Source of the DNA: Chiloscyllium plagiosum | Taxonomy: Eukaryota | Assembly: GCF_004010195.1 (NCBI RefSeq) | Contig: NC_057719.1 | Span: 38,825,733-38,873,830 of the forward strand | Direction: 5' to 3' | DNA length: 48,098 bases | Shown: positions 1 through 48,098 of the stretch, in pieces | Layout of the letters: every line of letters begins with the position of its first letter | Position numbering within the stretch: the stretch's first letter is position 1 | The notes under the pieces: generated by a model | The model's input: the letters and a program-made list of their open reading frames with translations, nothing else | Told to the model about the DNA's origin: nothing | The model's database searches: none | Position numbers and translations under genes: made by a program

Positions 1-204
1 TAGAAATATGCCTCCAGTGTTGTATACAAATCTTGCTTTTTAGGATTAGCAAATATGCTGCTAACCACACATGCTGGATGTCCATAGACTCACATAAAGT
101 GACAAAAATTGGCATTAGGGTCCATTTAGTTTTTTGTTCCAAATTTCCATCTTGCGTTTACTTAAAAGGAAAGGAACAAACAGTACATGGTTATCTCATA
201 TCAA

Positions 205-1530
205 TCACTGGAGCGACTCAGTTGGTGGACATCTCTTTTTGAGTCAGAAGGTTGGTCTTTCAAATTCCTGTCCAAAAATCTGTGGTCCCGATCCAGGCTA
301 ACAATCCCACTGTACTGAACAATTGCCACACTCTCAGAGGTGACAACTTATGTTTGTGAGTCCAAGCCTGCGACCAGTGGTGTATCACAAGGATTGGTGC
401 TGGGACTTTTGCTGTTTGTTATGCATGTGAATGTAGATGGTATAATTAGTTTTGCAGATAACACAAAAATTAGTGCTGTTATTGATAGTGAGGAGTATGG
501 TTCAGGCTACAATCTGATATTGATCAGCTGTTCAATTAGACAGAGCAATGGCAGATTGAATTTAATCCTGATTAGTGTGAGGTGGTTCATTTTAAGAAGT
601 CTAATAAGGGAAGGATATACATAATGAATGATAGTACATTAGGGATTACTGAGCAACAAAAGGGATCTTAATGTACAAGTTAGATTCCTGAAGGTGTTGG
701 CACAGGTAGACAAGGTGATGAAGAAGGCATACAGGATGCTTGCCTTTAGGAGCCAGGCATAGAGTGTAGGAGCTTGTTACTATGTGTAGTTCCAGCCCTC
801 ACATTGTTAGAAGGAGGTGATCACACTCAAGAGGGTGCACTTGAGATTCACCAGGATGTTACCTGGATTGTAAGACTGGCTAGGCTGGGTTTGTTTTCCT
901 TGGAACAGGGGAAGCTGAGGGGGCATGTGATTGAGGTATATAAAATTAGGAGAGCCATAGACAGCGTAGATTGTGAGAATCTTTCCCCATGGCAGATGTG
1001 TAAAAGTTTAAGGTGAGGAGTAATGGTTTAAAGGAGATCTGAGGAAAATCATTTTCACCCAGAGGATGGTAAAAATATCAAACATGCTTTCTGAGAGGCT
1101 GGTGAAGACATGTACTCTCGCAACATTTAAGAAGCATGTACATAGGCTATGGGCTAAGTGCATGTAAACGGGATTAGGGTAGTTTGGTGTTTTATGGTTA
1201 GTATAGTGGACCAAAGGGCCTGTTTCCACGCTATGTCATTCTTTAATTCTATGAGTCCATCTTTTGTCTAAAGCAAAAACATTAAGGTTCTGTATTCTTC
1301 TTGGATGGGTATACAAGATTCTCTGACAATATTTTAAAGAAGAGCAGGTGAATTCTTCCTGGTATCCTGGCCATAATGTATTCGTGTACAAACATCACTT
1401 CTGGATGTTGTTACAGATACTGGATGCATATGGGTTCCCTATTTTATAACAATGACCTCACTTCACAAAAGTGCTTCATTACTGTTAAACACTGTGAGAT
1501 AACCTGAGGTTGTCCTTGAGGTCTTTTCTT
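205..1530 (+). mobile_element. Old tRNA-headed DeuSINE (SacSINE1-like), split by a CR1 insertion (pieces ~205-340 and ~1270-1530)
   Basis: Degenerate tRNA-like head (ACTCAGTTGG...TGAGTCAGAAGGTTG...TTCAAATTCC). Deu-domain-like AAGAAGAGCAGGTGAATTCTTCCTGGTATCCTGGCC at ~1337-1372. Tail ACAATGACCTCACTTCACAAAAGTGCTTCATT...CCTGAGGTTG. Recognised from recalled consensus. Confidence 0.6.
340..1256 (+). mobile_element. CR1 LINE, 5'-truncated decayed 3' half (RT C-terminal part + 3'UTR)
   Basis: Translations GVSQGLVLGLLLF (GVPQGSVLGP motif), SFADNTKI (FADDTK) and RLGLFSLEQGKLRGHVIEVYKI. 3' end GGACCAAAGGGCCTGTTTCC...ATTCTATGA. Confidence 0.9.
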
Positions 1531-2249
1531 TAGATTGCCCTTATAATTAGGGGACTGGAGGCCATAAAGTATACAGTGATTGGAAAGGTCAGGCATCTCC
1601 TGCTAAGGGTTAGTCGCATCCTTCATTTATTATTCTTTCTTTTACATGTGTGTGTGGGAGTCGGGGAGGTGGGGGTGAGCGCTGCAGGGCGGAAGGAGGT
1701 TTTGGCCACGTTTACACTTTCTTGCAAAACTGCAAAAGAAATGTCAGAGGATTAAAGGTCAGGGCTCCTTAAAATGGACACAATGACTTTATATAATATA
1801 AGTGATGATGACAAGTAATGACAGTAGTGGAAATGCAGAAAATTACTGCTATTTATCTTTTGCTCATTCTCCCTTATAACGTTTCCTTCTGTAACTTGGC
1901 TGCTGTGCCCCTATAAAATTATTCATGATGTGTTTTTGATCTGTGTAAGCATTTGTATCTCTCTTTTTTAAAAAATTCCAATATCATGTTCAACAAATGT
2001 CCTGGTGGTGGGTGTTCGTTTGAACAATTTTACACTTTCTCAAAAGGGTTATAAGCCAAGGCTGAAGAGAAAACCCTCCTATGGAAATCACTTTTCCTTC
2101 TAATAACAGAAACTCTACACATTGCCATAAAATAAAAGCATCATATTTGTTACAAGAATTACAGGCATGGATTAAATTAATTTTGCATCCATTGTCACAA
2201 TTCCATATTTATAGATAGAAAACCCTTGCTATTTGCAATTTTTAAAAAA

Positions 2250-2405
2250 ATACTCCTGTGGGATGTGGGTGTCACTGGCTGGCCAACATTTATTGCCTGC
2301 CCCTAGTTGCCCTTGAGAAATGGGTGATGAGCTGCCTTCTCGAATCACTGCAATCTATGTTTTAAAGGTAGACCCACAATGCCATTAGGGAGGGAATTGT
2401 GATAT
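2250..2405 (-). mobile_element. 3' terminus of second LINE family (CR1/L2-group, TGAA-tailed)
   Basis: GGGATGTGGGTGTCACTGGCTGGCCAACATTTATTGCC...CTTGAGAA...AGCTGCCTTC is the reverse complement of the 3' end at 37380-37475 and also matches 47040-47345. Confidence 0.75.
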
Positions 2406-2904
2406 TAGGATTAGGGGCCTGATTAATTATGCATGTAATCAATGCCTTATATTTTGGGAAAACCCAAGAAATGTACAGCTTTGTTTCTTACTGTTATTAA
2501 TTTTCCAAGGAAGACATTTATTAGTTGCTTTCTACTGAGCCCATGCCTTGCTTGAATTAAGTAGATAGCGAAGATATTTAAAGGTTTCCTGACATGAAAC
2601 TTCTCCGAGTCCAGGCTGAAAACGTAGTGTTTGGTGTAATTGAGGCCCCTTGTAAAGATTAGGTAGATGCCCATGGATATGTCTAGATAATTATATCTTT
2701 GTTTGCTTACATGATGAGCTGGCCAAGAGTTTGTAATCTATTATGGAAACAGACTAGGATACATTATAAGGAACCCACTCCAAACCTCTTACACTTTCAT
2801 AAGTCTGGGGGAATCGAAAGACACCTTCTCCACTGTTACTATAATACATTTAAACATCTTAAATTGTCTGAAAATCTCATTCTCAAGCCTGTACATAGCT
2901 ATCA

Positions 2905-3170
2905 GAATGTAAGAAATTGACACTGGAGTAGGCCATTTGGCCCAGGAGACAGTGAGGTCTGCAGATGCTGAAGATGAGAGTTGAGAGTGTGCTGCTGGAA
3001 AAGCACAGCAGGTCAGGCAGCATCCAAGGAGCAGGAAAGTAAATGTTTCGGGACGGCGCCCTTCATCAGGCTATTTGGCCCCTCAAGCCTGTCTCCCCAT
3101 TCAATAACATGGTAGCTGATCAGATTGTGGCTTTGATAACATTTTCCTCCTTCCCCTTTACCCAATATTC
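2905..3170 (-). mobile_element. CR1 3' end fragment interrupted by a Penelope-like terminus
   Basis: GGAGTAGGCCATTTGGCCC...CTCAAGCCTGTCTCCCCATTCAATAACATGGTAGCTGATC resembles the CR1 3'UTR at 35055-35120. Confidence 0.7.
2945..3070 (-). mobile_element. Penelope-like element (PLE) terminal fragment with minimal hammerhead core
   Basis: Same sequence as the terminus of the RT-bearing PLE at 44722-45753. Minus strand reads CTGATGA-AGGG-cgccgt-CCC-GAAA-CATT. Flanked by GGCCATTTGGCCC (2931-2943) / GGCTATTTGGCCC (3069-3081). Confidence 0.8.
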
Positions 3171-3939
3171 CTTTGTTTTTGTTTTGTCTTACATTTTGTA
3201 GGACATTTCTAATCAGAAAATAACAATAAACCATTGTATGCTGCAAGTTAAAATATTTTACATTGTTAAATTTCTGTATTTGTTAATGAAATGTCTTTTC
3301 AAATAAAATAAGTTTTAGAATCTAGGATAAATATGCCATTTATTTTCCTATCCACCTTCATCTCTCTACCTGTTGGGTTTGCTGACCATCTAGTGGACTG
3401 CCTCTCCCACTGACTGATTCATTGGCTCATTGCTTCACATGTTTGTCAACTCTCCAGATCTCCTTCTCTCCCATTTGCCAACACCCTGGTTTGTTGCCTC
3501 TTCCACTCCCTGAATATTCTGCACACCATTAACGGTGCTTCCAGTACTCCATAAACCCTGCTCCCTGAGCCTCCCTCTTGCCAATCTTCTCTCTTTCACT
3601 GGTACCCTCCCTCATACTGGTGACCATCCTTCTTGCTGCAGATTCTCCTCATTGTTGAATCTCTCTGCAGGCTGTGAGCAGAAATAGGACAGCTTGAAGC
3701 AGGAGTGTACTATACATTGTATCCCATGACGATCTCATCAGTGACTTTTCAATCAGAGCAAGACTTCCTTATTTTTATGCCTTAAACAACTTTCCATTCA
3801 CCTTCCTAAATATTTGCAGAACTTGGTATTAACTTTTTATGATTCATGTACATAGAGTCTGAGGTGTCTCTGTTTTCCAGTATTCTGCAGTCTCTCTCCA
3901 CTTTAACAACATGCTATCTAGCTACCTCACATTTTCACA

Positions 3940-4272
3940 GATTTATAGAATCACAGAATCCTTACCCATGCAGAAAGAGGCCATTTGACCAATCGAGTGT
4001 GCACCAACCCTCCAAAGAGCATCCTACCGAGGCTAACCCCGTCCCCATAACTCCACATTTACCCGGGCTAACCTATCTAGTCTGCATATCCCTCGACACT
4101 ATGGGCAATTTAGCATGGCCAATCTACCTAACCTGCACATCTTTGGATAGTGGGAGAAAACTGGAGCACCCAAACAAAACCCACACAGACACGGGGAGGA
4201 TATGCAAACTCCACACAGACAGTGACCCAAGGCTGGCACTGTGAGGCAGCAGTGCTGACCACTGTGCCACCA
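3940..4272 (-). mobile_element. HE1/V-SINE-type tRNA-derived SINE (older copy)
   Basis: Reverse complement of TGGTGGCACAGTGGTCAGCACTGCTGCCTCACAG...GTGTGGAGTTTGCAT...TCCAAAGATGTGCAGG, with a GATTCT-type CR1-like tail. Confidence 0.9.
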
Positions 4273-4997
4273 TATTGTCCCACATTTCCCCATATTATAC
4301 ACTATTCTCCAAAGTTTTCCCCACTTATTTAAATGATTTAAACTCCTTTGCAGAATCTTCGAAGTCTGAAGGCATATTTTCCACTATTAACTCCCCAATG
4401 ATTATGTATGATAGGACTGCAGATACATTTGTGGTAAACTGTAGAGGACACAGAGTAATTTAAGGCTCCCACTAAGGGGATAAATTCCCTTAGTGTGTAT
4501 AAAGGGTGTAATATGAGGGCAAATGCGACATAAGTCAATATTTTTTGATCAATCTGTTCAGCAATGTTTTTACACACCTCTGGAGCAGGTGAGACTTTAA
4601 ACCAGGTCTCCAGTGTGCCATGAAATGCCCTCAACAACGTTTTTGCCACTTAATGGAAAAACAGAGAGAAAGGTATTTGAAAATTGAATAGGAGTAAATG
4701 AGAAACACTGTGTTAGACAGCTGCATTCAGTAATGATGTATACCTCCATGTAAATAAAGAGCTTCTATTATTACAGAGAATAAGAGAGCCTTATTCTATG
4801 CTAAGGACAAATTAGACATACAAGGAACTCAAAATTAATGGCAGCTTAGTAAGATAGTACAGCTTCCAATAGCACACCTACATACCTAATGCCCTGGAGT
4901 ACGAAGAGGGTATAGAATCCATGAAGGGGCAAACAGTATATGAGAGTCTGTGGGGAAAAGGACAATTTTAACTGTAGCAGTCTAAGGCATGGTTACC

Positions 4998-5350
4998 ATA
5001 GAGTTAGAATCATAGAATCCCTACAGGATGGAGGCAGGGCATTCAGCAAATCAAATCCACGGTGACTTTGTGAAGAGTATCCCATCAAGACCCACCCCCT
5101 TACCCTATCCACATAATCCCACATTTCCCATGGGCAACTCACCTAACCTGCACACCCATGTTCACTATTGGCAATTTAGAATGCCCTATGTTCACTATTG
5201 GCAATTTAGAATGCACATCTTTGGACTATGGGTGAAACCAGAGCATCTGGAGGAAATCCATGCAGACATGGGGAGAATGTGCAAAGGTGGAATCAAACCT
5301 GGGTTCCTGGCACTGTGAGGCAGCAGTGCTGACCACTGAGCCACAATGCC
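4998..5350 (-). mobile_element. HE1/V-SINE-type SINE (older copy, internal 28-bp tandem duplication)
   Basis: Head TGTGGCTCAGTGGTCAGCACTGCTGCC with B box GGTTTGATTCC on the minus strand. ATGTTCACTATTGGCAATTTAGAATGC occurs twice at ~5158-5214. Confidence 0.88.
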
Positions 5351-6448
5351 ATATTCTCTCAAAACACATTTTAAAACAACAAATTCATATTAGTACCATC
5401 TTAAATCTGAGTTAATGCTTTCATTTAACATAATTAATAAAGCCATTGGGATAAAGGATCACCTTAGTAGAAGCAAGATGAAGGATCTCCTAGTGGTCCA
5501 TAAGGAGAGTATGGAGAAGCAAATGATTCCTGGAATAGAAAAGGGTTTTTTTTTTCAAATTGATTTGCTGGCTAAATACATGCATTGTGACATTTTTGTT
5601 TTCCTGTTACCTAGCTCCCAAATTTTGGTTGAGTTAATATTATTGTGCAATATTGTGATCTTATCTGTAAAATTTGATGTTGAACAAATCATTTATGAAC
5701 AATTTCAAACTACCTGCAGTGAACATTAAAGGTTATAATTAACCATTGTTCTGGGAACATTTTATAAGAATTACTATCTGATGGTTCCACAAACCAGAGC
5801 TATTGTATAAATAATTAATTCAGCAGAGCCAAGTGTATCATTTAATAAGATGACCATAGTCTTTTCTGTATTATTGTTAAAATATTTAGTCATTAATATG
5901 ACTAAGACTCACTGCTATATTACTATCATCTGTGTTACTCAGACATTAATCCTATCAGCTACTGCTGCTTATTACAAATTATCATGCAACCAAACTGTTA
6001 CAAAAACAATAGGCTAATTTGCACAGCTATCTTTAGTAACAATACACTGACAGCATAAGAAAGTCAATTGAAAAATGTTTATCGTGGAAACATAGGTTAC
6101 TGTTTCCATCATTTGGTAAGTGGAAAATGCTCATTAAATAGGATCATTCAGTCAAATATTTGGCTCAGGTGATAAATTTATATACATTAGCCACTGTCTT
6201 ATTTTATTTGTAATACTGCATTTGGTATTATTCATTTTAAATTCTAGAAGGAATAGGTGGGATGAATCGTCTGTGTTTATCTCATTTGCAGCAATAAGGA
6301 GAACCCTAGCATTAGTCTCCTGACATATGTAAATAAAGTATATACAAATGTATCTAATGCCATATTTTTAGATCACGTCTTGAATTTTAACAGGACTAAG
6401 CAGACCATGTGCATGATCCACAAGGTGAACAGAGCAGACCTATTTCGA

Positions 6449-7430
6449 GGGCTGAATTATTCCAGTCTCCTGATTATGAAACACTGAACCTATGATTGAG
6501 GATTCACAAAAGGACCCTGAGGAAGTACTGATCTGTGGACCCACGAGGGAATTGCTTGGGAAATTTAAACCTTCAACTGGAAATCCCCCTACTCCCTGGA
6601 ATCCTCTGCAAATGTCAAGATTTGACTCAAAAACTTGGCAAAATTATGTGGTACCTACTGCATAGTCACCCAGGAAATTGTTGTACATATTAAAGACTGG
6701 TCTATCACTTTGGTGACTTCACAACTGATTTTCCTGATCCCAATAAGACCCCCAGCTTTCTCTCTGACTATCCAACTACATCACCTAACCCTTGTCCCTT
6801 GCAACCAGACGAACCAACTAACCAACTGACTACTCCCCCGTCTGACTTGGCTCCTCACTTATCACCTCAAATTCTTTCCCAACCAGAGTCTATTGCATTT
6901 CCTGACATCTGACTACTTACTAGACACAAAATTATTACCACCTGTACAACTAAACATCTCTCTAGTCATATCTAAATACCTCCCCCTCCAAACAGATTGA
7001 TACACTCAACTCCTGACTGCCTGACTAGATCCCTCACTGCACTCTACTACATCGAACCTTGACCAGATCCCTACTTCCTCCAGATCAGACCCACCCTGAA
7101 TAACTGTCTGACCACTAAACTACTCACAGTCCAGATCAGATCTGATTATTTCCATCCCTGGCCAACTTCTTCAAACACCTGATTATCAACAACCCAACCC
7201 CACCCAATCCAACTATTACCCGGCAAGCTGACTGCCATCCAGGTCAAGCTGACTACACCTAACCATACCCAAATATGCCCGACCTGACCCAACTAATTCC
7301 ACCAAGCAGACCCAATGCTCCTTGACCAACTACGTCTATGATCCAACTGAACTACTGACTGCATACATGAAGCCACCCGCAATCAGACCCAACTACCCTG
7401 TATCACTACTACCACTAAAACCATAAATCA
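6449..7430. repeat. Ancient dispersed repeat with C/A-rich degenerate interior (copy 1 of a family also at ~14100-14967 and 20512-22001, which are in the opposite orientation)
   Basis: 6540-6740 (ATAGTCACCCAGGAAA...TTAAAGACTGGTCTA...CAACTGA) matches the reverse complement of 14770-14930 and 21170-21240. Begins GGGCTGAATT, like the reverse complement of AATCCAGCCCC at ~21990-22000. Confidence 0.5.
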
Positions 7431-7560
7431 TCATAAAATATAACACCATACGTAGACCATGGGACACACAAAAGTTCAAGAATAAAGTTAGGCAGGCTAA
7501 GAAACTGGTCAGACAAGCTCAAAGAGACAAAATTAGGATCGGTGGAAATATAAAGAGAGT

Positions 7561-7746
7561 AGGATAGATTTTCAGTTTGCTGTCCAAGTTTTAGACAGGC
7601 ATTGAAGATCAGCTTCCCAATATAGAAAATGCTTTATTTCATTTGCATTAAAATCAATGGAAATGAAAATGATCTTGTTTCCATAACAAGCAGCTGGCCT
7701 ACAGGATCAAATTTACACCTGTACAGCAAATTGAAAAAAGTCCCCA
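7561..7746. mobile_element. Short palindromic MITE-like element
   Basis: Imperfect terminal inverted repeats GATAGATTTTCAGTTTGCTGTCCAAGT / ACCTGTACAGCAAATTGAAAAAAGTC. Central hairpin TTTCATTTGCATT...AATGGAAATGAAA. Confidence 0.6.
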
Positions 7747-7971
7747 ATATTAAATATTTTTAATAAATAAATCTAAGACACTTGAGGGAACAGGTGTCTC
7801 TGAGTCCAAGAGGAAATTATGTTGAATGATTTGGAAAGGTAGCTATTGCCTTTGTTTAATTGAGAAACCCTCAGATGATTTCCTACTGTTCGGACATTAT
7901 GATGGAGGGAAGGTCACTGATGAAGCAGCTGAAGATAGTTGGTCTGAAGACATTGTTCTTTGAACATAAGG

Positions 7972-8085
7972 TTTTTGTGGTGCCGCGGTAGTCCCCATAC
8001 CTTTGAGCTAGGAGAATTGAGTTCAAGTCCCACCTATTCCAGAGATGTGCAGAATCATTCCTGACCAGGTTGATTAGAAATATAT
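7972..8085 (+). mobile_element. Short tRNA-derived SINE (related minus-strand copies at ~4545-4630 and 33735-33845)
   Basis: A-box-like TGGTGCCGCGG and B box AGTTCAAGTCC, then CCAGAGATGTG...CAGGTTGATTAGAAA, which is shared with the other copies. Confidence 0.65.
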
Positions 8086-8482
8086 ATATTTTTTGAACAT
8101 ATCTGGTTGTTCTTGTGTCCAGTATTGCTTGTAGCTCACATGGAATCAGTGAGATAGCTCCTTGTTGATTTTCTCACCCCACCTGCTGGAGATACATCAA
8201 AAAACTGGTACAAGCTCAATGGAATATTGTTCCTCATCTACTTCACCTTTTTATTGTGCTAGTAGTTATGGGAAAGTTGTGGTACAGTGGTAATGTCACT
8301 GGAGGAGTAATTCAGAACCCTAGGTGAATGTACTGGGACCAGAGGATCAAACAGACAAACAATCATGACAGACTGTGAAATGAAGAGATTTTGAAAGACA
8401 GTTAGCCAGATGACAAATCCAATCACTATTGACTGTTTCAAAAATCTTTCTTGCTCACTAATTTCTTTTCAGAAAAGGAAAG

Positions 8483-8717
8483 TGCAGTGATTGTAAGAAG
8501 GTCAGCCAACTGGACATTATAGAATATGAATTACATGATAGGGGCTGTTAACCTGAACCAATCAGGGAGCCCTGACTGACAGACGAAAAGAGCAGTATCA
8601 GAGATACTGTGATTCTGAGTGCTGACTCTGAAGAGGCAGCACAAATGTCAAGAACTATTCATGTGTAAGTAACTGATGACTTGGTGATGGGATACAGGCC
8701 ATCTGTGGATTACTTAA
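8483..8717 (+). repeat. 5' LTR of Gypsy element
   Basis: Starts TG. Shares CCAATCAGGGAGCCCTG, GCTGACTCTGAAGAGGCAG and TGACTTGGTGA with 13483-13715. Confidence 0.88.
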
Positions 8718-8769
8718 ATTAAGCCTGAAGAACGGCTGTCTTTCAGTTGTGGTAAGCATTTCTTACGTC

Positions 8770-10110
8770 ATGCCTTTGTTTGGGAAGCTTGACTCACTCA
8801 AACCTGCCATTAAGGATTGGGCCTATCAGATGGACCAATGGGCAGATGGAGTTTAATTTAAATAAATGTGAGGTGCAGCATTTTGGAAAGACAAATCAGG
8901 GCAGGACTTATACACATAATGGTAAGGTCCTGGGGAGTGTTGCTGAACACTCTGCTTGGAGAGCAGATTCATAGTTCCTTGAAAGTGGTATCATAGGTAA
9001 TCAGGATAGTGAAGATGGTGTTCAGTATGCTTGCTTTTATTGGGCAATGCATCGAGTACAGGAGTTGAGAGGTCATGTTGCAGCTGTACAAGACATTAGT
9101 GAGACCACTTTTGGAATACTGCATGCAATTCTGGTCTCTCTCCTATAGGAAGGATGTTGTGAAACTTGAAAAGATTTACAAGCATGTTGCCAGGGTTGGA
9201 GGGTTTGAGCTATAGGAAGGGGCAGAATAAGCTGGGGCTATTTTCTCTGGAGTGTTGGAGGCTGAGGGATGACCTTATAGAGGTTTATAAAATCATGAGG
9301 GGTATAGTTAGAGTAAATAGGTATGGCCTTTTCACTGAAGTGGGGGAGTCCAAAACTAGAGGGCATAGATTTAAGGTGAGAGGGTAAAGATATAAAAGGA
9401 ACCTGAGGGTGGTGCATGTATTGAATAGGCTGGCAGAGGAAGTGGTGGAGGCTGGTACAATTACAACATTTAAAAGCCATTTGGATAGGTATATGAATAG
9501 GAAGGGTATAGTGGGATATATGCTCAAATGCTACCAAATGGGACTAGATTTATTTAGAATATCTGATTGGCATGGACGAGTTGGACCGAAAGGTCGGTTT
9601 CCATGCTGTATATCTCTGTGACTCTGTGACTGCAGTATGTCAAAAGAATGCATTATTATCCAGGCAAACAACATTGTGGCAGAGGAAAAGCAATGAGTAA
9701 TTCTCCTGACAGCCTGTGGAACCACAGCTTTTTCTGTTATTAGAAATCTAACTTCACCTCAAGCACCAGATACTAAAACCTTCCAAGAATTGATGGACAT
9801 GCTTAAGAAATATTACAATTCCAAGCCTCCACTAATTCTGAGACACTATTGTTATTACCTGGCAATTCGAGAACCAAGGGAATCTGTATTGGGATTTTTG
9901 ACTGGGTTAAGATGACTGTCAGAAACCTGTGACTTTGGTTTATCCCTTAATGAGCTGCTTAGGGACTGTTTGGTATGTGGGATTAATGATGTAAATATTC
10001 CAAAATGCCAACTAGCAGAAGCCCAGCTGAACTTCAAACAAATGCTACAACTGGATTTATCATTGGAAAATGCAGTCAGTGGAGCTATGAGTTGCACGGT
10101 ATTCGATAGA
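8770..10110 (+). pseudogene. Gypsy gag remnant, interrupted by CR1
   Basis: MPLFGKLDS..KDWA|QYVKRM..QANNI..VILLTACG..VIRNLTSPQAPDTKTFQELMDML..RESV..SETCDFG..LLRDCLVCGIND, with stops and frameshifts. Confidence 0.8.
8825..9631 (+). mobile_element. CR1 LINE 3' fragment inserted in gag
   Basis: QMEFNLNKCEVQHFG and KLGLFSLECWRLRDDLIEVYKIMRG. Tail CTCTGTGACTCTGTGACT. Confidence 0.92.
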
Positions 10111-11473
10111 AATGGACACCCTTGCCAGTCTGACTGAGCTTGGGGAACACCATTTCAGTGAAGGTAATTGCATAGCCTCAGTCAGGACATATCCTGAACA
10201 GAGGGACTCTAGGTCAACCCATAGCAAAACCCCAAAACAATGCCAAGCCTCAGCCAAATGGTTAAAAGTTTCTTCAGGATCCTGGCTGGCAAGGATGGTA
10301 TGTGGACTTGAGACACCTAAAGTGTCCTACGAGACCTGAACTGAGTATGATAACTTGTAGGCTGGTATCCAGGAGGGTATCCAAGAGAGTTCATACCCTG
10401 CAAAGTCCGCCTAAATCCGGTTTGGAACAGTTAAATTGCTCAGCAACATCAAAACCAGAACCAATCAAAACAGATATCTGTTCAAATGGTCATTTGGTTC
10501 TAACGGAAGTCAGTACCAGTGTAGCGGTATCAGTGATTGCAGAACCAGTTCTTTAACAAAATTTGCTCTGGACTCTAGCTCTTAAGTTTGTGCAAGGGCT
10601 TGGCCAGGCTGCAAACCCAAAATGCGGGGAGGGGGGTGCCTTTACAAATTAAGAGCGCAACTTCGGATGAAAAGCCGCTGCTCAGTTACCAGTGATTGTT
10701 GTGAAAGGCTCCAACCCAAGTTTGATGGGCAAAACCGATGGAGAGAGATTCACCTAGATTGATACAACATTCCTCAATTTTAAAATGGCTGCCTGAGTGA
10801 AATCCTAATAAAATACCCAGAGGTCTTCCAGGAATGTCTGGAGACTATCAGAGAAGCCAAGGCTACCTTGCATGTTGACCAGGGAGCAATTCCACAATTC
10901 TGCAAGGCCCACTCAGTGCCTTTTGCTGTATGGGCAGTAGTAGCAGCAGAAATCAGAAAGCTGGAAAGTGAAGGAATCATCAAACCAGTCCAATCTGTGG
11001 AATGGGCAGCAGCAGGGGTCCTGATTTTGAAGCCAGATTTTAAACAGATGGTAAATCGACTTTCCCAGGTGGATAAATACCTAATCTCTCAGATAGAGGA
11101 TTCATGCACAAATATTCAGGCGGGGGGGGAGTGCTATCCTTCACAAAGCTGGACGTGATCAATGCATTTAGACGAGGATTCCCATTGGTATGCTACAATT
11201 CAAACCCATAGAGGCTTCTACCAAAGTACTAGACTGTCATCTGGGGTATTGTCAGCCTGGGGTACTTCAGCGGACAATGAACAAAGTTTGCAAGGTCTAC
11301 CTCAATTTGCCATTAACCTAGATGACATTCTAATAATAGGAAAAATGAATAAGCAACTTAGAGAACTTGAATATAGTCCTAAGGCATTTTCCCAAGGTAG
11401 TCATATGCCTAAGAAGGGAAAATTGTGTGTTCCAGGTGCCCTAGAGAACTGCTTGGGCTACAGAGCTGACAAG

Positions 11474-12003
11474 GTGAAAGTGAGGACTGCAGATGCTGGA
11501 GACCAGAATCAAGATTGTGGCGCTGGAAAAGTACAGCAGGTCAGGCAGCATCTGAGGAGTGGGAGAATCGACTTTTTGGGCAAAAGCCTATTCTCAATTT
11601 ATAAATGGCTGCCTGAGTGAAATCCTAATAAAATACCCAGAGGTCTTCCAGGAAGATCTGGGGACTATCAGAGAAGCCAAGGCCAACTTACATGTTGACC
11701 AGGGAGTCTAGCTTTGTGAAGGACAGCACCCCCGCCACTCCTGAATATTTGTGCATGAATCCTCTATCTGAGAGATTAGATACTTATCCACCTGGAAAAA
11801 TCGATTTACCATCTGTTTAAATTTGGCTTCAAAATCGGGACCCCTGATGCTGCCTATTCCACAGATTGGACTGGTTTGATGATTCCTTCACTTTCCAGCT
11901 TTTTGCAACCCTTCCTGATGAGGGGCTTTTGCCCAAAATATTGATTCTTCTGCTCCTCGGATGCTGCCTAACCTGCTGTGCTTTTCCAGCAACACACTCT
12001 CGA
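11474..12003. mobile_element. Inverted pair of PLE termini enclosing two captured copies of nearby DNA
   Basis: Arms ~11476-11590 (-) and 11911-12003 (+). 11591-11706 copies 10771-10886 directly and 11707-11905 copies 10954-11153 inverted. TSD CTACAGAGCTGACAAG (11458-11473) / CTACAGAGTTGACAAG (12004-12019). Confidence 0.85.
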
Positions 12004-12644
12004 CTACAGAGTTGACAAGACTAGTTTATACCAGAGAAAGTAAGGGTGATCAATGCTGCTTCAGTCTCATGTCTGTTGAGGAGCTTAGGTCATTTCTAGG
12101 GATGGTAAATTATTATGGAATGTTCATACATAATCTGGCCTCCATCCCGGCATCTTGGCATCGAATTCTCAAAAAGGGTCAACCCGGGAAATGGTCACAT
12201 AAACAAGCCATAGCTTTCAATGAAATAATCATCCTCTAAGGTATCGGCATACCATGATCCCAAGAAAGATCTAGCATTGACAGGCAATGTCTCCTCATAT
12301 GGCATTGAGGTGGCATTGTTTCACAGATGGCCCAATGGAAAGGAACGGTCAATAGCATACGTATAACAGGACTTGAGCTCTTGCAGAGCGTGAATATGCC
12401 CAGATAGAAAAAGAAGGATTTGCAATCCTATTCGGAGTCAGGAAGTTCCACTAATACCCTTATGGATGAAGATTTGTGATAATAACAGACACAAACCTAC
12501 TTGGCCTGCTTAAACAGGACAAGGCAGTGCCACCCATAGCTTCGGGCCATTTTCGGCAGTGGGCTCTAATATTAAGTGTGTATAATTACAAATTAGAACA
12601 CCAACCGCGAGGCTGAGTAGTGAAATTGGACATGTGGGACATGT

Positions 12645-12960
12645 GGGCGGCACGGTGGCACAGTGGTTAGCACTGCTGCCTCACAGCGCCTCAGGCGACT
12701 GACTGTGTGGAGTTTGCGTATTCTCCCCGTGTCTGCGTGGGTTTCCTCCGGGTGCTCCGGTTTCCTCCCACAGTCCAAAGATGTGCAGGTCAAGTGAATT
12801 GGCCATGCTAAATTGTCCGTAGTGTTAGGTAAGAGGTAAATGTAAGGGTATGGGTGGTTTGCGCTTCGGCGGGTCGGTGTGGACTTGTTGGGCCGAAGGG
12901 CCTGTTTCCACACTCTAATCTAATATCTAACCTAATATAAATATCTAAAAAAAATCTAAA
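12645..12960 (+). mobile_element. Young HE1/V-SINE-type SINE with B box deleted
   Basis: Nearly identical to 39688-40012 but lacks the segment between two CGCC motifs that contains GGTTCAATTCC. (TAATC)-like tail. Confidence 0.93.
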
Positions 12961-13482
12961 ATATTAAGTCACCTCCTGTTAGCAGATAACCTCCTGTTAC
13001 CAGTAGTTTCCCCCAGTGGAAGAATCTGTAATGGGGATGAAGTTTGGTGCAACATCACAGAAATAGCCCCACATGGTCGATGCGAGGTCAGGACCAGTGA
13101 CATATAAAGTTCAGGTAGGTGCGATGGTCCTGAACAAGTATGTGGACATATGAAAGCCGCAAATTTGCAAACAGTACAGGAGCAAAATGTGCTCTGTCCC
13201 TTGGAACAGTCAGAAAGGCTTCCAGACCCATTGGTTCACACTCTCCACCAAGTGTTGATGAGTCCTCAAATCAGAGATGTAAATGATGGATTTAGTCACC
13301 TCACCACTTGAAGAAGAGTGTCAAGTTCTACTGAAGTGCACCCAGCACAAGAAGCGATCCCATCTGTTTTACACACCACCTGCATCTGAAGCTGATTTGG
13401 AGGAACCTGACACCATGCTAAAACACACCAGGTGGCTCTCCAACATTGGACGCCAATGTCCTTGGACTCAGGAGGACAGGTA

Positions 13483-13715
13483 TATGGTGATTGTAATCAG
13501 GTCAGCCAAGTGAACCTCGTATGAAATAAGTTTCCTGATTGGGGATGTTAATCTGACCCAATCAGGGAGCCCTGGCTGACAGATTAAAAAAAAGATGAGT
13601 GCCAGAGATACTGACATCCTGAGAGCTGACTCTGAAGAGGCAGTATTAAAGCCAAGGGCTATTCATGTGTATATAAAGGGTGACTTGGTGACAGGATACT
13701 AGCAAAGTTATTTCA
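13483..13715 (+). repeat. 3' LTR of Gypsy element
   Basis: Direct repeat of 8483-8717. Ends TTATTTCA followed by TSD GAAAG, and is preceded by AGGAGGACAGG. Confidence 0.9.
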
Positions 13716-14099
13716 GAAAGCTACCATCATCGTTTTGGCCTACGTATTACTCCAGACCAACAGCAATGTGTTTGACTCTTAACTGTGAGCAGTTATGGAA
13801 TGATGCCTATATCATGTGAACCTATATAAAAAAAGAAACACTTACCTAATGTTATGTTGAAGAGAACTTAGCTACTTCTTTCTACACATTTCTATAGTTA
13901 CTGAGATCAGCATTTCTAGCTGGAAACTCTGATCTCGGCTCATTTAGAAATTAGTAGTATACTTGAGATCAAACTGTTCCCTCAAAGTGCAGGATAGTCT
14001 TGAGAATGTTAAACAACACCATATCTGCTGCAGTCAGTATGCCCTGTTTTGACATTTAAATATCCAGTTACACAACTGGACTCTTTGACAGCTCCCATA

Positions 14100-14967
14100 C
14101 TGATGTTAGGTAAGTTAATGGTTAGGGTGGCAGTTGTATAAAGAGTTATGCTGCAATTAAGTAAGGTCAGAGGTTGAAGGACAGTTTGGTGCAGGCAGTA
14201 AGGATGCTCCAGGCACTGGTGGAATTGTGTTAGGTTGGGAGAGAGGTTTTCAAGGATGTTGCCTGCTATGAAGGTGCTATCTATGAAGAGAGGTTGAATA
14301 GATTTAGGATTGTTTTCTTTAGAAAAAGGGAGATTGAGGGGGAAACCTGATTGAGGACTACAAAATCATGAAGGCTATAGACAGGGTAGATAGAGATAAG
14401 CTTTTTCCCAGGGTGAGGGATTCAATAACGAGAGGTCACGCGTTCAAGGTGAGAGGTGAAAAGTTTAAGGGGGATACATACGGAAAGTACTTTACAATTG
14501 AGGGTTGTAGGTGCCAGCAGAGGTAATAAAGGCAGGCACAGTAGATTCATTTAAGGTGCATCTGGACAGATGCATGAGTAGGTGAGGAGCAGAGGGATAC
14601 AGAATCAGGCAATAGGTTTAGACAGTGATTTGGATTGGCTCGGGCTTGGAGGGCTGAAGGGCCTGTTCCTGGGCTGTAAATTTTCTTTGTTCTCTGTTCT
14701 TTCTTAGGTCAGAGGTATAGTCTAACGGGTTGTGGAAAGTGTATTTGCAGGGTTGCATGTAGAGTCAAAGGGTCAGTTTACTAACTACCCAGGAGTTAGA
14801 CCAGGTTTTTAATTGGCTTTTCCTGGATAGCTATTAGTGAAGTCGAACTCTCCCAAAATGTTTTGTCTTTAATGGATTATTTTATAAGGGGAATCGCCCA
14901 TCAGATTTTTCAGCTTTCTGGGCAGTTTCCATGGAATCTGCTATGTATGAGATTTCATGTGGCCCCA
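14100..14967. repeat. Copy 2 of ancient G/T-rich-interior repeat, interrupted by CR1
   Basis: GGTCAGTTTACTAACTACCCAGGAG...TTTTCCTGGATAGCTATT matches GGTCAGTTGAGTAGTTACCAAGGAG...TTTTCCTGAGTAACTATT at 21171-21240. Ends GGCCCCA. Confidence 0.5.
14205..14703 (+). mobile_element. CR1 LINE 3' end
   Basis: YEERLNR.LGLFSLEK..., TRGHAFKVRG. Tail TTCTTTGTTCTCTGTTCT. Confidence 0.9.
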
Positions 14968-15269
14968 ATATGCAACTTCAATCTGCAACACGCTAAAATA
15001 TAGTGAGTCACACCTTAACCAACTTCAGTCTGAGTGGCCAAGGTACTACACAGTACTTTTGGGTAGAGTTCAAACATTTTGGTTCAATAATAGTGGGGGA
15101 ACTGTGATTTATTTCTGAATTAGGATAGTGCGTGGCATGGAGGGGAACTTTAGGTCATGGTGTTGTTATGCCAGGATAGTTTTGAGCAAGAGAGGCCTTG
15201 GATTTAGAGTGTGCTTATGAAGGAGCCTTGGTGATGACTGATCTAATTGTAACCACAAATCTGCATACA

Positions 15270-15848
15270 ATCTATCCCAATCACCTTTCATCCCCTTGCT
15301 GTCCAGGAATCTCCTTCTGCCTTAAATACATTCAGGGACTCTTCATTTCAGGAAGATGGCTCCAACATGGGCGGCACGGTGGCACAGTGGTTAGCACTGC
15401 TGCCTCACAGTTCATCCCCTTGCTGTCCAGGAATCTCCTTCTGCCTTAAATACATTCAGGGACTCTTCATTTCAGGAAGATGGCTCCAACAATTCATGAC
15501 CCTCAGAGTTTTTATTCTTTTGCCTGCTCTCTACTTTAAATGGGTGATCCCTGACTTTTAAACAGTGATCTCTCGTTCTAATTTCTCCCATAAGAGAAAA
15601 CATCTTCTTGAATCTGCTCTGTCAAGATTCATTGGAATATTATGTTTCAATCAAGTTGTAGATTACTCTGCGCTACTCCTATGGATACCATAGTCTTACC
15701 AACATTTCCGAATAAAATAACCCAGCTTACTCCAGGTATTAGTCTGGTAAGTCTTCTCTGACCTGTTTCTGATGCACTCACACCCTTTCCTAAAGGGTGT
15801 GCTGTGTACTCCAGATGGGATCTTTCCAAGCCCTGTATAAATGAAGCA
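15270..15848 (-). mobile_element. Old CR1 LINE 3' fragment
   Basis: Minus-strand ORF RSHLEY...ETGQRRLTRLIPG, plus an RTRDHCLK-like motif. Confidence 0.75.
15368..15410 (+). mobile_element. 43-nt head of young HE1-type SINE between two identical 81-bp direct repeats
   Basis: TGGGCGGCACGGTGGCACAGTGGTTAGCACTGCTGCCTCACAG. 15287-15367 is identical to 15411-15491. Confidence 0.9.
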
Positions 15849-15894
15849 TAGGGCCAGATTTTCAGAGGAGTGGCCATCTCACCATTAGTGGAGG

Positions 15895-17455
15895 GCTAAT
15901 TACTACACTGCATCTTATCGACGGTAAATGCTGCTGCCACTGTGCATTGAAGGTGAGACATTGAGTGAATGTTGAAGATGGTAAATGCATGCCAATCAAC
16001 TGGGCTGGTGGAAGGTATCAAGATACTTGAGTGGTCTTGAAGTGCACTCATTCAGGCAAGTGAAGAGTATTCCATTACACTCCTAACTTGTAACTTGTAG
16101 ATGGTGGGCACACAATGATGAAGCATGAGAGGAGTTATTAGCTTTAGAATTCCTAGTCTCTGATCTGTTTTTGTAGACATAGCTTTTGTATAGCTGTTCT
16201 TGTTTAGCTTCTGGTCAATAGTAATCCCTGAAAACTTGACAGTGGGAGATTCAACATTGGAAATGTAATTGAATATCAGGTACATTTTCTCTTGGTGATG
16301 GTCAATGTCTATATGATATAAACTGTGTGATTTATATACAGCAACCAGTGAGTTTTCCGTAAATCTGAAGTTAACTATTAACCTCTAAGTATTTCTGTAA
16401 CCATGGTGACCTCTTTGAAAATAGTTTTAAGGCCAGGTTTTAGCAAGGTAAAGTTTGCTAGACATTTCTGGAACTTTTTTTTAAGCTTAAGGTAAACATC
16501 CATAATTTAGAGAGGGAGACATTTAGGTTTCAGGTTTTATTTCATATGGAATAGTCCTGTGAAGTCCTGTGATGGATAGAATGAATTAGGTTACCTTAGA
16601 TTAGGGAGTTAATCTTAGTTCCAGATCAGAAATGTTGGGATAAAGCCCTGAAGAGGTTACTTCAAGCAAAGTATATTGAAACTTAGAAATATCATAGCTC
16701 CAGTAAGAAGCTATCTGAAGTTTCAATCTAAAAGTTGAAGTCACAAGTAACTTTAACTACCAAGGTGTTAGATACAGGGGCTCTAGTGTCAATACTGTTG
16801 AAGTGGTATTGTGGGTACAAGGTCAGGCATGTGTTGTGAGTACTATACAAAAAACTATTTTCTTTCTTTTCAATTCATAAAGGAGTGTTTAAGGATATAT
16901 GGGATTATACATTTAGTTGTGCAATTAAAATATTTGCATTTGTACTTTAAGTAGAAGGTTAGTTCATCCTGTTTTATCTTAATTTCATTTTTAAAATAAA
17001 CTTCTGTCTTCCCATTAAAGCAAATTCTGCCCCATTTTGGTACCTATGTTTCAATTACAGATTATGCCAATAAAGCAATAGCAAATAAAAATATGATCTA
17101 TCAAACCAGGTTTTTATCTGGGATCTGATTTTTCAGTAATAACATTGGCTGAGATCATAATGCCTGTTATAAATGTTATTTGTCACTTATCAGCCCAAGC
17201 TTGGATATTGCCCAGATATGAACAGACTGCTTCAGTATCTGAGGAGTTGCTGAACATTGTGCAATCAGGAAGGTCATAATGAAGCAGGCTGAAGGTGGTT
17301 GCTCTGGGACACTTATTCTGGGGAGCTGCTGCAATGATAACCCAGGGCTGAGATAATTGATCTCCAACAATCACAACAATCCTCCTTTGTGTCAAGTATG
17401 GCTACAACCAGCAGACAGTGGTCCCCCAAATCCTATAGATTCTAGATTTGCTAGG
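15895..17455 (-). mobile_element. Second-family LINE RT/C-terminal fragment, split by a solo LTR (pieces ~15895-16309 and 17161-17455)
   Basis: GITIDQKLN...QRLGIL...TIYKLQVRSVMEYSSLA; QRRIVVIVGDQLS...LGNIQAWADK. Confidence 0.82.
16310..17161 (+). mobile_element. Probable solo LTR (~850 bp)
   Basis: Cleanly interrupts the LINE between GGTCAATGTC and TGCCTG. Degenerate inverted ends TATATGAT / ATCATAA, and AATAAA at ~16996. No coding remnants. Confidence 0.55.
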
Positions 17456-18065
17456 CATTAGTGGTGATCTTTCAGGAATAACTGGAGTCATGGATGAGCC
17501 AAGAGGGCTTGAAAAAGGCTAATGTCGTACCCCTGTTTAAGAAAGGAGGGAGGCAGTGGAAAGGTAACTATAGGCCAATTAGCCTGACCTTGCCGTTGGG
17601 AAGATATTAGAGTTCATTATTAATGATGAGATTGCAGAGTATTCAGAAGTACATGTAAAATAAGATTAAGTCGGCATGGCTTCATCATGGGAAGGTCAAG
17701 CATAATAAATCTATTTGAATTCTTTGAGGACACAAAGATAGGTGGAGGGACAGATGAAGAAGTGGGAAGGTTGCAGAAGACTTGGACAACCAGGAGAGTG
17801 GGCAAAGAAGTAACAGATTGAAACAATGAAAGTGTGAAGTTATAGACTTTAGTAGGAAGAATAGAAGTGTAGACTTTTCTAAATGGGGAAATGCTTTAGA
17901 AATCTGAAGCACAAAGAGACTAAGGAGTCCGAGTTCAGGATTCTCTTAAGGTTAACATGTAAAGTTCAGATGGCAGTTAGGAAGTCAAATGCAATTTTAG
18001 CATTCATTGTGAGAGGGTTAGAATTCAAGAGCGGAGATAAACTGCTGATGTTGCATAAAATTTAG

Positions 18066-18160
18066 GTAAAAATGTGTTGCTGGAAAAGCGCAGCAGGTCA
18101 GGGCAGCATCCATGGAGCAGGAGAATCGATGTTTCGGGCATGAGCCCTTCTTCAGGAATC
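18066..18160 (-). mobile_element. PLE terminal fragment
   Basis: Near-identical to 44725-44813. Flanked by CATAAAATTTAGGTAAA / CATAAAATCCAGGTGAA duplication. Confidence 0.85.
18124..18159 (-). ncRNA. Minimal type I hammerhead ribozyme motif (PLE-associated)
   Basis: AUUC-CUGAAGA-A-GGGC-ucau-GCCC-GAAA-C-AUC^GAUU: intact core boxes, 4-bp stem II and short stem I. Activity not shown. Confidence 0.65.
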
Positions 18161-20511
18161 TTCATAAAATCCAGGTGAACCACATTTGGAATATTGAGAG
18201 CAGTTGTGGTCTCTGTATCTAAGGGAGAATGTGCTGGCATTGGGGGAGGTCCAGAGAAGGTTTAAGAAAATGATCCAAGGGACAAGGGGCTTGTCACATG
18301 GGGACCAGTTGAGGATTCTGGTTCTGTACTCAGTGGAGTTTAGAAGGATGGGGGGAATCAGATTACTAAGAAGCTTGGATAGAGTGGACATGGAGTTATT
18401 TCCACCAGTTGGAGAGACTAGGATCCAAGGCCACAGCCTCACAGTGAAGGGATGACTCTTTAGAATTAAGATGAGGAGGAATTTCTTCAGCCAGAGGTGG
18501 TTAATCTGTGGAACTCATTGCTGTAGAGGTTGTGGAGACCATGCCATTGAGTATTTTTAAGACAGATAGATTGTTAATTTGTAAAGGGACTAAGATTTGG
18601 GGAGAGAAGGCAGGAGAATGGAACTGAGAAACATGTCAGCCATGATCAAGCAGTGGAGCAGACGATGGGCTATATATGTTATCATTGTTCCCAAAATTTG
18701 AGTTCATAAAATAAATTGATATGAATTGCCAATTTATACAGTTGTGAAGTTTACTTTAAGGAACTAAACAAAATTTTGATTTTTGGAAAATTATTCAATG
18801 GAAAATAATCTAGGCATTTCTCAGCTACAAACAAAAAGGAAGTTTGTTTTAGGAGGAATGTACATTGAGTTTAACAAAGCCTGCCTGCCCAATAACATTG
18901 CTTTTGAATCTGGGATAAATGAAAGTAGTTAATCTGGCCAGTGAATTGAAAGAACATTTAAATTTATTAAACCATTAACATATTCCATAGAGAAACTATC
19001 TTTTCTATACAACAGTTGATAATAGTCAGAGGAAATAAATTAAAGATCAAAGTGACAGAAAGAAACATCAGCAAATAAATTAATGCTTACTAAGTACTAT
19101 TCATAAGATGGATACAGGCAAAGAGAGAGCGAGATAATCTTTGAAGTCCATACATGATCTGTTATTTTAATGTTATTAGTGAGGTCATCTGTAGGTGGGA
19201 ATGTCATTTCATGTGGAGTTTATATTTGGAGATATAACCTGGGCAAACCATTCTGTGGATTCACCTTAGATCTCAAATTACCAACCTGTGATGCAGAAAT
19301 GTTAGGTGGGGTGAAAATTAGGCCCAATTAATTTACCTTCAAACAACCTTGTATGTTTGGCAACTACATCTAAAGTATACCATCATAGCATTATTGTCTG
19401 TTTGGTCGAAAACTCTTCTTTTCGTTTCAAACCCACACAGATGGCATGAGTAGGATTCAAAATGTTATTATCTGTGATGATTTTTTCCAACGGTCAATGT
19501 CTCTATGCAAGCCAAGGTTTAAAAAGCAGCACTGCAAATCAGTTGCCTGATTCCTCACTTTCCTTACATTCCATCTATTATCAATAGAAGCATTCTTTAC
19601 AAATGAAGCAGAGCAATTCTAAAAGACTTATTATGAGAAGCTGCATGTTTAATGAACTTATGTTGTTAGAACAAGTGTGATTAATTGTGACAAGTCAACG
19701 CTATGTTACATTTCATTTTCAAGGCAGGAACTATCGGAAATATGAATCCTTTAACTTTTTCTCTTTTATATGAGTCTTGGTAGACATAGGATTAATTTTC
19801 GATGTGTGAGGAAATGTGAATCACAGAGATTGTGAACTTATAATGAGTCTGGCAAATAATTATACAGGAAAAAGGTAATGATAAGCTGCTTATATGTTAA
19901 GAATATCATGTTCAGGATTGACTATGGATCATGACCATCATTGATAAATTAGTATAAGTATTGTCCAATTAAATAACAAGACCAAAGCATTATAGCAAAA
20001 TCAGAAGAGGCCTTGATTACAGAGAATAAATACTCAAATTTGAAGGGGTTCATTACATATATTTCATGAGGAAATAGGGAGCAAAATGTGAAAGTTATGA
20101 ACTATCTGTAGCTGTCATAGCTTGTGGGAAACAAGAAACATTTGAGCTAGGGCATTAAATGTTTTCATTTGTTAAATATAATTTATGTTGTTTAATAGAT
20201 TGTCCAGGTACACAGCATTGAGTGTTCCCTTGTCTGAATTTGTTGTCTGGTCTGCAATGCTGTTATGACCCTGACAACTGGGAAGTGCTGAACAAGGCGA
20301 CTGAAGTGCATGACAGGTAACTTTCCTTCTAAGATGTTGGAAATCACCTGTCAAGTTGTGACGAGTGCTGTGAGCACCAGGGAGGCAAGGCTTCAACTAA
20401 TCACTTTAATGATTTGAAGACTTATTTGACTGTCAGTCTAGCTGAAAAAAAAAGGCTCCAATGAGTTATTGCCTGGTTGACCCCCGTGCGTTACAGGCAG
20501 TTCAGAAAACA

Positions 20512-22001
20512 TGGACCAGATTTTTCAAGGAGTGCCATTCTGCTTCTTATTCTATATAAAAGGAGAAAGCTCCAAATTTTGATCAGGATTCTGATCAGGG
20601 CTCCTTCAGAAATGTGGAGTTGTACTTCCATTCTAACAGTTCTCTGATGGGGCAGAAATATCAGAGGAAGGCAAACCATTTCCCCTTTCCACAACAGTCA
20701 GTTGCTATTTTCTTCAGTTGAAAGGTTCAGCCACATAATGTAAATCCATACGATAAGTATGAGGCTAGTGTGCCAGGACGGTGGAGGTGTCAGGCAAGTA
20801 GGATGCTAGCTGGCTCAGGTGGCAGGTAAGTAGGGTGTGAACAGGAGCAGGTGAAAAGGGTTGGGTCTTGGGTGATGAAGTGGGGTTGGAACACAGGGGA
20901 ATAAAGGGAAGTTATGGATGGGGGTTTGGTTACTGCAACAGGTGAATGCAGGGTTTGGGTGGCAGTGGTTGAAGTGGGGAAGTTGGATATGGTCTAGAGC
21001 AGGTGAAGTGTGGTCAGGGGTGTGAAGATGGATTGGGTGTCAACGTGGGGGAAGGGGAATCAGTTGTGGAGCAGGACGGGTGGGAGTGATGCAGGAAGTC
21101 AGGTCCCACAGGACTGGGGGATAATGCAAGGAGTCTAAGGCAGGTGTGTCTAGATATGGGGTAAGTATGTGGTCAGTTGAGTAGTTACCAAGGAGGTGGA
21201 TTGTGCATTTAATAGTCTAAATTTTCCTGAGTAACTATTTACCTTCAGTCCTTTTGAGTATAGGAGTTAGGACGTCATGTAAGGCATTGAAGAGGCCTCT
21301 TCTGGAGGACTGTGTCCAGTTTTGGTCACTCTGTTATAGGAAGGATAGTACCAAGTTGGAGAGGGTTCAGAAGAGATTTACCAGGATGTTGTGTTGTGTA
21401 TGGAAGGTTGGAGTTATAAAGAAAGGCTGGGACATTTTTCACTGGAGCGTAGGAGGTTGAGAGGTGACCGTTCAAATGTTTGTAAAATCATGAAGGGTAT
21501 AGATAGGGTTAATGTTAGGTGTCTTCCCTAGAATAGGGGATTTCAAGACTGTGGGTATATCTTTAAGGTGAGAGGAGAGAGATTTAAAAAAGACGTGAGG
21601 GGCAATTTTTTACATTGGTGTGGTTCGCATGTGGAATGAGCTTCCTGAGAAAGTGGTGGATGCGGGTACAATTACAAAATTTAAAAGACATTTGGATAAG
21701 TACATGAATAGGGAAGATTTGGAGGGATCTGGGCCAGGAGCAGGCACATGGGACTGGTTTACTGTGGGATTATGCTCAGCATGGACTGGTTGGACTGAAG
21801 CATCTGTTTCTGTGCTGTAGGACTCTATGATTCTATGAATTTAATTTCAGTGGAATGCTCTGAATTAAGTGGAGACTTTCAAAGGGTTCCAGGTGTACGA
21901 CAATTCCTTCAGAGTCGATGATGGTGATTCCACAGGTTCTCCCTGTGCAACTGCCATTTACTGGAATAACAACTGTCTAGCCATCAAAAAATCCAGCCCC
22001 A
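20512..22001. mobile_element. Copy 3 of ancient non-autonomous TIR-like element with G/T-rich interior, interrupted by CR1
   Basis: Ends TGGACCAGATTTTT / AAAAATCCAGCCCCA form an imperfect inverted repeat. G-rich tract at 20770-21170. Subterminal homology with copies 1 and 2, and left-end homology with 15850-15885. Confidence 0.5.
21243..21838 (+). mobile_element. CR1 LINE 3' end
   Basis: RPLLEDCVQFWSLCYRKDSTKLERVQKRFTRML; VRMWNELPEKVVDAGTITKFKRHLDKYM. Tail GACTCTATGATTCTATGA. Confidence 0.92.
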
Positions 22002-22059
22002 TGTGTGCTGGTTCTTAAACTAGAATGCTTAAATTCTCAGTAACTGCATTTTTAAAATA

Positions 22060-22463
22060 CAGGTTGTACCTCCAGAATTCTCTGGTCTGGTAACCTCTGA
22101 GATCTAGCACTTGCAGTATGGTTTTGTTCTGACTTTGGTCCATGTGAAGTCACTGTTAGGCCACGAGGTCAGCAGTCTGCGCCCACATTCATTTTAGTGA
22201 AGCGCTTTATTTTTGGAATAATTCAAATTATACTTGTTGGACGCTTTGCGAATAAGATTTAATACTTATTGCTCACAGCTGAGTGCGGGAGGCTCACAGA
22301 ATTAAATTCTTCAGTCTGACACAGGGACAACAGTCTCTGGGGTCATTTAAAAACTTCTGTGTTGACTCTGACACATAACCACTCCAGAGCCCCGTGGTCC
22401 AACAAATCCTCGGTCTGGCAAGGGCTCGGTTCCAAGGTTGTTGGATTATGGAAGTACAACCTG
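22060..22463. mobile_element. Tc1/mariner-superfamily (pogo/Tigger-like) MITE
   Basis: TIR CAGGTTGTACCTCCA / TGGAAGTACAACCTG, flanked on both sides by TA. Confidence 0.85.
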
Positions 22464-22554
22464 TAACTTAATTATTTACTTGCAGACATCCTCCACAGGA
22501 TCGTCCTACTCCTCTGCCAATGTGGACAGGGTAAAACCTGAGGTTGGATGGGAT

Positions 22555-22696
22555 CACAATAAAAGCAAAATACACTGGATGCTGCAGATCTGAAATAAAA
22601 ACAGAAAGTAAAAGAGAAATCCACCATGTCTGAAAATGTCTCTGGAGAGAGAAACAGGGATAACATTTCTAGTTCAAAACCTTTCTTTGGAACTGG
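22555..22696 (-). mobile_element. Old PLE terminal fragment
   Basis: AAAAGCAAAATACACTGGATGCTGCAGATCTGAAATAAAAACAGAAAG...AACATTTCTAG...CCTTTCTTTGGAAC. Hammerhead core decayed. Confidence 0.6.
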
Positions 22697-22729
22697 ATAA
22701 GATTGCGTTATATTCTCACCCAAACCCAT

Positions 22730-22979
22730 CTCCCCTTTGCAGTTAAATTTCTGCTTACAGTCTGGGGCCAACCAGACCTCCCAGTCACCATCCATTTTAA
22801 TTCCCCTTCCCACTTCCTTTCCATCATGACCATCCTTGGTCTCCTCCATTGCCACTCCCCTTTGCAGTTAAATTTCTGCTTACAGTCTGGGGCCAACCAG
22901 ACCTCCCAGTCACCATCCATTTTAATTCCCCTTCCCACTCCCTTTCCAACATGACCATCCTTGGTCTCCTCCATTGCCA
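22730..22979 (+). repeat. 125-bp tandem duplication spanning the PLE 5' junction
   Basis: 22730-22854 and 22855-22979 differ at about two positions. Confidence 0.92.
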
Positions 22980-23357
22980 CAATGAACCAAACCGCAAATT
23001 GGAGGAACAACACCCCATCTTCCACCTGGACAGCCTACAGCCCAGAGGACTCAACATTAAGTTCTCCAATTTCAAATAATTCCCCTTTTCATCCCTTGAC
23101 TCCCTTCCAAGCCCCTCCCCCTCCATGCCACTGCTTCCTTCCACCAACTGGATTAATTCCTCCCATTGACAAAGCAGGTTGTACCATCTACCAGTCTTCA
23201 CCTATCCCCACTTCACCACCCTGCCCCCGCCACCCCCTGTATCTGCGGCTCCACTTTCACCCACCTCCAGTACTGAAGAACGGTTACACCCGAAACATCA
23301 ACTTCTCCACCTCCTGATGCTACCTGGCTTGCTGTGTTTTTCCAGCCTCCTGCCTAT
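22764..23357 (+). mobile_element. Penelope-like element 3' end (GIY-YIG endonuclease C-terminus + terminal repeat with hammerhead core)
   Basis: PVTIHFNSPSHSLSNMTILGLLHCHNEPNRKLEEQHPIFHLDSLQPRGLN* is the typical PLE endonuclease tail. CTGAAGA-ACGG-ttaca-CCC-GAAA-CATC at 23273-23299. Confidence 0.9.
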
Positions 23358-24247
23358 AGTCTCAAGCAATTTAAGTGTGCAATCTAAAAACAAGATGACC
23401 CAGCAGAATAAAACTTCAAAGATAGAGATTTGAGTGACTGGGGAGCATAGCAGGAAAACACATATTTCCTAAGCAGGGTTTGACTGATTTTGGTGGCATC
23501 AGCTCAGACCTTGTCTGCACCTTACTGCAATATCACTTTCCCTGAATACATGAGAAGAGTTTATTGTGCTTTTTGTTATAAGTTAAATTATTTTGTTACT
23601 TATTTCTTATCAGCATTTCATGGAGCTTTACTTTTTCCTAGCATTTAGCTAGATGCTAAAAAAAATGTTAAACATCTATTGAATGTCTGCATCAAAGATA
23701 ACACTGCTAATGGGCAACTTGATGTACGGAGCTAAGATCCTGTCAGTCTATTCTCTTTATCTTAATGATCCTTTGTTATTATTCAAATTTGACTTTGTGT
23801 ATTTAGTCAATTAAATCTATACAGCTAATTAAATTTATAGGGCTAATTATAACCTAATTCAATTTACAGGATTGTGAGCATTGCTAGTTTTAACCCCTGC
23901 TGCTTTTACCCTCCACTGAAGTCAAAGAAGAGTGGTATTAGACAGAGTGTAAAATCAATGATCCACCTGATCTTATTGATGCTGTGGCTGATGAGCCAAG
24001 TTAAAATGATCCCTTACTCAATTCTCAGCCAATCACATAATTAGAACCAAGTACACAAAAGTGATACTGATCCGTATATAGTACACTTCTGAATTCGGTC
24101 TTCATTGCAAAAGAAAACATGAGCAATTAAATGGATTTTTCCTTAAAATAAATATTAAAAATTATATTTACATCATTTGTAATAAATTGCAGCTTCATGT
24201 CTGAATCACTGTACGATATGGCCGCTAATAGTATTCTTAATTTTGGT

Positions 24248-24456
24248 AAAGTTAAAAATCACACAACACCAGGTTATAGTCCAACAGGTTTATTTGGAAG
24301 TACTAGCTTTCGGAGCTCTGCTACTTCATTAACCACCTGATGAAGGAACCGGGCTCTGAAAGCTAGTGCTTCCAAATAAATGTGTTGGACTATAACCTGG
24401 TGTTGTGTGATTTTTAACTTTGTACGCCCCAGTCCAACAACGACACCTCCAAATCA
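24248..24456. mobile_element. Palindromic (inverted-terminus) element of a second PLE family
   Basis: 24248-24330 is the reverse complement of ~24338-24421. TSD TAATTTTGGTAA (24238-24249) / TAATTTTGGCAA (24457-24468). A third partial copy lies at ~24692-24765. Confidence 0.85.
24334..24368 (+). ncRNA. Minimal hammerhead ribozyme motif (AGCU-palindrome type)
   Basis: CAC-CUGAUGA-AGGAACCGGGCUCU-GAAA-G-CUA^GUG. Stem I CAC/GUG; stem II slightly decayed. Confidence 0.6.
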
Positions 24457-24529
24457 TAATTTTGGCAATATTGCCATAAAATAAATGAAACTGTGCAGCT
24501 TCCTTGAGAATCTTTAACTTTAAGACAGA

Positions 24530-24675
24530 AATAGCTAGCTTTATTAGAAAGAAGATCAAGGGTTACAGATAGAAGGCAGAAGAATGGGATTGACAAACAT
24601 AGAAGCCATGATCAAATGGCAGAGCAGACATGATGGGCTGAATGGCCTAAATCTGCTCTTATATCTTATGGTTTT
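24530..24675 (+). mobile_element. CR1 3'UTR fragment
   Basis: ATCAAGGGTTAC...AGCCATGATCAAATGGCAGAGCAGAC..GATGGGCTGAATGGCCTAAATCTGCTCTTATATCTTATGG. Confidence 0.8.
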
Positions 24676-26335
24676 TAAGAGTTAACAGATTATTGGACTA
24701 TAACCTGGTGTCGTGTGATTTTTAACTTTGTCCATCCCAGTCCAACACTGGCATTTCCTCATCATGACATTTAGCCTGGCTGTTTAACCTATTGTGTGCA
24801 CCTTTGTTTGTTGTTGCTTTCATGGTGTTAGTATGAAATGGATGCATTCCAAAGTACCTTGTAGCCTCAGGCTTTTTTGCAGAAGCAATTCTTGAAACAC
24901 CTCTGCAATCACACTGAAGTCTTAGTGTTTTGCTGGTTTGATCTTCCACAGATCATTGTGGAGTGATATCAGCGATTCCACATTAATTTTTTTCTGATGC
25001 AAACAAATATGCCATATCACATCACTTATCTAGTTTGAATAACTTTGTGTGGGTACTTTTCAAAAATATATTTAAGACATTTATATTAAAGGACCCATTC
25101 CAACATTAACAAAATAAAATTTGAATTCACAACCATACATCACTTGATAAATAGAAAGATAGATTGTCTTGGTGGTTCATGAAGATTTTGTAGCAAAATT
25201 AAAATTAAACACATAATTATATTCAGTTGGCGTCATTTTGCAAGGACATCAGGAGACAGTAACATTGACAGAAAGCGCAGCTGTTAATTTGCAGGTGTAA
25301 ATTATTCCTGGCCTTTGGTAAAAAGATATTTTAAATTTATCATAGTGTGTGACAGAATCATTTGTGCAATTTGTTTAAATGCTTTCATGAAGATTTTCTT
25401 AAAGCTTTGCATATATAATAAAAGAGCTAAAATGTATGATTAACCAAACTAACATATTAAATCTAAATGCAAATCAGAAATAGGAGACATTGAATCATAT
25501 TAGAGAAACAAGTCTTGATGAGTTATATAGATCAGTTCTATATAAGATTAAATGTGAACCATGTTTATGCAGCAGGTACACAAAATAGCATTAGGCACAA
25601 TTAAAATTTGGAAATAGAAATAATATAATATTTTAAAGAATAAACATATTCATTATTGGACATACTTACAATAACTGTAGAGTTGTGAATATCAAATTTA
25701 TGCACTGCAACATGATTGAAATGGGCTTTTTATTTTTCAAGGCAATTTACAATCTTTTATGATATTTAGCGCTATTATTGAAATAAAGTTCAATGTATTG
25801 GTGTTAATTTAACAGGATGTTGAAATACCAGTATTTTAATACAAAAGTCAAGAAAGTTTAAATAGTTGTTTTCATGTGCCATTATTCACACCAAGTTAAA
25901 GGAATATTCTATTTCCTTTTATGCCAAAGTATTGTACCAAATAATATTCATCCTGTTGAGAAGCAAAATGTGTGAGCAAAATGCTACATCCTTCTTAAGA
26001 TGACAACATTTTGACACCAGGTGAAAGAAATTGTCAGAGGTCTGATCAGATGCAGTGAAGAAAGTATATTCTAATAAATTCATGGATAATTTGAGCTTCT
26101 CCTACCCATTTAACCTCCAAAAATAAATAGATTTATAAATTAACCTGTTCTATTCCAAGAGATAGGTCTTTGGCTCATTTTCTGTGAATGCTTCGTCAGA
26201 ACAGTTTTTTTGGGAGCTTGTATTTTACCATTGCCTTTCCCTTTTCAGAGCAGTGTGGAATCGGGTCCGAAATCTACCTCAGCCTGAGTGGAATTTGAAC
26301 CCATGTTGCTGCCATTGATCTGAAATGTATGCTAG

Positions 26336-26459
26336 TGAAGTAACTGCACAGAAGCCTGTCACCAAATCACCCTTTACTTACATGTTCACAGTACATGGGC
26401 TCTGACATCAGCTCAAAGCCAGTCCATAGACTGAGGAGACCTTCTGAATCTCCTGTTTA
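26336..26459 (-). mobile_element. Partial Gypsy LTR (3' half) related to the LTRs at 8483 and 13483
   Basis: Minus strand ATAAACAGGAGATTCAGA...CATGTAAGTAAAGGGTGATTTGGTGACAGG..TCTGTGCAGTTACTTCA matches CATGTGTATATAAAGGGTGACTTGGTGACAGG..AGTTATTTCA (13664-13715). Confidence 0.75.
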
Positions 26460-27310
26460 TTTTTTTTTCTTTTTACAGCAGAAGCAGGTCCAGGTCTTAA
26501 TTTGGGTGAGCAGCAGTGGAGGCAGGCTCCAGGCAGCAAACAGCAAATGTCCCAGGTATGGATGGGGTCCAGACAGCAGCTGTGGAGACAGGCCTCAGGC
26601 AGGTGCAGCAGTTGAAACGGGCCCCCAGCACTAGGGTAGTGTTCAGCTGTGGGCCGGGCCCAGGCTGCAGCAGTAGAAGCAGGCCCAGGCAATCTCCTGT
26701 TTATTTTTTTTTATTAAACAATTCACAGTTTACAAAACAATTAACAATAACAGCTGTATACAGAGAAACAGCAATTTTACAAGGGAGAGGAGCAGCAAAG
26801 CCAGGCTCCAAATCCTACCATTCACCCTGTTTTCAGGGAAATGAAGTCAAACCTCAAATCCCAGTTTCAATCATTACAAAACAATAACAATGACATTTTG
26901 TACATACAAGACAGTCCAATTACATAAAAACAGTGCATACAATACAGACCCCCAGAAATTGAGAAGCGTCCCACATTCCGGCCACTCTAAGGTAGCCTGC
27001 CCCACACACCTTCCAGCTCTCGGTCCACCCCATGCCATATCTCCTGGTTTTTTTCCTAATAGAAGCCCTGATGCTTCTGTTTATTTTTTTTCCATGTTGT
27101 GTGTGTGCAGGTGTGAGACACAGTGAAAGACACAAGGTGTACAAATCTTTATTCAATTCCATCACCAGGAGGATCTCCTTTTATTTTTTGTTTTGGTTTG
27201 GTTTTTTTCTTCTTTTTTGGATCTCCTGTTTTTTTTTTTGCGTGGAGAATCCTGGAGTCTCCTGATTTTTTTTGTTTTTTCTTTTTTGGATCTCCTATTT
27301 ATTTTTTGTC
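26448..27310 (-). repeat. Array of eight ATCTCCTGTTTA+poly(T) units separating heterogeneous retroposed inserts
   Basis: Units at 26448, 26692, 27039, 27071, 27173, 27221, 27257 and 27290, each followed immediately by a T run (poly(A) on the minus strand). Confidence 0.8.
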
Positions 27311-27332
27311 TTTTTTTTCTTTTGTTCCCCCA

Positions 27333-27356
27333 CACTACCGCCTAACTGCGGTAGTG
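27333..27356 (-). other. 3'-terminal stem-loop of Tx1 element
   Basis: CACTACCGC-ctaact-GCGGTAGTG, a perfect 9-bp stem just before the A-rich tail. Confidence 0.6.
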
Positions 27357-27550
27357 CTTATTTTTTCCCCAGCACCCATGGTGTGTGTGTGCAGGTGTGA
27401 GACACAGTGAAAGACACAAAGTGCACCACTCTTTATTCAATTTCCACCACCAGGAATATAGGAAAACACCCGGGTGGCCAGTGACAAACACTGCCCTTCG
27501 CATCAAAGGGCAGTGCTGTGTGATCAAAACAGTGAAGGGGTGGGTGGGGA

Positions 27551-29785
27551 CTAAATCAAAATAGAGTTGGAGGGAGAAATGATGCACTCCACTCCCTGCG
27601 GCGCTCACCTCTCCCTGAACAACTCCAGGGTGTTGGTCGACGCCGCGTGCTCCTTCTCCAAGGACACCCGGGCTCTAACGTAACCGCGGAAGAGGGGCAG
27701 GCAGTCGGCCCTAACGACCCCCTCCACGGCCCGCTGCCTGGACCTGTTGATGGCCAGTTTGGCCAGGCCCAGGAGCAGACCCACGAGGAGGTCTTCAAAC
27801 CTGCCCTCCCTCCTCCGTACTGAGTGCCCGAAGATCAGGAGCGTGAGACTGAAGTGCAGCCAAAAACAGAGGAGAAGGTTTTTGAGAAAATCAAAAAGGG
27901 AGTGTAAATGCCCACACCCAATATACATGTGGTCCACGGACTCCACAGCGCCACAGAACAAGCAGTTGGGCTGGGAGTCCATGAACCACCGCAATCTGCG
28001 GTTGCAGGGGACTGCTGCGTGCAGCACACTCCACCCCAGATCCCCGAGGGAAAGGGGAAGGACTCCCGCGTGGATGTTGTCGTGTATCCTCCGGCCCAGT
28101 ACCATGTAGGACTGGCCCAGGTGAATCATGTGGGCCAGCACGGAAGCCAGGCGAGAAGACAACACCCTGGTGAAGATTTTGTAGTCCGTACTGAGGAGGG
28201 AGGCCGGACGCCAGTTCTTCAAAGAACGAAGGTCCCCCTTCTTTGGCAGCAGGAGGATGACTGCCCTGCGCCAAGAAAGGGGCAGCTCTCTGGCATTTAG
28301 ACACTCCACCAGGACCTGTGCGTAGTTGCTCCCCAGGACGTCCCAGAACGCCCTGAAGAACTCCACAGTCAGCCCGTCCAGCCCCGGAGTTTTGCCCCTT
28401 GAGAGCCGGTCGAGGGCGCCGGTCAGCTCCTCTAAGGTGACGGGAGCGTCGAGCCTTCCGGCGTCCTCCGGGCCGAGCTTCGGCAGGTCCTCCCACAGAA
28501 CTCTGCGAGCATCCTCGCTGGATGGATCCAGAGAGAACAGAGCCGTGTAATAGTTTCGGACGTGGGCCCTGATCCCCTCCGGACCCGAGATGAGGGACCC
28601 GTCGTCGGCCAGCAGCACAAGGAGCTGCTGACGGGTGCCACGCCTTTTTTCCAGCGAGTAGAAGAAGGGGGAGCTGCGGTCCAGGTCCTGGAGGAGCTGG
28701 ATCCGCGACCTCACCTATGTGCCCCGAGCCCCGACGAGCTGCAGGTCCCGGAGCGCGGCCTTCTTCTCTTCGTACGCCCCGCGCAGGGCTGGGTCCACAT
28801 CGGGCTGACCGAGGCGTGACTCCAGGTCGAGCATCTCCCTCTCCAACACCCCGATCCTGGATTTCCACCTCTTCATCGACCCCCTTGCGTACTCCTGACA
28901 GAAGACGCGGACGTGAGCCTTGCCCACGTCCCACTATAGCCTCAGGGAGGGGAAGCTTCCCCCGCTTCCTTCTCCAGCTGGCCCAGAAATGAAGAAACGA
29001 GTCCTGGAACCCCTCGTCCTCCAGCAGCAGGTTGTTAAAGTGCCAGTACGCGGAGCCGAGCCTGGCGCCGAACAAAGGAGTTCCGCCCACACCAGGTGAT
29101 GGTCCGTGCACGACACCTGCTGCGTGGAGGCCTTCGGAAAACAGGTGGCGTACGCCCGTGAAACGTACAGGTGGTCGATTCTGGACGCTCTGAGCCCAGG
29201 CCTCACGAAGGTGAAGGCGATGGAGTCGGGATGGAGATTCCGCCAGACGTCCACCAGGTCAAAGGACTTGACCAAGTCCTCCAACCTCCTCCCCGACACC
29301 CAACCGGTGTGGGCACCACCATGGTCCCTGCCCTCGAGGACGCAGTTAAAATCTCCCCGGAGGACAACGCACTGGTTCTCGTCGATGGAGGCGAGATGAG
29401 CGGACACTTCTCCGAAGAAGCTCGCTTGCCTCTGCCCGGCCGGTGGGAGCGTAGACGTTCACCAAGTGAAGCACCGTGCCCCCCAGCCGAACCATCAGGT
29501 GAAGCAAACGGCCTGACATGGGCTCCCTGACCCCCAAGATCTCTGGCTGAAAATGCTGGGCCAGCAAGATAGCCACCCCGCCAGATCTGCGGGTGAGGTG
29601 ACTCATGTAGACCCCCCTCCGCCTCGCTACTCGAGGAGCCAGGTGGCTTCATCTCCTGGGGTAGTGTGGGTTTCTTGCAGGAAGCACACCACATACTTCC
29701 CGTCCCGAAGGACCGAGAGGCTCTGGAATCTGCGCTGTGACTCCCTGCTGCCGTTGATGTTGAGGCTGGCTATAGTTGTCTCCAT
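27551..29785 (-). pseudogene. Tx1 ORF2 (APE endonuclease-RT-CCHC), frameshifted, RT core deleted at ~28070
   Basis: METTIASLNING..FLQETH; SGGVAIL; NVYAP; GDFNC; SRIDHLY; TDH; KTPGLDGLTVEFF; LLPKKGDLRSLKNWRPASLLSTDYKI; RIHDNIH joined directly to AGVLP; CLFCGAVESVDHMYIGC. Confidence 0.92.
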
Positions 29786-30859
29786 GTCAGAAGCATTGTG
29801 CAACCACCACCAGTACAGTTAAAAAAACCAAATACATTTACTGGGAGGATGAGGGAGGGGCACAGAAGTCCCTCGCCCTCACCAGAAGTGCCACTTGGGA
29901 GGCTGCATGAGTGCCAGGCCATGTACTCGGCAGTGGTCTTCCGCCAGGATCAACTGGGCCAAATGTTCCGGACTACTGGTCAGTCCGTGGCGGGTGGACT
30001 CTCTGCCGGAGGAGTTACGGGGGTTCAGCTGGAGTACCACCCATCTCCTCTACCTGGGGGTCTACCTCAGCCCGGCTGAGGAATCCTGGCCGGCCCACTG
30101 GCAGGAGCTGGAGGCCAAAGCCTCGGCTCGCCTAGGCCGCTGGTCAGGACTGCTCCCAGTGCTATCTTACAGGAGTCGAGTGCTGGTCATAAACCAGCTG
30201 GTGGCCGCCATGCTGTGGTACCGGCTGGTCACTTTGGTCCCTACTCCTGGCTTTGTCGCTGACATCCAGAGAACGTTGGTCGATTTCTTCTGGGACAAAA
30301 AGATGCACTGGGTCACCGCGCAGGTTCTGAGTCTCCCTATTGAGGAGGGCGGTCAGTCGCTGGTGTGCGTCCGCACCCAGGTCGCGACGTTCCGTCTTCA
30401 GACCTTGTGGCGATACCTTTACGTCGAGCCTCCTCCTAGGTGGTGTGCCCTGGCAACCTATTTTTTCCGCCAGGTGCGTAACCTCAACTACGACACGCAG
30501 CTCCTGTTCGTCAACCGTGTCGGTTTGGAGGTCGCCCTCAAGACGTTGCCTGTCTTTTACCAGGACCTGATCACTGTCTGGAACATGGTCGAATCGCGTC
30601 GCGCCTACCCTCCGGCTGGAGTAGTGGCTGTCGTCAGGGAGCCGTTGCTCAGGAATCTGCACCTCCGTACTCGCGGGTTCGAGTGGCTGTCGGAGGGGAG
30701 GGCCGCGGCGGCGAGGGTGACCAGGGTCGGGGACGTGCTGGGTGCCGGGGGCCTGGGCTGGACGCTGCCGCAGGACATAGCAGGCAGGGCAGCGGTAGAC
30801 GTCCAGTACGTGGCCACCGCCATCCGACGCCTCAAAACGGCGGTGCTCGGACCCGACGT

Positions 30860-30968
30860 ACCAGGATTCCCTTAGTAGCTGCGAGTGAACAGGGAAAAGC
30901 CCAGCGCCGAATCCCCGCTCACCTGACGGGCGAGGGAAATGTGGCGTATAGAAGCGCTTTCTCTGACG
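30860..30968 (+). rRNA. 28S rRNA 5'-region fragment (dispersed, non-functional copy), truncated by assembly gap
   Basis: ACCAGGATTCCCTTAGTAGCTGCGAGTGAACAGGGAAAAGCCCAGCGCCGAATCCCCGC...GGGAAATGTGGCGTA matches the conserved vertebrate 28S segment ACCAGGATTCCCTCAGTAACGGCGAGTGAACAGGGAAGAGCCCAGCGCCGAATCCCCGC...ATGTGGCGTA. Confidence 0.88.
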
Positions 30969-31262
30969 NNNNNNNNNNNNNNNNNNNNNNNNNNNNNNNN
31001 NNNNNNNNNNNNNNNNNNNNNNNNNNNNNNNNNNNNNNNNNNNNNNNNNNNNNNNNNNNNNNNNNNNNNNNNNNNNNNNNNNNNNNNNNNNNNNNNNNNN
31101 NNNNNNNNNNNNNNNNNNNNNNNNNNNNNNNNNNNNNNNNNNNNNNNNNNNNNNNNNNNNNNNNNNNNNNNNNNNNNNNNNNNNNNNNNNNNNNNNNNNN
31201 NNNNNNNNNNNNNNNNNNNNNNNNNNNNNNNNNNNNNNNNNNNNNNNNNNNNNNNNNNNNNN
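30969..31262. other. Assembly gap (N run)
   Basis: Run of N. Confidence 1.
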
Positions 31263-32162
31263 GGCCTGGCCAAACTGGCCATTAACAGGTCCAGGCAGCG
31301 GGCCGTGGAGGGGGTCGTTAGGGCCGACTGCCTGCCCCTCTTCCGCGGTTACATTAGGGCCCGGGTGTCCTTGGAGAAGGAGCACGCGGTGTCGACCAAC
31401 TCCCTGGAGTTGTTCAGGGAGAGATGGGCGCCGCAGGGAGTGGAGTGCATTATTTCTCCCTCCAACTCTATTTTGATTTAGTCCCTACCCTTCCCCTCAC
31501 TGTTTTGATCACACAGCACTGCCCTTTGATGTCACTGGCCACCCGGGTGTTTTCCTATCTTCCTGGTGGTGGAACTTGAATAAAGATTCATGCACTTTGT
31601 GTCTCTCACTGTGTCTCATACCTGCACACACACACACCATGGGTGCTCGAAGAGAAGAGCCTACAGTGCCTCTTGACTGTCCTACCCAAACCCCCAGGGG
31701 CTACAGCAGGGCCTCCTGCTGCCTCGATTCCTCCCCGATCCTGGATTTCCGCCTCTTCGTCGACCCCCTCGCGTACTCCTGACAGAAGACGCGGACGTGA
31801 GCCTTGCCCACGTCCCACCATAGCCTCAGGGAGGGGAAGCTTCCCCGCTTCCTTCTCCAGCCGGCCCAGAAATGACGAAACGAGTCTCGGAACCCCTCGT
31901 CCTCCAGCAGCAGGTTGTTAAAGATCCAGTACGTGGAGCCGAGCCTGGCGTCGAACGGAAAGAGTTCTGCACACACCAGGTGATGGTCCGCGCACGACAC
32001 CTGCCGTGTGGAGGCCCTCGGTAAACAGGAGGCGTACGCCCGCGAAACGTACAGGTGGTCAATTCTGGACGCTCCGACCCCAGGCCTCACAAAGGTGAAG
32101 ACGATGGAGTCGGGATGGAGATTCCGCCAGACGTCCACCAGGTTGAAGGACTTGACCAAGTC

Positions 32163-33194
32163 TTGTTGCAGCCCCAGGGGCTTCTGCATCGGGGTAGGGG
32201 GTGGATGTGGGGTCAGTGGGGCCAGGATCAGGTACTAGTTTGGGGGTCAGGGTTTCCGCGCTGGGGCGACACTGGCACGGCCACAGAGGCATTGTCGTGC
32301 CGGGGCGGGGCAGGTCGTGGGCTAGGTGTTGAGGACAGAGATAGGGTGGTCTCCCTGTGGGCGGGCCTGACGCGCCGCGTCTTCCTGAGCGCCTTCTGGC
32401 CGGTCGGACGCTCACCCCACTCCCCGCCAGAGGCTGGAACATTGGAAGCCTCCGGCTTAGCCCCCGGTGCTGGGGCTTGTGGTGTTGACTTCAGGGGAGG
32501 GGGAGTGGGTGCAGTGGCGCCACCCTCAGCCGTTGGTGTGGGCTGGCCAGCCTTCTGTGTGGGGCAGTCTTTTCTAATGTGCCCCACCTCGCGGCACAGG
32601 TGGCACCGCACGCCATCCAGAAGGCGCAGTAGGCCGCGCCTCGTGGAGGAGGGTGAAAGAGCCCTCGGTGACCTCCTCCAGGGCCAGGCAAATGAACACC
32701 TGGCGTCGGAAGGAGTATACGTGTCGGAGGACGGGGTCCTTAAGACTGAGCAGGAGCGGTTGGACACCCGACTGGATCTCCCCCAGGTTGGTGAGGTGGG
32801 GGAGAAGGTGCTCGCTGGCAATGAAGGGCGGGACGTTGGAGATCACGACCCTCTGGGCCGTAACCTCCAGAGGGTCGATGGGCAGATGTGTCCTGCCCAC
32901 AGTGAGCCCCCTCTCCACGGCCAGGTGGACCGCCTGCTCGGTCCTCAGCAAAAAGACGGCCTTCTCGTACATCCGGGCCGCGGCGACGATGGCCAGTGGG
33001 CCGACCACACTAGCCATGGCCTAGCTGCAGGCCTCGATGGTCATATTGGGGTGGGGATAGGCCTTGACCCCTAGGCGTTTAGTTAGGTGCCTGAAGGGGG
33101 TTGCGGTTGCGGCCGGGGATGGGACAGCCGAGCCTGAGGCAGCGGCTACCCCGGCATAGGTGCGGCTGGGCCCTGCGACCTTTGGGCTCGCCAT
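32163..33194 (-). pseudogene. Tx1 ORF1 (gag-like nucleic-acid-binding protein with CCHC knuckle)
   Basis: MASPKVAG..AIVAAARMYEKAVF..GLTV..PLEVTAQRVVISNVPPFI..RHVYSFRRQVF; CHLCREVGHIRKDC (CX2CX4HX4C). In-frame TAG at 33021-33023 and a frameshift. Confidence 0.88.
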
Positions 33195-33658
33195 ACTCTG
33201 CTGCTGGATGTTGGTAGGCCCCAGGTAGCAGCAGTGGAGGTGTGGCAATGAAGGGCGGGACGTTGGAGATCACGACCCTCTGGGCCGTAACCTCCAGAGG
33301 GTCGACGGGCAAATGTGTCCCGCCCACAGCGAGCCCCCTCTCCACGGCCAGGTGGACCGCCTGCTCGGTCCTCAGGAAAAAGACGGCCTTCTCGTACATC
33401 CGGGCCGCGGCGACGATGGCCAGTGGGCCGACCACACTAGCCATGGCCTTGCTGCAGGCCTCGATGGTCATATAGGGGTGGGGATAGGCCTTGACCCCTA
33501 GGCGTTTAGTTAGGTGCCTGAAGGGGGTTGCGGTTGCGGCCGGGGATGGGACAGCCGAGCCTGAGGCAGCGGCTACCCCGGCATGGGCCCTGCGACCTTT
33601 GGGCTCGCCATACTCTGCTGCTGGATGTTGGTAGGCCCCAGGTAGCAGCAGTGGAGGT
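32815..33658 (-). repeat. ~425-bp tandem duplication of Tx1 5'UTR/ORF1 start
   Basis: 32815-33241 vs 33243-33658, with a few substitutions and a 10-bp indel. Confidence 0.9.
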
Positions 33659-33734
33659 GGGCCTCTGGCAGCAGCAGTGGCGGAAGTCCTCGGGAGGTAC
33701 CCAAGGCGAGTCCCAGGCAGCAATGGTGGAGACC

Positions 33735-33845
33735 TTTTTAGACATTCTCTAATCAATGTGTTCAGAAATGTTATGACACACCTCTGGGGACTTGAACCCA
33801 AGCCTCCTGATTCCGAGGTGGGCCACTGTACCACAAGAGCCCTCA
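33735..33845 (-). mobile_element. Short tRNA-derived SINE
   Basis: Minus strand AGGGCTCTTGTGGTACAGTGG...GGGTTCAAGTCCCCAGAGGTGTG...TTGATTAG; same family as 7972-8085. Confidence 0.7.
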
Positions 33846-33979
33846 GTAATCCTCTTTTTATGCTGTGTCTAAATGTCTATCTAATTACAAATGGTACAGG
33901 ATCAACTATTATAAAGTCTTAGGAAGAAGAGGTACTTGTCTTACGTAGCAAGATATCATTTATATTGTTATACAGTTAA

Positions 33980-34140
33980 AGAGTCACAGAGGTACACAGA
34001 ACAGAAAAAAGATCTTTGGCCCATCACGTCCATGCTGGTCAAAAGAAAACCTAACTATTCTAATCCTATTTCTAACACTTGGTCCATATATGGTATGGCA
34101 TTGCAAATGCACATTCTAATACTTCTTAAATATTATAATG
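33980..34140 (-). mobile_element. CR1 3' end fragment
   Basis: AGAGTCACAGAG..ACAGAAAAAAGATCTTTGGCCCATCACGTCCATGCTGGTC, similar to 41833-41960. Confidence 0.7.
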
Positions 34141-35024
34141 TAGTCAGAAAGAAACTGCCCTGAGAGTCCTCAATATTGACTTCAGATGCGATGAAGGATG
34201 ATGGTGTCATGTCAAACAGGGGCAGGTAGACCGCCTGAAGATTACTCTGTATTGTTTATCCTTGTCTGAATCAGTTCTCCTCCAAGTTAAATATGAACTG
34301 GAGGAAGCACTGAGGATGGCAAGGATGCTGAAAGTACTCTGTATGGAGGACTTTAACATCCATCATCATGGATGGCTTGGCAACTACTGACCAAACTGGT
34401 CATGTCCGAAAGGACATTGCTACCTGGACTGGGACTGTAGAAGGTGGTGAAGGAACCAATAAGAGGGAAAAACATACTTGACCTCATCCTCATCAGATGC
34501 CGCAGATGCATCTTTCCATGACAGTATTGGTAGGAGTAAACACATACAGTCCTTGTGGAATAAAGTCCCACTTTCACATTAAGAATATCCTCCATCATGT
34601 GGTGTGGCACGATCACTGTTCTAATTAGGACAGACTTTGAACCGGTGTGGCAACTCGAGGTTGGGCATCCATCAGATGCTATGGGCCATCAAAATTATTC
34701 TCAAACTCAATTAGCAACTTCAAGGCCTGCATATCACCCACTCAACCATTACCATCAGCTTTTGTTCAATGAAGGGTGTAGGAGGGCATGCGAAGAGTAG
34801 GATCAGTCATACCTAAAAAATAAAGTATAAACCTGATCAAGCTACCAAACAAGTCTACTTTTGTGTCAAGCAACATTAGTAGCAAATGATTGACAGAGGT
34901 AAGCAATTCTACAACCAAAGGATCAGATTAAATATCTGCTGTCCTGCCACAACTGATTGTGACCAGTGGTATACAGTTAAACAACTCACGGGAGAAGGGG
35001 ATTTTACAAATCTCTTCATCCTAC

Positions 35025-35838
35025 ATAACAGGAAAGGAAACATAGTAACATAGGAAGAGGAGTAGACCATTCACTCCCTTGAGCATGTTTAACCATTCAA
35101 TGAGATCATGGCTGATCTATGGTCTAACTCCCTAGACCCACATCCCTTAATATCCGAGTTTAACAGAACTTTATCTATCTCAGATTTAAAATTAGCAACT
35201 GATCCAAAAATACCAATAGATGCTGGAAGAGAGTTCCAAACATCTACATCTTGTGTAAAGAAGTGCATCCTAACATCTATCCATAGAATTCCTACAATGT
35301 GGAAACAGGCTATTTGGTGACCCTCCAAACAGGATCCCAACCAGACCCATCCCACTACCCTATCAACCTGCATTTCCCATGGCTAATACACTTAACCTAC
35401 ACATCCCTGAACACTAATTTGCATGGTCTTTCCCCCTAACTTGCACATCTTTGGACTGTGGGAGGAAACCAGAGCACCCAGAGGAAACACACACAGACAC
35501 GGGGAGATTGTGTAAACGCCACACAGACAGTCACCCAAGGCTGGAATCGAACCCAGGTCCCTGGTACTGTGAGGCAGTAGTGCTAACCACTGACCCACTG
35601 TGTTACCCCAAACTGATATATCTACTGAACAGTCTAGCCTGAATTCTCAGATCACGCCCTTAGCTCTAGAAACCCCAACCAGTGGAAATAATTTATCTAC
35701 CCTGTCTTTTCCTGTTGATATCTTGATGACTTTTGATCAGGTCAATCCTTAGCCTTTGAAACGCGAGAAAAAACAGGCCTAATTTACTTTATCTCTACTC
35801 ATAACTTAACCCCTGAAATCTGGCATCATTCTTGTAAA
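35025..35838 (-). mobile_element. CR1 3' fragment nested in the LINE
   Basis: VRMHFFTQDVDVWNSLP..NFKSEIDK. 3'UTR reverse complement at 35040-35120. Confidence 0.85.
35282..35608 (-). mobile_element. HE1/V-SINE-type SINE nested in CR1
   Basis: Head with B box GGTTCGATTCC, V-domain-like CCCCGTGTCTGTGTGTGTTTCCTCTGGGTGCTCTGG, tail GAATTCTATG. Confidence 0.92.
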
Positions 35839-37167
35839 CTAGGCCAGCACATTTGCGCAAAAGAAGCATTTGCAACAATCTTCATCCAGAATTGCCAAGT
35901 GGATGATCCATCTTGGCTTTTTCCAGATGTCCCCAGCATCACAGATGTCAATCCTCAGCCAATTTGATTCATTCCACATGAAATCAAGAAATGGTTGTAA
36001 GGCAATGGATACTGCAAATGCTATGGATCCTGACAACATTCCAGCAACAGCACTGAAGCCTCCGGACTTTCTGTACCCCTAGCCAAGCTGTTCCAGCACA
36101 GCTAAAACACTGTCATTTAGCCAACAATATATGGAAAATTGACCATATATGTCTTGTACACATAAAGCAGGATAAATCCAACCCAGTCAATTATCTCTCC
36201 ATCAGTCTACTCTCGATCATCAGTAAAATGATGAAAGGTGTCAATGATAGTGCTATCAAGCTCAGGAATAATCCCCTCGGTGACACCCAGTTTGGGTTCT
36301 GCCAAGCCTATCCAGCACTTGAACTCATTACAGCCTTAGTTCAAACGTGGACAAAAAAGCTGAATTCCAGAGGTAAGGTGAGAGTGACAGAGTAAGGCCG
36401 TATTTGACTGAGTGTGACATCAAGGAGCCCTGGCAAAACTGGAGTCAATGAGGATCAGTGGAAAATTCTTTCTGGTCGGAATCATACCTGGCACACAGTA
36501 AGATGGTTGTGATTGTCGGAGGTCAGTCATCTCAGCTCCAGGTCATCTGTGCAGGAGTTCCTAACAGAAGCTTCCGAGGTCCAAACATTTTTTGCTGCTT
36601 CAACAATGATCTTCACTCTGTCGTTAGGTCAAAAATGGGGATGTTCACTGATGACTGCAGTCTATATCCAAATGCAACAATATTTAGACAATATCAAGGT
36701 TGGGGTTGAAGTGACAGATAACATTCTCACCATACAAATGCCAAGCAATGACCACCTTCAGCAAGAAAGAATCTAACCATTGTGCCTTGACATTCAATGG
36801 CATTACCATCACTAAATTCCCCCACTGTTACCATTGACCAGAAACTGAACAGGACTGTTAATATAAATACAGTGGCTACAAGAGCCCGTCTGAGGCTAGG
36901 AATCTTATAGAGAGTAACTCAGCTCCTGACTCACTGAAGCCTACCCAACATCTACAAATCAAGAGTATGATGGAATATTCCCCACTTATTCTGAATGAGT
37001 GCAGCTCCAGCTCAAGAAGCTTGACACCATCCAGGACAAACATCCACAACCATCTACCTCCTCTACTACTGATGTTCAGGAGCAGCAGTGTGGACTATCT
37101 ACAAGAAGCACTGCAGAAATTTGGCAAATATCCTTAGAAAGCACTTTTCATTCCCTCACCCACTTGT

Positions 37168-37287
37168 ATAATAGAATCCCTACAGTGTGGAAGCAGGCCA
37201 TTCAGCCCATCGAATCCAAACTGCCCCTCTGAAGATCATCCTACCTAGACCCATGCCTCTGTCCCTGCGTTTCCCATGGCTAATCCT
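37168..37287 (-). mobile_element. 3' fragment of HE1-type SINE / CR1 tail
   Basis: ATAGAATCCCTACAGTGTGGAAGCAGGCCATTCAGCCCATCGAATCC matches the SINE 3' ends at ~5012 and ~35282. Confidence 0.8.
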
Positions 37288-38386
37288 GACTTGGAAATAT
37301 ATGGTCATTCCTGCAGTATTATTGGTTCAGAATCCCAAAATCTCCTTCCTAATGGCATTGTAGCTCTATCATATGGACTGTAGCAGTTCAAGAAGGCAGC
37401 TCTCCACCACTTTCTCAAGTACAATAAATTCCAGCCTAGCCAGCAATGACACATGCATTCCATGAGTGAATAAATTAAAAATAGAGAACTCAGGAGATTT
37501 TTTTTTAAACTTAGTATGCAGTATAAATATGAAACTCATTATCTTAAAGGATAGGTGAGGTAACCGCTGTATTTTTGTGATATATCACCACAGCAATGCA
37601 GACAGATGACACTAGTTTTTAAATGGGAAACATGTTAATTTATAAGAGTTTTAAAATAGCTCTGCAGTCACAAATGTCTAAGCTCGTGTTTACAGTTCAA
37701 CTTCAAATTGCATTTGCTTAGTCTAACACCGAGTCAATATCCAATACTTAACTAATCAAGAACAGTGAGAATAATCAGTTTCATGTAATCAAACATGGAA
37801 AAACTGAATACTACAGTGACTAACATGGATTTAAGGGGAAAATAGATACTTATGAGGCAGAAGAAAAATAGGTACTTTATAGATACATAGAGTTATTACA
37901 ACACAGAAGGAGAAGTTCTGTGCAAGTTGGGAGGAGGCTGGTGTGGAGCGTAACTTCTAACATTGGACCTTTAGATCAAATGCATCTGTGCTGTAAGCAC
38001 TGATGCAAAACTGTATGTTTTAGATGAGGTCTAATCGAGTCTTATAGCTATCCTTGAAACATGGGTTGTTACTGACCAGTTTGGTACGGCCCAGAATTTC
38101 TTCATGGAAATCGCAATCTCCTGACATGTCACATGAGACTTTAAGATGCAGTCAATAATTGTTTTCAAGTGCTTTTCCTTTTCTCTCACCACTAAGCTTA
38201 TACCGATTCACTAGGGCAATTCCTGCACATCTTTTTGAATAGCATGCATTTTTTGAAATTGAATTAGATTTGCAAGTTTTGGGACTATTTTTCCAATCCA
38301 TCCAAGATAAATTTCAATATATTTCATTCTTCTTTGCTTCTGACTCTACTGAATAATTTACCATCTTCCATAAGTTTAATTGATAT

Positions 38387-39113
38387 TGTCATGAAAGTGT
38401 AGGTATGTACTGTACCTTTAAGAGAGAGAGGAAGCTAGCAAGGACTGACTGAAAGCACAGAGTGTCCTGAATTAGGTAAAAATGTAACATTTGGTAAATA
38501 CAGATAGCTCGTGTGTATTGCCATGGAACAAAAACAAATTCAAATTTGGCCAATCAGTTTAAATGATGCCACAGATACCAAAATCCAATCGAATTTGAAC
38601 TTTACTGTTTGGATAACATCAAACCAATGAAATGATCTGATGTTTTGGGGTATAAAACCAGACATTTTGTACAGTTAGGGGGAGAACTGCCAAGAAAACT
38701 AACATGTACAGACTGCTAGCCGATTAGCTCTCTGAAAGGCACCTGTTCATATGAAGACCTGTGAAGCCGAATACTGAAGACAACAGAAGAAAATCTACAG
38801 AGGAGGATACAAAGAGAAGATTCGACAGCTGGTTGGTTTTGAAATTTGAATTTTGTTGTTAATCTTAATCGGGGTTTTTATCAGACCAGTATTATAGATT
38901 GGGAGGTAAAAAATCGGTTTAAAAGAAAGGAGTTGTAAATAGTTGTTTAATGTTCTCTTTTGGACTTAAAGAATAAAATTGTTAATTTTTACTTTAAATA
39001 GTGACCTCTGGCATAGTCCTTTGGCTCTCAAAATTTAACAGATTGCAACACGAGGTGAGCTTCTCTGTGTATTAGGGTTCAATTAGCAGAGGGGTTTACC
39101 CCGTGTTGTAACA
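38387..39113 (+). mobile_element. Solo LTR (727 bp)
   Basis: TGTCATGA...TTGTAACA termini and near-TSD ATAT/CTAT. CCAAT boxes (~38550, 38585, 38624), TATAAAA at 38651 and AATAAA at 38972 lie in U3-R-U5 order. Confidence 0.8.
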
Positions 39114-39687
39114 CTATACTATCTAAGTTCTTGTTCAGATTATTACTACACCTGATAACACACTGAACCTTGGGACAACCCACCATTGGTCTAATCCTAC
39201 TGGGAAGCAAAAATATATCTATGCTTTTGACCTTTTGGGCATTATAAAATCTGTCTTACAACATTGAAATCATGGAGCCTTTTTATTGATGTGGCATTTT
39301 ACCAAATGCTTTTAAGAAATATGAATGAGTGATATGTACTAGATTCCCTGAGCCACTATTTTAAGTGATACCATCATCAACTACATTTGTCATTCCCATG
39401 GATATATAATTTCACCCTTGGATGCAAAATTCAACCAATCTATTTGAGATATGACATGCAAATTTGATGTGATATTATTTAAATTTGAAGTTTACGTTGA
39501 AGAAATGTGATTGAAGTGAAATGATTTATTGGATGAATACAATGATATATAGGTAGGTAGATAGATGGAAAAACTAGGACATAATGGTCTGTAGACAGTG
39601 ATGAAAGCAAGGTGTTCTCTATTCACCACTTTGACATCAATGTTTATGTGGCTTTTGATAGAGAATTGCTGCAAGCAAGCATTTCAT

Positions 39688-40012
39688 GGGCGGCACGGTG
39701 GCACAGTGGTTAGCACTGCTGCCTCACAGCGCCAGAGACCCGGGTTCAATTCCCGCCACAGGCGACTAACTGTGTGGAGTTTGCACGTTCTCCCCGTGTC
39801 TGCGTGGGTTTCCTCCGGGTGCTCCGGTTTCCTCCCACAGTCCAAAGATGTGCAGGTCAGGTGAATTGGCCATGCTAAAGTTGCCCGTAGTGTTAGGTAA
39901 GGGGTAAATGTAGGGGTATGGGTGGGTTGCGCTTCGGCGGGGCGGTGTGGACTTGTTGGGCCGAAGGGCCTGTTTCCACACTGTAAGTAATCTAATCTGT
40001 AAGTAATCTAAT
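39688..40012 (+). mobile_element. Full-length young HE1/V-SINE-type SINE
   Basis: A box TGGCACAGTGG (39699) and B box GGTTCAATTCC (39743), CpGs retained. CR1-like 3' end GGGCCGAAGGGCCTGTTTCC with (CTGTAAGTAATCTAAT)2 tail. Confidence 0.95.
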
Positions 40013-40059
40013 GTAATGCTGCACTTTCTGCCATCAATCTGTATGTAGTATGTAAGCAA

Positions 40060-40530
40060 AATTGGAAGGCAGCAGAAACGAACAGAAACAAGGTCTTTTG
40101 TTGGAACTGGATATTCAACATTGAGGAAACATAGGCAACTAAAGAAATTGAAGTGAAGTAGCATAGTTAATATAAGATGTTTGAATTATTAGTGAGACAG
40201 GATCTTAGATCAGAGGATCGAGGTGTGCAATCAGTTTGGGTGGAGTAAAGAAATAGCAAGGGATACTTCAGCCACTTGCCCGGCTTCATGACCTAAAATT
40301 AAGTTCAGGACCACTTCTCTTCTTGGGTCTTCTACATTCTAGTTTGAAAAAAAAAACTCTTCTGGAGCATCCTGCTCTCTCTAAAACTTTCACACTATGA
40401 CAACCACAGTTAATGTTGGGAAAGTTGAAATCCCCAACTATCACAACCTTATTACTTTTACTCTTCTCTGAAATTTGCAAACATACCTGCTCTTCTTTTT
40501 CATCTCTGACTGTTAGGGGGTCTATAGGTA
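40060..40530. mobile_element. Two CR1 endonuclease fragments in opposite orientations (~40060-40265 +, ~40360-40530 -)
   Basis: Plus strand SVWVE*RNSKG; minus strand EEQVCLQISEKSKSNKVVIVGDFNFPNINC. Confidence 0.65.
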
Positions 40531-40599
40531 AGGCGAAAATCACCATCGTTCTACCGGACCATAGAGCTGCTCTTTCATTGAACAGAGATGATTTGGGTG

Positions 40600-41220
40600 A
40601 GTAGCTTGGTGTGGAAATTGCAGGTGAAGGCATTCCCATTTATCTGCTGCCATTTCCTTCTAGATGGTAGCAGTCATAGGTTTAGAAGATGCTGTCTAAG
40701 GGACCTTGGTGAATTTCTCCATTGCATTTAGTAGATAATACATACAGTTTCTACAGTGGTAGAGGAAGTGGATGCTTGTGGGCGTGGCATCAATCAAGCA
40801 GGGAGCTTTGCCCTGGATGGTGTCAAGCTTCTTGAGTTTTGTTGGAGCTGCACTCATCCATGAAAGTGGGAAGTAGTTCATCACACTCTGACTTGTTCCT
40901 TCCAGATGGTGGATAGTGTTTGAGGTACTCGCTGCAAGTTCCCTAAACTCTGACCTACTAGCCACATAGCTTATATGAGTAGATCAATTCAATTTCTTGT
41001 CAATGATAACCCCCATGATGTTGATAGTGGGAGATATCATCGAATCTCAAGGGCGATGGTTAGATTCTCTCTTGTTGAAGATGGTCATTGTATGGTACCT
41101 GTGTGGTGTAAATGTTAATTACTGTTTGTTAGCACAAGCCTGAATATTGTCCAGATCTGGTTGCCTTTGGGCATAAACGTCTTCATTCCTGAGGAGTCTC
41201 AAATGGTGCTGAACATTCCT
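40600..41220 (-). mobile_element. Second-family LINE C-terminal fragment
   Basis: SVMNYFPLSWMSAAPTKLKKLDTIQGKA; homologous to 36700-37140. Confidence 0.85.
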
Positions 41221-42084
41221 AAAGTGGAAGCAACAAGATATGAGCTTACACTAGGCATTAGAGAAAGAGTGGTGCTCCACTAGACAATAGGTTCTAACAT
41301 GATATGATGCTATGAACAAGCAGATAGTGTAGCTGGTGTCTCTTGCAGTGCAATTCCAATGAGAGCTGATCAGAAAGAAGATGATGAAAAGTATTATTAT
41401 GTTTATGAATGTGAAGTTCTATCTATAATGAAGTGCCAAGGAGCTTTTCTTTGAAGTTTCTCTCTCAGTATGTATACTGTGAAGAGCTGTTTCTGGTTGG
41501 TAGAATTGATCTGATGCACAGCTCGGTTTTAAATGAGACATCAATGATGCAAACCTCGAAAGGTCCCCGCAGTGGTGAATACTTTCAATGGTGCAAGCAC
41601 AGCACCACAGAGGCTTTCTGCATAAAAAAAATTAGCTGAGTAATGTAAAATGACATGAGATAACTCATTAGAGCTCACAAAGAAAAACTCCCCAAAAGTG
41701 ATATTTAACATTTGTCTAGTAAATTTAAGCCCACTGATGGGGTTATGAAGATGTTCTAGCAAAAGAATTAAGGGGGAATCAATGGATGTAGGGTATTTAG
41801 ATTTTCAAAGGACTTTCGAAAAGGTCATGTGCCATACAGAATCATACAGCACAGAAGAGGCTCTTTGGCCCTTTGAGTCTGTACTAGTCCCACTTTCCAG
41901 CATTAGACCTAAAGCGTGGAATGTTATGAAATTACAAACATTAAAAATACATTTTAAAGTTTCTAAAGTTTCCCACCTTGACTACCCTCCCAGGCCAGTA
42001 CATTTCAGCCCCACACCCTCTGGGTGAAACAGGTTTTCATCAAATACCTGCTAAACCTTCTGCTTTTCACTTAAAATTTTACTA

Positions 42085-42433
42085 CAGGAAGACAACCCTT
42101 TATCTGAAATCATGAAATCTGAAAAGCTCTGAAATCCAAAGGTTTCTCATGAAGTATTTTTCTCATTAACAAGGTTGTTTGGCGTGCAGTTAACCCAACT
42201 CCACACCCACTCAATGTGTGTCACTCAGATGGGAGGTGGGGGGGGAGAAGCGTGGTCCACCACTGGCAGGCCTCAATTCTGTTTCAGGGCCTATTTTACT
42301 CACAGTGAGTCTGCTGTTATGTAAGATTTTATAAATTTCACCATCAAACTGTCAGTTATTATGAAATTTGAAAAATTCTGAATCCCAAAAACCAGCTAGT
42401 CCTGAGCATTTTGGATAAAGGATTTTGCACCTG
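42085..42433. mobile_element. Tc1/mariner-superfamily (pogo/Tigger-like) MITE
   Basis: TIR CAGGAAGACAACCCTTTATCTGAAAT / ATTTTGGATAAAGGATTTTGCACCTG with TA on both flanks. Subterminal TGAAATC repeats. Cleanly interrupts CR1. Confidence 0.82.
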
Positions 42434-43370
42434 TACTTCCTTGTCATTGACCCATCAAGTGAGGGAACAGATGCTTTCTAACCATCCTGTTCATCTCCTT
42501 CATAATCTTATGCACCCCCAGCTAGGTCCACTTTCAATGTTCTCTGCTCTGAAGAAAGCAACCCAAGCTTTTCTAGCCTCCCTTCAGAGCTGAAATGCTT
42601 CATCCTAGGCAACATCCCTCCTGTCCAATCACATTCTTCCTATACTATAGTGACCAGAACTGCATGCAGTACTCCAACTGTTGCATAACCAAGTTTTGTG
42701 CAGCTCCAACACAACCTCCCTGCTCTTTCAATCTATGCCACAACTGAAAAAGGCACAGGGCTATATACCTTCTTAATCATCTTATTGACTTGTCCTGCTG
42801 TCTTCAGGGATCTGTGGATTAGCTTTCCAAGGTCCTCTTTTCCTCTGAACTTCCTAGTGCCCTGCTTTTCATTGCATACTCCCTTGTTTTATTATTTATT
42901 CTAAAGTGCATCACCTCACACTTGTCAGGGTTAAGTTCAATCTGCCACCAATCTGTCTAAACCCTCCAGTAACTTAAAACCTTCTTCCTCACTGTCACTA
43001 ACCAACCTTAGTGTCATCCGCAAACGTATTTATCGTCCCCCTACATTTTCTCCTGTATCTTTTATATGCATCATGAACAATAAGAGACCCAACACTGATC
43101 TCTGTAGTACTCCAATAGCCTTCAGTCACATAAGTGGCTTTCTATCAACACCCTCTATCTCTTACCAGCAGGTCAATTTTTGATCTGACTTACCATGATA
43201 CCCTGGATCCCTTTACTTTTATCTTGTTCATTATGCTCATGTGGATGCTTGTCAATGGCTTTGTGAAGTCCATTTAAAGTAGATAACTGCACTACCCTCA
43301 TCTATACACCGGGTCACCACTTCAAAAAATTCAATCAAATTTGTTAGGCATGACCTTCCTCTGACAAAGG

Positions 43371-43501
43371 AGATAGTGAGGACTTCAGATGCTGGAGAAT
43401 CAGAGTGGAAAAAGAATGAAGCTGGAAAAAGCACAGTGAGTCAAGGAACATCAGAGGAGAAGGGGAGTCGACATTTCAGGTTGGAATCTTTCATCAGGAC
43501 T
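43371..43501 (-). mobile_element. PLE terminal fragment with minimal hammerhead core
   Basis: Minus strand AGTC-CTGATGA-AAGATTCCAACCT-GAAA-T-GTC^GACT (4-bp stem I). Flanking duplication CTCTGACAAAG / CTCCGATAAAG. Confidence 0.8.
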
Positions 43502-43751
43502 CCGATAAAGCGTGCTGACTATCTCTGATCACCTCTCCAAGTTAAGATTAATTCTCTTCTTCTGGATTTTATTCAATAGATTCCCTGCTACTGACGTGGA
43601 ACATGGGTGTGTATTCCCTGGTTTATTGCTATCATCCTCCTTGAATAACAGTACCACATTGGCTGTTCTCCAGTCTTCTGGCACTTCGCATGTAGCCTGA
43701 GAGAAATTAAAATTTTGAGACAGAGCCCCTGGAACCTCTACCTTCATTAGT

Positions 43752-43918
43752 AGAGGTTATGATTTGACTGTTGAACACAAGTGTTCAGTCCAGAAGGCTG
43801 TAAAATAGCTAATTGAAAAGTGAGATGCTGTTCCTCAGCTTCCATTCAATTTTGTTGGAGAAGTGTAAGAAACCAAGGCTAGAGTTGGATAGAAAACTGA
43901 AATAACAGACAACTGAAT
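43752..43918 (-). mobile_element. Old PLE GIY-YIG C-terminal fragment
   Basis: Minus strand LGFLHFSNKIEWK(L)EEQHLTFQLAILQPSGLN, homologous to 22960-23060. Confidence 0.7.
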
Positions 43919-44721
43919 GGACATTTCTCACAGCAGCCTGGGATATAACTCATCAAGGCATGGTGATTTGTCCACTTTTAAGCCTGGCAAAACATCCAAT
44001 ACCTCCTCACTCTCTACGATAAACTGCTCAAGAACCTCACATTCCCTCTCTGCACTGAAGAAAAGAAAATGCAGGTGTGACTAAATAAAATCAAGTCACA
44101 TTGGGCAGATACTGGAATGGATAGAAAGAATATTCTTGTAATAATTAGTTTTTTTTTTCCAGATTGGCTACCTGGAACTAACGGAGTAATCAAGGGTTGA
44201 TTCTTAGATCCTAGCTATTCAGAATCTACATTGATAATTTGGATGTGGGGCCAATTGGAATAATTCCAATTTATGAATGACGAAAAAACTATGTGGCGTG
44301 TGATCAGGATGCCAAGAGGCTTCAATGGAATTTATATAGCTAACTAAATGAGTGGGCAAGAATGTGGCAGTTGGAATATATGGCAGAAAACTGTAATGTT
44401 ATTCATTTTGGTAGAGAAAATGGAAATGTTGAGCACTTCTCAAATGGTGAGAGACTGGAAAGTGGTGATGTCCAGAGGAACACTTGTGTTCTTGTTCTTG
44501 CCATAAAACTAAAATGGAGGCATAGCAAGTGGTTAAGGAAGGCAAATGGTATGTTGACTTTTAATGCAAGATGATTTGACTACAGGAGTAAAGAAGTCTT
44601 GCTGCAATTATATTGAGCTTTGGTGAAACTAGACCGGAGTATGTATATAGTTTTGGTCTCCTTATCTAAGGACGGAAATACTTAATACAGTGGGTCTGAA
44701 ACAAAGTTCTAATGGACTGAA

Positions 44722-45753
44722 CTGAAAATGTGTTGCTGGAAAAGCGCAGCAGGTCAGGCAGCATCCAAGGAGCAGGAGAATCGACGTTTCTGCATGAGCC
44801 CTTCTTCAGGAATGAGGAAAGTGTGCCAAGCAGGCTAAGATAAAAGGTAGGGAGGAGGGACTTGGGGGAGGGGTGTTGGAAATGCGATAGGTGGAAGGAG
44901 GTTAAGGTGAGGGTGATAAGGTGAGNNNNNNNNNNNNNNNNNNNNNNNNNNNNNNNNNNNNNNNNNNNNNNNNNNNNNNNNNNNNNNNNNNNNNNNNNNN
45001 NNNNNNNNNNNNNNNNNNNNNNNNNNNNNNNNNNNNNNNNNNNNNNNNNNNNNNNNNNNNNNNNNNNNNNNNNNNNNNNNNNNNNNNNNNNNNNNNNNNN
45101 NNNNNNNNNNNNNNNNNNNNNNNNNNNNNNNNNNNNNNNNNNNNNNNNNNNNNNNNNNNNNNNNNNNNNNNNNNNNNNNNNNNNNNNNNNNNNNNNNNNN
45201 NNNNNNNNNNNNNNNNNNNNNNNNNNNNNNNNNNNNNNNNNNNNNNNNNNNNNNNNNNNNNNNNNNNNNNNNNNNNNNNNNNNNNNNNNNNNNNNNNNNN
45301 NNNNNNNNNNNNNNNNNNNNNNNNNNNNNNNNNNNNNNNNNNNNNNNNNNNNNNNNNNNNNNNNNNNNNNNNNNNNNNNNNNNNNNNNNNNNNNNNNNNN
45401 NNNNNNNNNNNNNNNNNNNNNNNNNNNNNNNNNNNNNNNNNNNNNNNNNNNNNNNNNNNNNNNNNNNNNNNNNNNNNNNNNNNNNNNNNNNNNNNNNNNN
45501 NNNNNNNNNNNNNNNNNNNNNNNNNNNNNNNNNNNNNNNNNNNNNNNNNNNNNNNNNNNNNNNNNNNNNNNNNNNNNNNNNNNNNNNNNNNNNNNNNNNN
45601 GGTCGGTTTATAGTAAATGTCCGTGTTGATTCGGTCGCCTGAGATAGAAATGGAGAGGTCTAGGAAGGGGAGGGAGGAGTCTGAGACGGTCCAGATAAAT
45701 TTGAGGTCGGGGTGGAAGGTGTTAGTAAAGTGGATGAACTGTTCAACCTCCTC
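44722..45753 (-). mobile_element. Young 5'-truncated Penelope-like element (RT thumb region + terminus; middle in gap)
   Basis: EVEQFIHFTNTFHPDLKFIWTVSDSSLPFLDLSISISGDRINTDIYYKPT (PLE LPFLD/YxKPT motifs). Perfect 10-bp TSD ATGGACTGAA (44712-44721 / 45754-45763). Hammerhead core CTGAAGA..GAAACGTC at 44779-44813. Confidence 0.92.
44926..45600. other. Assembly gap (N run)
   Basis: Run of N. Confidence 1.
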
Positions 45754-45929
45754 ATGGACTGAATCCTGAGATAGTGAGATTATCCTCAAGAGAGATTTAG
45801 AAGACTGGAATGGTATTCTCGACAGTTTAGAAGACTGTGAGGTGGCATCATTAAGACAGTAAAATTCTTAGTGTTCAAGAGGAAGAATATTTTCTTTGGT
45901 TGTGGATGATTGAGTGGGAGGGGGGTGTA

Positions 45930-46617
45930 TATAATTCCTTGAAGTTTGCATCACGTATAGACAGGTCGTTAAGAAGGTGCCTGGCTTGCTTGCCTTCATT
46001 GCTCAGACCTTTGATTGTAGGTGTTGGGACATTATGTTGAGGTTTTACAGGATGTTGGTGAGGGCTCTTCTGGAGTAAGGCATCCAGTTCTGGTCGTCTT
46101 GTTACAGGAAGGATATTATTAAGCTGGAGAGGGATCAGAAGAGATTTACCAGAATGTTGCCAAGAATGGAAGGTTTGTGTTCTAAGGAGAGGCTGAATAG
46201 ACTGGGACTTTTTTCACTGGAGCATAGGAGGTTGAGAAGTTACCTGATAGAGGTTAATAAAATAATGAGCGATATAAATAAAGTGAATGGCAGATGTCTT
46301 TTCTCTAGGGTGGGGGATTTCAAGACTAGGGGGTGTATGTTTAAGGTGAGAAGAGAAAAATTTTAAAAGGACATGAGGAGCCATTTTTTTTACATAGTGG
46401 TTTGTGTATGGAATGAACATCCAGAGGAAGCAGTGAATGCATATACAGTTACAACATTTAAAAGACATTTAGATAAGTACATGAATAAGAAATGTTTGGT
46501 GGGATATGGCCAAGCACAGGTAAGTGGGACTAGTTTTGATGGAATTATAGTCAGCATTGACTGATTGGACTAAAGGTTCTGTTTCCATGCTGTATGACTC
46601 TCTGACTATGACTATGT
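45930..46617 (+). mobile_element. CR1 3' fragment
   Basis: ERLNRLGLFSLEHRRLRSYLIEVNKIM; VWNEHPEEAVNAYTVTTFKRHLDKYM. Tail GACTCTCTGACTATGACTATG. Confidence 0.92.
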
Positions 46618-47034
46618 GTCTGGAACCAGATGACATGGTTCTAGAATGTGTAGAGGTCATTTTAGGATTGAGATGAGGAAGAACTTCTTTGTTCAAAGGA
46701 TGGTGGATTTTTGGAATTCTTTACCCTAATTGGCTGCTGAAACTCCATCATTGAGTAGATTCAAGACAGGAATTGATAGATTTCTAGGTAAAGACATCAA
46801 TGATGTTGAGGTAGAAGATCAGTCATGATCCAATTGAATGGCAGAACAGGCTTTAGCGACTAAATGGCTTACAACTGTTCCTATGTTCCTAAAATATTGT
46901 CCTATTGCAACCTTTAGAGGAGGCACTTCATAGTTGGACTGCAAATTCAAGGTTTCTACATTTCATTGTTTAATGTTCAAGGTTGCTGCTAGATTTATTT
47001 CATACTAGCATATTTAAAATTATTGAAATATTTA

Positions 47035-47345
47035 AGATTTTTGGTAAGGCCAGCATTTGTTGATCATCGCTTATTACACTTGACAAAGTGGTAGTGAGCC
47101 ACCCTGTTGAACTGCTGCAGTATAAGTATACTATAGTGCTGTTAGGAAAGAATTTACAGGATTTTGAACAAGTGATGGTGAAGGATTATTGATCCAGTGA
47201 TGACGTGTCACTTTGAAAAGAACTTGCAGATGGTTTCGTTTTCATTCATATGCTGCCCTTGCCCTTCTAAATATTAGAGGTTGTGGGTTTGGAAGGTGCC
47301 TTCGAAAGAGACTTAGTGTGTTGCTGCTGTCATCATTTCCATGGC
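47035..47345 (-). mobile_element. 3' end of second LINE family
   Basis: AAGGCCAGCATTTGTTG..AAAGTGGTAGTGAGCCACC..TTGAACTGCTGCAG; matches 2250-2405 and 40600-40720. Confidence 0.8.
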
Positions 47346-47384
47346 ATGAAGTGAATTTAATATAGGCACAACATTTGCAGGTTT

Positions 47385-48098
47385 GTTTCTAACATGTGGT
47401 GCAGGAGGGTTTCCTGACACAATATGTAGATAGGCCAACAAGAGGTGAGGCCATACTGGATTTGGTTCTGGGTAATGAACCAGGACAGGTGCTAGAATTA
47501 GAGGTAGGTGAGCACTTTGGGGACAGTGATCACAATTCGGTGACTTTTACTCTAGTGATGGAGAGGGATAAGTGTGCACTACAGGGCAAGAGTTATAGCT
47601 GGGGGCAGGGAAATTATGATGCGGTGAGGCATGACTTAGGATGTGTGGCTTGGAAAAGTAAGCTTCAAGGCAAGGACGTAATTGATATGTGGAGCTTTGT
47701 TCAAGGAGCAATTATTGAGTATCCTTGATATGTACCAGTCAGGCAGGGAGAAAAGGGTCGTGTGAGGGAGCTGTGGTTTAATAAGGAATTGGAATCCCTT
47801 GTTAAATGGAAGAGGGCGGCCTATGTAAAGATGAGGCGTGAAGGTTCAATTGGGGCGATTGAGAGTTATAAGGTAGCCAGGAAGGACCTGAAGAGAGAGC
47901 TAAGAGCAGCAAGGAGGGGACATGAAAGGTCCTTAGTTGGTAGGATTAGGGAAAACCCTAAGGCTTTCTATAGGTATGTCAGGAATAAAAGAATGACTAG
48001 GGTAGGAATAGGTCCAGTCAAGGATAGTAGTGGGAAGTTGCGTGTGGAGGCTGAAGAGATTGGGGAGACACTGAAAGAATACTTTTCGTCAGTATTCA
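47385..48098 (+). mobile_element. Younger CR1 ORF2 (endonuclease C-terminus + linker), 5'-truncated, frameshifted, runs off window
   Basis: VQEGFLTQYVDRPTRGEAILDLVLGNEPG..FGDSDHNSV; IRENPKAFYRYVRNKR. Confidence 0.93.

Follow-up and report, generated by a model that had tools for sequence, protein, structure and literature searches.

Inverted Penelope-like ends in a decayed Gypsy element enclose filler copied from the adjoining flank

The insertion at 11458–12019 is a single dead Penelope-like retroelement (PLE) end inside an old Gypsy copy, and between its two inverted arms it carries a total of 315 bases of filler that matches stretches of the adjoining Gypsy DNA at ~93% identity. Coordinates refer to the window, the whole stretch of 48,098 nucleotides of Chiloscyllium plagiosum DNA that was analysed, which is repeat-rich animal DNA with N gaps. 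We consider it probable (roughly 0.6) that the filler was copied from two stretches of the same locus during integration, both cut strands having primed cDNA and each cDNA end having been extended on neighbouring DNA before the two were joined. The insertion is without function, being dead sequence within a dead element.

The insertion is framed by a 16 bp TSD, CTACAGAG[C/T]TGACAAG, the left (11458–11473) and right (12004–12019, one mismatch) copies of which, both on the plus strand, are identical at 15 of 16 positions. Next to the left TSD lies a PLE end on the minus strand (11474–11588) with a 35 nt tail (11474–11508); next to the right TSD lies a PLE end on the plus strand (11912–12003) that stops at a short 3′ site and has no tail. 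The arms are inverted with their 3′ ends outward, the left being 35 nt longer at its outer end than the right, and in the self-comparison 11509–11588 and 11924–12003 are 84% complementary over 80 nt. Between them, filler 1 (11591–11706, plus strand) is a direct copy of source 1 (10771–10886, plus strand) and filler 2 (11706–11905, minus strand) is an inverted copy of source 2 (10954–11154, plus strand), both sources being located by self-comparison. BLAST within the window aligns 11593–11706 directly with 10773–10886 (8 mismatches in 114 positions, E = 1e-44) and 11706–11905 in inverted orientation with 11154–10954 (15 substitutions and one 1 nt gap in 201 columns, E = 6e-80). Adding 10771–10772 to the direct alignment gives 9 differences in 116, the approximate figure claimed by an earlier sequence-only reading of this DNA, which had also placed the TSD, the two arms and the two copies where we find them. 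The filler pieces of 116 and 200 bp share base 11706. Their sources are 67 nt apart without overlap and lie 304–687 bp from the insertion site, within the 300–700 bp upstream given in that reading.

At the first of the three new junctions the bases 11589–11590 are ambiguous, with a possible overlap of 0–3 nt between the left arm and source 1; the second junction has an overlap of 1 nt, and the third an overlap of 0 nt with 6 bases of unexplained origin. Overlaps of this size are unlike homology-driven copying. The 6 nt linker (11906–11911) matches neither source 2 nor the sister PLE copies and is likely untemplated. On the bottom strand it reads GGGTTG, which we take to be one base off a phase of the vertebrate telomere repeat; the resemblance is probably chance.

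Judged by its LTRs and coding remnants, the host is a decayed Ty3/Gypsy LTR retrotransposon. The aligning parts of its 5′ LTR (8487–8695, plus strand) and 3′ LTR (13487–13699, plus strand) are 78% identical in the LTR self-comparison, with 43 mismatches and 1 gap in 213 columns. The gag-pol region (9652–12607, plus strand), traced by tblastn with the relatives P0012, P0013 and P0016, is interrupted by the PLE insertion as well as by frameshifts and stops. P0013 and P0016, both of which align to this region, have the domain order PR-RT-RH-IN; tblastn with the PR-RT-RH-IN relatives P0012, P0013 and P0016 gives no match for an integrase in the host, and Pfam gives no useful match for five decayed frames. 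Within source 2, a gap of 8–9 codons in RT lies near 11038, and the reading frame shifts near 11120.

Other repeats lie in and around the host. A LINE fragment, presumably CR1-like, occupies ~8800–9630 and separates the 5′ LTR from gag; a SINE follows the RNase H region at 12644–12940. At 15281–15491 an 87 bp direct duplication (98% identical), far exceeding the usual TSD length, flanks 43 bp that match the beginning of the SINE at 12644 without a difference. A GC-rich (58–65%) block at ~27400–33900 holds an N gap and several partial copies, 91–96% identical, of a LINE that has long RT and endonuclease-like frames and that we assume to be Tx1/L1-like.

The filler differs from its adjoining source at 23 of 314 positions (7.3%). 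Four paralogue contig pieces over the copied region, the longest among those listed and not necessarily the closest, differ at 176 of 981 positions (17.9%; binomial P = 5e-8 against filler and source). Source and copy also share defects. In both, RT lacks residues between KPD and FKQ, as had been claimed for the inverted copy. A HMMER library search with the source frame gave 150 listed homologues of 32–53% identity, too distant to date mutations; of the 120 that span the KPD–FKQ site, 105 are longer there by 8 or 9 residues, 5 are without extra residues, 8 differ by some other length and 2 are unscorable. Two word-indexed protein searches yielded no relatives of the source frame and no shark Gypsy relative with intact RT. 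The frameshift, between the IED and SFTKLD motifs, is common to source and copy. Among the 40 positions listed of 861, five source positions fall inside the copied stretches; at four of them (10810, 10884, 10995 and 11020) the copy has the same letter as the source, where 86–96% of raw family reads differ, and at 10772 the copy retains the family letter and the source does not, as expected if the source mutated later. The divergence of 7.3% against ~18%, together with the shared gap, frameshift and rare letters, places the origin of the filler at this locus, and the earlier view that local DNA, and not a distant Gypsy copy, was captured is supported. A small Gypsy subfamily sharing the RT gap, as an alternative source, is excluded by read depth only.

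Read depth comes from 4 of 23 listed sequencing runs. Raw depth is ~300 at 10950–11049 (the family RT), ~3 over 11750–11849 and 0 at 11742–11745, which means that the composite does not form a multicopy family. One contig from organism B covers 11742–11745 at single-copy depth (44 against 28–44). In run X1 the summed depth over the same bases is 13–30 against 7–9 for the contigs of the locus itself; overlapping contigs and the source suffice to explain this excess, with which another copy is also compatible. One organism-B contig differs from both source and copy of organism A at three of the four bases 11742–11745. Tight clusters of three differences occur in single organism-B contigs there and at 10620–10625; at 11742–11745 the source and the copy of organism A are the same, so either several mutations fell together in B or a conversion took place in A.

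These data bear on the idea, raised in the sequence-only reading, of a TIR-like cassette with a potential for gene shuffling, and on an explanation along this line in which the cargo was taken from another Gypsy copy elsewhere, travelled as a composite mobile element and landed in a relative by chance. Rotifer PLE ends are described as able to carry cargo to new sites (PMC3846280), and the raw depth of the family RT implies hundreds of Gypsy copies, but the gap, the frameshift and the rare letters are shared with the local copy, the depth over the filler falls to ~3 or 0 against ~300 for the family, and the sequence index searched holds no look-alike of the filler. A TIR DNA transposon would have symmetric TIRs at the TSD; here the two retro-ends are unequal, only one of them bears a tail, the left extends 35 nt further out, and TSDs of the same 14–16 bp kind occur at single-arm copies. 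A Pack-type element would be found at other sites away from its source; depth at the centre of the filler is near single-copy, the cargo is dead Gypsy sequence beside its own source, and the reads give no sign of multiplication. The mobile-cassette explanation is largely refuted and we regard it as highly improbable. Neither spread of the composite nor gene shuffling is seen; local capture stands, and the TIR-like, gene-shuffling interpretation is without support at the locus.

An assembly artefact at a repeat-rich site is unlikely, to the point that we give it next to no weight. It could be suspected since the window has N gaps and near-identical tandem duplicates (22730–22980, 98%) and since no listed contig spans the cassette: among the 24 pieces listed, with 266,730 further pieces beyond them, none crosses the right junction or any of the three inner ones. 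Against it stand the clean 16 bp TSD, the 7% divergence between source and copy and the family-type letter kept in the copy, together with two contigs. A contig from organism B covers 11163–11502, crossing the left TSD junction and running ~28–29 nt into the arm, just under a 31 nt bridging rule. A contig from organism A, in a run that may be the assembled sample itself, begins at 11091, and the identical run of source and copy ends at 11120. With a word size of k = 31, which we assume for the organism-A contigs, a 31-mer graph is bound to branch at 11091 when some other sequence agrees with the source as far as 11120. The break at 11091, the organism-B contig entering the left arm and the source–copy divergence agree with the earlier contention that the copy is not an assembly echo. 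The many ‘opposite strand’ joints (for example 11507 to 11996) were considered as fold-back evidence and set aside; they are expected from a complete single arm whose tail maps to the left arm.

The arms belong to a family with five other copies in the window, and the raw depth of this family is ~40,000-fold in one sequencing run. P0151 is 90% identical to 45601–45756 (minus strand, RT fragment), downstream of which, on the same strand and across an N gap, lies an arm of the same family (44723–44813). It is 52% identical to 22882–23049 (plus strand, endonuclease end), which is followed without a gap, on its own strand, by a further arm at ~23270–23346 (80% to the cassette arms over 45 nt). A PLE coding fragment in the window is 84–90% identical to bamboo shark proteins. 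Pfam assigns an RVT_1 domain to P0152; P0151 was read by eye as GIY-YIG/CCHH and has no Pfam match at 0.001. Since the arm family adjoins PLE RT and endonuclease coding fragments in the window, the cassette arms are PLE 3′ ends, and their assignment to an endonuclease-positive Penelope-like element of the Penelope/Poseidon type is supported. Arms and filler are without any ORF.

The layout of the arm family and its CTGAnGA...GAAA pattern are presumably those of the hammerhead ribozyme motif. The pattern is found in the five sister copies in the window and in neither cassette arm. The right arm starts 3 nt before the CTGATGA core (11915) and keeps the core and stem II, the GAAA of the ribozyme core having decayed; the left arm is cut off inside stem II and is without the CUGAUGA core. 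Rfam gives no match for a hammerhead in the window, and the right arm folds no better than its shuffles (z = −0.57). The sister copies terminate at either the long or the short 3′ site. Those at 2944 and 18069, each a single arm, have a TSD of 14 bp, and for the PLE-like copy at 43361 no TSD was found.

A second PLE-like family forms an inverted pair at 24248–24421 (region 24235–24468) that has a ~33 nt tail on the right and a 12–15 bp TSD, encloses no filler and serves as a control within the window; a single arm of this family lies at 24693–24765. At 22545–23346 there is a 3′ fragment of a PLE endonuclease with a 126 bp tandem duplication (98%, 22730–22980) lying inside the PLE sequence; the segment preceding the fragment is, we presume, the apparent end of another PLE family in opposite orientation, and a TSD was looked for around 22545–23346 and none was found. 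Self-comparison reveals no local filler in the seven other PLE-like ends or pairs (2944, 18069, 22545–23346, 24248, 24693, 43361 and 44723), so that filler is present in one of the eight PLE-like insertions examined in the window.

Divergences give a relative order. The LTR pair has diverged by ~21–22%, the filler by 7.3% and the TSD by 1 in 16. Orthologues of organisms A and B differ at 62 of 1570 positions, and the filler is older than the A/B split (P = 0.016); no orthologue-like piece is present among those listed for organism C, which gives no date. By these divergences the Gypsy element inserted and decayed first, the PLE insertion with its filler followed, and organisms A and B split last.

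The arms differ from each other at 13 of 80 positions and the filler from its source at 23 of 314, which could suggest that the arms came first. In such a two-step history a head-to-head PLE fold-back would have inserted, its palindromic centre would later have been broken by hairpin or cruciform cleavage, and host repair would have filled the break with two pieces templated nearby and shortened the left arm. The filler-free inverted pair at 24248–24421, with its tail and TSD, is what the first step would leave, and the hammerhead core, retained in four other short copies, is missing from the left arm. But the excess between the arms sits in CpG columns (7 of 19, against 6 of 61 outside them), and the non-CpG rates are alike (20 of 306 for source and copy, 6 of 61 for the arms; Fisher P = 0.41). 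Moreover, the start of the right arm is only a few bases away from the sister-copy starts, as would be that of an untrimmed cDNA end. We think the two-step history unlikely. The counts fit filler and arms of the same age and a single event, in a weak test of little power (P = 0.41).

A single integration event could have proceeded as follows. A staggered cut of 16 nt, the length of the TSD, would open the target. On the top strand, copying of PLE RNA by the 3′ end would begin at the long, tailed start site; on the bottom strand it would begin ~35 nt further in, at the short site. The layout of the arms is observed, and priming of this kind is suggested by analogy with lizard PLE biochemistry. 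As the end positions show, each cDNA halted at or just before the hammerhead. The left cDNA would then continue at 10771 and the right cDNA at 10954; the local origin of both pieces is observed, and one piece is provisionally assigned to each cDNA. Both cDNAs would approach the cut as they were extended, their template being the bottom strand of the upstream flank. Their ends, which meet in the observed 1 nt overlap, would be connected by end joining and filled in.

Followed in the direction of cDNA synthesis, the left arm runs on into source 1 and the right arm into source 2, each yielding top-strand sequence that heads to the cut. With one piece per cDNA, the left flank would have offered its bottom strand as template to both. 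This strand is the one removed by 5′ resection or displaced by the R-loop of minus-strand transcription, and not the 3′ overhang, on which snap-back repair would draw. Because the template would be the bottom strand and not the 3′ overhang, we tentatively prefer a jump between templates that needs no homology. It would have been made by the PLE RT or by a host repair polymerase, and the acceptor would be bottom-strand DNA from the left flank, single-stranded after displacement or after release by resection. The parse is not unique: a single strand copying both pieces in turn, or later repair of a broken fold-back centre, also fits, and the divergences (P = 0.41) are compatible with either.

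Nascent minus-strand RNA predicts the same template strand as freed bottom-strand DNA. A single event with an RNA template, in which the PLE RT jumped onto the 3′ ends of two fragments of a minus-strand transcript of the locus, accounts for two non-overlapping pieces that both read as bottom-strand copies and are joined without homology, and L1 and R2 are described as making chimeras with other RNAs (PMC11702581; PMC11371274). However, such a template would have to be antisense to the Gypsy element, whose sense strand is plus; a host gene or exon that would give a direction of transcription was not found in the window (0 matches for 300 of 321 candidate frames); and the range of 0.3–0.7 kb is without clear reason unless the RNA was nascent. 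We hold an RNA template to be unlikely, and continue with freed bottom-strand DNA as the favoured template. The earlier suggestion that the PLE RT or repair synthesis jumped onto local DNA or RNA during integration holds for the local capture (7.3%, shared defects), and the divergences fit copying at or close to the time of integration; the enzyme may have been the RT or a host repair polymerase, and the template DNA or RNA.

Much of what is seen here has precedent. PLE insertions of the endonuclease-positive type are described with inverted pLTRs, a one-sided tail of 30–40 bp and a TSD (PMC3846280; PMC8557442), and so are solo pLTRs that have TSDs and enclose captured, unrelated non-coding DNA (PMC3846280); the statement in the sequence-only reading that PLEs form inverted pseudo-LTR structures and mobilise sequence is in print. 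These complex insertions have the same inverted outward 3′ ends, one-sided tail and TSD as the present one. In the accounts given there, however, the inverted copy is usually directly adjacent and captured sequence is not traced to the element's own flank, whereas both pieces of the cargo here come from no more than 0.7 kb away, the first in direct and the second in inverted orientation. The purified PLE protein of Anolis Poseidon is reported to cut and extend both strands, with two RT start sites defining the tail and uncleaved hammerhead RNA as the main template (PMC11167929); the hammerhead core retained in our right arm is in line with such a template. A template jump to flanking DNA is not reported in the available text of that paper, which calls the steps after cDNA synthesis unvalidated.

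Local templated inserts are known from other retroelements. For L1, nearby genomic sequence (<250 bp) copied into the insertion is described in 22 cases among 3,598 insertions, with templates typically within 15 bp of the site, which is ascribed to homology-guided annealing (10.1101/2024.08.27.596794); three cases of templated nearby sequence are given in PMC11702581, where pieces in opposite orientation are explained as two extended ends that were ligated. The present insertion resembles L1 twin priming and templated insertion in that both cut ends would be primed and nearby sequence is copied in. It differs from L1, as described in the main texts of those papers, in a source 304–687 bp away, overlaps of 0–3 nt, copied sequence on both arms, and two primings that use the element's own two start sites. 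As in L1- and R2-type inserts, the filler copies the same locus with the source left intact, and its pieces (116 and 200 bp) are of fitting size; the distance of 304–687 bp exceeds the typical 15 bp. In the ‘snap-back’ and ‘extra template’ 5′ junctions of R2, the 3′ end of the cDNA either primes further synthesis on target DNA close by or moves over to a different RNA, after which the junction is sealed (PMC11371274); as set out there, R2 makes a single cDNA in engineered cells, at an rDNA site that is fixed, without an inverted second arm, unlike the present insertion. PMC13174262 concerns RNA chimeras. No paper on PLE fillers copied from a flank hundreds of bases away was found in the literature searched, which is poor in subscription journals. 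Publications already cover inverted ends and their tails, cargo enclosed by PLE ends and, for L1 and R2, inserts templated nearby; new here are two filler pieces, both plausibly taken from one strand.

The insertion is clearly a fossil of a known kind of copying slip, and its significance is modest. How Penelope-like elements complete integration is still described as undefined (PMC8557442; PMC11167929), and the two-piece filler is a rare record of the fate of both cDNA ends that yields a strand rule separating DNA from RNA templates. Given the ~40,000-fold raw depth of the arm family, even rare capture would give many countable cases. A general form of the favoured mechanism, rather doubtful and advanced tentatively, is that Penelope integration truly proceeds from two ends. 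Once a cDNA arrives at the 5′ end of the RNA, at the hammerhead, it would be able to switch, with no need for homology, to any single strand freed no further than ~1 kb from the cut. If this were true, filler would always be copied towards the cut, whichever arm takes it; PLE-rich genomes such as those of sharks would carry thousands of short local duplications recording the geometry of resection or R-loops; and Penelope-like elements would offer a route to local exon duplication distinct from that of L1.

Follow-up and report, generated by a model that had tools for sequence, protein, structure and literature searches.

Tx1-clade LINEs that insert into LTR retrotransposons, Tx1-8_Crp and Tx1-4_AMi, were described by Kojima (2015, PMC4494074), and the accessible part of that report also reads crocodilian tandem SINEU-3 copies around a target site duplication (TSD) as sequential insertions and derives the 5' extension of one SINEU-2 subfamily from its target. 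How LINE 5' ends are attached and the second strand is made are still open questions (PMC6895275, PMC2881922). For R2, 5' joining by annealing of the cDNA to upstream target (PMC6895275) and template jumping (PMC11371274) are described, and in TART a subterminal part of the 3' UTR recurs as a direct repeat at the 5' end, a jump of the enzyme from one repeat to the other having been proposed (PMC1636488); HeT-A is transcribed from its upstream neighbour (PMC5537684). McGurk and Barbash (10.1101/158386) describe tandems formed by double insertion at a preserved site, including R1 arrays, and take distinct 5' truncations as the mark of independence, and in templated L1 insertions the cDNA can occasionally switch to nearby DNA and copy less than 250 bp of it (10.1101/2024.08.27.596794). 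All of these sources are cited here for what their accessible portions state.

The locus under study lies in a 48,098-nucleotide stretch of DNA (the window) from an animal genome assembly of 3.56 Gb with many gaps. It contains eight copies of a 12-mer motif with 0–3 mismatches, each directly followed by a T-rich run, and has the following features (window coordinates):

26336..26460, minus strand (LTR sense): U5/R-side half of the LTR, an 84% match to positions 1–134 of the 232-bp solo LTR L037, ending at the TATA box
26448..26459, plus strand: target motif 1, exact, native to the LTR and overlapping its minus-strand TATA box; the insertion point is immediately to its right
26474..26691, minus strand: insert 1, a T run joined to a piece of GC-rich repeated 5' UTR from a Tx1 subfamily; the oldest array position
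26692..26703, plus strand: target motif 2, exact, read-supported
26712..27038, minus strand: insert 2, 3'-terminal piece of the older element family B, which uses the same site
27039..27071, plus strand: motif 3 (2 mismatches), T run and short stub
27072..27172, minus strand: block of motif 4 (start 27072, 3 mismatches), T run and 3'-truncated Tx1 piece (positions 50–129 from the element 3' end, 91% to the long copy)
27173..27325, plus strand: motifs 5–8 with T-rich stubs (starts 27173, 27221, 27257 and 27290; 3, 1, 3 and 1 mismatches, respectively)
27326..33735, minus strand: long rearranged Tx1-clade copy (3' UTR, ORF2, inverted block, assembly gap, ORF1)

The preliminary description had listed eight 12-mers, each with a T run, and all are present, the fourth starting at 27072 where 27071 had been given. 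Sites with at most three mismatches and a T-rich follow number eight in the 1,030 bases of the array against five in the 81,146 other window positions (both strands). A plain two-mismatch search of the whole window gives 10 matches against a shuffle mean of 6.2, which is not significant, so the evidence lies in the clustering of the 12-mers. A GG dinucleotide precedes three of motifs 5–8, and bases 27194–27238 and 27263–27307 are 84% alike; these four motifs may therefore represent fewer than four events. Contigs from two independent sequencing runs (X2 and X1) agree with 26150–26711 with 0–1 differences, and a third run (X12), labelled as another organism, contains insert 1 plus the second motif; the read check left out 27174–27326, skipped as a repeat, and the whole array is spanned by no single piece. 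Simple slippage as the origin of the array is ruled out by the spacers, which are retroelement pieces. Elsewhere in the window an N-filled assembly gap occupies 44926–45600, and the long ORFs listed there are artefacts.

The LTR has TG...CA ends and, on the minus strand of the window, a TATA box and a poly(A) signal. At locus L036 a polypurine tract and an integrase-like tail directly adjoin it, and a polypurine tract and integrase tail also stand beside it at L225–L229. Matches to the rve domain adjoin the LTR at L229 (30.4 bits) and L226 (18.2 bits), both under the cut-off of 32.6, and the homologue P0008 has PF00665 together with PF17917, PF17919 and PF17921. The LTR and its integrase-like tail fit a putative Gypsy (Ty3) identity for the target. 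Of 13 solo LTRs examined for their own target duplication (4–6 bp expected), L035 has an exact 5-bp pair and several others a partial one, in copies that are about 15% diverged. Two older copies of the same LTR family lie in the window in opposite orientation at 13505–13699 and 8505–8695 (67–69% diverged), and at L050:1503-2903 an inverted pair of LTR halves flanks an inverted family B piece.

That the first 12-mer is native to the LTR, at a TATA-like position, as had been proposed, is confirmed by empty LTRs that carry the motif. The 29 best other LTR copies comprise 18 that are empty and 11 that are occupied at one common point (nine found by script and two by eye); the motif without an insert in those 18 rules out the 12-mer as the element's own 3' end, and Tx1 3' ends without the motif occur at L003, L010, L016 and L025. 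A clean 14-bp duplication flanks the insert at L040, and clean single insertions of this kind are also found at L032 and L135. Genome-wide there are 1,191 exact copies of the junction between motif and U3, and 174 cases of the exact motif followed by a T run and a young Tx1 3' end. The right (U3) half of the LTR was sought in the window and none was found, and a search with the U3 half of L037 matched only itself; with the other LTR half missing from the window, the last insert has no closing duplication.

By sequence, the long insert is a Tx1-clade LINE and a member of the target-specific Tx1 group. Its ORF2 encodes an APE endonuclease and a reverse transcriptase closest to Xenopus laevis Tx1L (YTX2_XENLA) in pairwise scores against Tx1L, L1 and R2, with 46% identity over 312 residues for the window copy and, for the copy at L221, where 746 codons run without a stop, 53% over 753 aligned residues; tblastn with residues 1–808 of Tx1L ORF2 gives 53–56% in L221, and human L1 ORF2p is far weaker (210 bits). 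The clade's hallmarks of poly(A) tail, 5' truncation and target duplication are present. ORF1 lies upstream of ORF2 and includes a zinc knuckle (zf-CCHC, 22.3 bits against a cut-off of 20.8, window 32228–32842). The copy has an internally deleted ORF2, an assembly gap at 30969–31262 and a break inside the 5' UTR repeats, and it has neither a leader (see below) nor a right LTR half. An inverted Tx1 block, consisting of the C-terminal part of ORF2 and then a tailless 3' UTR, lies around the gap (29853–30960 and 31263–31640), and two segments are repeated (28809–29278 again at 31693–32162, and 32816–33242 again at 33243–33659); twin priming, nested copies or misassembly could account for these. 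Two strong hairpins (z −2.8) are predicted in the 3' UTR (27326–27520), and the first, at the extreme 3' end, may be a candidate protein-binding signal.

The Tx1 family is transcribed: 2% of one RNA run gave 1,881 reads with a peak over the 3' UTR, from a source copy that could be any. No RNA data set was listed as containing this exact stretch. Reads have poly(T) loose ends at 27341, 27361–27362 and 27417. Alternative polyadenylation as the chief source of 3'-truncated units is not supported, as their starts are scattered across positions 11–150 and do not clearly pile up below the AATAAA at 106.

The inserts had been ascribed to one Tx1 family, which fails in that a second, non-coding family and a 5' UTR piece are also present. 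The 5' UTR piece, insert 1, is 74–76% identical to the 5' UTR repeats of L176, and its sequence adjoins ORF1 at L092, L093, L099 and L101. Insert 2 belongs to family B, which is about 1.9 kb long; it had 2,338 candidate matches on a first look, at 84–89% identity. Family B gave no protein similarity, no similarity to Tx1L (ORF2) within it and, in a search of five loci for a ribozyme or RNA head, no Rfam match at E values up to 0.1; no similarity was seen between its 3' end and the Tx1 tail. Array units that are neither Tx1 nor B, placed after T runs or nested, occur at L027:1370-1470, L147 and L156 (a tRNA-like/SINE-like piece and other repeats).

A same-strand LTR piece accompanies 15 of the 29 best Tx1 loci and 25 of the 29 best family B loci, and the motif (at most two mismatches) stands directly after the tail in 13/29 and 17/29, respectively, where chance would give 0.034; these are best-hit loci, not a random sample, and the counts are limited to the fetched DNA. 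For both families one target accounts for more than 20% of the flanks of best-hit loci, the share named in Kojima's rule. The other 14 of the 29 young Tx1 copies have no LTR in the fetched DNA, four of them on short contigs, which counts against the reading favoured below. The preliminary description had a Tx1 family targeting this LTR motif, and what stands is a preference for one point in one orientation; strict specificity does not, an LTR piece being present for only 15 of 29 young copies. Its further claim that insertion regenerates the site holds, given the clean duplication at L040 and the 11 of 29 LTR copies occupied at that point. The suggestion that such a target class was new is overtaken by Tx1-8_Crp and Tx1-4_AMi and by the tandem SINEU-3 described around a TSD (accessible text of PMC4494074). 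Site targeting and regeneration are real, and of an already known kind. We note that the array at L146 (G000:C3:77891040-77894088) repeats a different 13-mer inside a Tx1 copy and not the LTR motif, so array building can do without the LTR.

For statistics on array structure, 300 Tx1 3'-region units at 81 loci were collected from four best-hit searches and one pattern search, after dropping the short versions of 20 re-fetched loci, seven duplicates and units shorter than 35 nt; units at a locus edge or beyond position 745 were excluded from counts of ends, and positions are counted from the element 3' end of the window copy. The loci are best hits, and so a biased sample, from a gapped assembly with gaps inside most long copies, and the diagnostic sites and pairs used below are not independent, so P values overstate significance.

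The arrays are polarised. In 59 arrays the young-allele index of the rightmost (U3-side) unit is higher than that of the leftmost in 44, lower in 14 and tied in one, and over 261 units the index correlates with array position (rho 0.50). The load of private mutations is lower in the U3-side unit in 37 arrays, higher in 13 and tied in one. The sign is the same in each of three subsets, including loci that were not picked for a young copy (11 against 4). The window conforms to this order: from the left it has the old 5' UTR piece, then family B, in the middle the 91% piece, and at the right the long copy. The 14 of 59 arrays in which the polarity is reversed count against the favoured reading. 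This age gradient suggests that arrays mainly grow at the U3 side, probably because after duplication the U3-side motif alone keeps both flanks of the nick. The array had been called a chronological record of insertions, and an age order does exist as a statistical tendency; a strictly chronological one does not.

The units of an array also share their 5' ends. Of 268 units at 60 multi-unit loci, 151 have a 5' end that recurs, to within 2 nt, in at least one other unit at their locus, against a mean of 25.6 and a maximum of 48 in shuffles, and the ends differ between loci. Shared ends occur at 43 of the 60 loci, at 35 of them between units at least 3% apart (shuffles: mean 10.3, maximum 18), and in 22 of 31 arrays an earlier end comes back in the unit that abuts U3. 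When complete units with the same end are paired, 23 of 36 pairs differ at four or more of 52 subfamily-diagnostic sites; four, a point against the favoured reading, look like plain duplicates. Disagreement at diagnostic sites between nearest same-end pairs is 0.07 within 15 nt of the end, 0.11–0.14 at 15–50 nt and 0.23–0.26 beyond 150 nt (cross-locus control, 0.26–0.37), and sites with an old allele in the left unit have it in the right unit too in 101 of 131 cases up to 40 nt from the end, against 173 of 352 beyond 100 nt. Only the last ~40 bases follow the resident copy, and the bodies carry different subfamily letters. The tails of same-end pairs are no closer than those of strangers (median 17 against 16 of 30), and of the 157 same-end pairs 139 also agree in their motif variant, as compared with 88 of 354. 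Other units lie between same-end partners in 30 of 94 cases; the ends at L156, for example, run 346, 117, 346, 117, 346. A clear case is L035, whose last unit is young in its 3' part and has, as 5' part and end, the old ones found in its neighbours. Same-end units are mostly not duplicates; the pattern is rather that of a new cDNA which would pair with a resident copy and then extend through the resident's end and motif. Three observations count against the favoured reading: same-end pairs have few truly private alleles in common (0.0045 per base over the first 25 nt), end sharing inside the window's own array amounts to two shared bases only, and 3'-truncated units lie to the left of a same-end full unit in 23 cases and to the right in nine, which annealing to residents alone does not explain.

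Complete Tx1 copies often begin with a leader, a copy of the element's own 3' region placed before the 5' UTR in sense direction, which was found in 29 of the 30 best loci for the Tx1 5' UTR (picked regardless of upstream content; two pairs are the same locus). It starts at position 132–138, its end is variable and it is usually closed by the motif; the leader of L194 matches its own 3' part at 93% (113/121), an imperfect repeat. The leader junction is marked by a fixed base change and occurs in exact form at least 100 times in the genome, and is therefore inherited; a count of 4,641 at one mismatch includes ordinary 3' UTRs and was not used. Later units have the leader's end in 8 of the 30 loci, and short 5' modules, not whole elements, occur inside arrays at L174, L182, L196 and L201. 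The left neighbours of 10 long copies are mostly hidden by assembly gaps, and five of the seven readable cases are without a left resident that has the leader's end, which counts against the favoured reading. In family B the leader is about 60 bases of LTR left of the nick plus the motif, present in three full-length copies (L075, L128 and L211, shortened in the last) and nine further pieces. The 5' end of each family thus corresponds to the sequence left of the nick in its usual target, an empty LTR for B and an occupied array for Tx1. At L059 and L101 there is a second 5' end of B-like type, with a leader matching another LTR subfamily, which suggests that a leader may have been captured more than once.

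Modules also travel between arrays. The local motif variant is carried by 82 of 113 internal units and a variant foreign to the locus by 31, and several of the latter trace elsewhere; the earlier idea that each 12-mer is the TSD of an independent insertion is, in that form, not supported. Foreign motifs are weakly commoner in 3'-truncated units (19/51 against 12/62, P 0.056). The junction at end 280 is local at L118, where it closes the leader and joins the U3 half, and it is found at seven other places, two of them perhaps one insertion assembled twice; at every recipient site a T run leads into a piece of variable length, after which come the donor motif, a second T run and an unrelated next unit. 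L118 and L204 (G000:C22:52095800-52110999) show two inverted Tx1 5' ends, each with a leader (ends 280 and ~740), and are the likely source of the end-280 modules. Among the loci compared, 5 of 22 distinct usable leader junctions are present at another locus; L176 matches a module in L119, and a complete unit at L221 ends with the leader junction of L196. For the recurring foreign junction at end 117 of L156 no donor was found elsewhere, the matches being two at L156 itself and one that is unrelated, again a point against the favoured reading. Units led by a T run start more than 10 nt inside the element in 74 of 226 cases. Donor RNAs probably contain leader and motif, and if the enzyme jumps between templates, one event may add several modules.

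The reading that we favour, with a probability of roughly two in three (about 0.68), combines serial target-primed reverse transcription (TPRT) at the U3-side motif, annealing of the cDNA to resident copies and template jumping. A Tx1-clade LINE would nick the plus strand just to the right of the motif at the LTR TATA box and reverse transcribe from its poly(A) tail, as Tx1 biology suggests; family B is non-autonomous and presumably mobilised by Tx1 proteins. The target duplication would rebuild the motif, and since the U3-side copy alone would have both nick flanks, growth would take place mainly there. The 5' junction would often be made by homology, the cDNA pairing with a resident of the same array and extending through its 5' end and motif, such that each event yields a new body and a new tail with an old end. 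Leaders look like long target duplications absorbed into the transcript, and could serve as annealing arms as upstream 28S does for R2. Template jumps by the reverse transcriptase would lay down several modules per event, including leader pieces with the motif of the donor locus. Under TPRT, annealing and template jumping together, some internal 12-mers would be imported and the order statistical, not strictly CRISPR-like; the window's array would be one such stack.

A simpler model, with independent random 5' truncations, one target duplication per 12-mer and strict chronology, draws on the clean 14-bp insertions, on the age gradient and on the local motif variants along the arrays; it meets shared 5' ends far in excess of chance, foreign motifs and modules seen at other loci, and T runs joined to internal pieces, and as a full account it is contradicted and very unlikely, remaining the first layer of the favoured explanation. 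If the arrays had instead grown by tandem duplication of DNA, through unequal exchange between target duplications followed by decay and gene conversion from young copies, near-identical pairs would be expected, and such pairs exist (units 2–3 of L035, end 100 at L119, end 204 at L156, and the first pair of L160 with five shared rare alleles and a duplicated LTR half); the accessible text of 10.1101/158386 has R1 dimers of Drosophila expanding by unequal exchange. Most complete same-end pairs nevertheless differ at four or more diagnostic sites and have no common tail, and conversion explains neither why units at the U3 side are young nor why ends alternate, each with a motif variant of its own (L156, L116 and L139), which makes this route unlikely.

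Concatemers made for the most part in one or a few events, with the reverse transcriptase copying RNAs of one donor, skipping between 3' region and leader in the manner of an LTR-like or TART-like strand transfer and using no resident DNA, would explain why leaders exist, why some loci share the leader's end with later units and why the unit at L221 ends as it does. Template jumping is demonstrated for R2 proteins (PMC11371274) and proposed for TART (PMC1636488), as far as the accessible texts go. Yet the leader does not include 16 of the 151 shared ends, which fall below position 132, and the motif of same-end units usually matches the local LTR; different subfamily letters and the age gradient argue that such units do not come from one RNA pool, and we consider this quite unlikely. 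That the arrays are collapsed or stitched repeats produced by assembly is hardly credible: gaps are frequent in these elements, and reads covered neither 27174–27326 nor the whole array, but insert 1 and the first two motifs are borne out by independent contigs, the units differ by 5–10%, and locus-specific motif variants match the flanking LTR. Serial TPRT with annealing to residents and template jumping can be carried one step further. Tx1 would then use its own earlier insertions as a homologous landing pad, with an RNA that starts at or before the motif, a direct repeat of the 3' region, locus-specific ends, promoter-side growth and RNA-borne exchange of modules, and family B would have done likewise with the empty LTR; we regard this extension as tentative, and somewhat more likely wrong than right.

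Joining by annealing has so far been shown mainly for R2. The arrays are many natural replicates in which borrowed length, donor and order can be read from the sequence for an APE-type LINE, which opens the strand-invasion model to tests by genomics and in a simple cell assay. When tandem copies have identical 5' ends, duplication is the usual reading; here such copies mostly are not duplicates, which bears on the dating of repeats. The ordered reloading of one site is of interest for RNA-templated insertion and molecular recording. If the landing-pad reading is true, an endonuclease-targeted LINE would have acquired an LTR-like strand-transfer architecture, and a natural position-ordered record of retrotransposition would exist at hundreds of loci, if not more.

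Likeness to CRISPR is limited to regeneration of the repeat and one-sided growth; the spacers here are retroelement pieces, and no cas genes were found among the eight window ORFs scanned. Polarity, shared ends and a self-derived leader in Tx1 were not found reported in the open-access literature searched. As with Tx1-Mar and SINEU-3 (Kojima 2015, PMC4494074), a LINE prefers a mobile element as target and a non-autonomous partner uses the same site; unlike here, the accessible description of those systems gives no LTR position, polarity, shared 5' ends or leader from the element's own 3' region. Tx1L likewise inserts site-specifically into another mobile element (PMC4494074, accessible text), in its case the DNA transposon Tx1D and not an LTR.

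As R2 is described in the sources consulted, cDNA can pair with the target where the RNA retains target sequence at its 5' end, a template jump can make a duplication and copying can be serial, all of which resembles what is proposed here; unlike here, the endonuclease is of another class, the target is rDNA, the 5' end is made by a ribozyme, for which Rfam gave no match in the present elements, and the homology is to host rDNA and not to earlier copies. TART and HeT-A, found at Drosophila telomeres, are LINEs of the Jockey clade. As they are described, their polarised head-to-tail arrays resemble these, and a TART-like 5' repeat of the subterminal 3' region is what was found at 29 of 30 loci; in contrast to them, which add to telomeres and make no target duplication, the present arrays are interstitial with target duplications and a Tx1-like ORF2, and the repeat varies in length by locus and ends in the motif. 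The arrays are like the described R1 arrays in having target duplications between tandem copies, and unlike the R1 and L1 cases reported, shared ends are the majority state. One-sided growth, inherited 5' ends, leaders and module traffic, patterns seen at the level of sequence for which the mechanism above would account, go beyond known targeting. The system works partly like R2 and partly like TART, and it belongs to neither.
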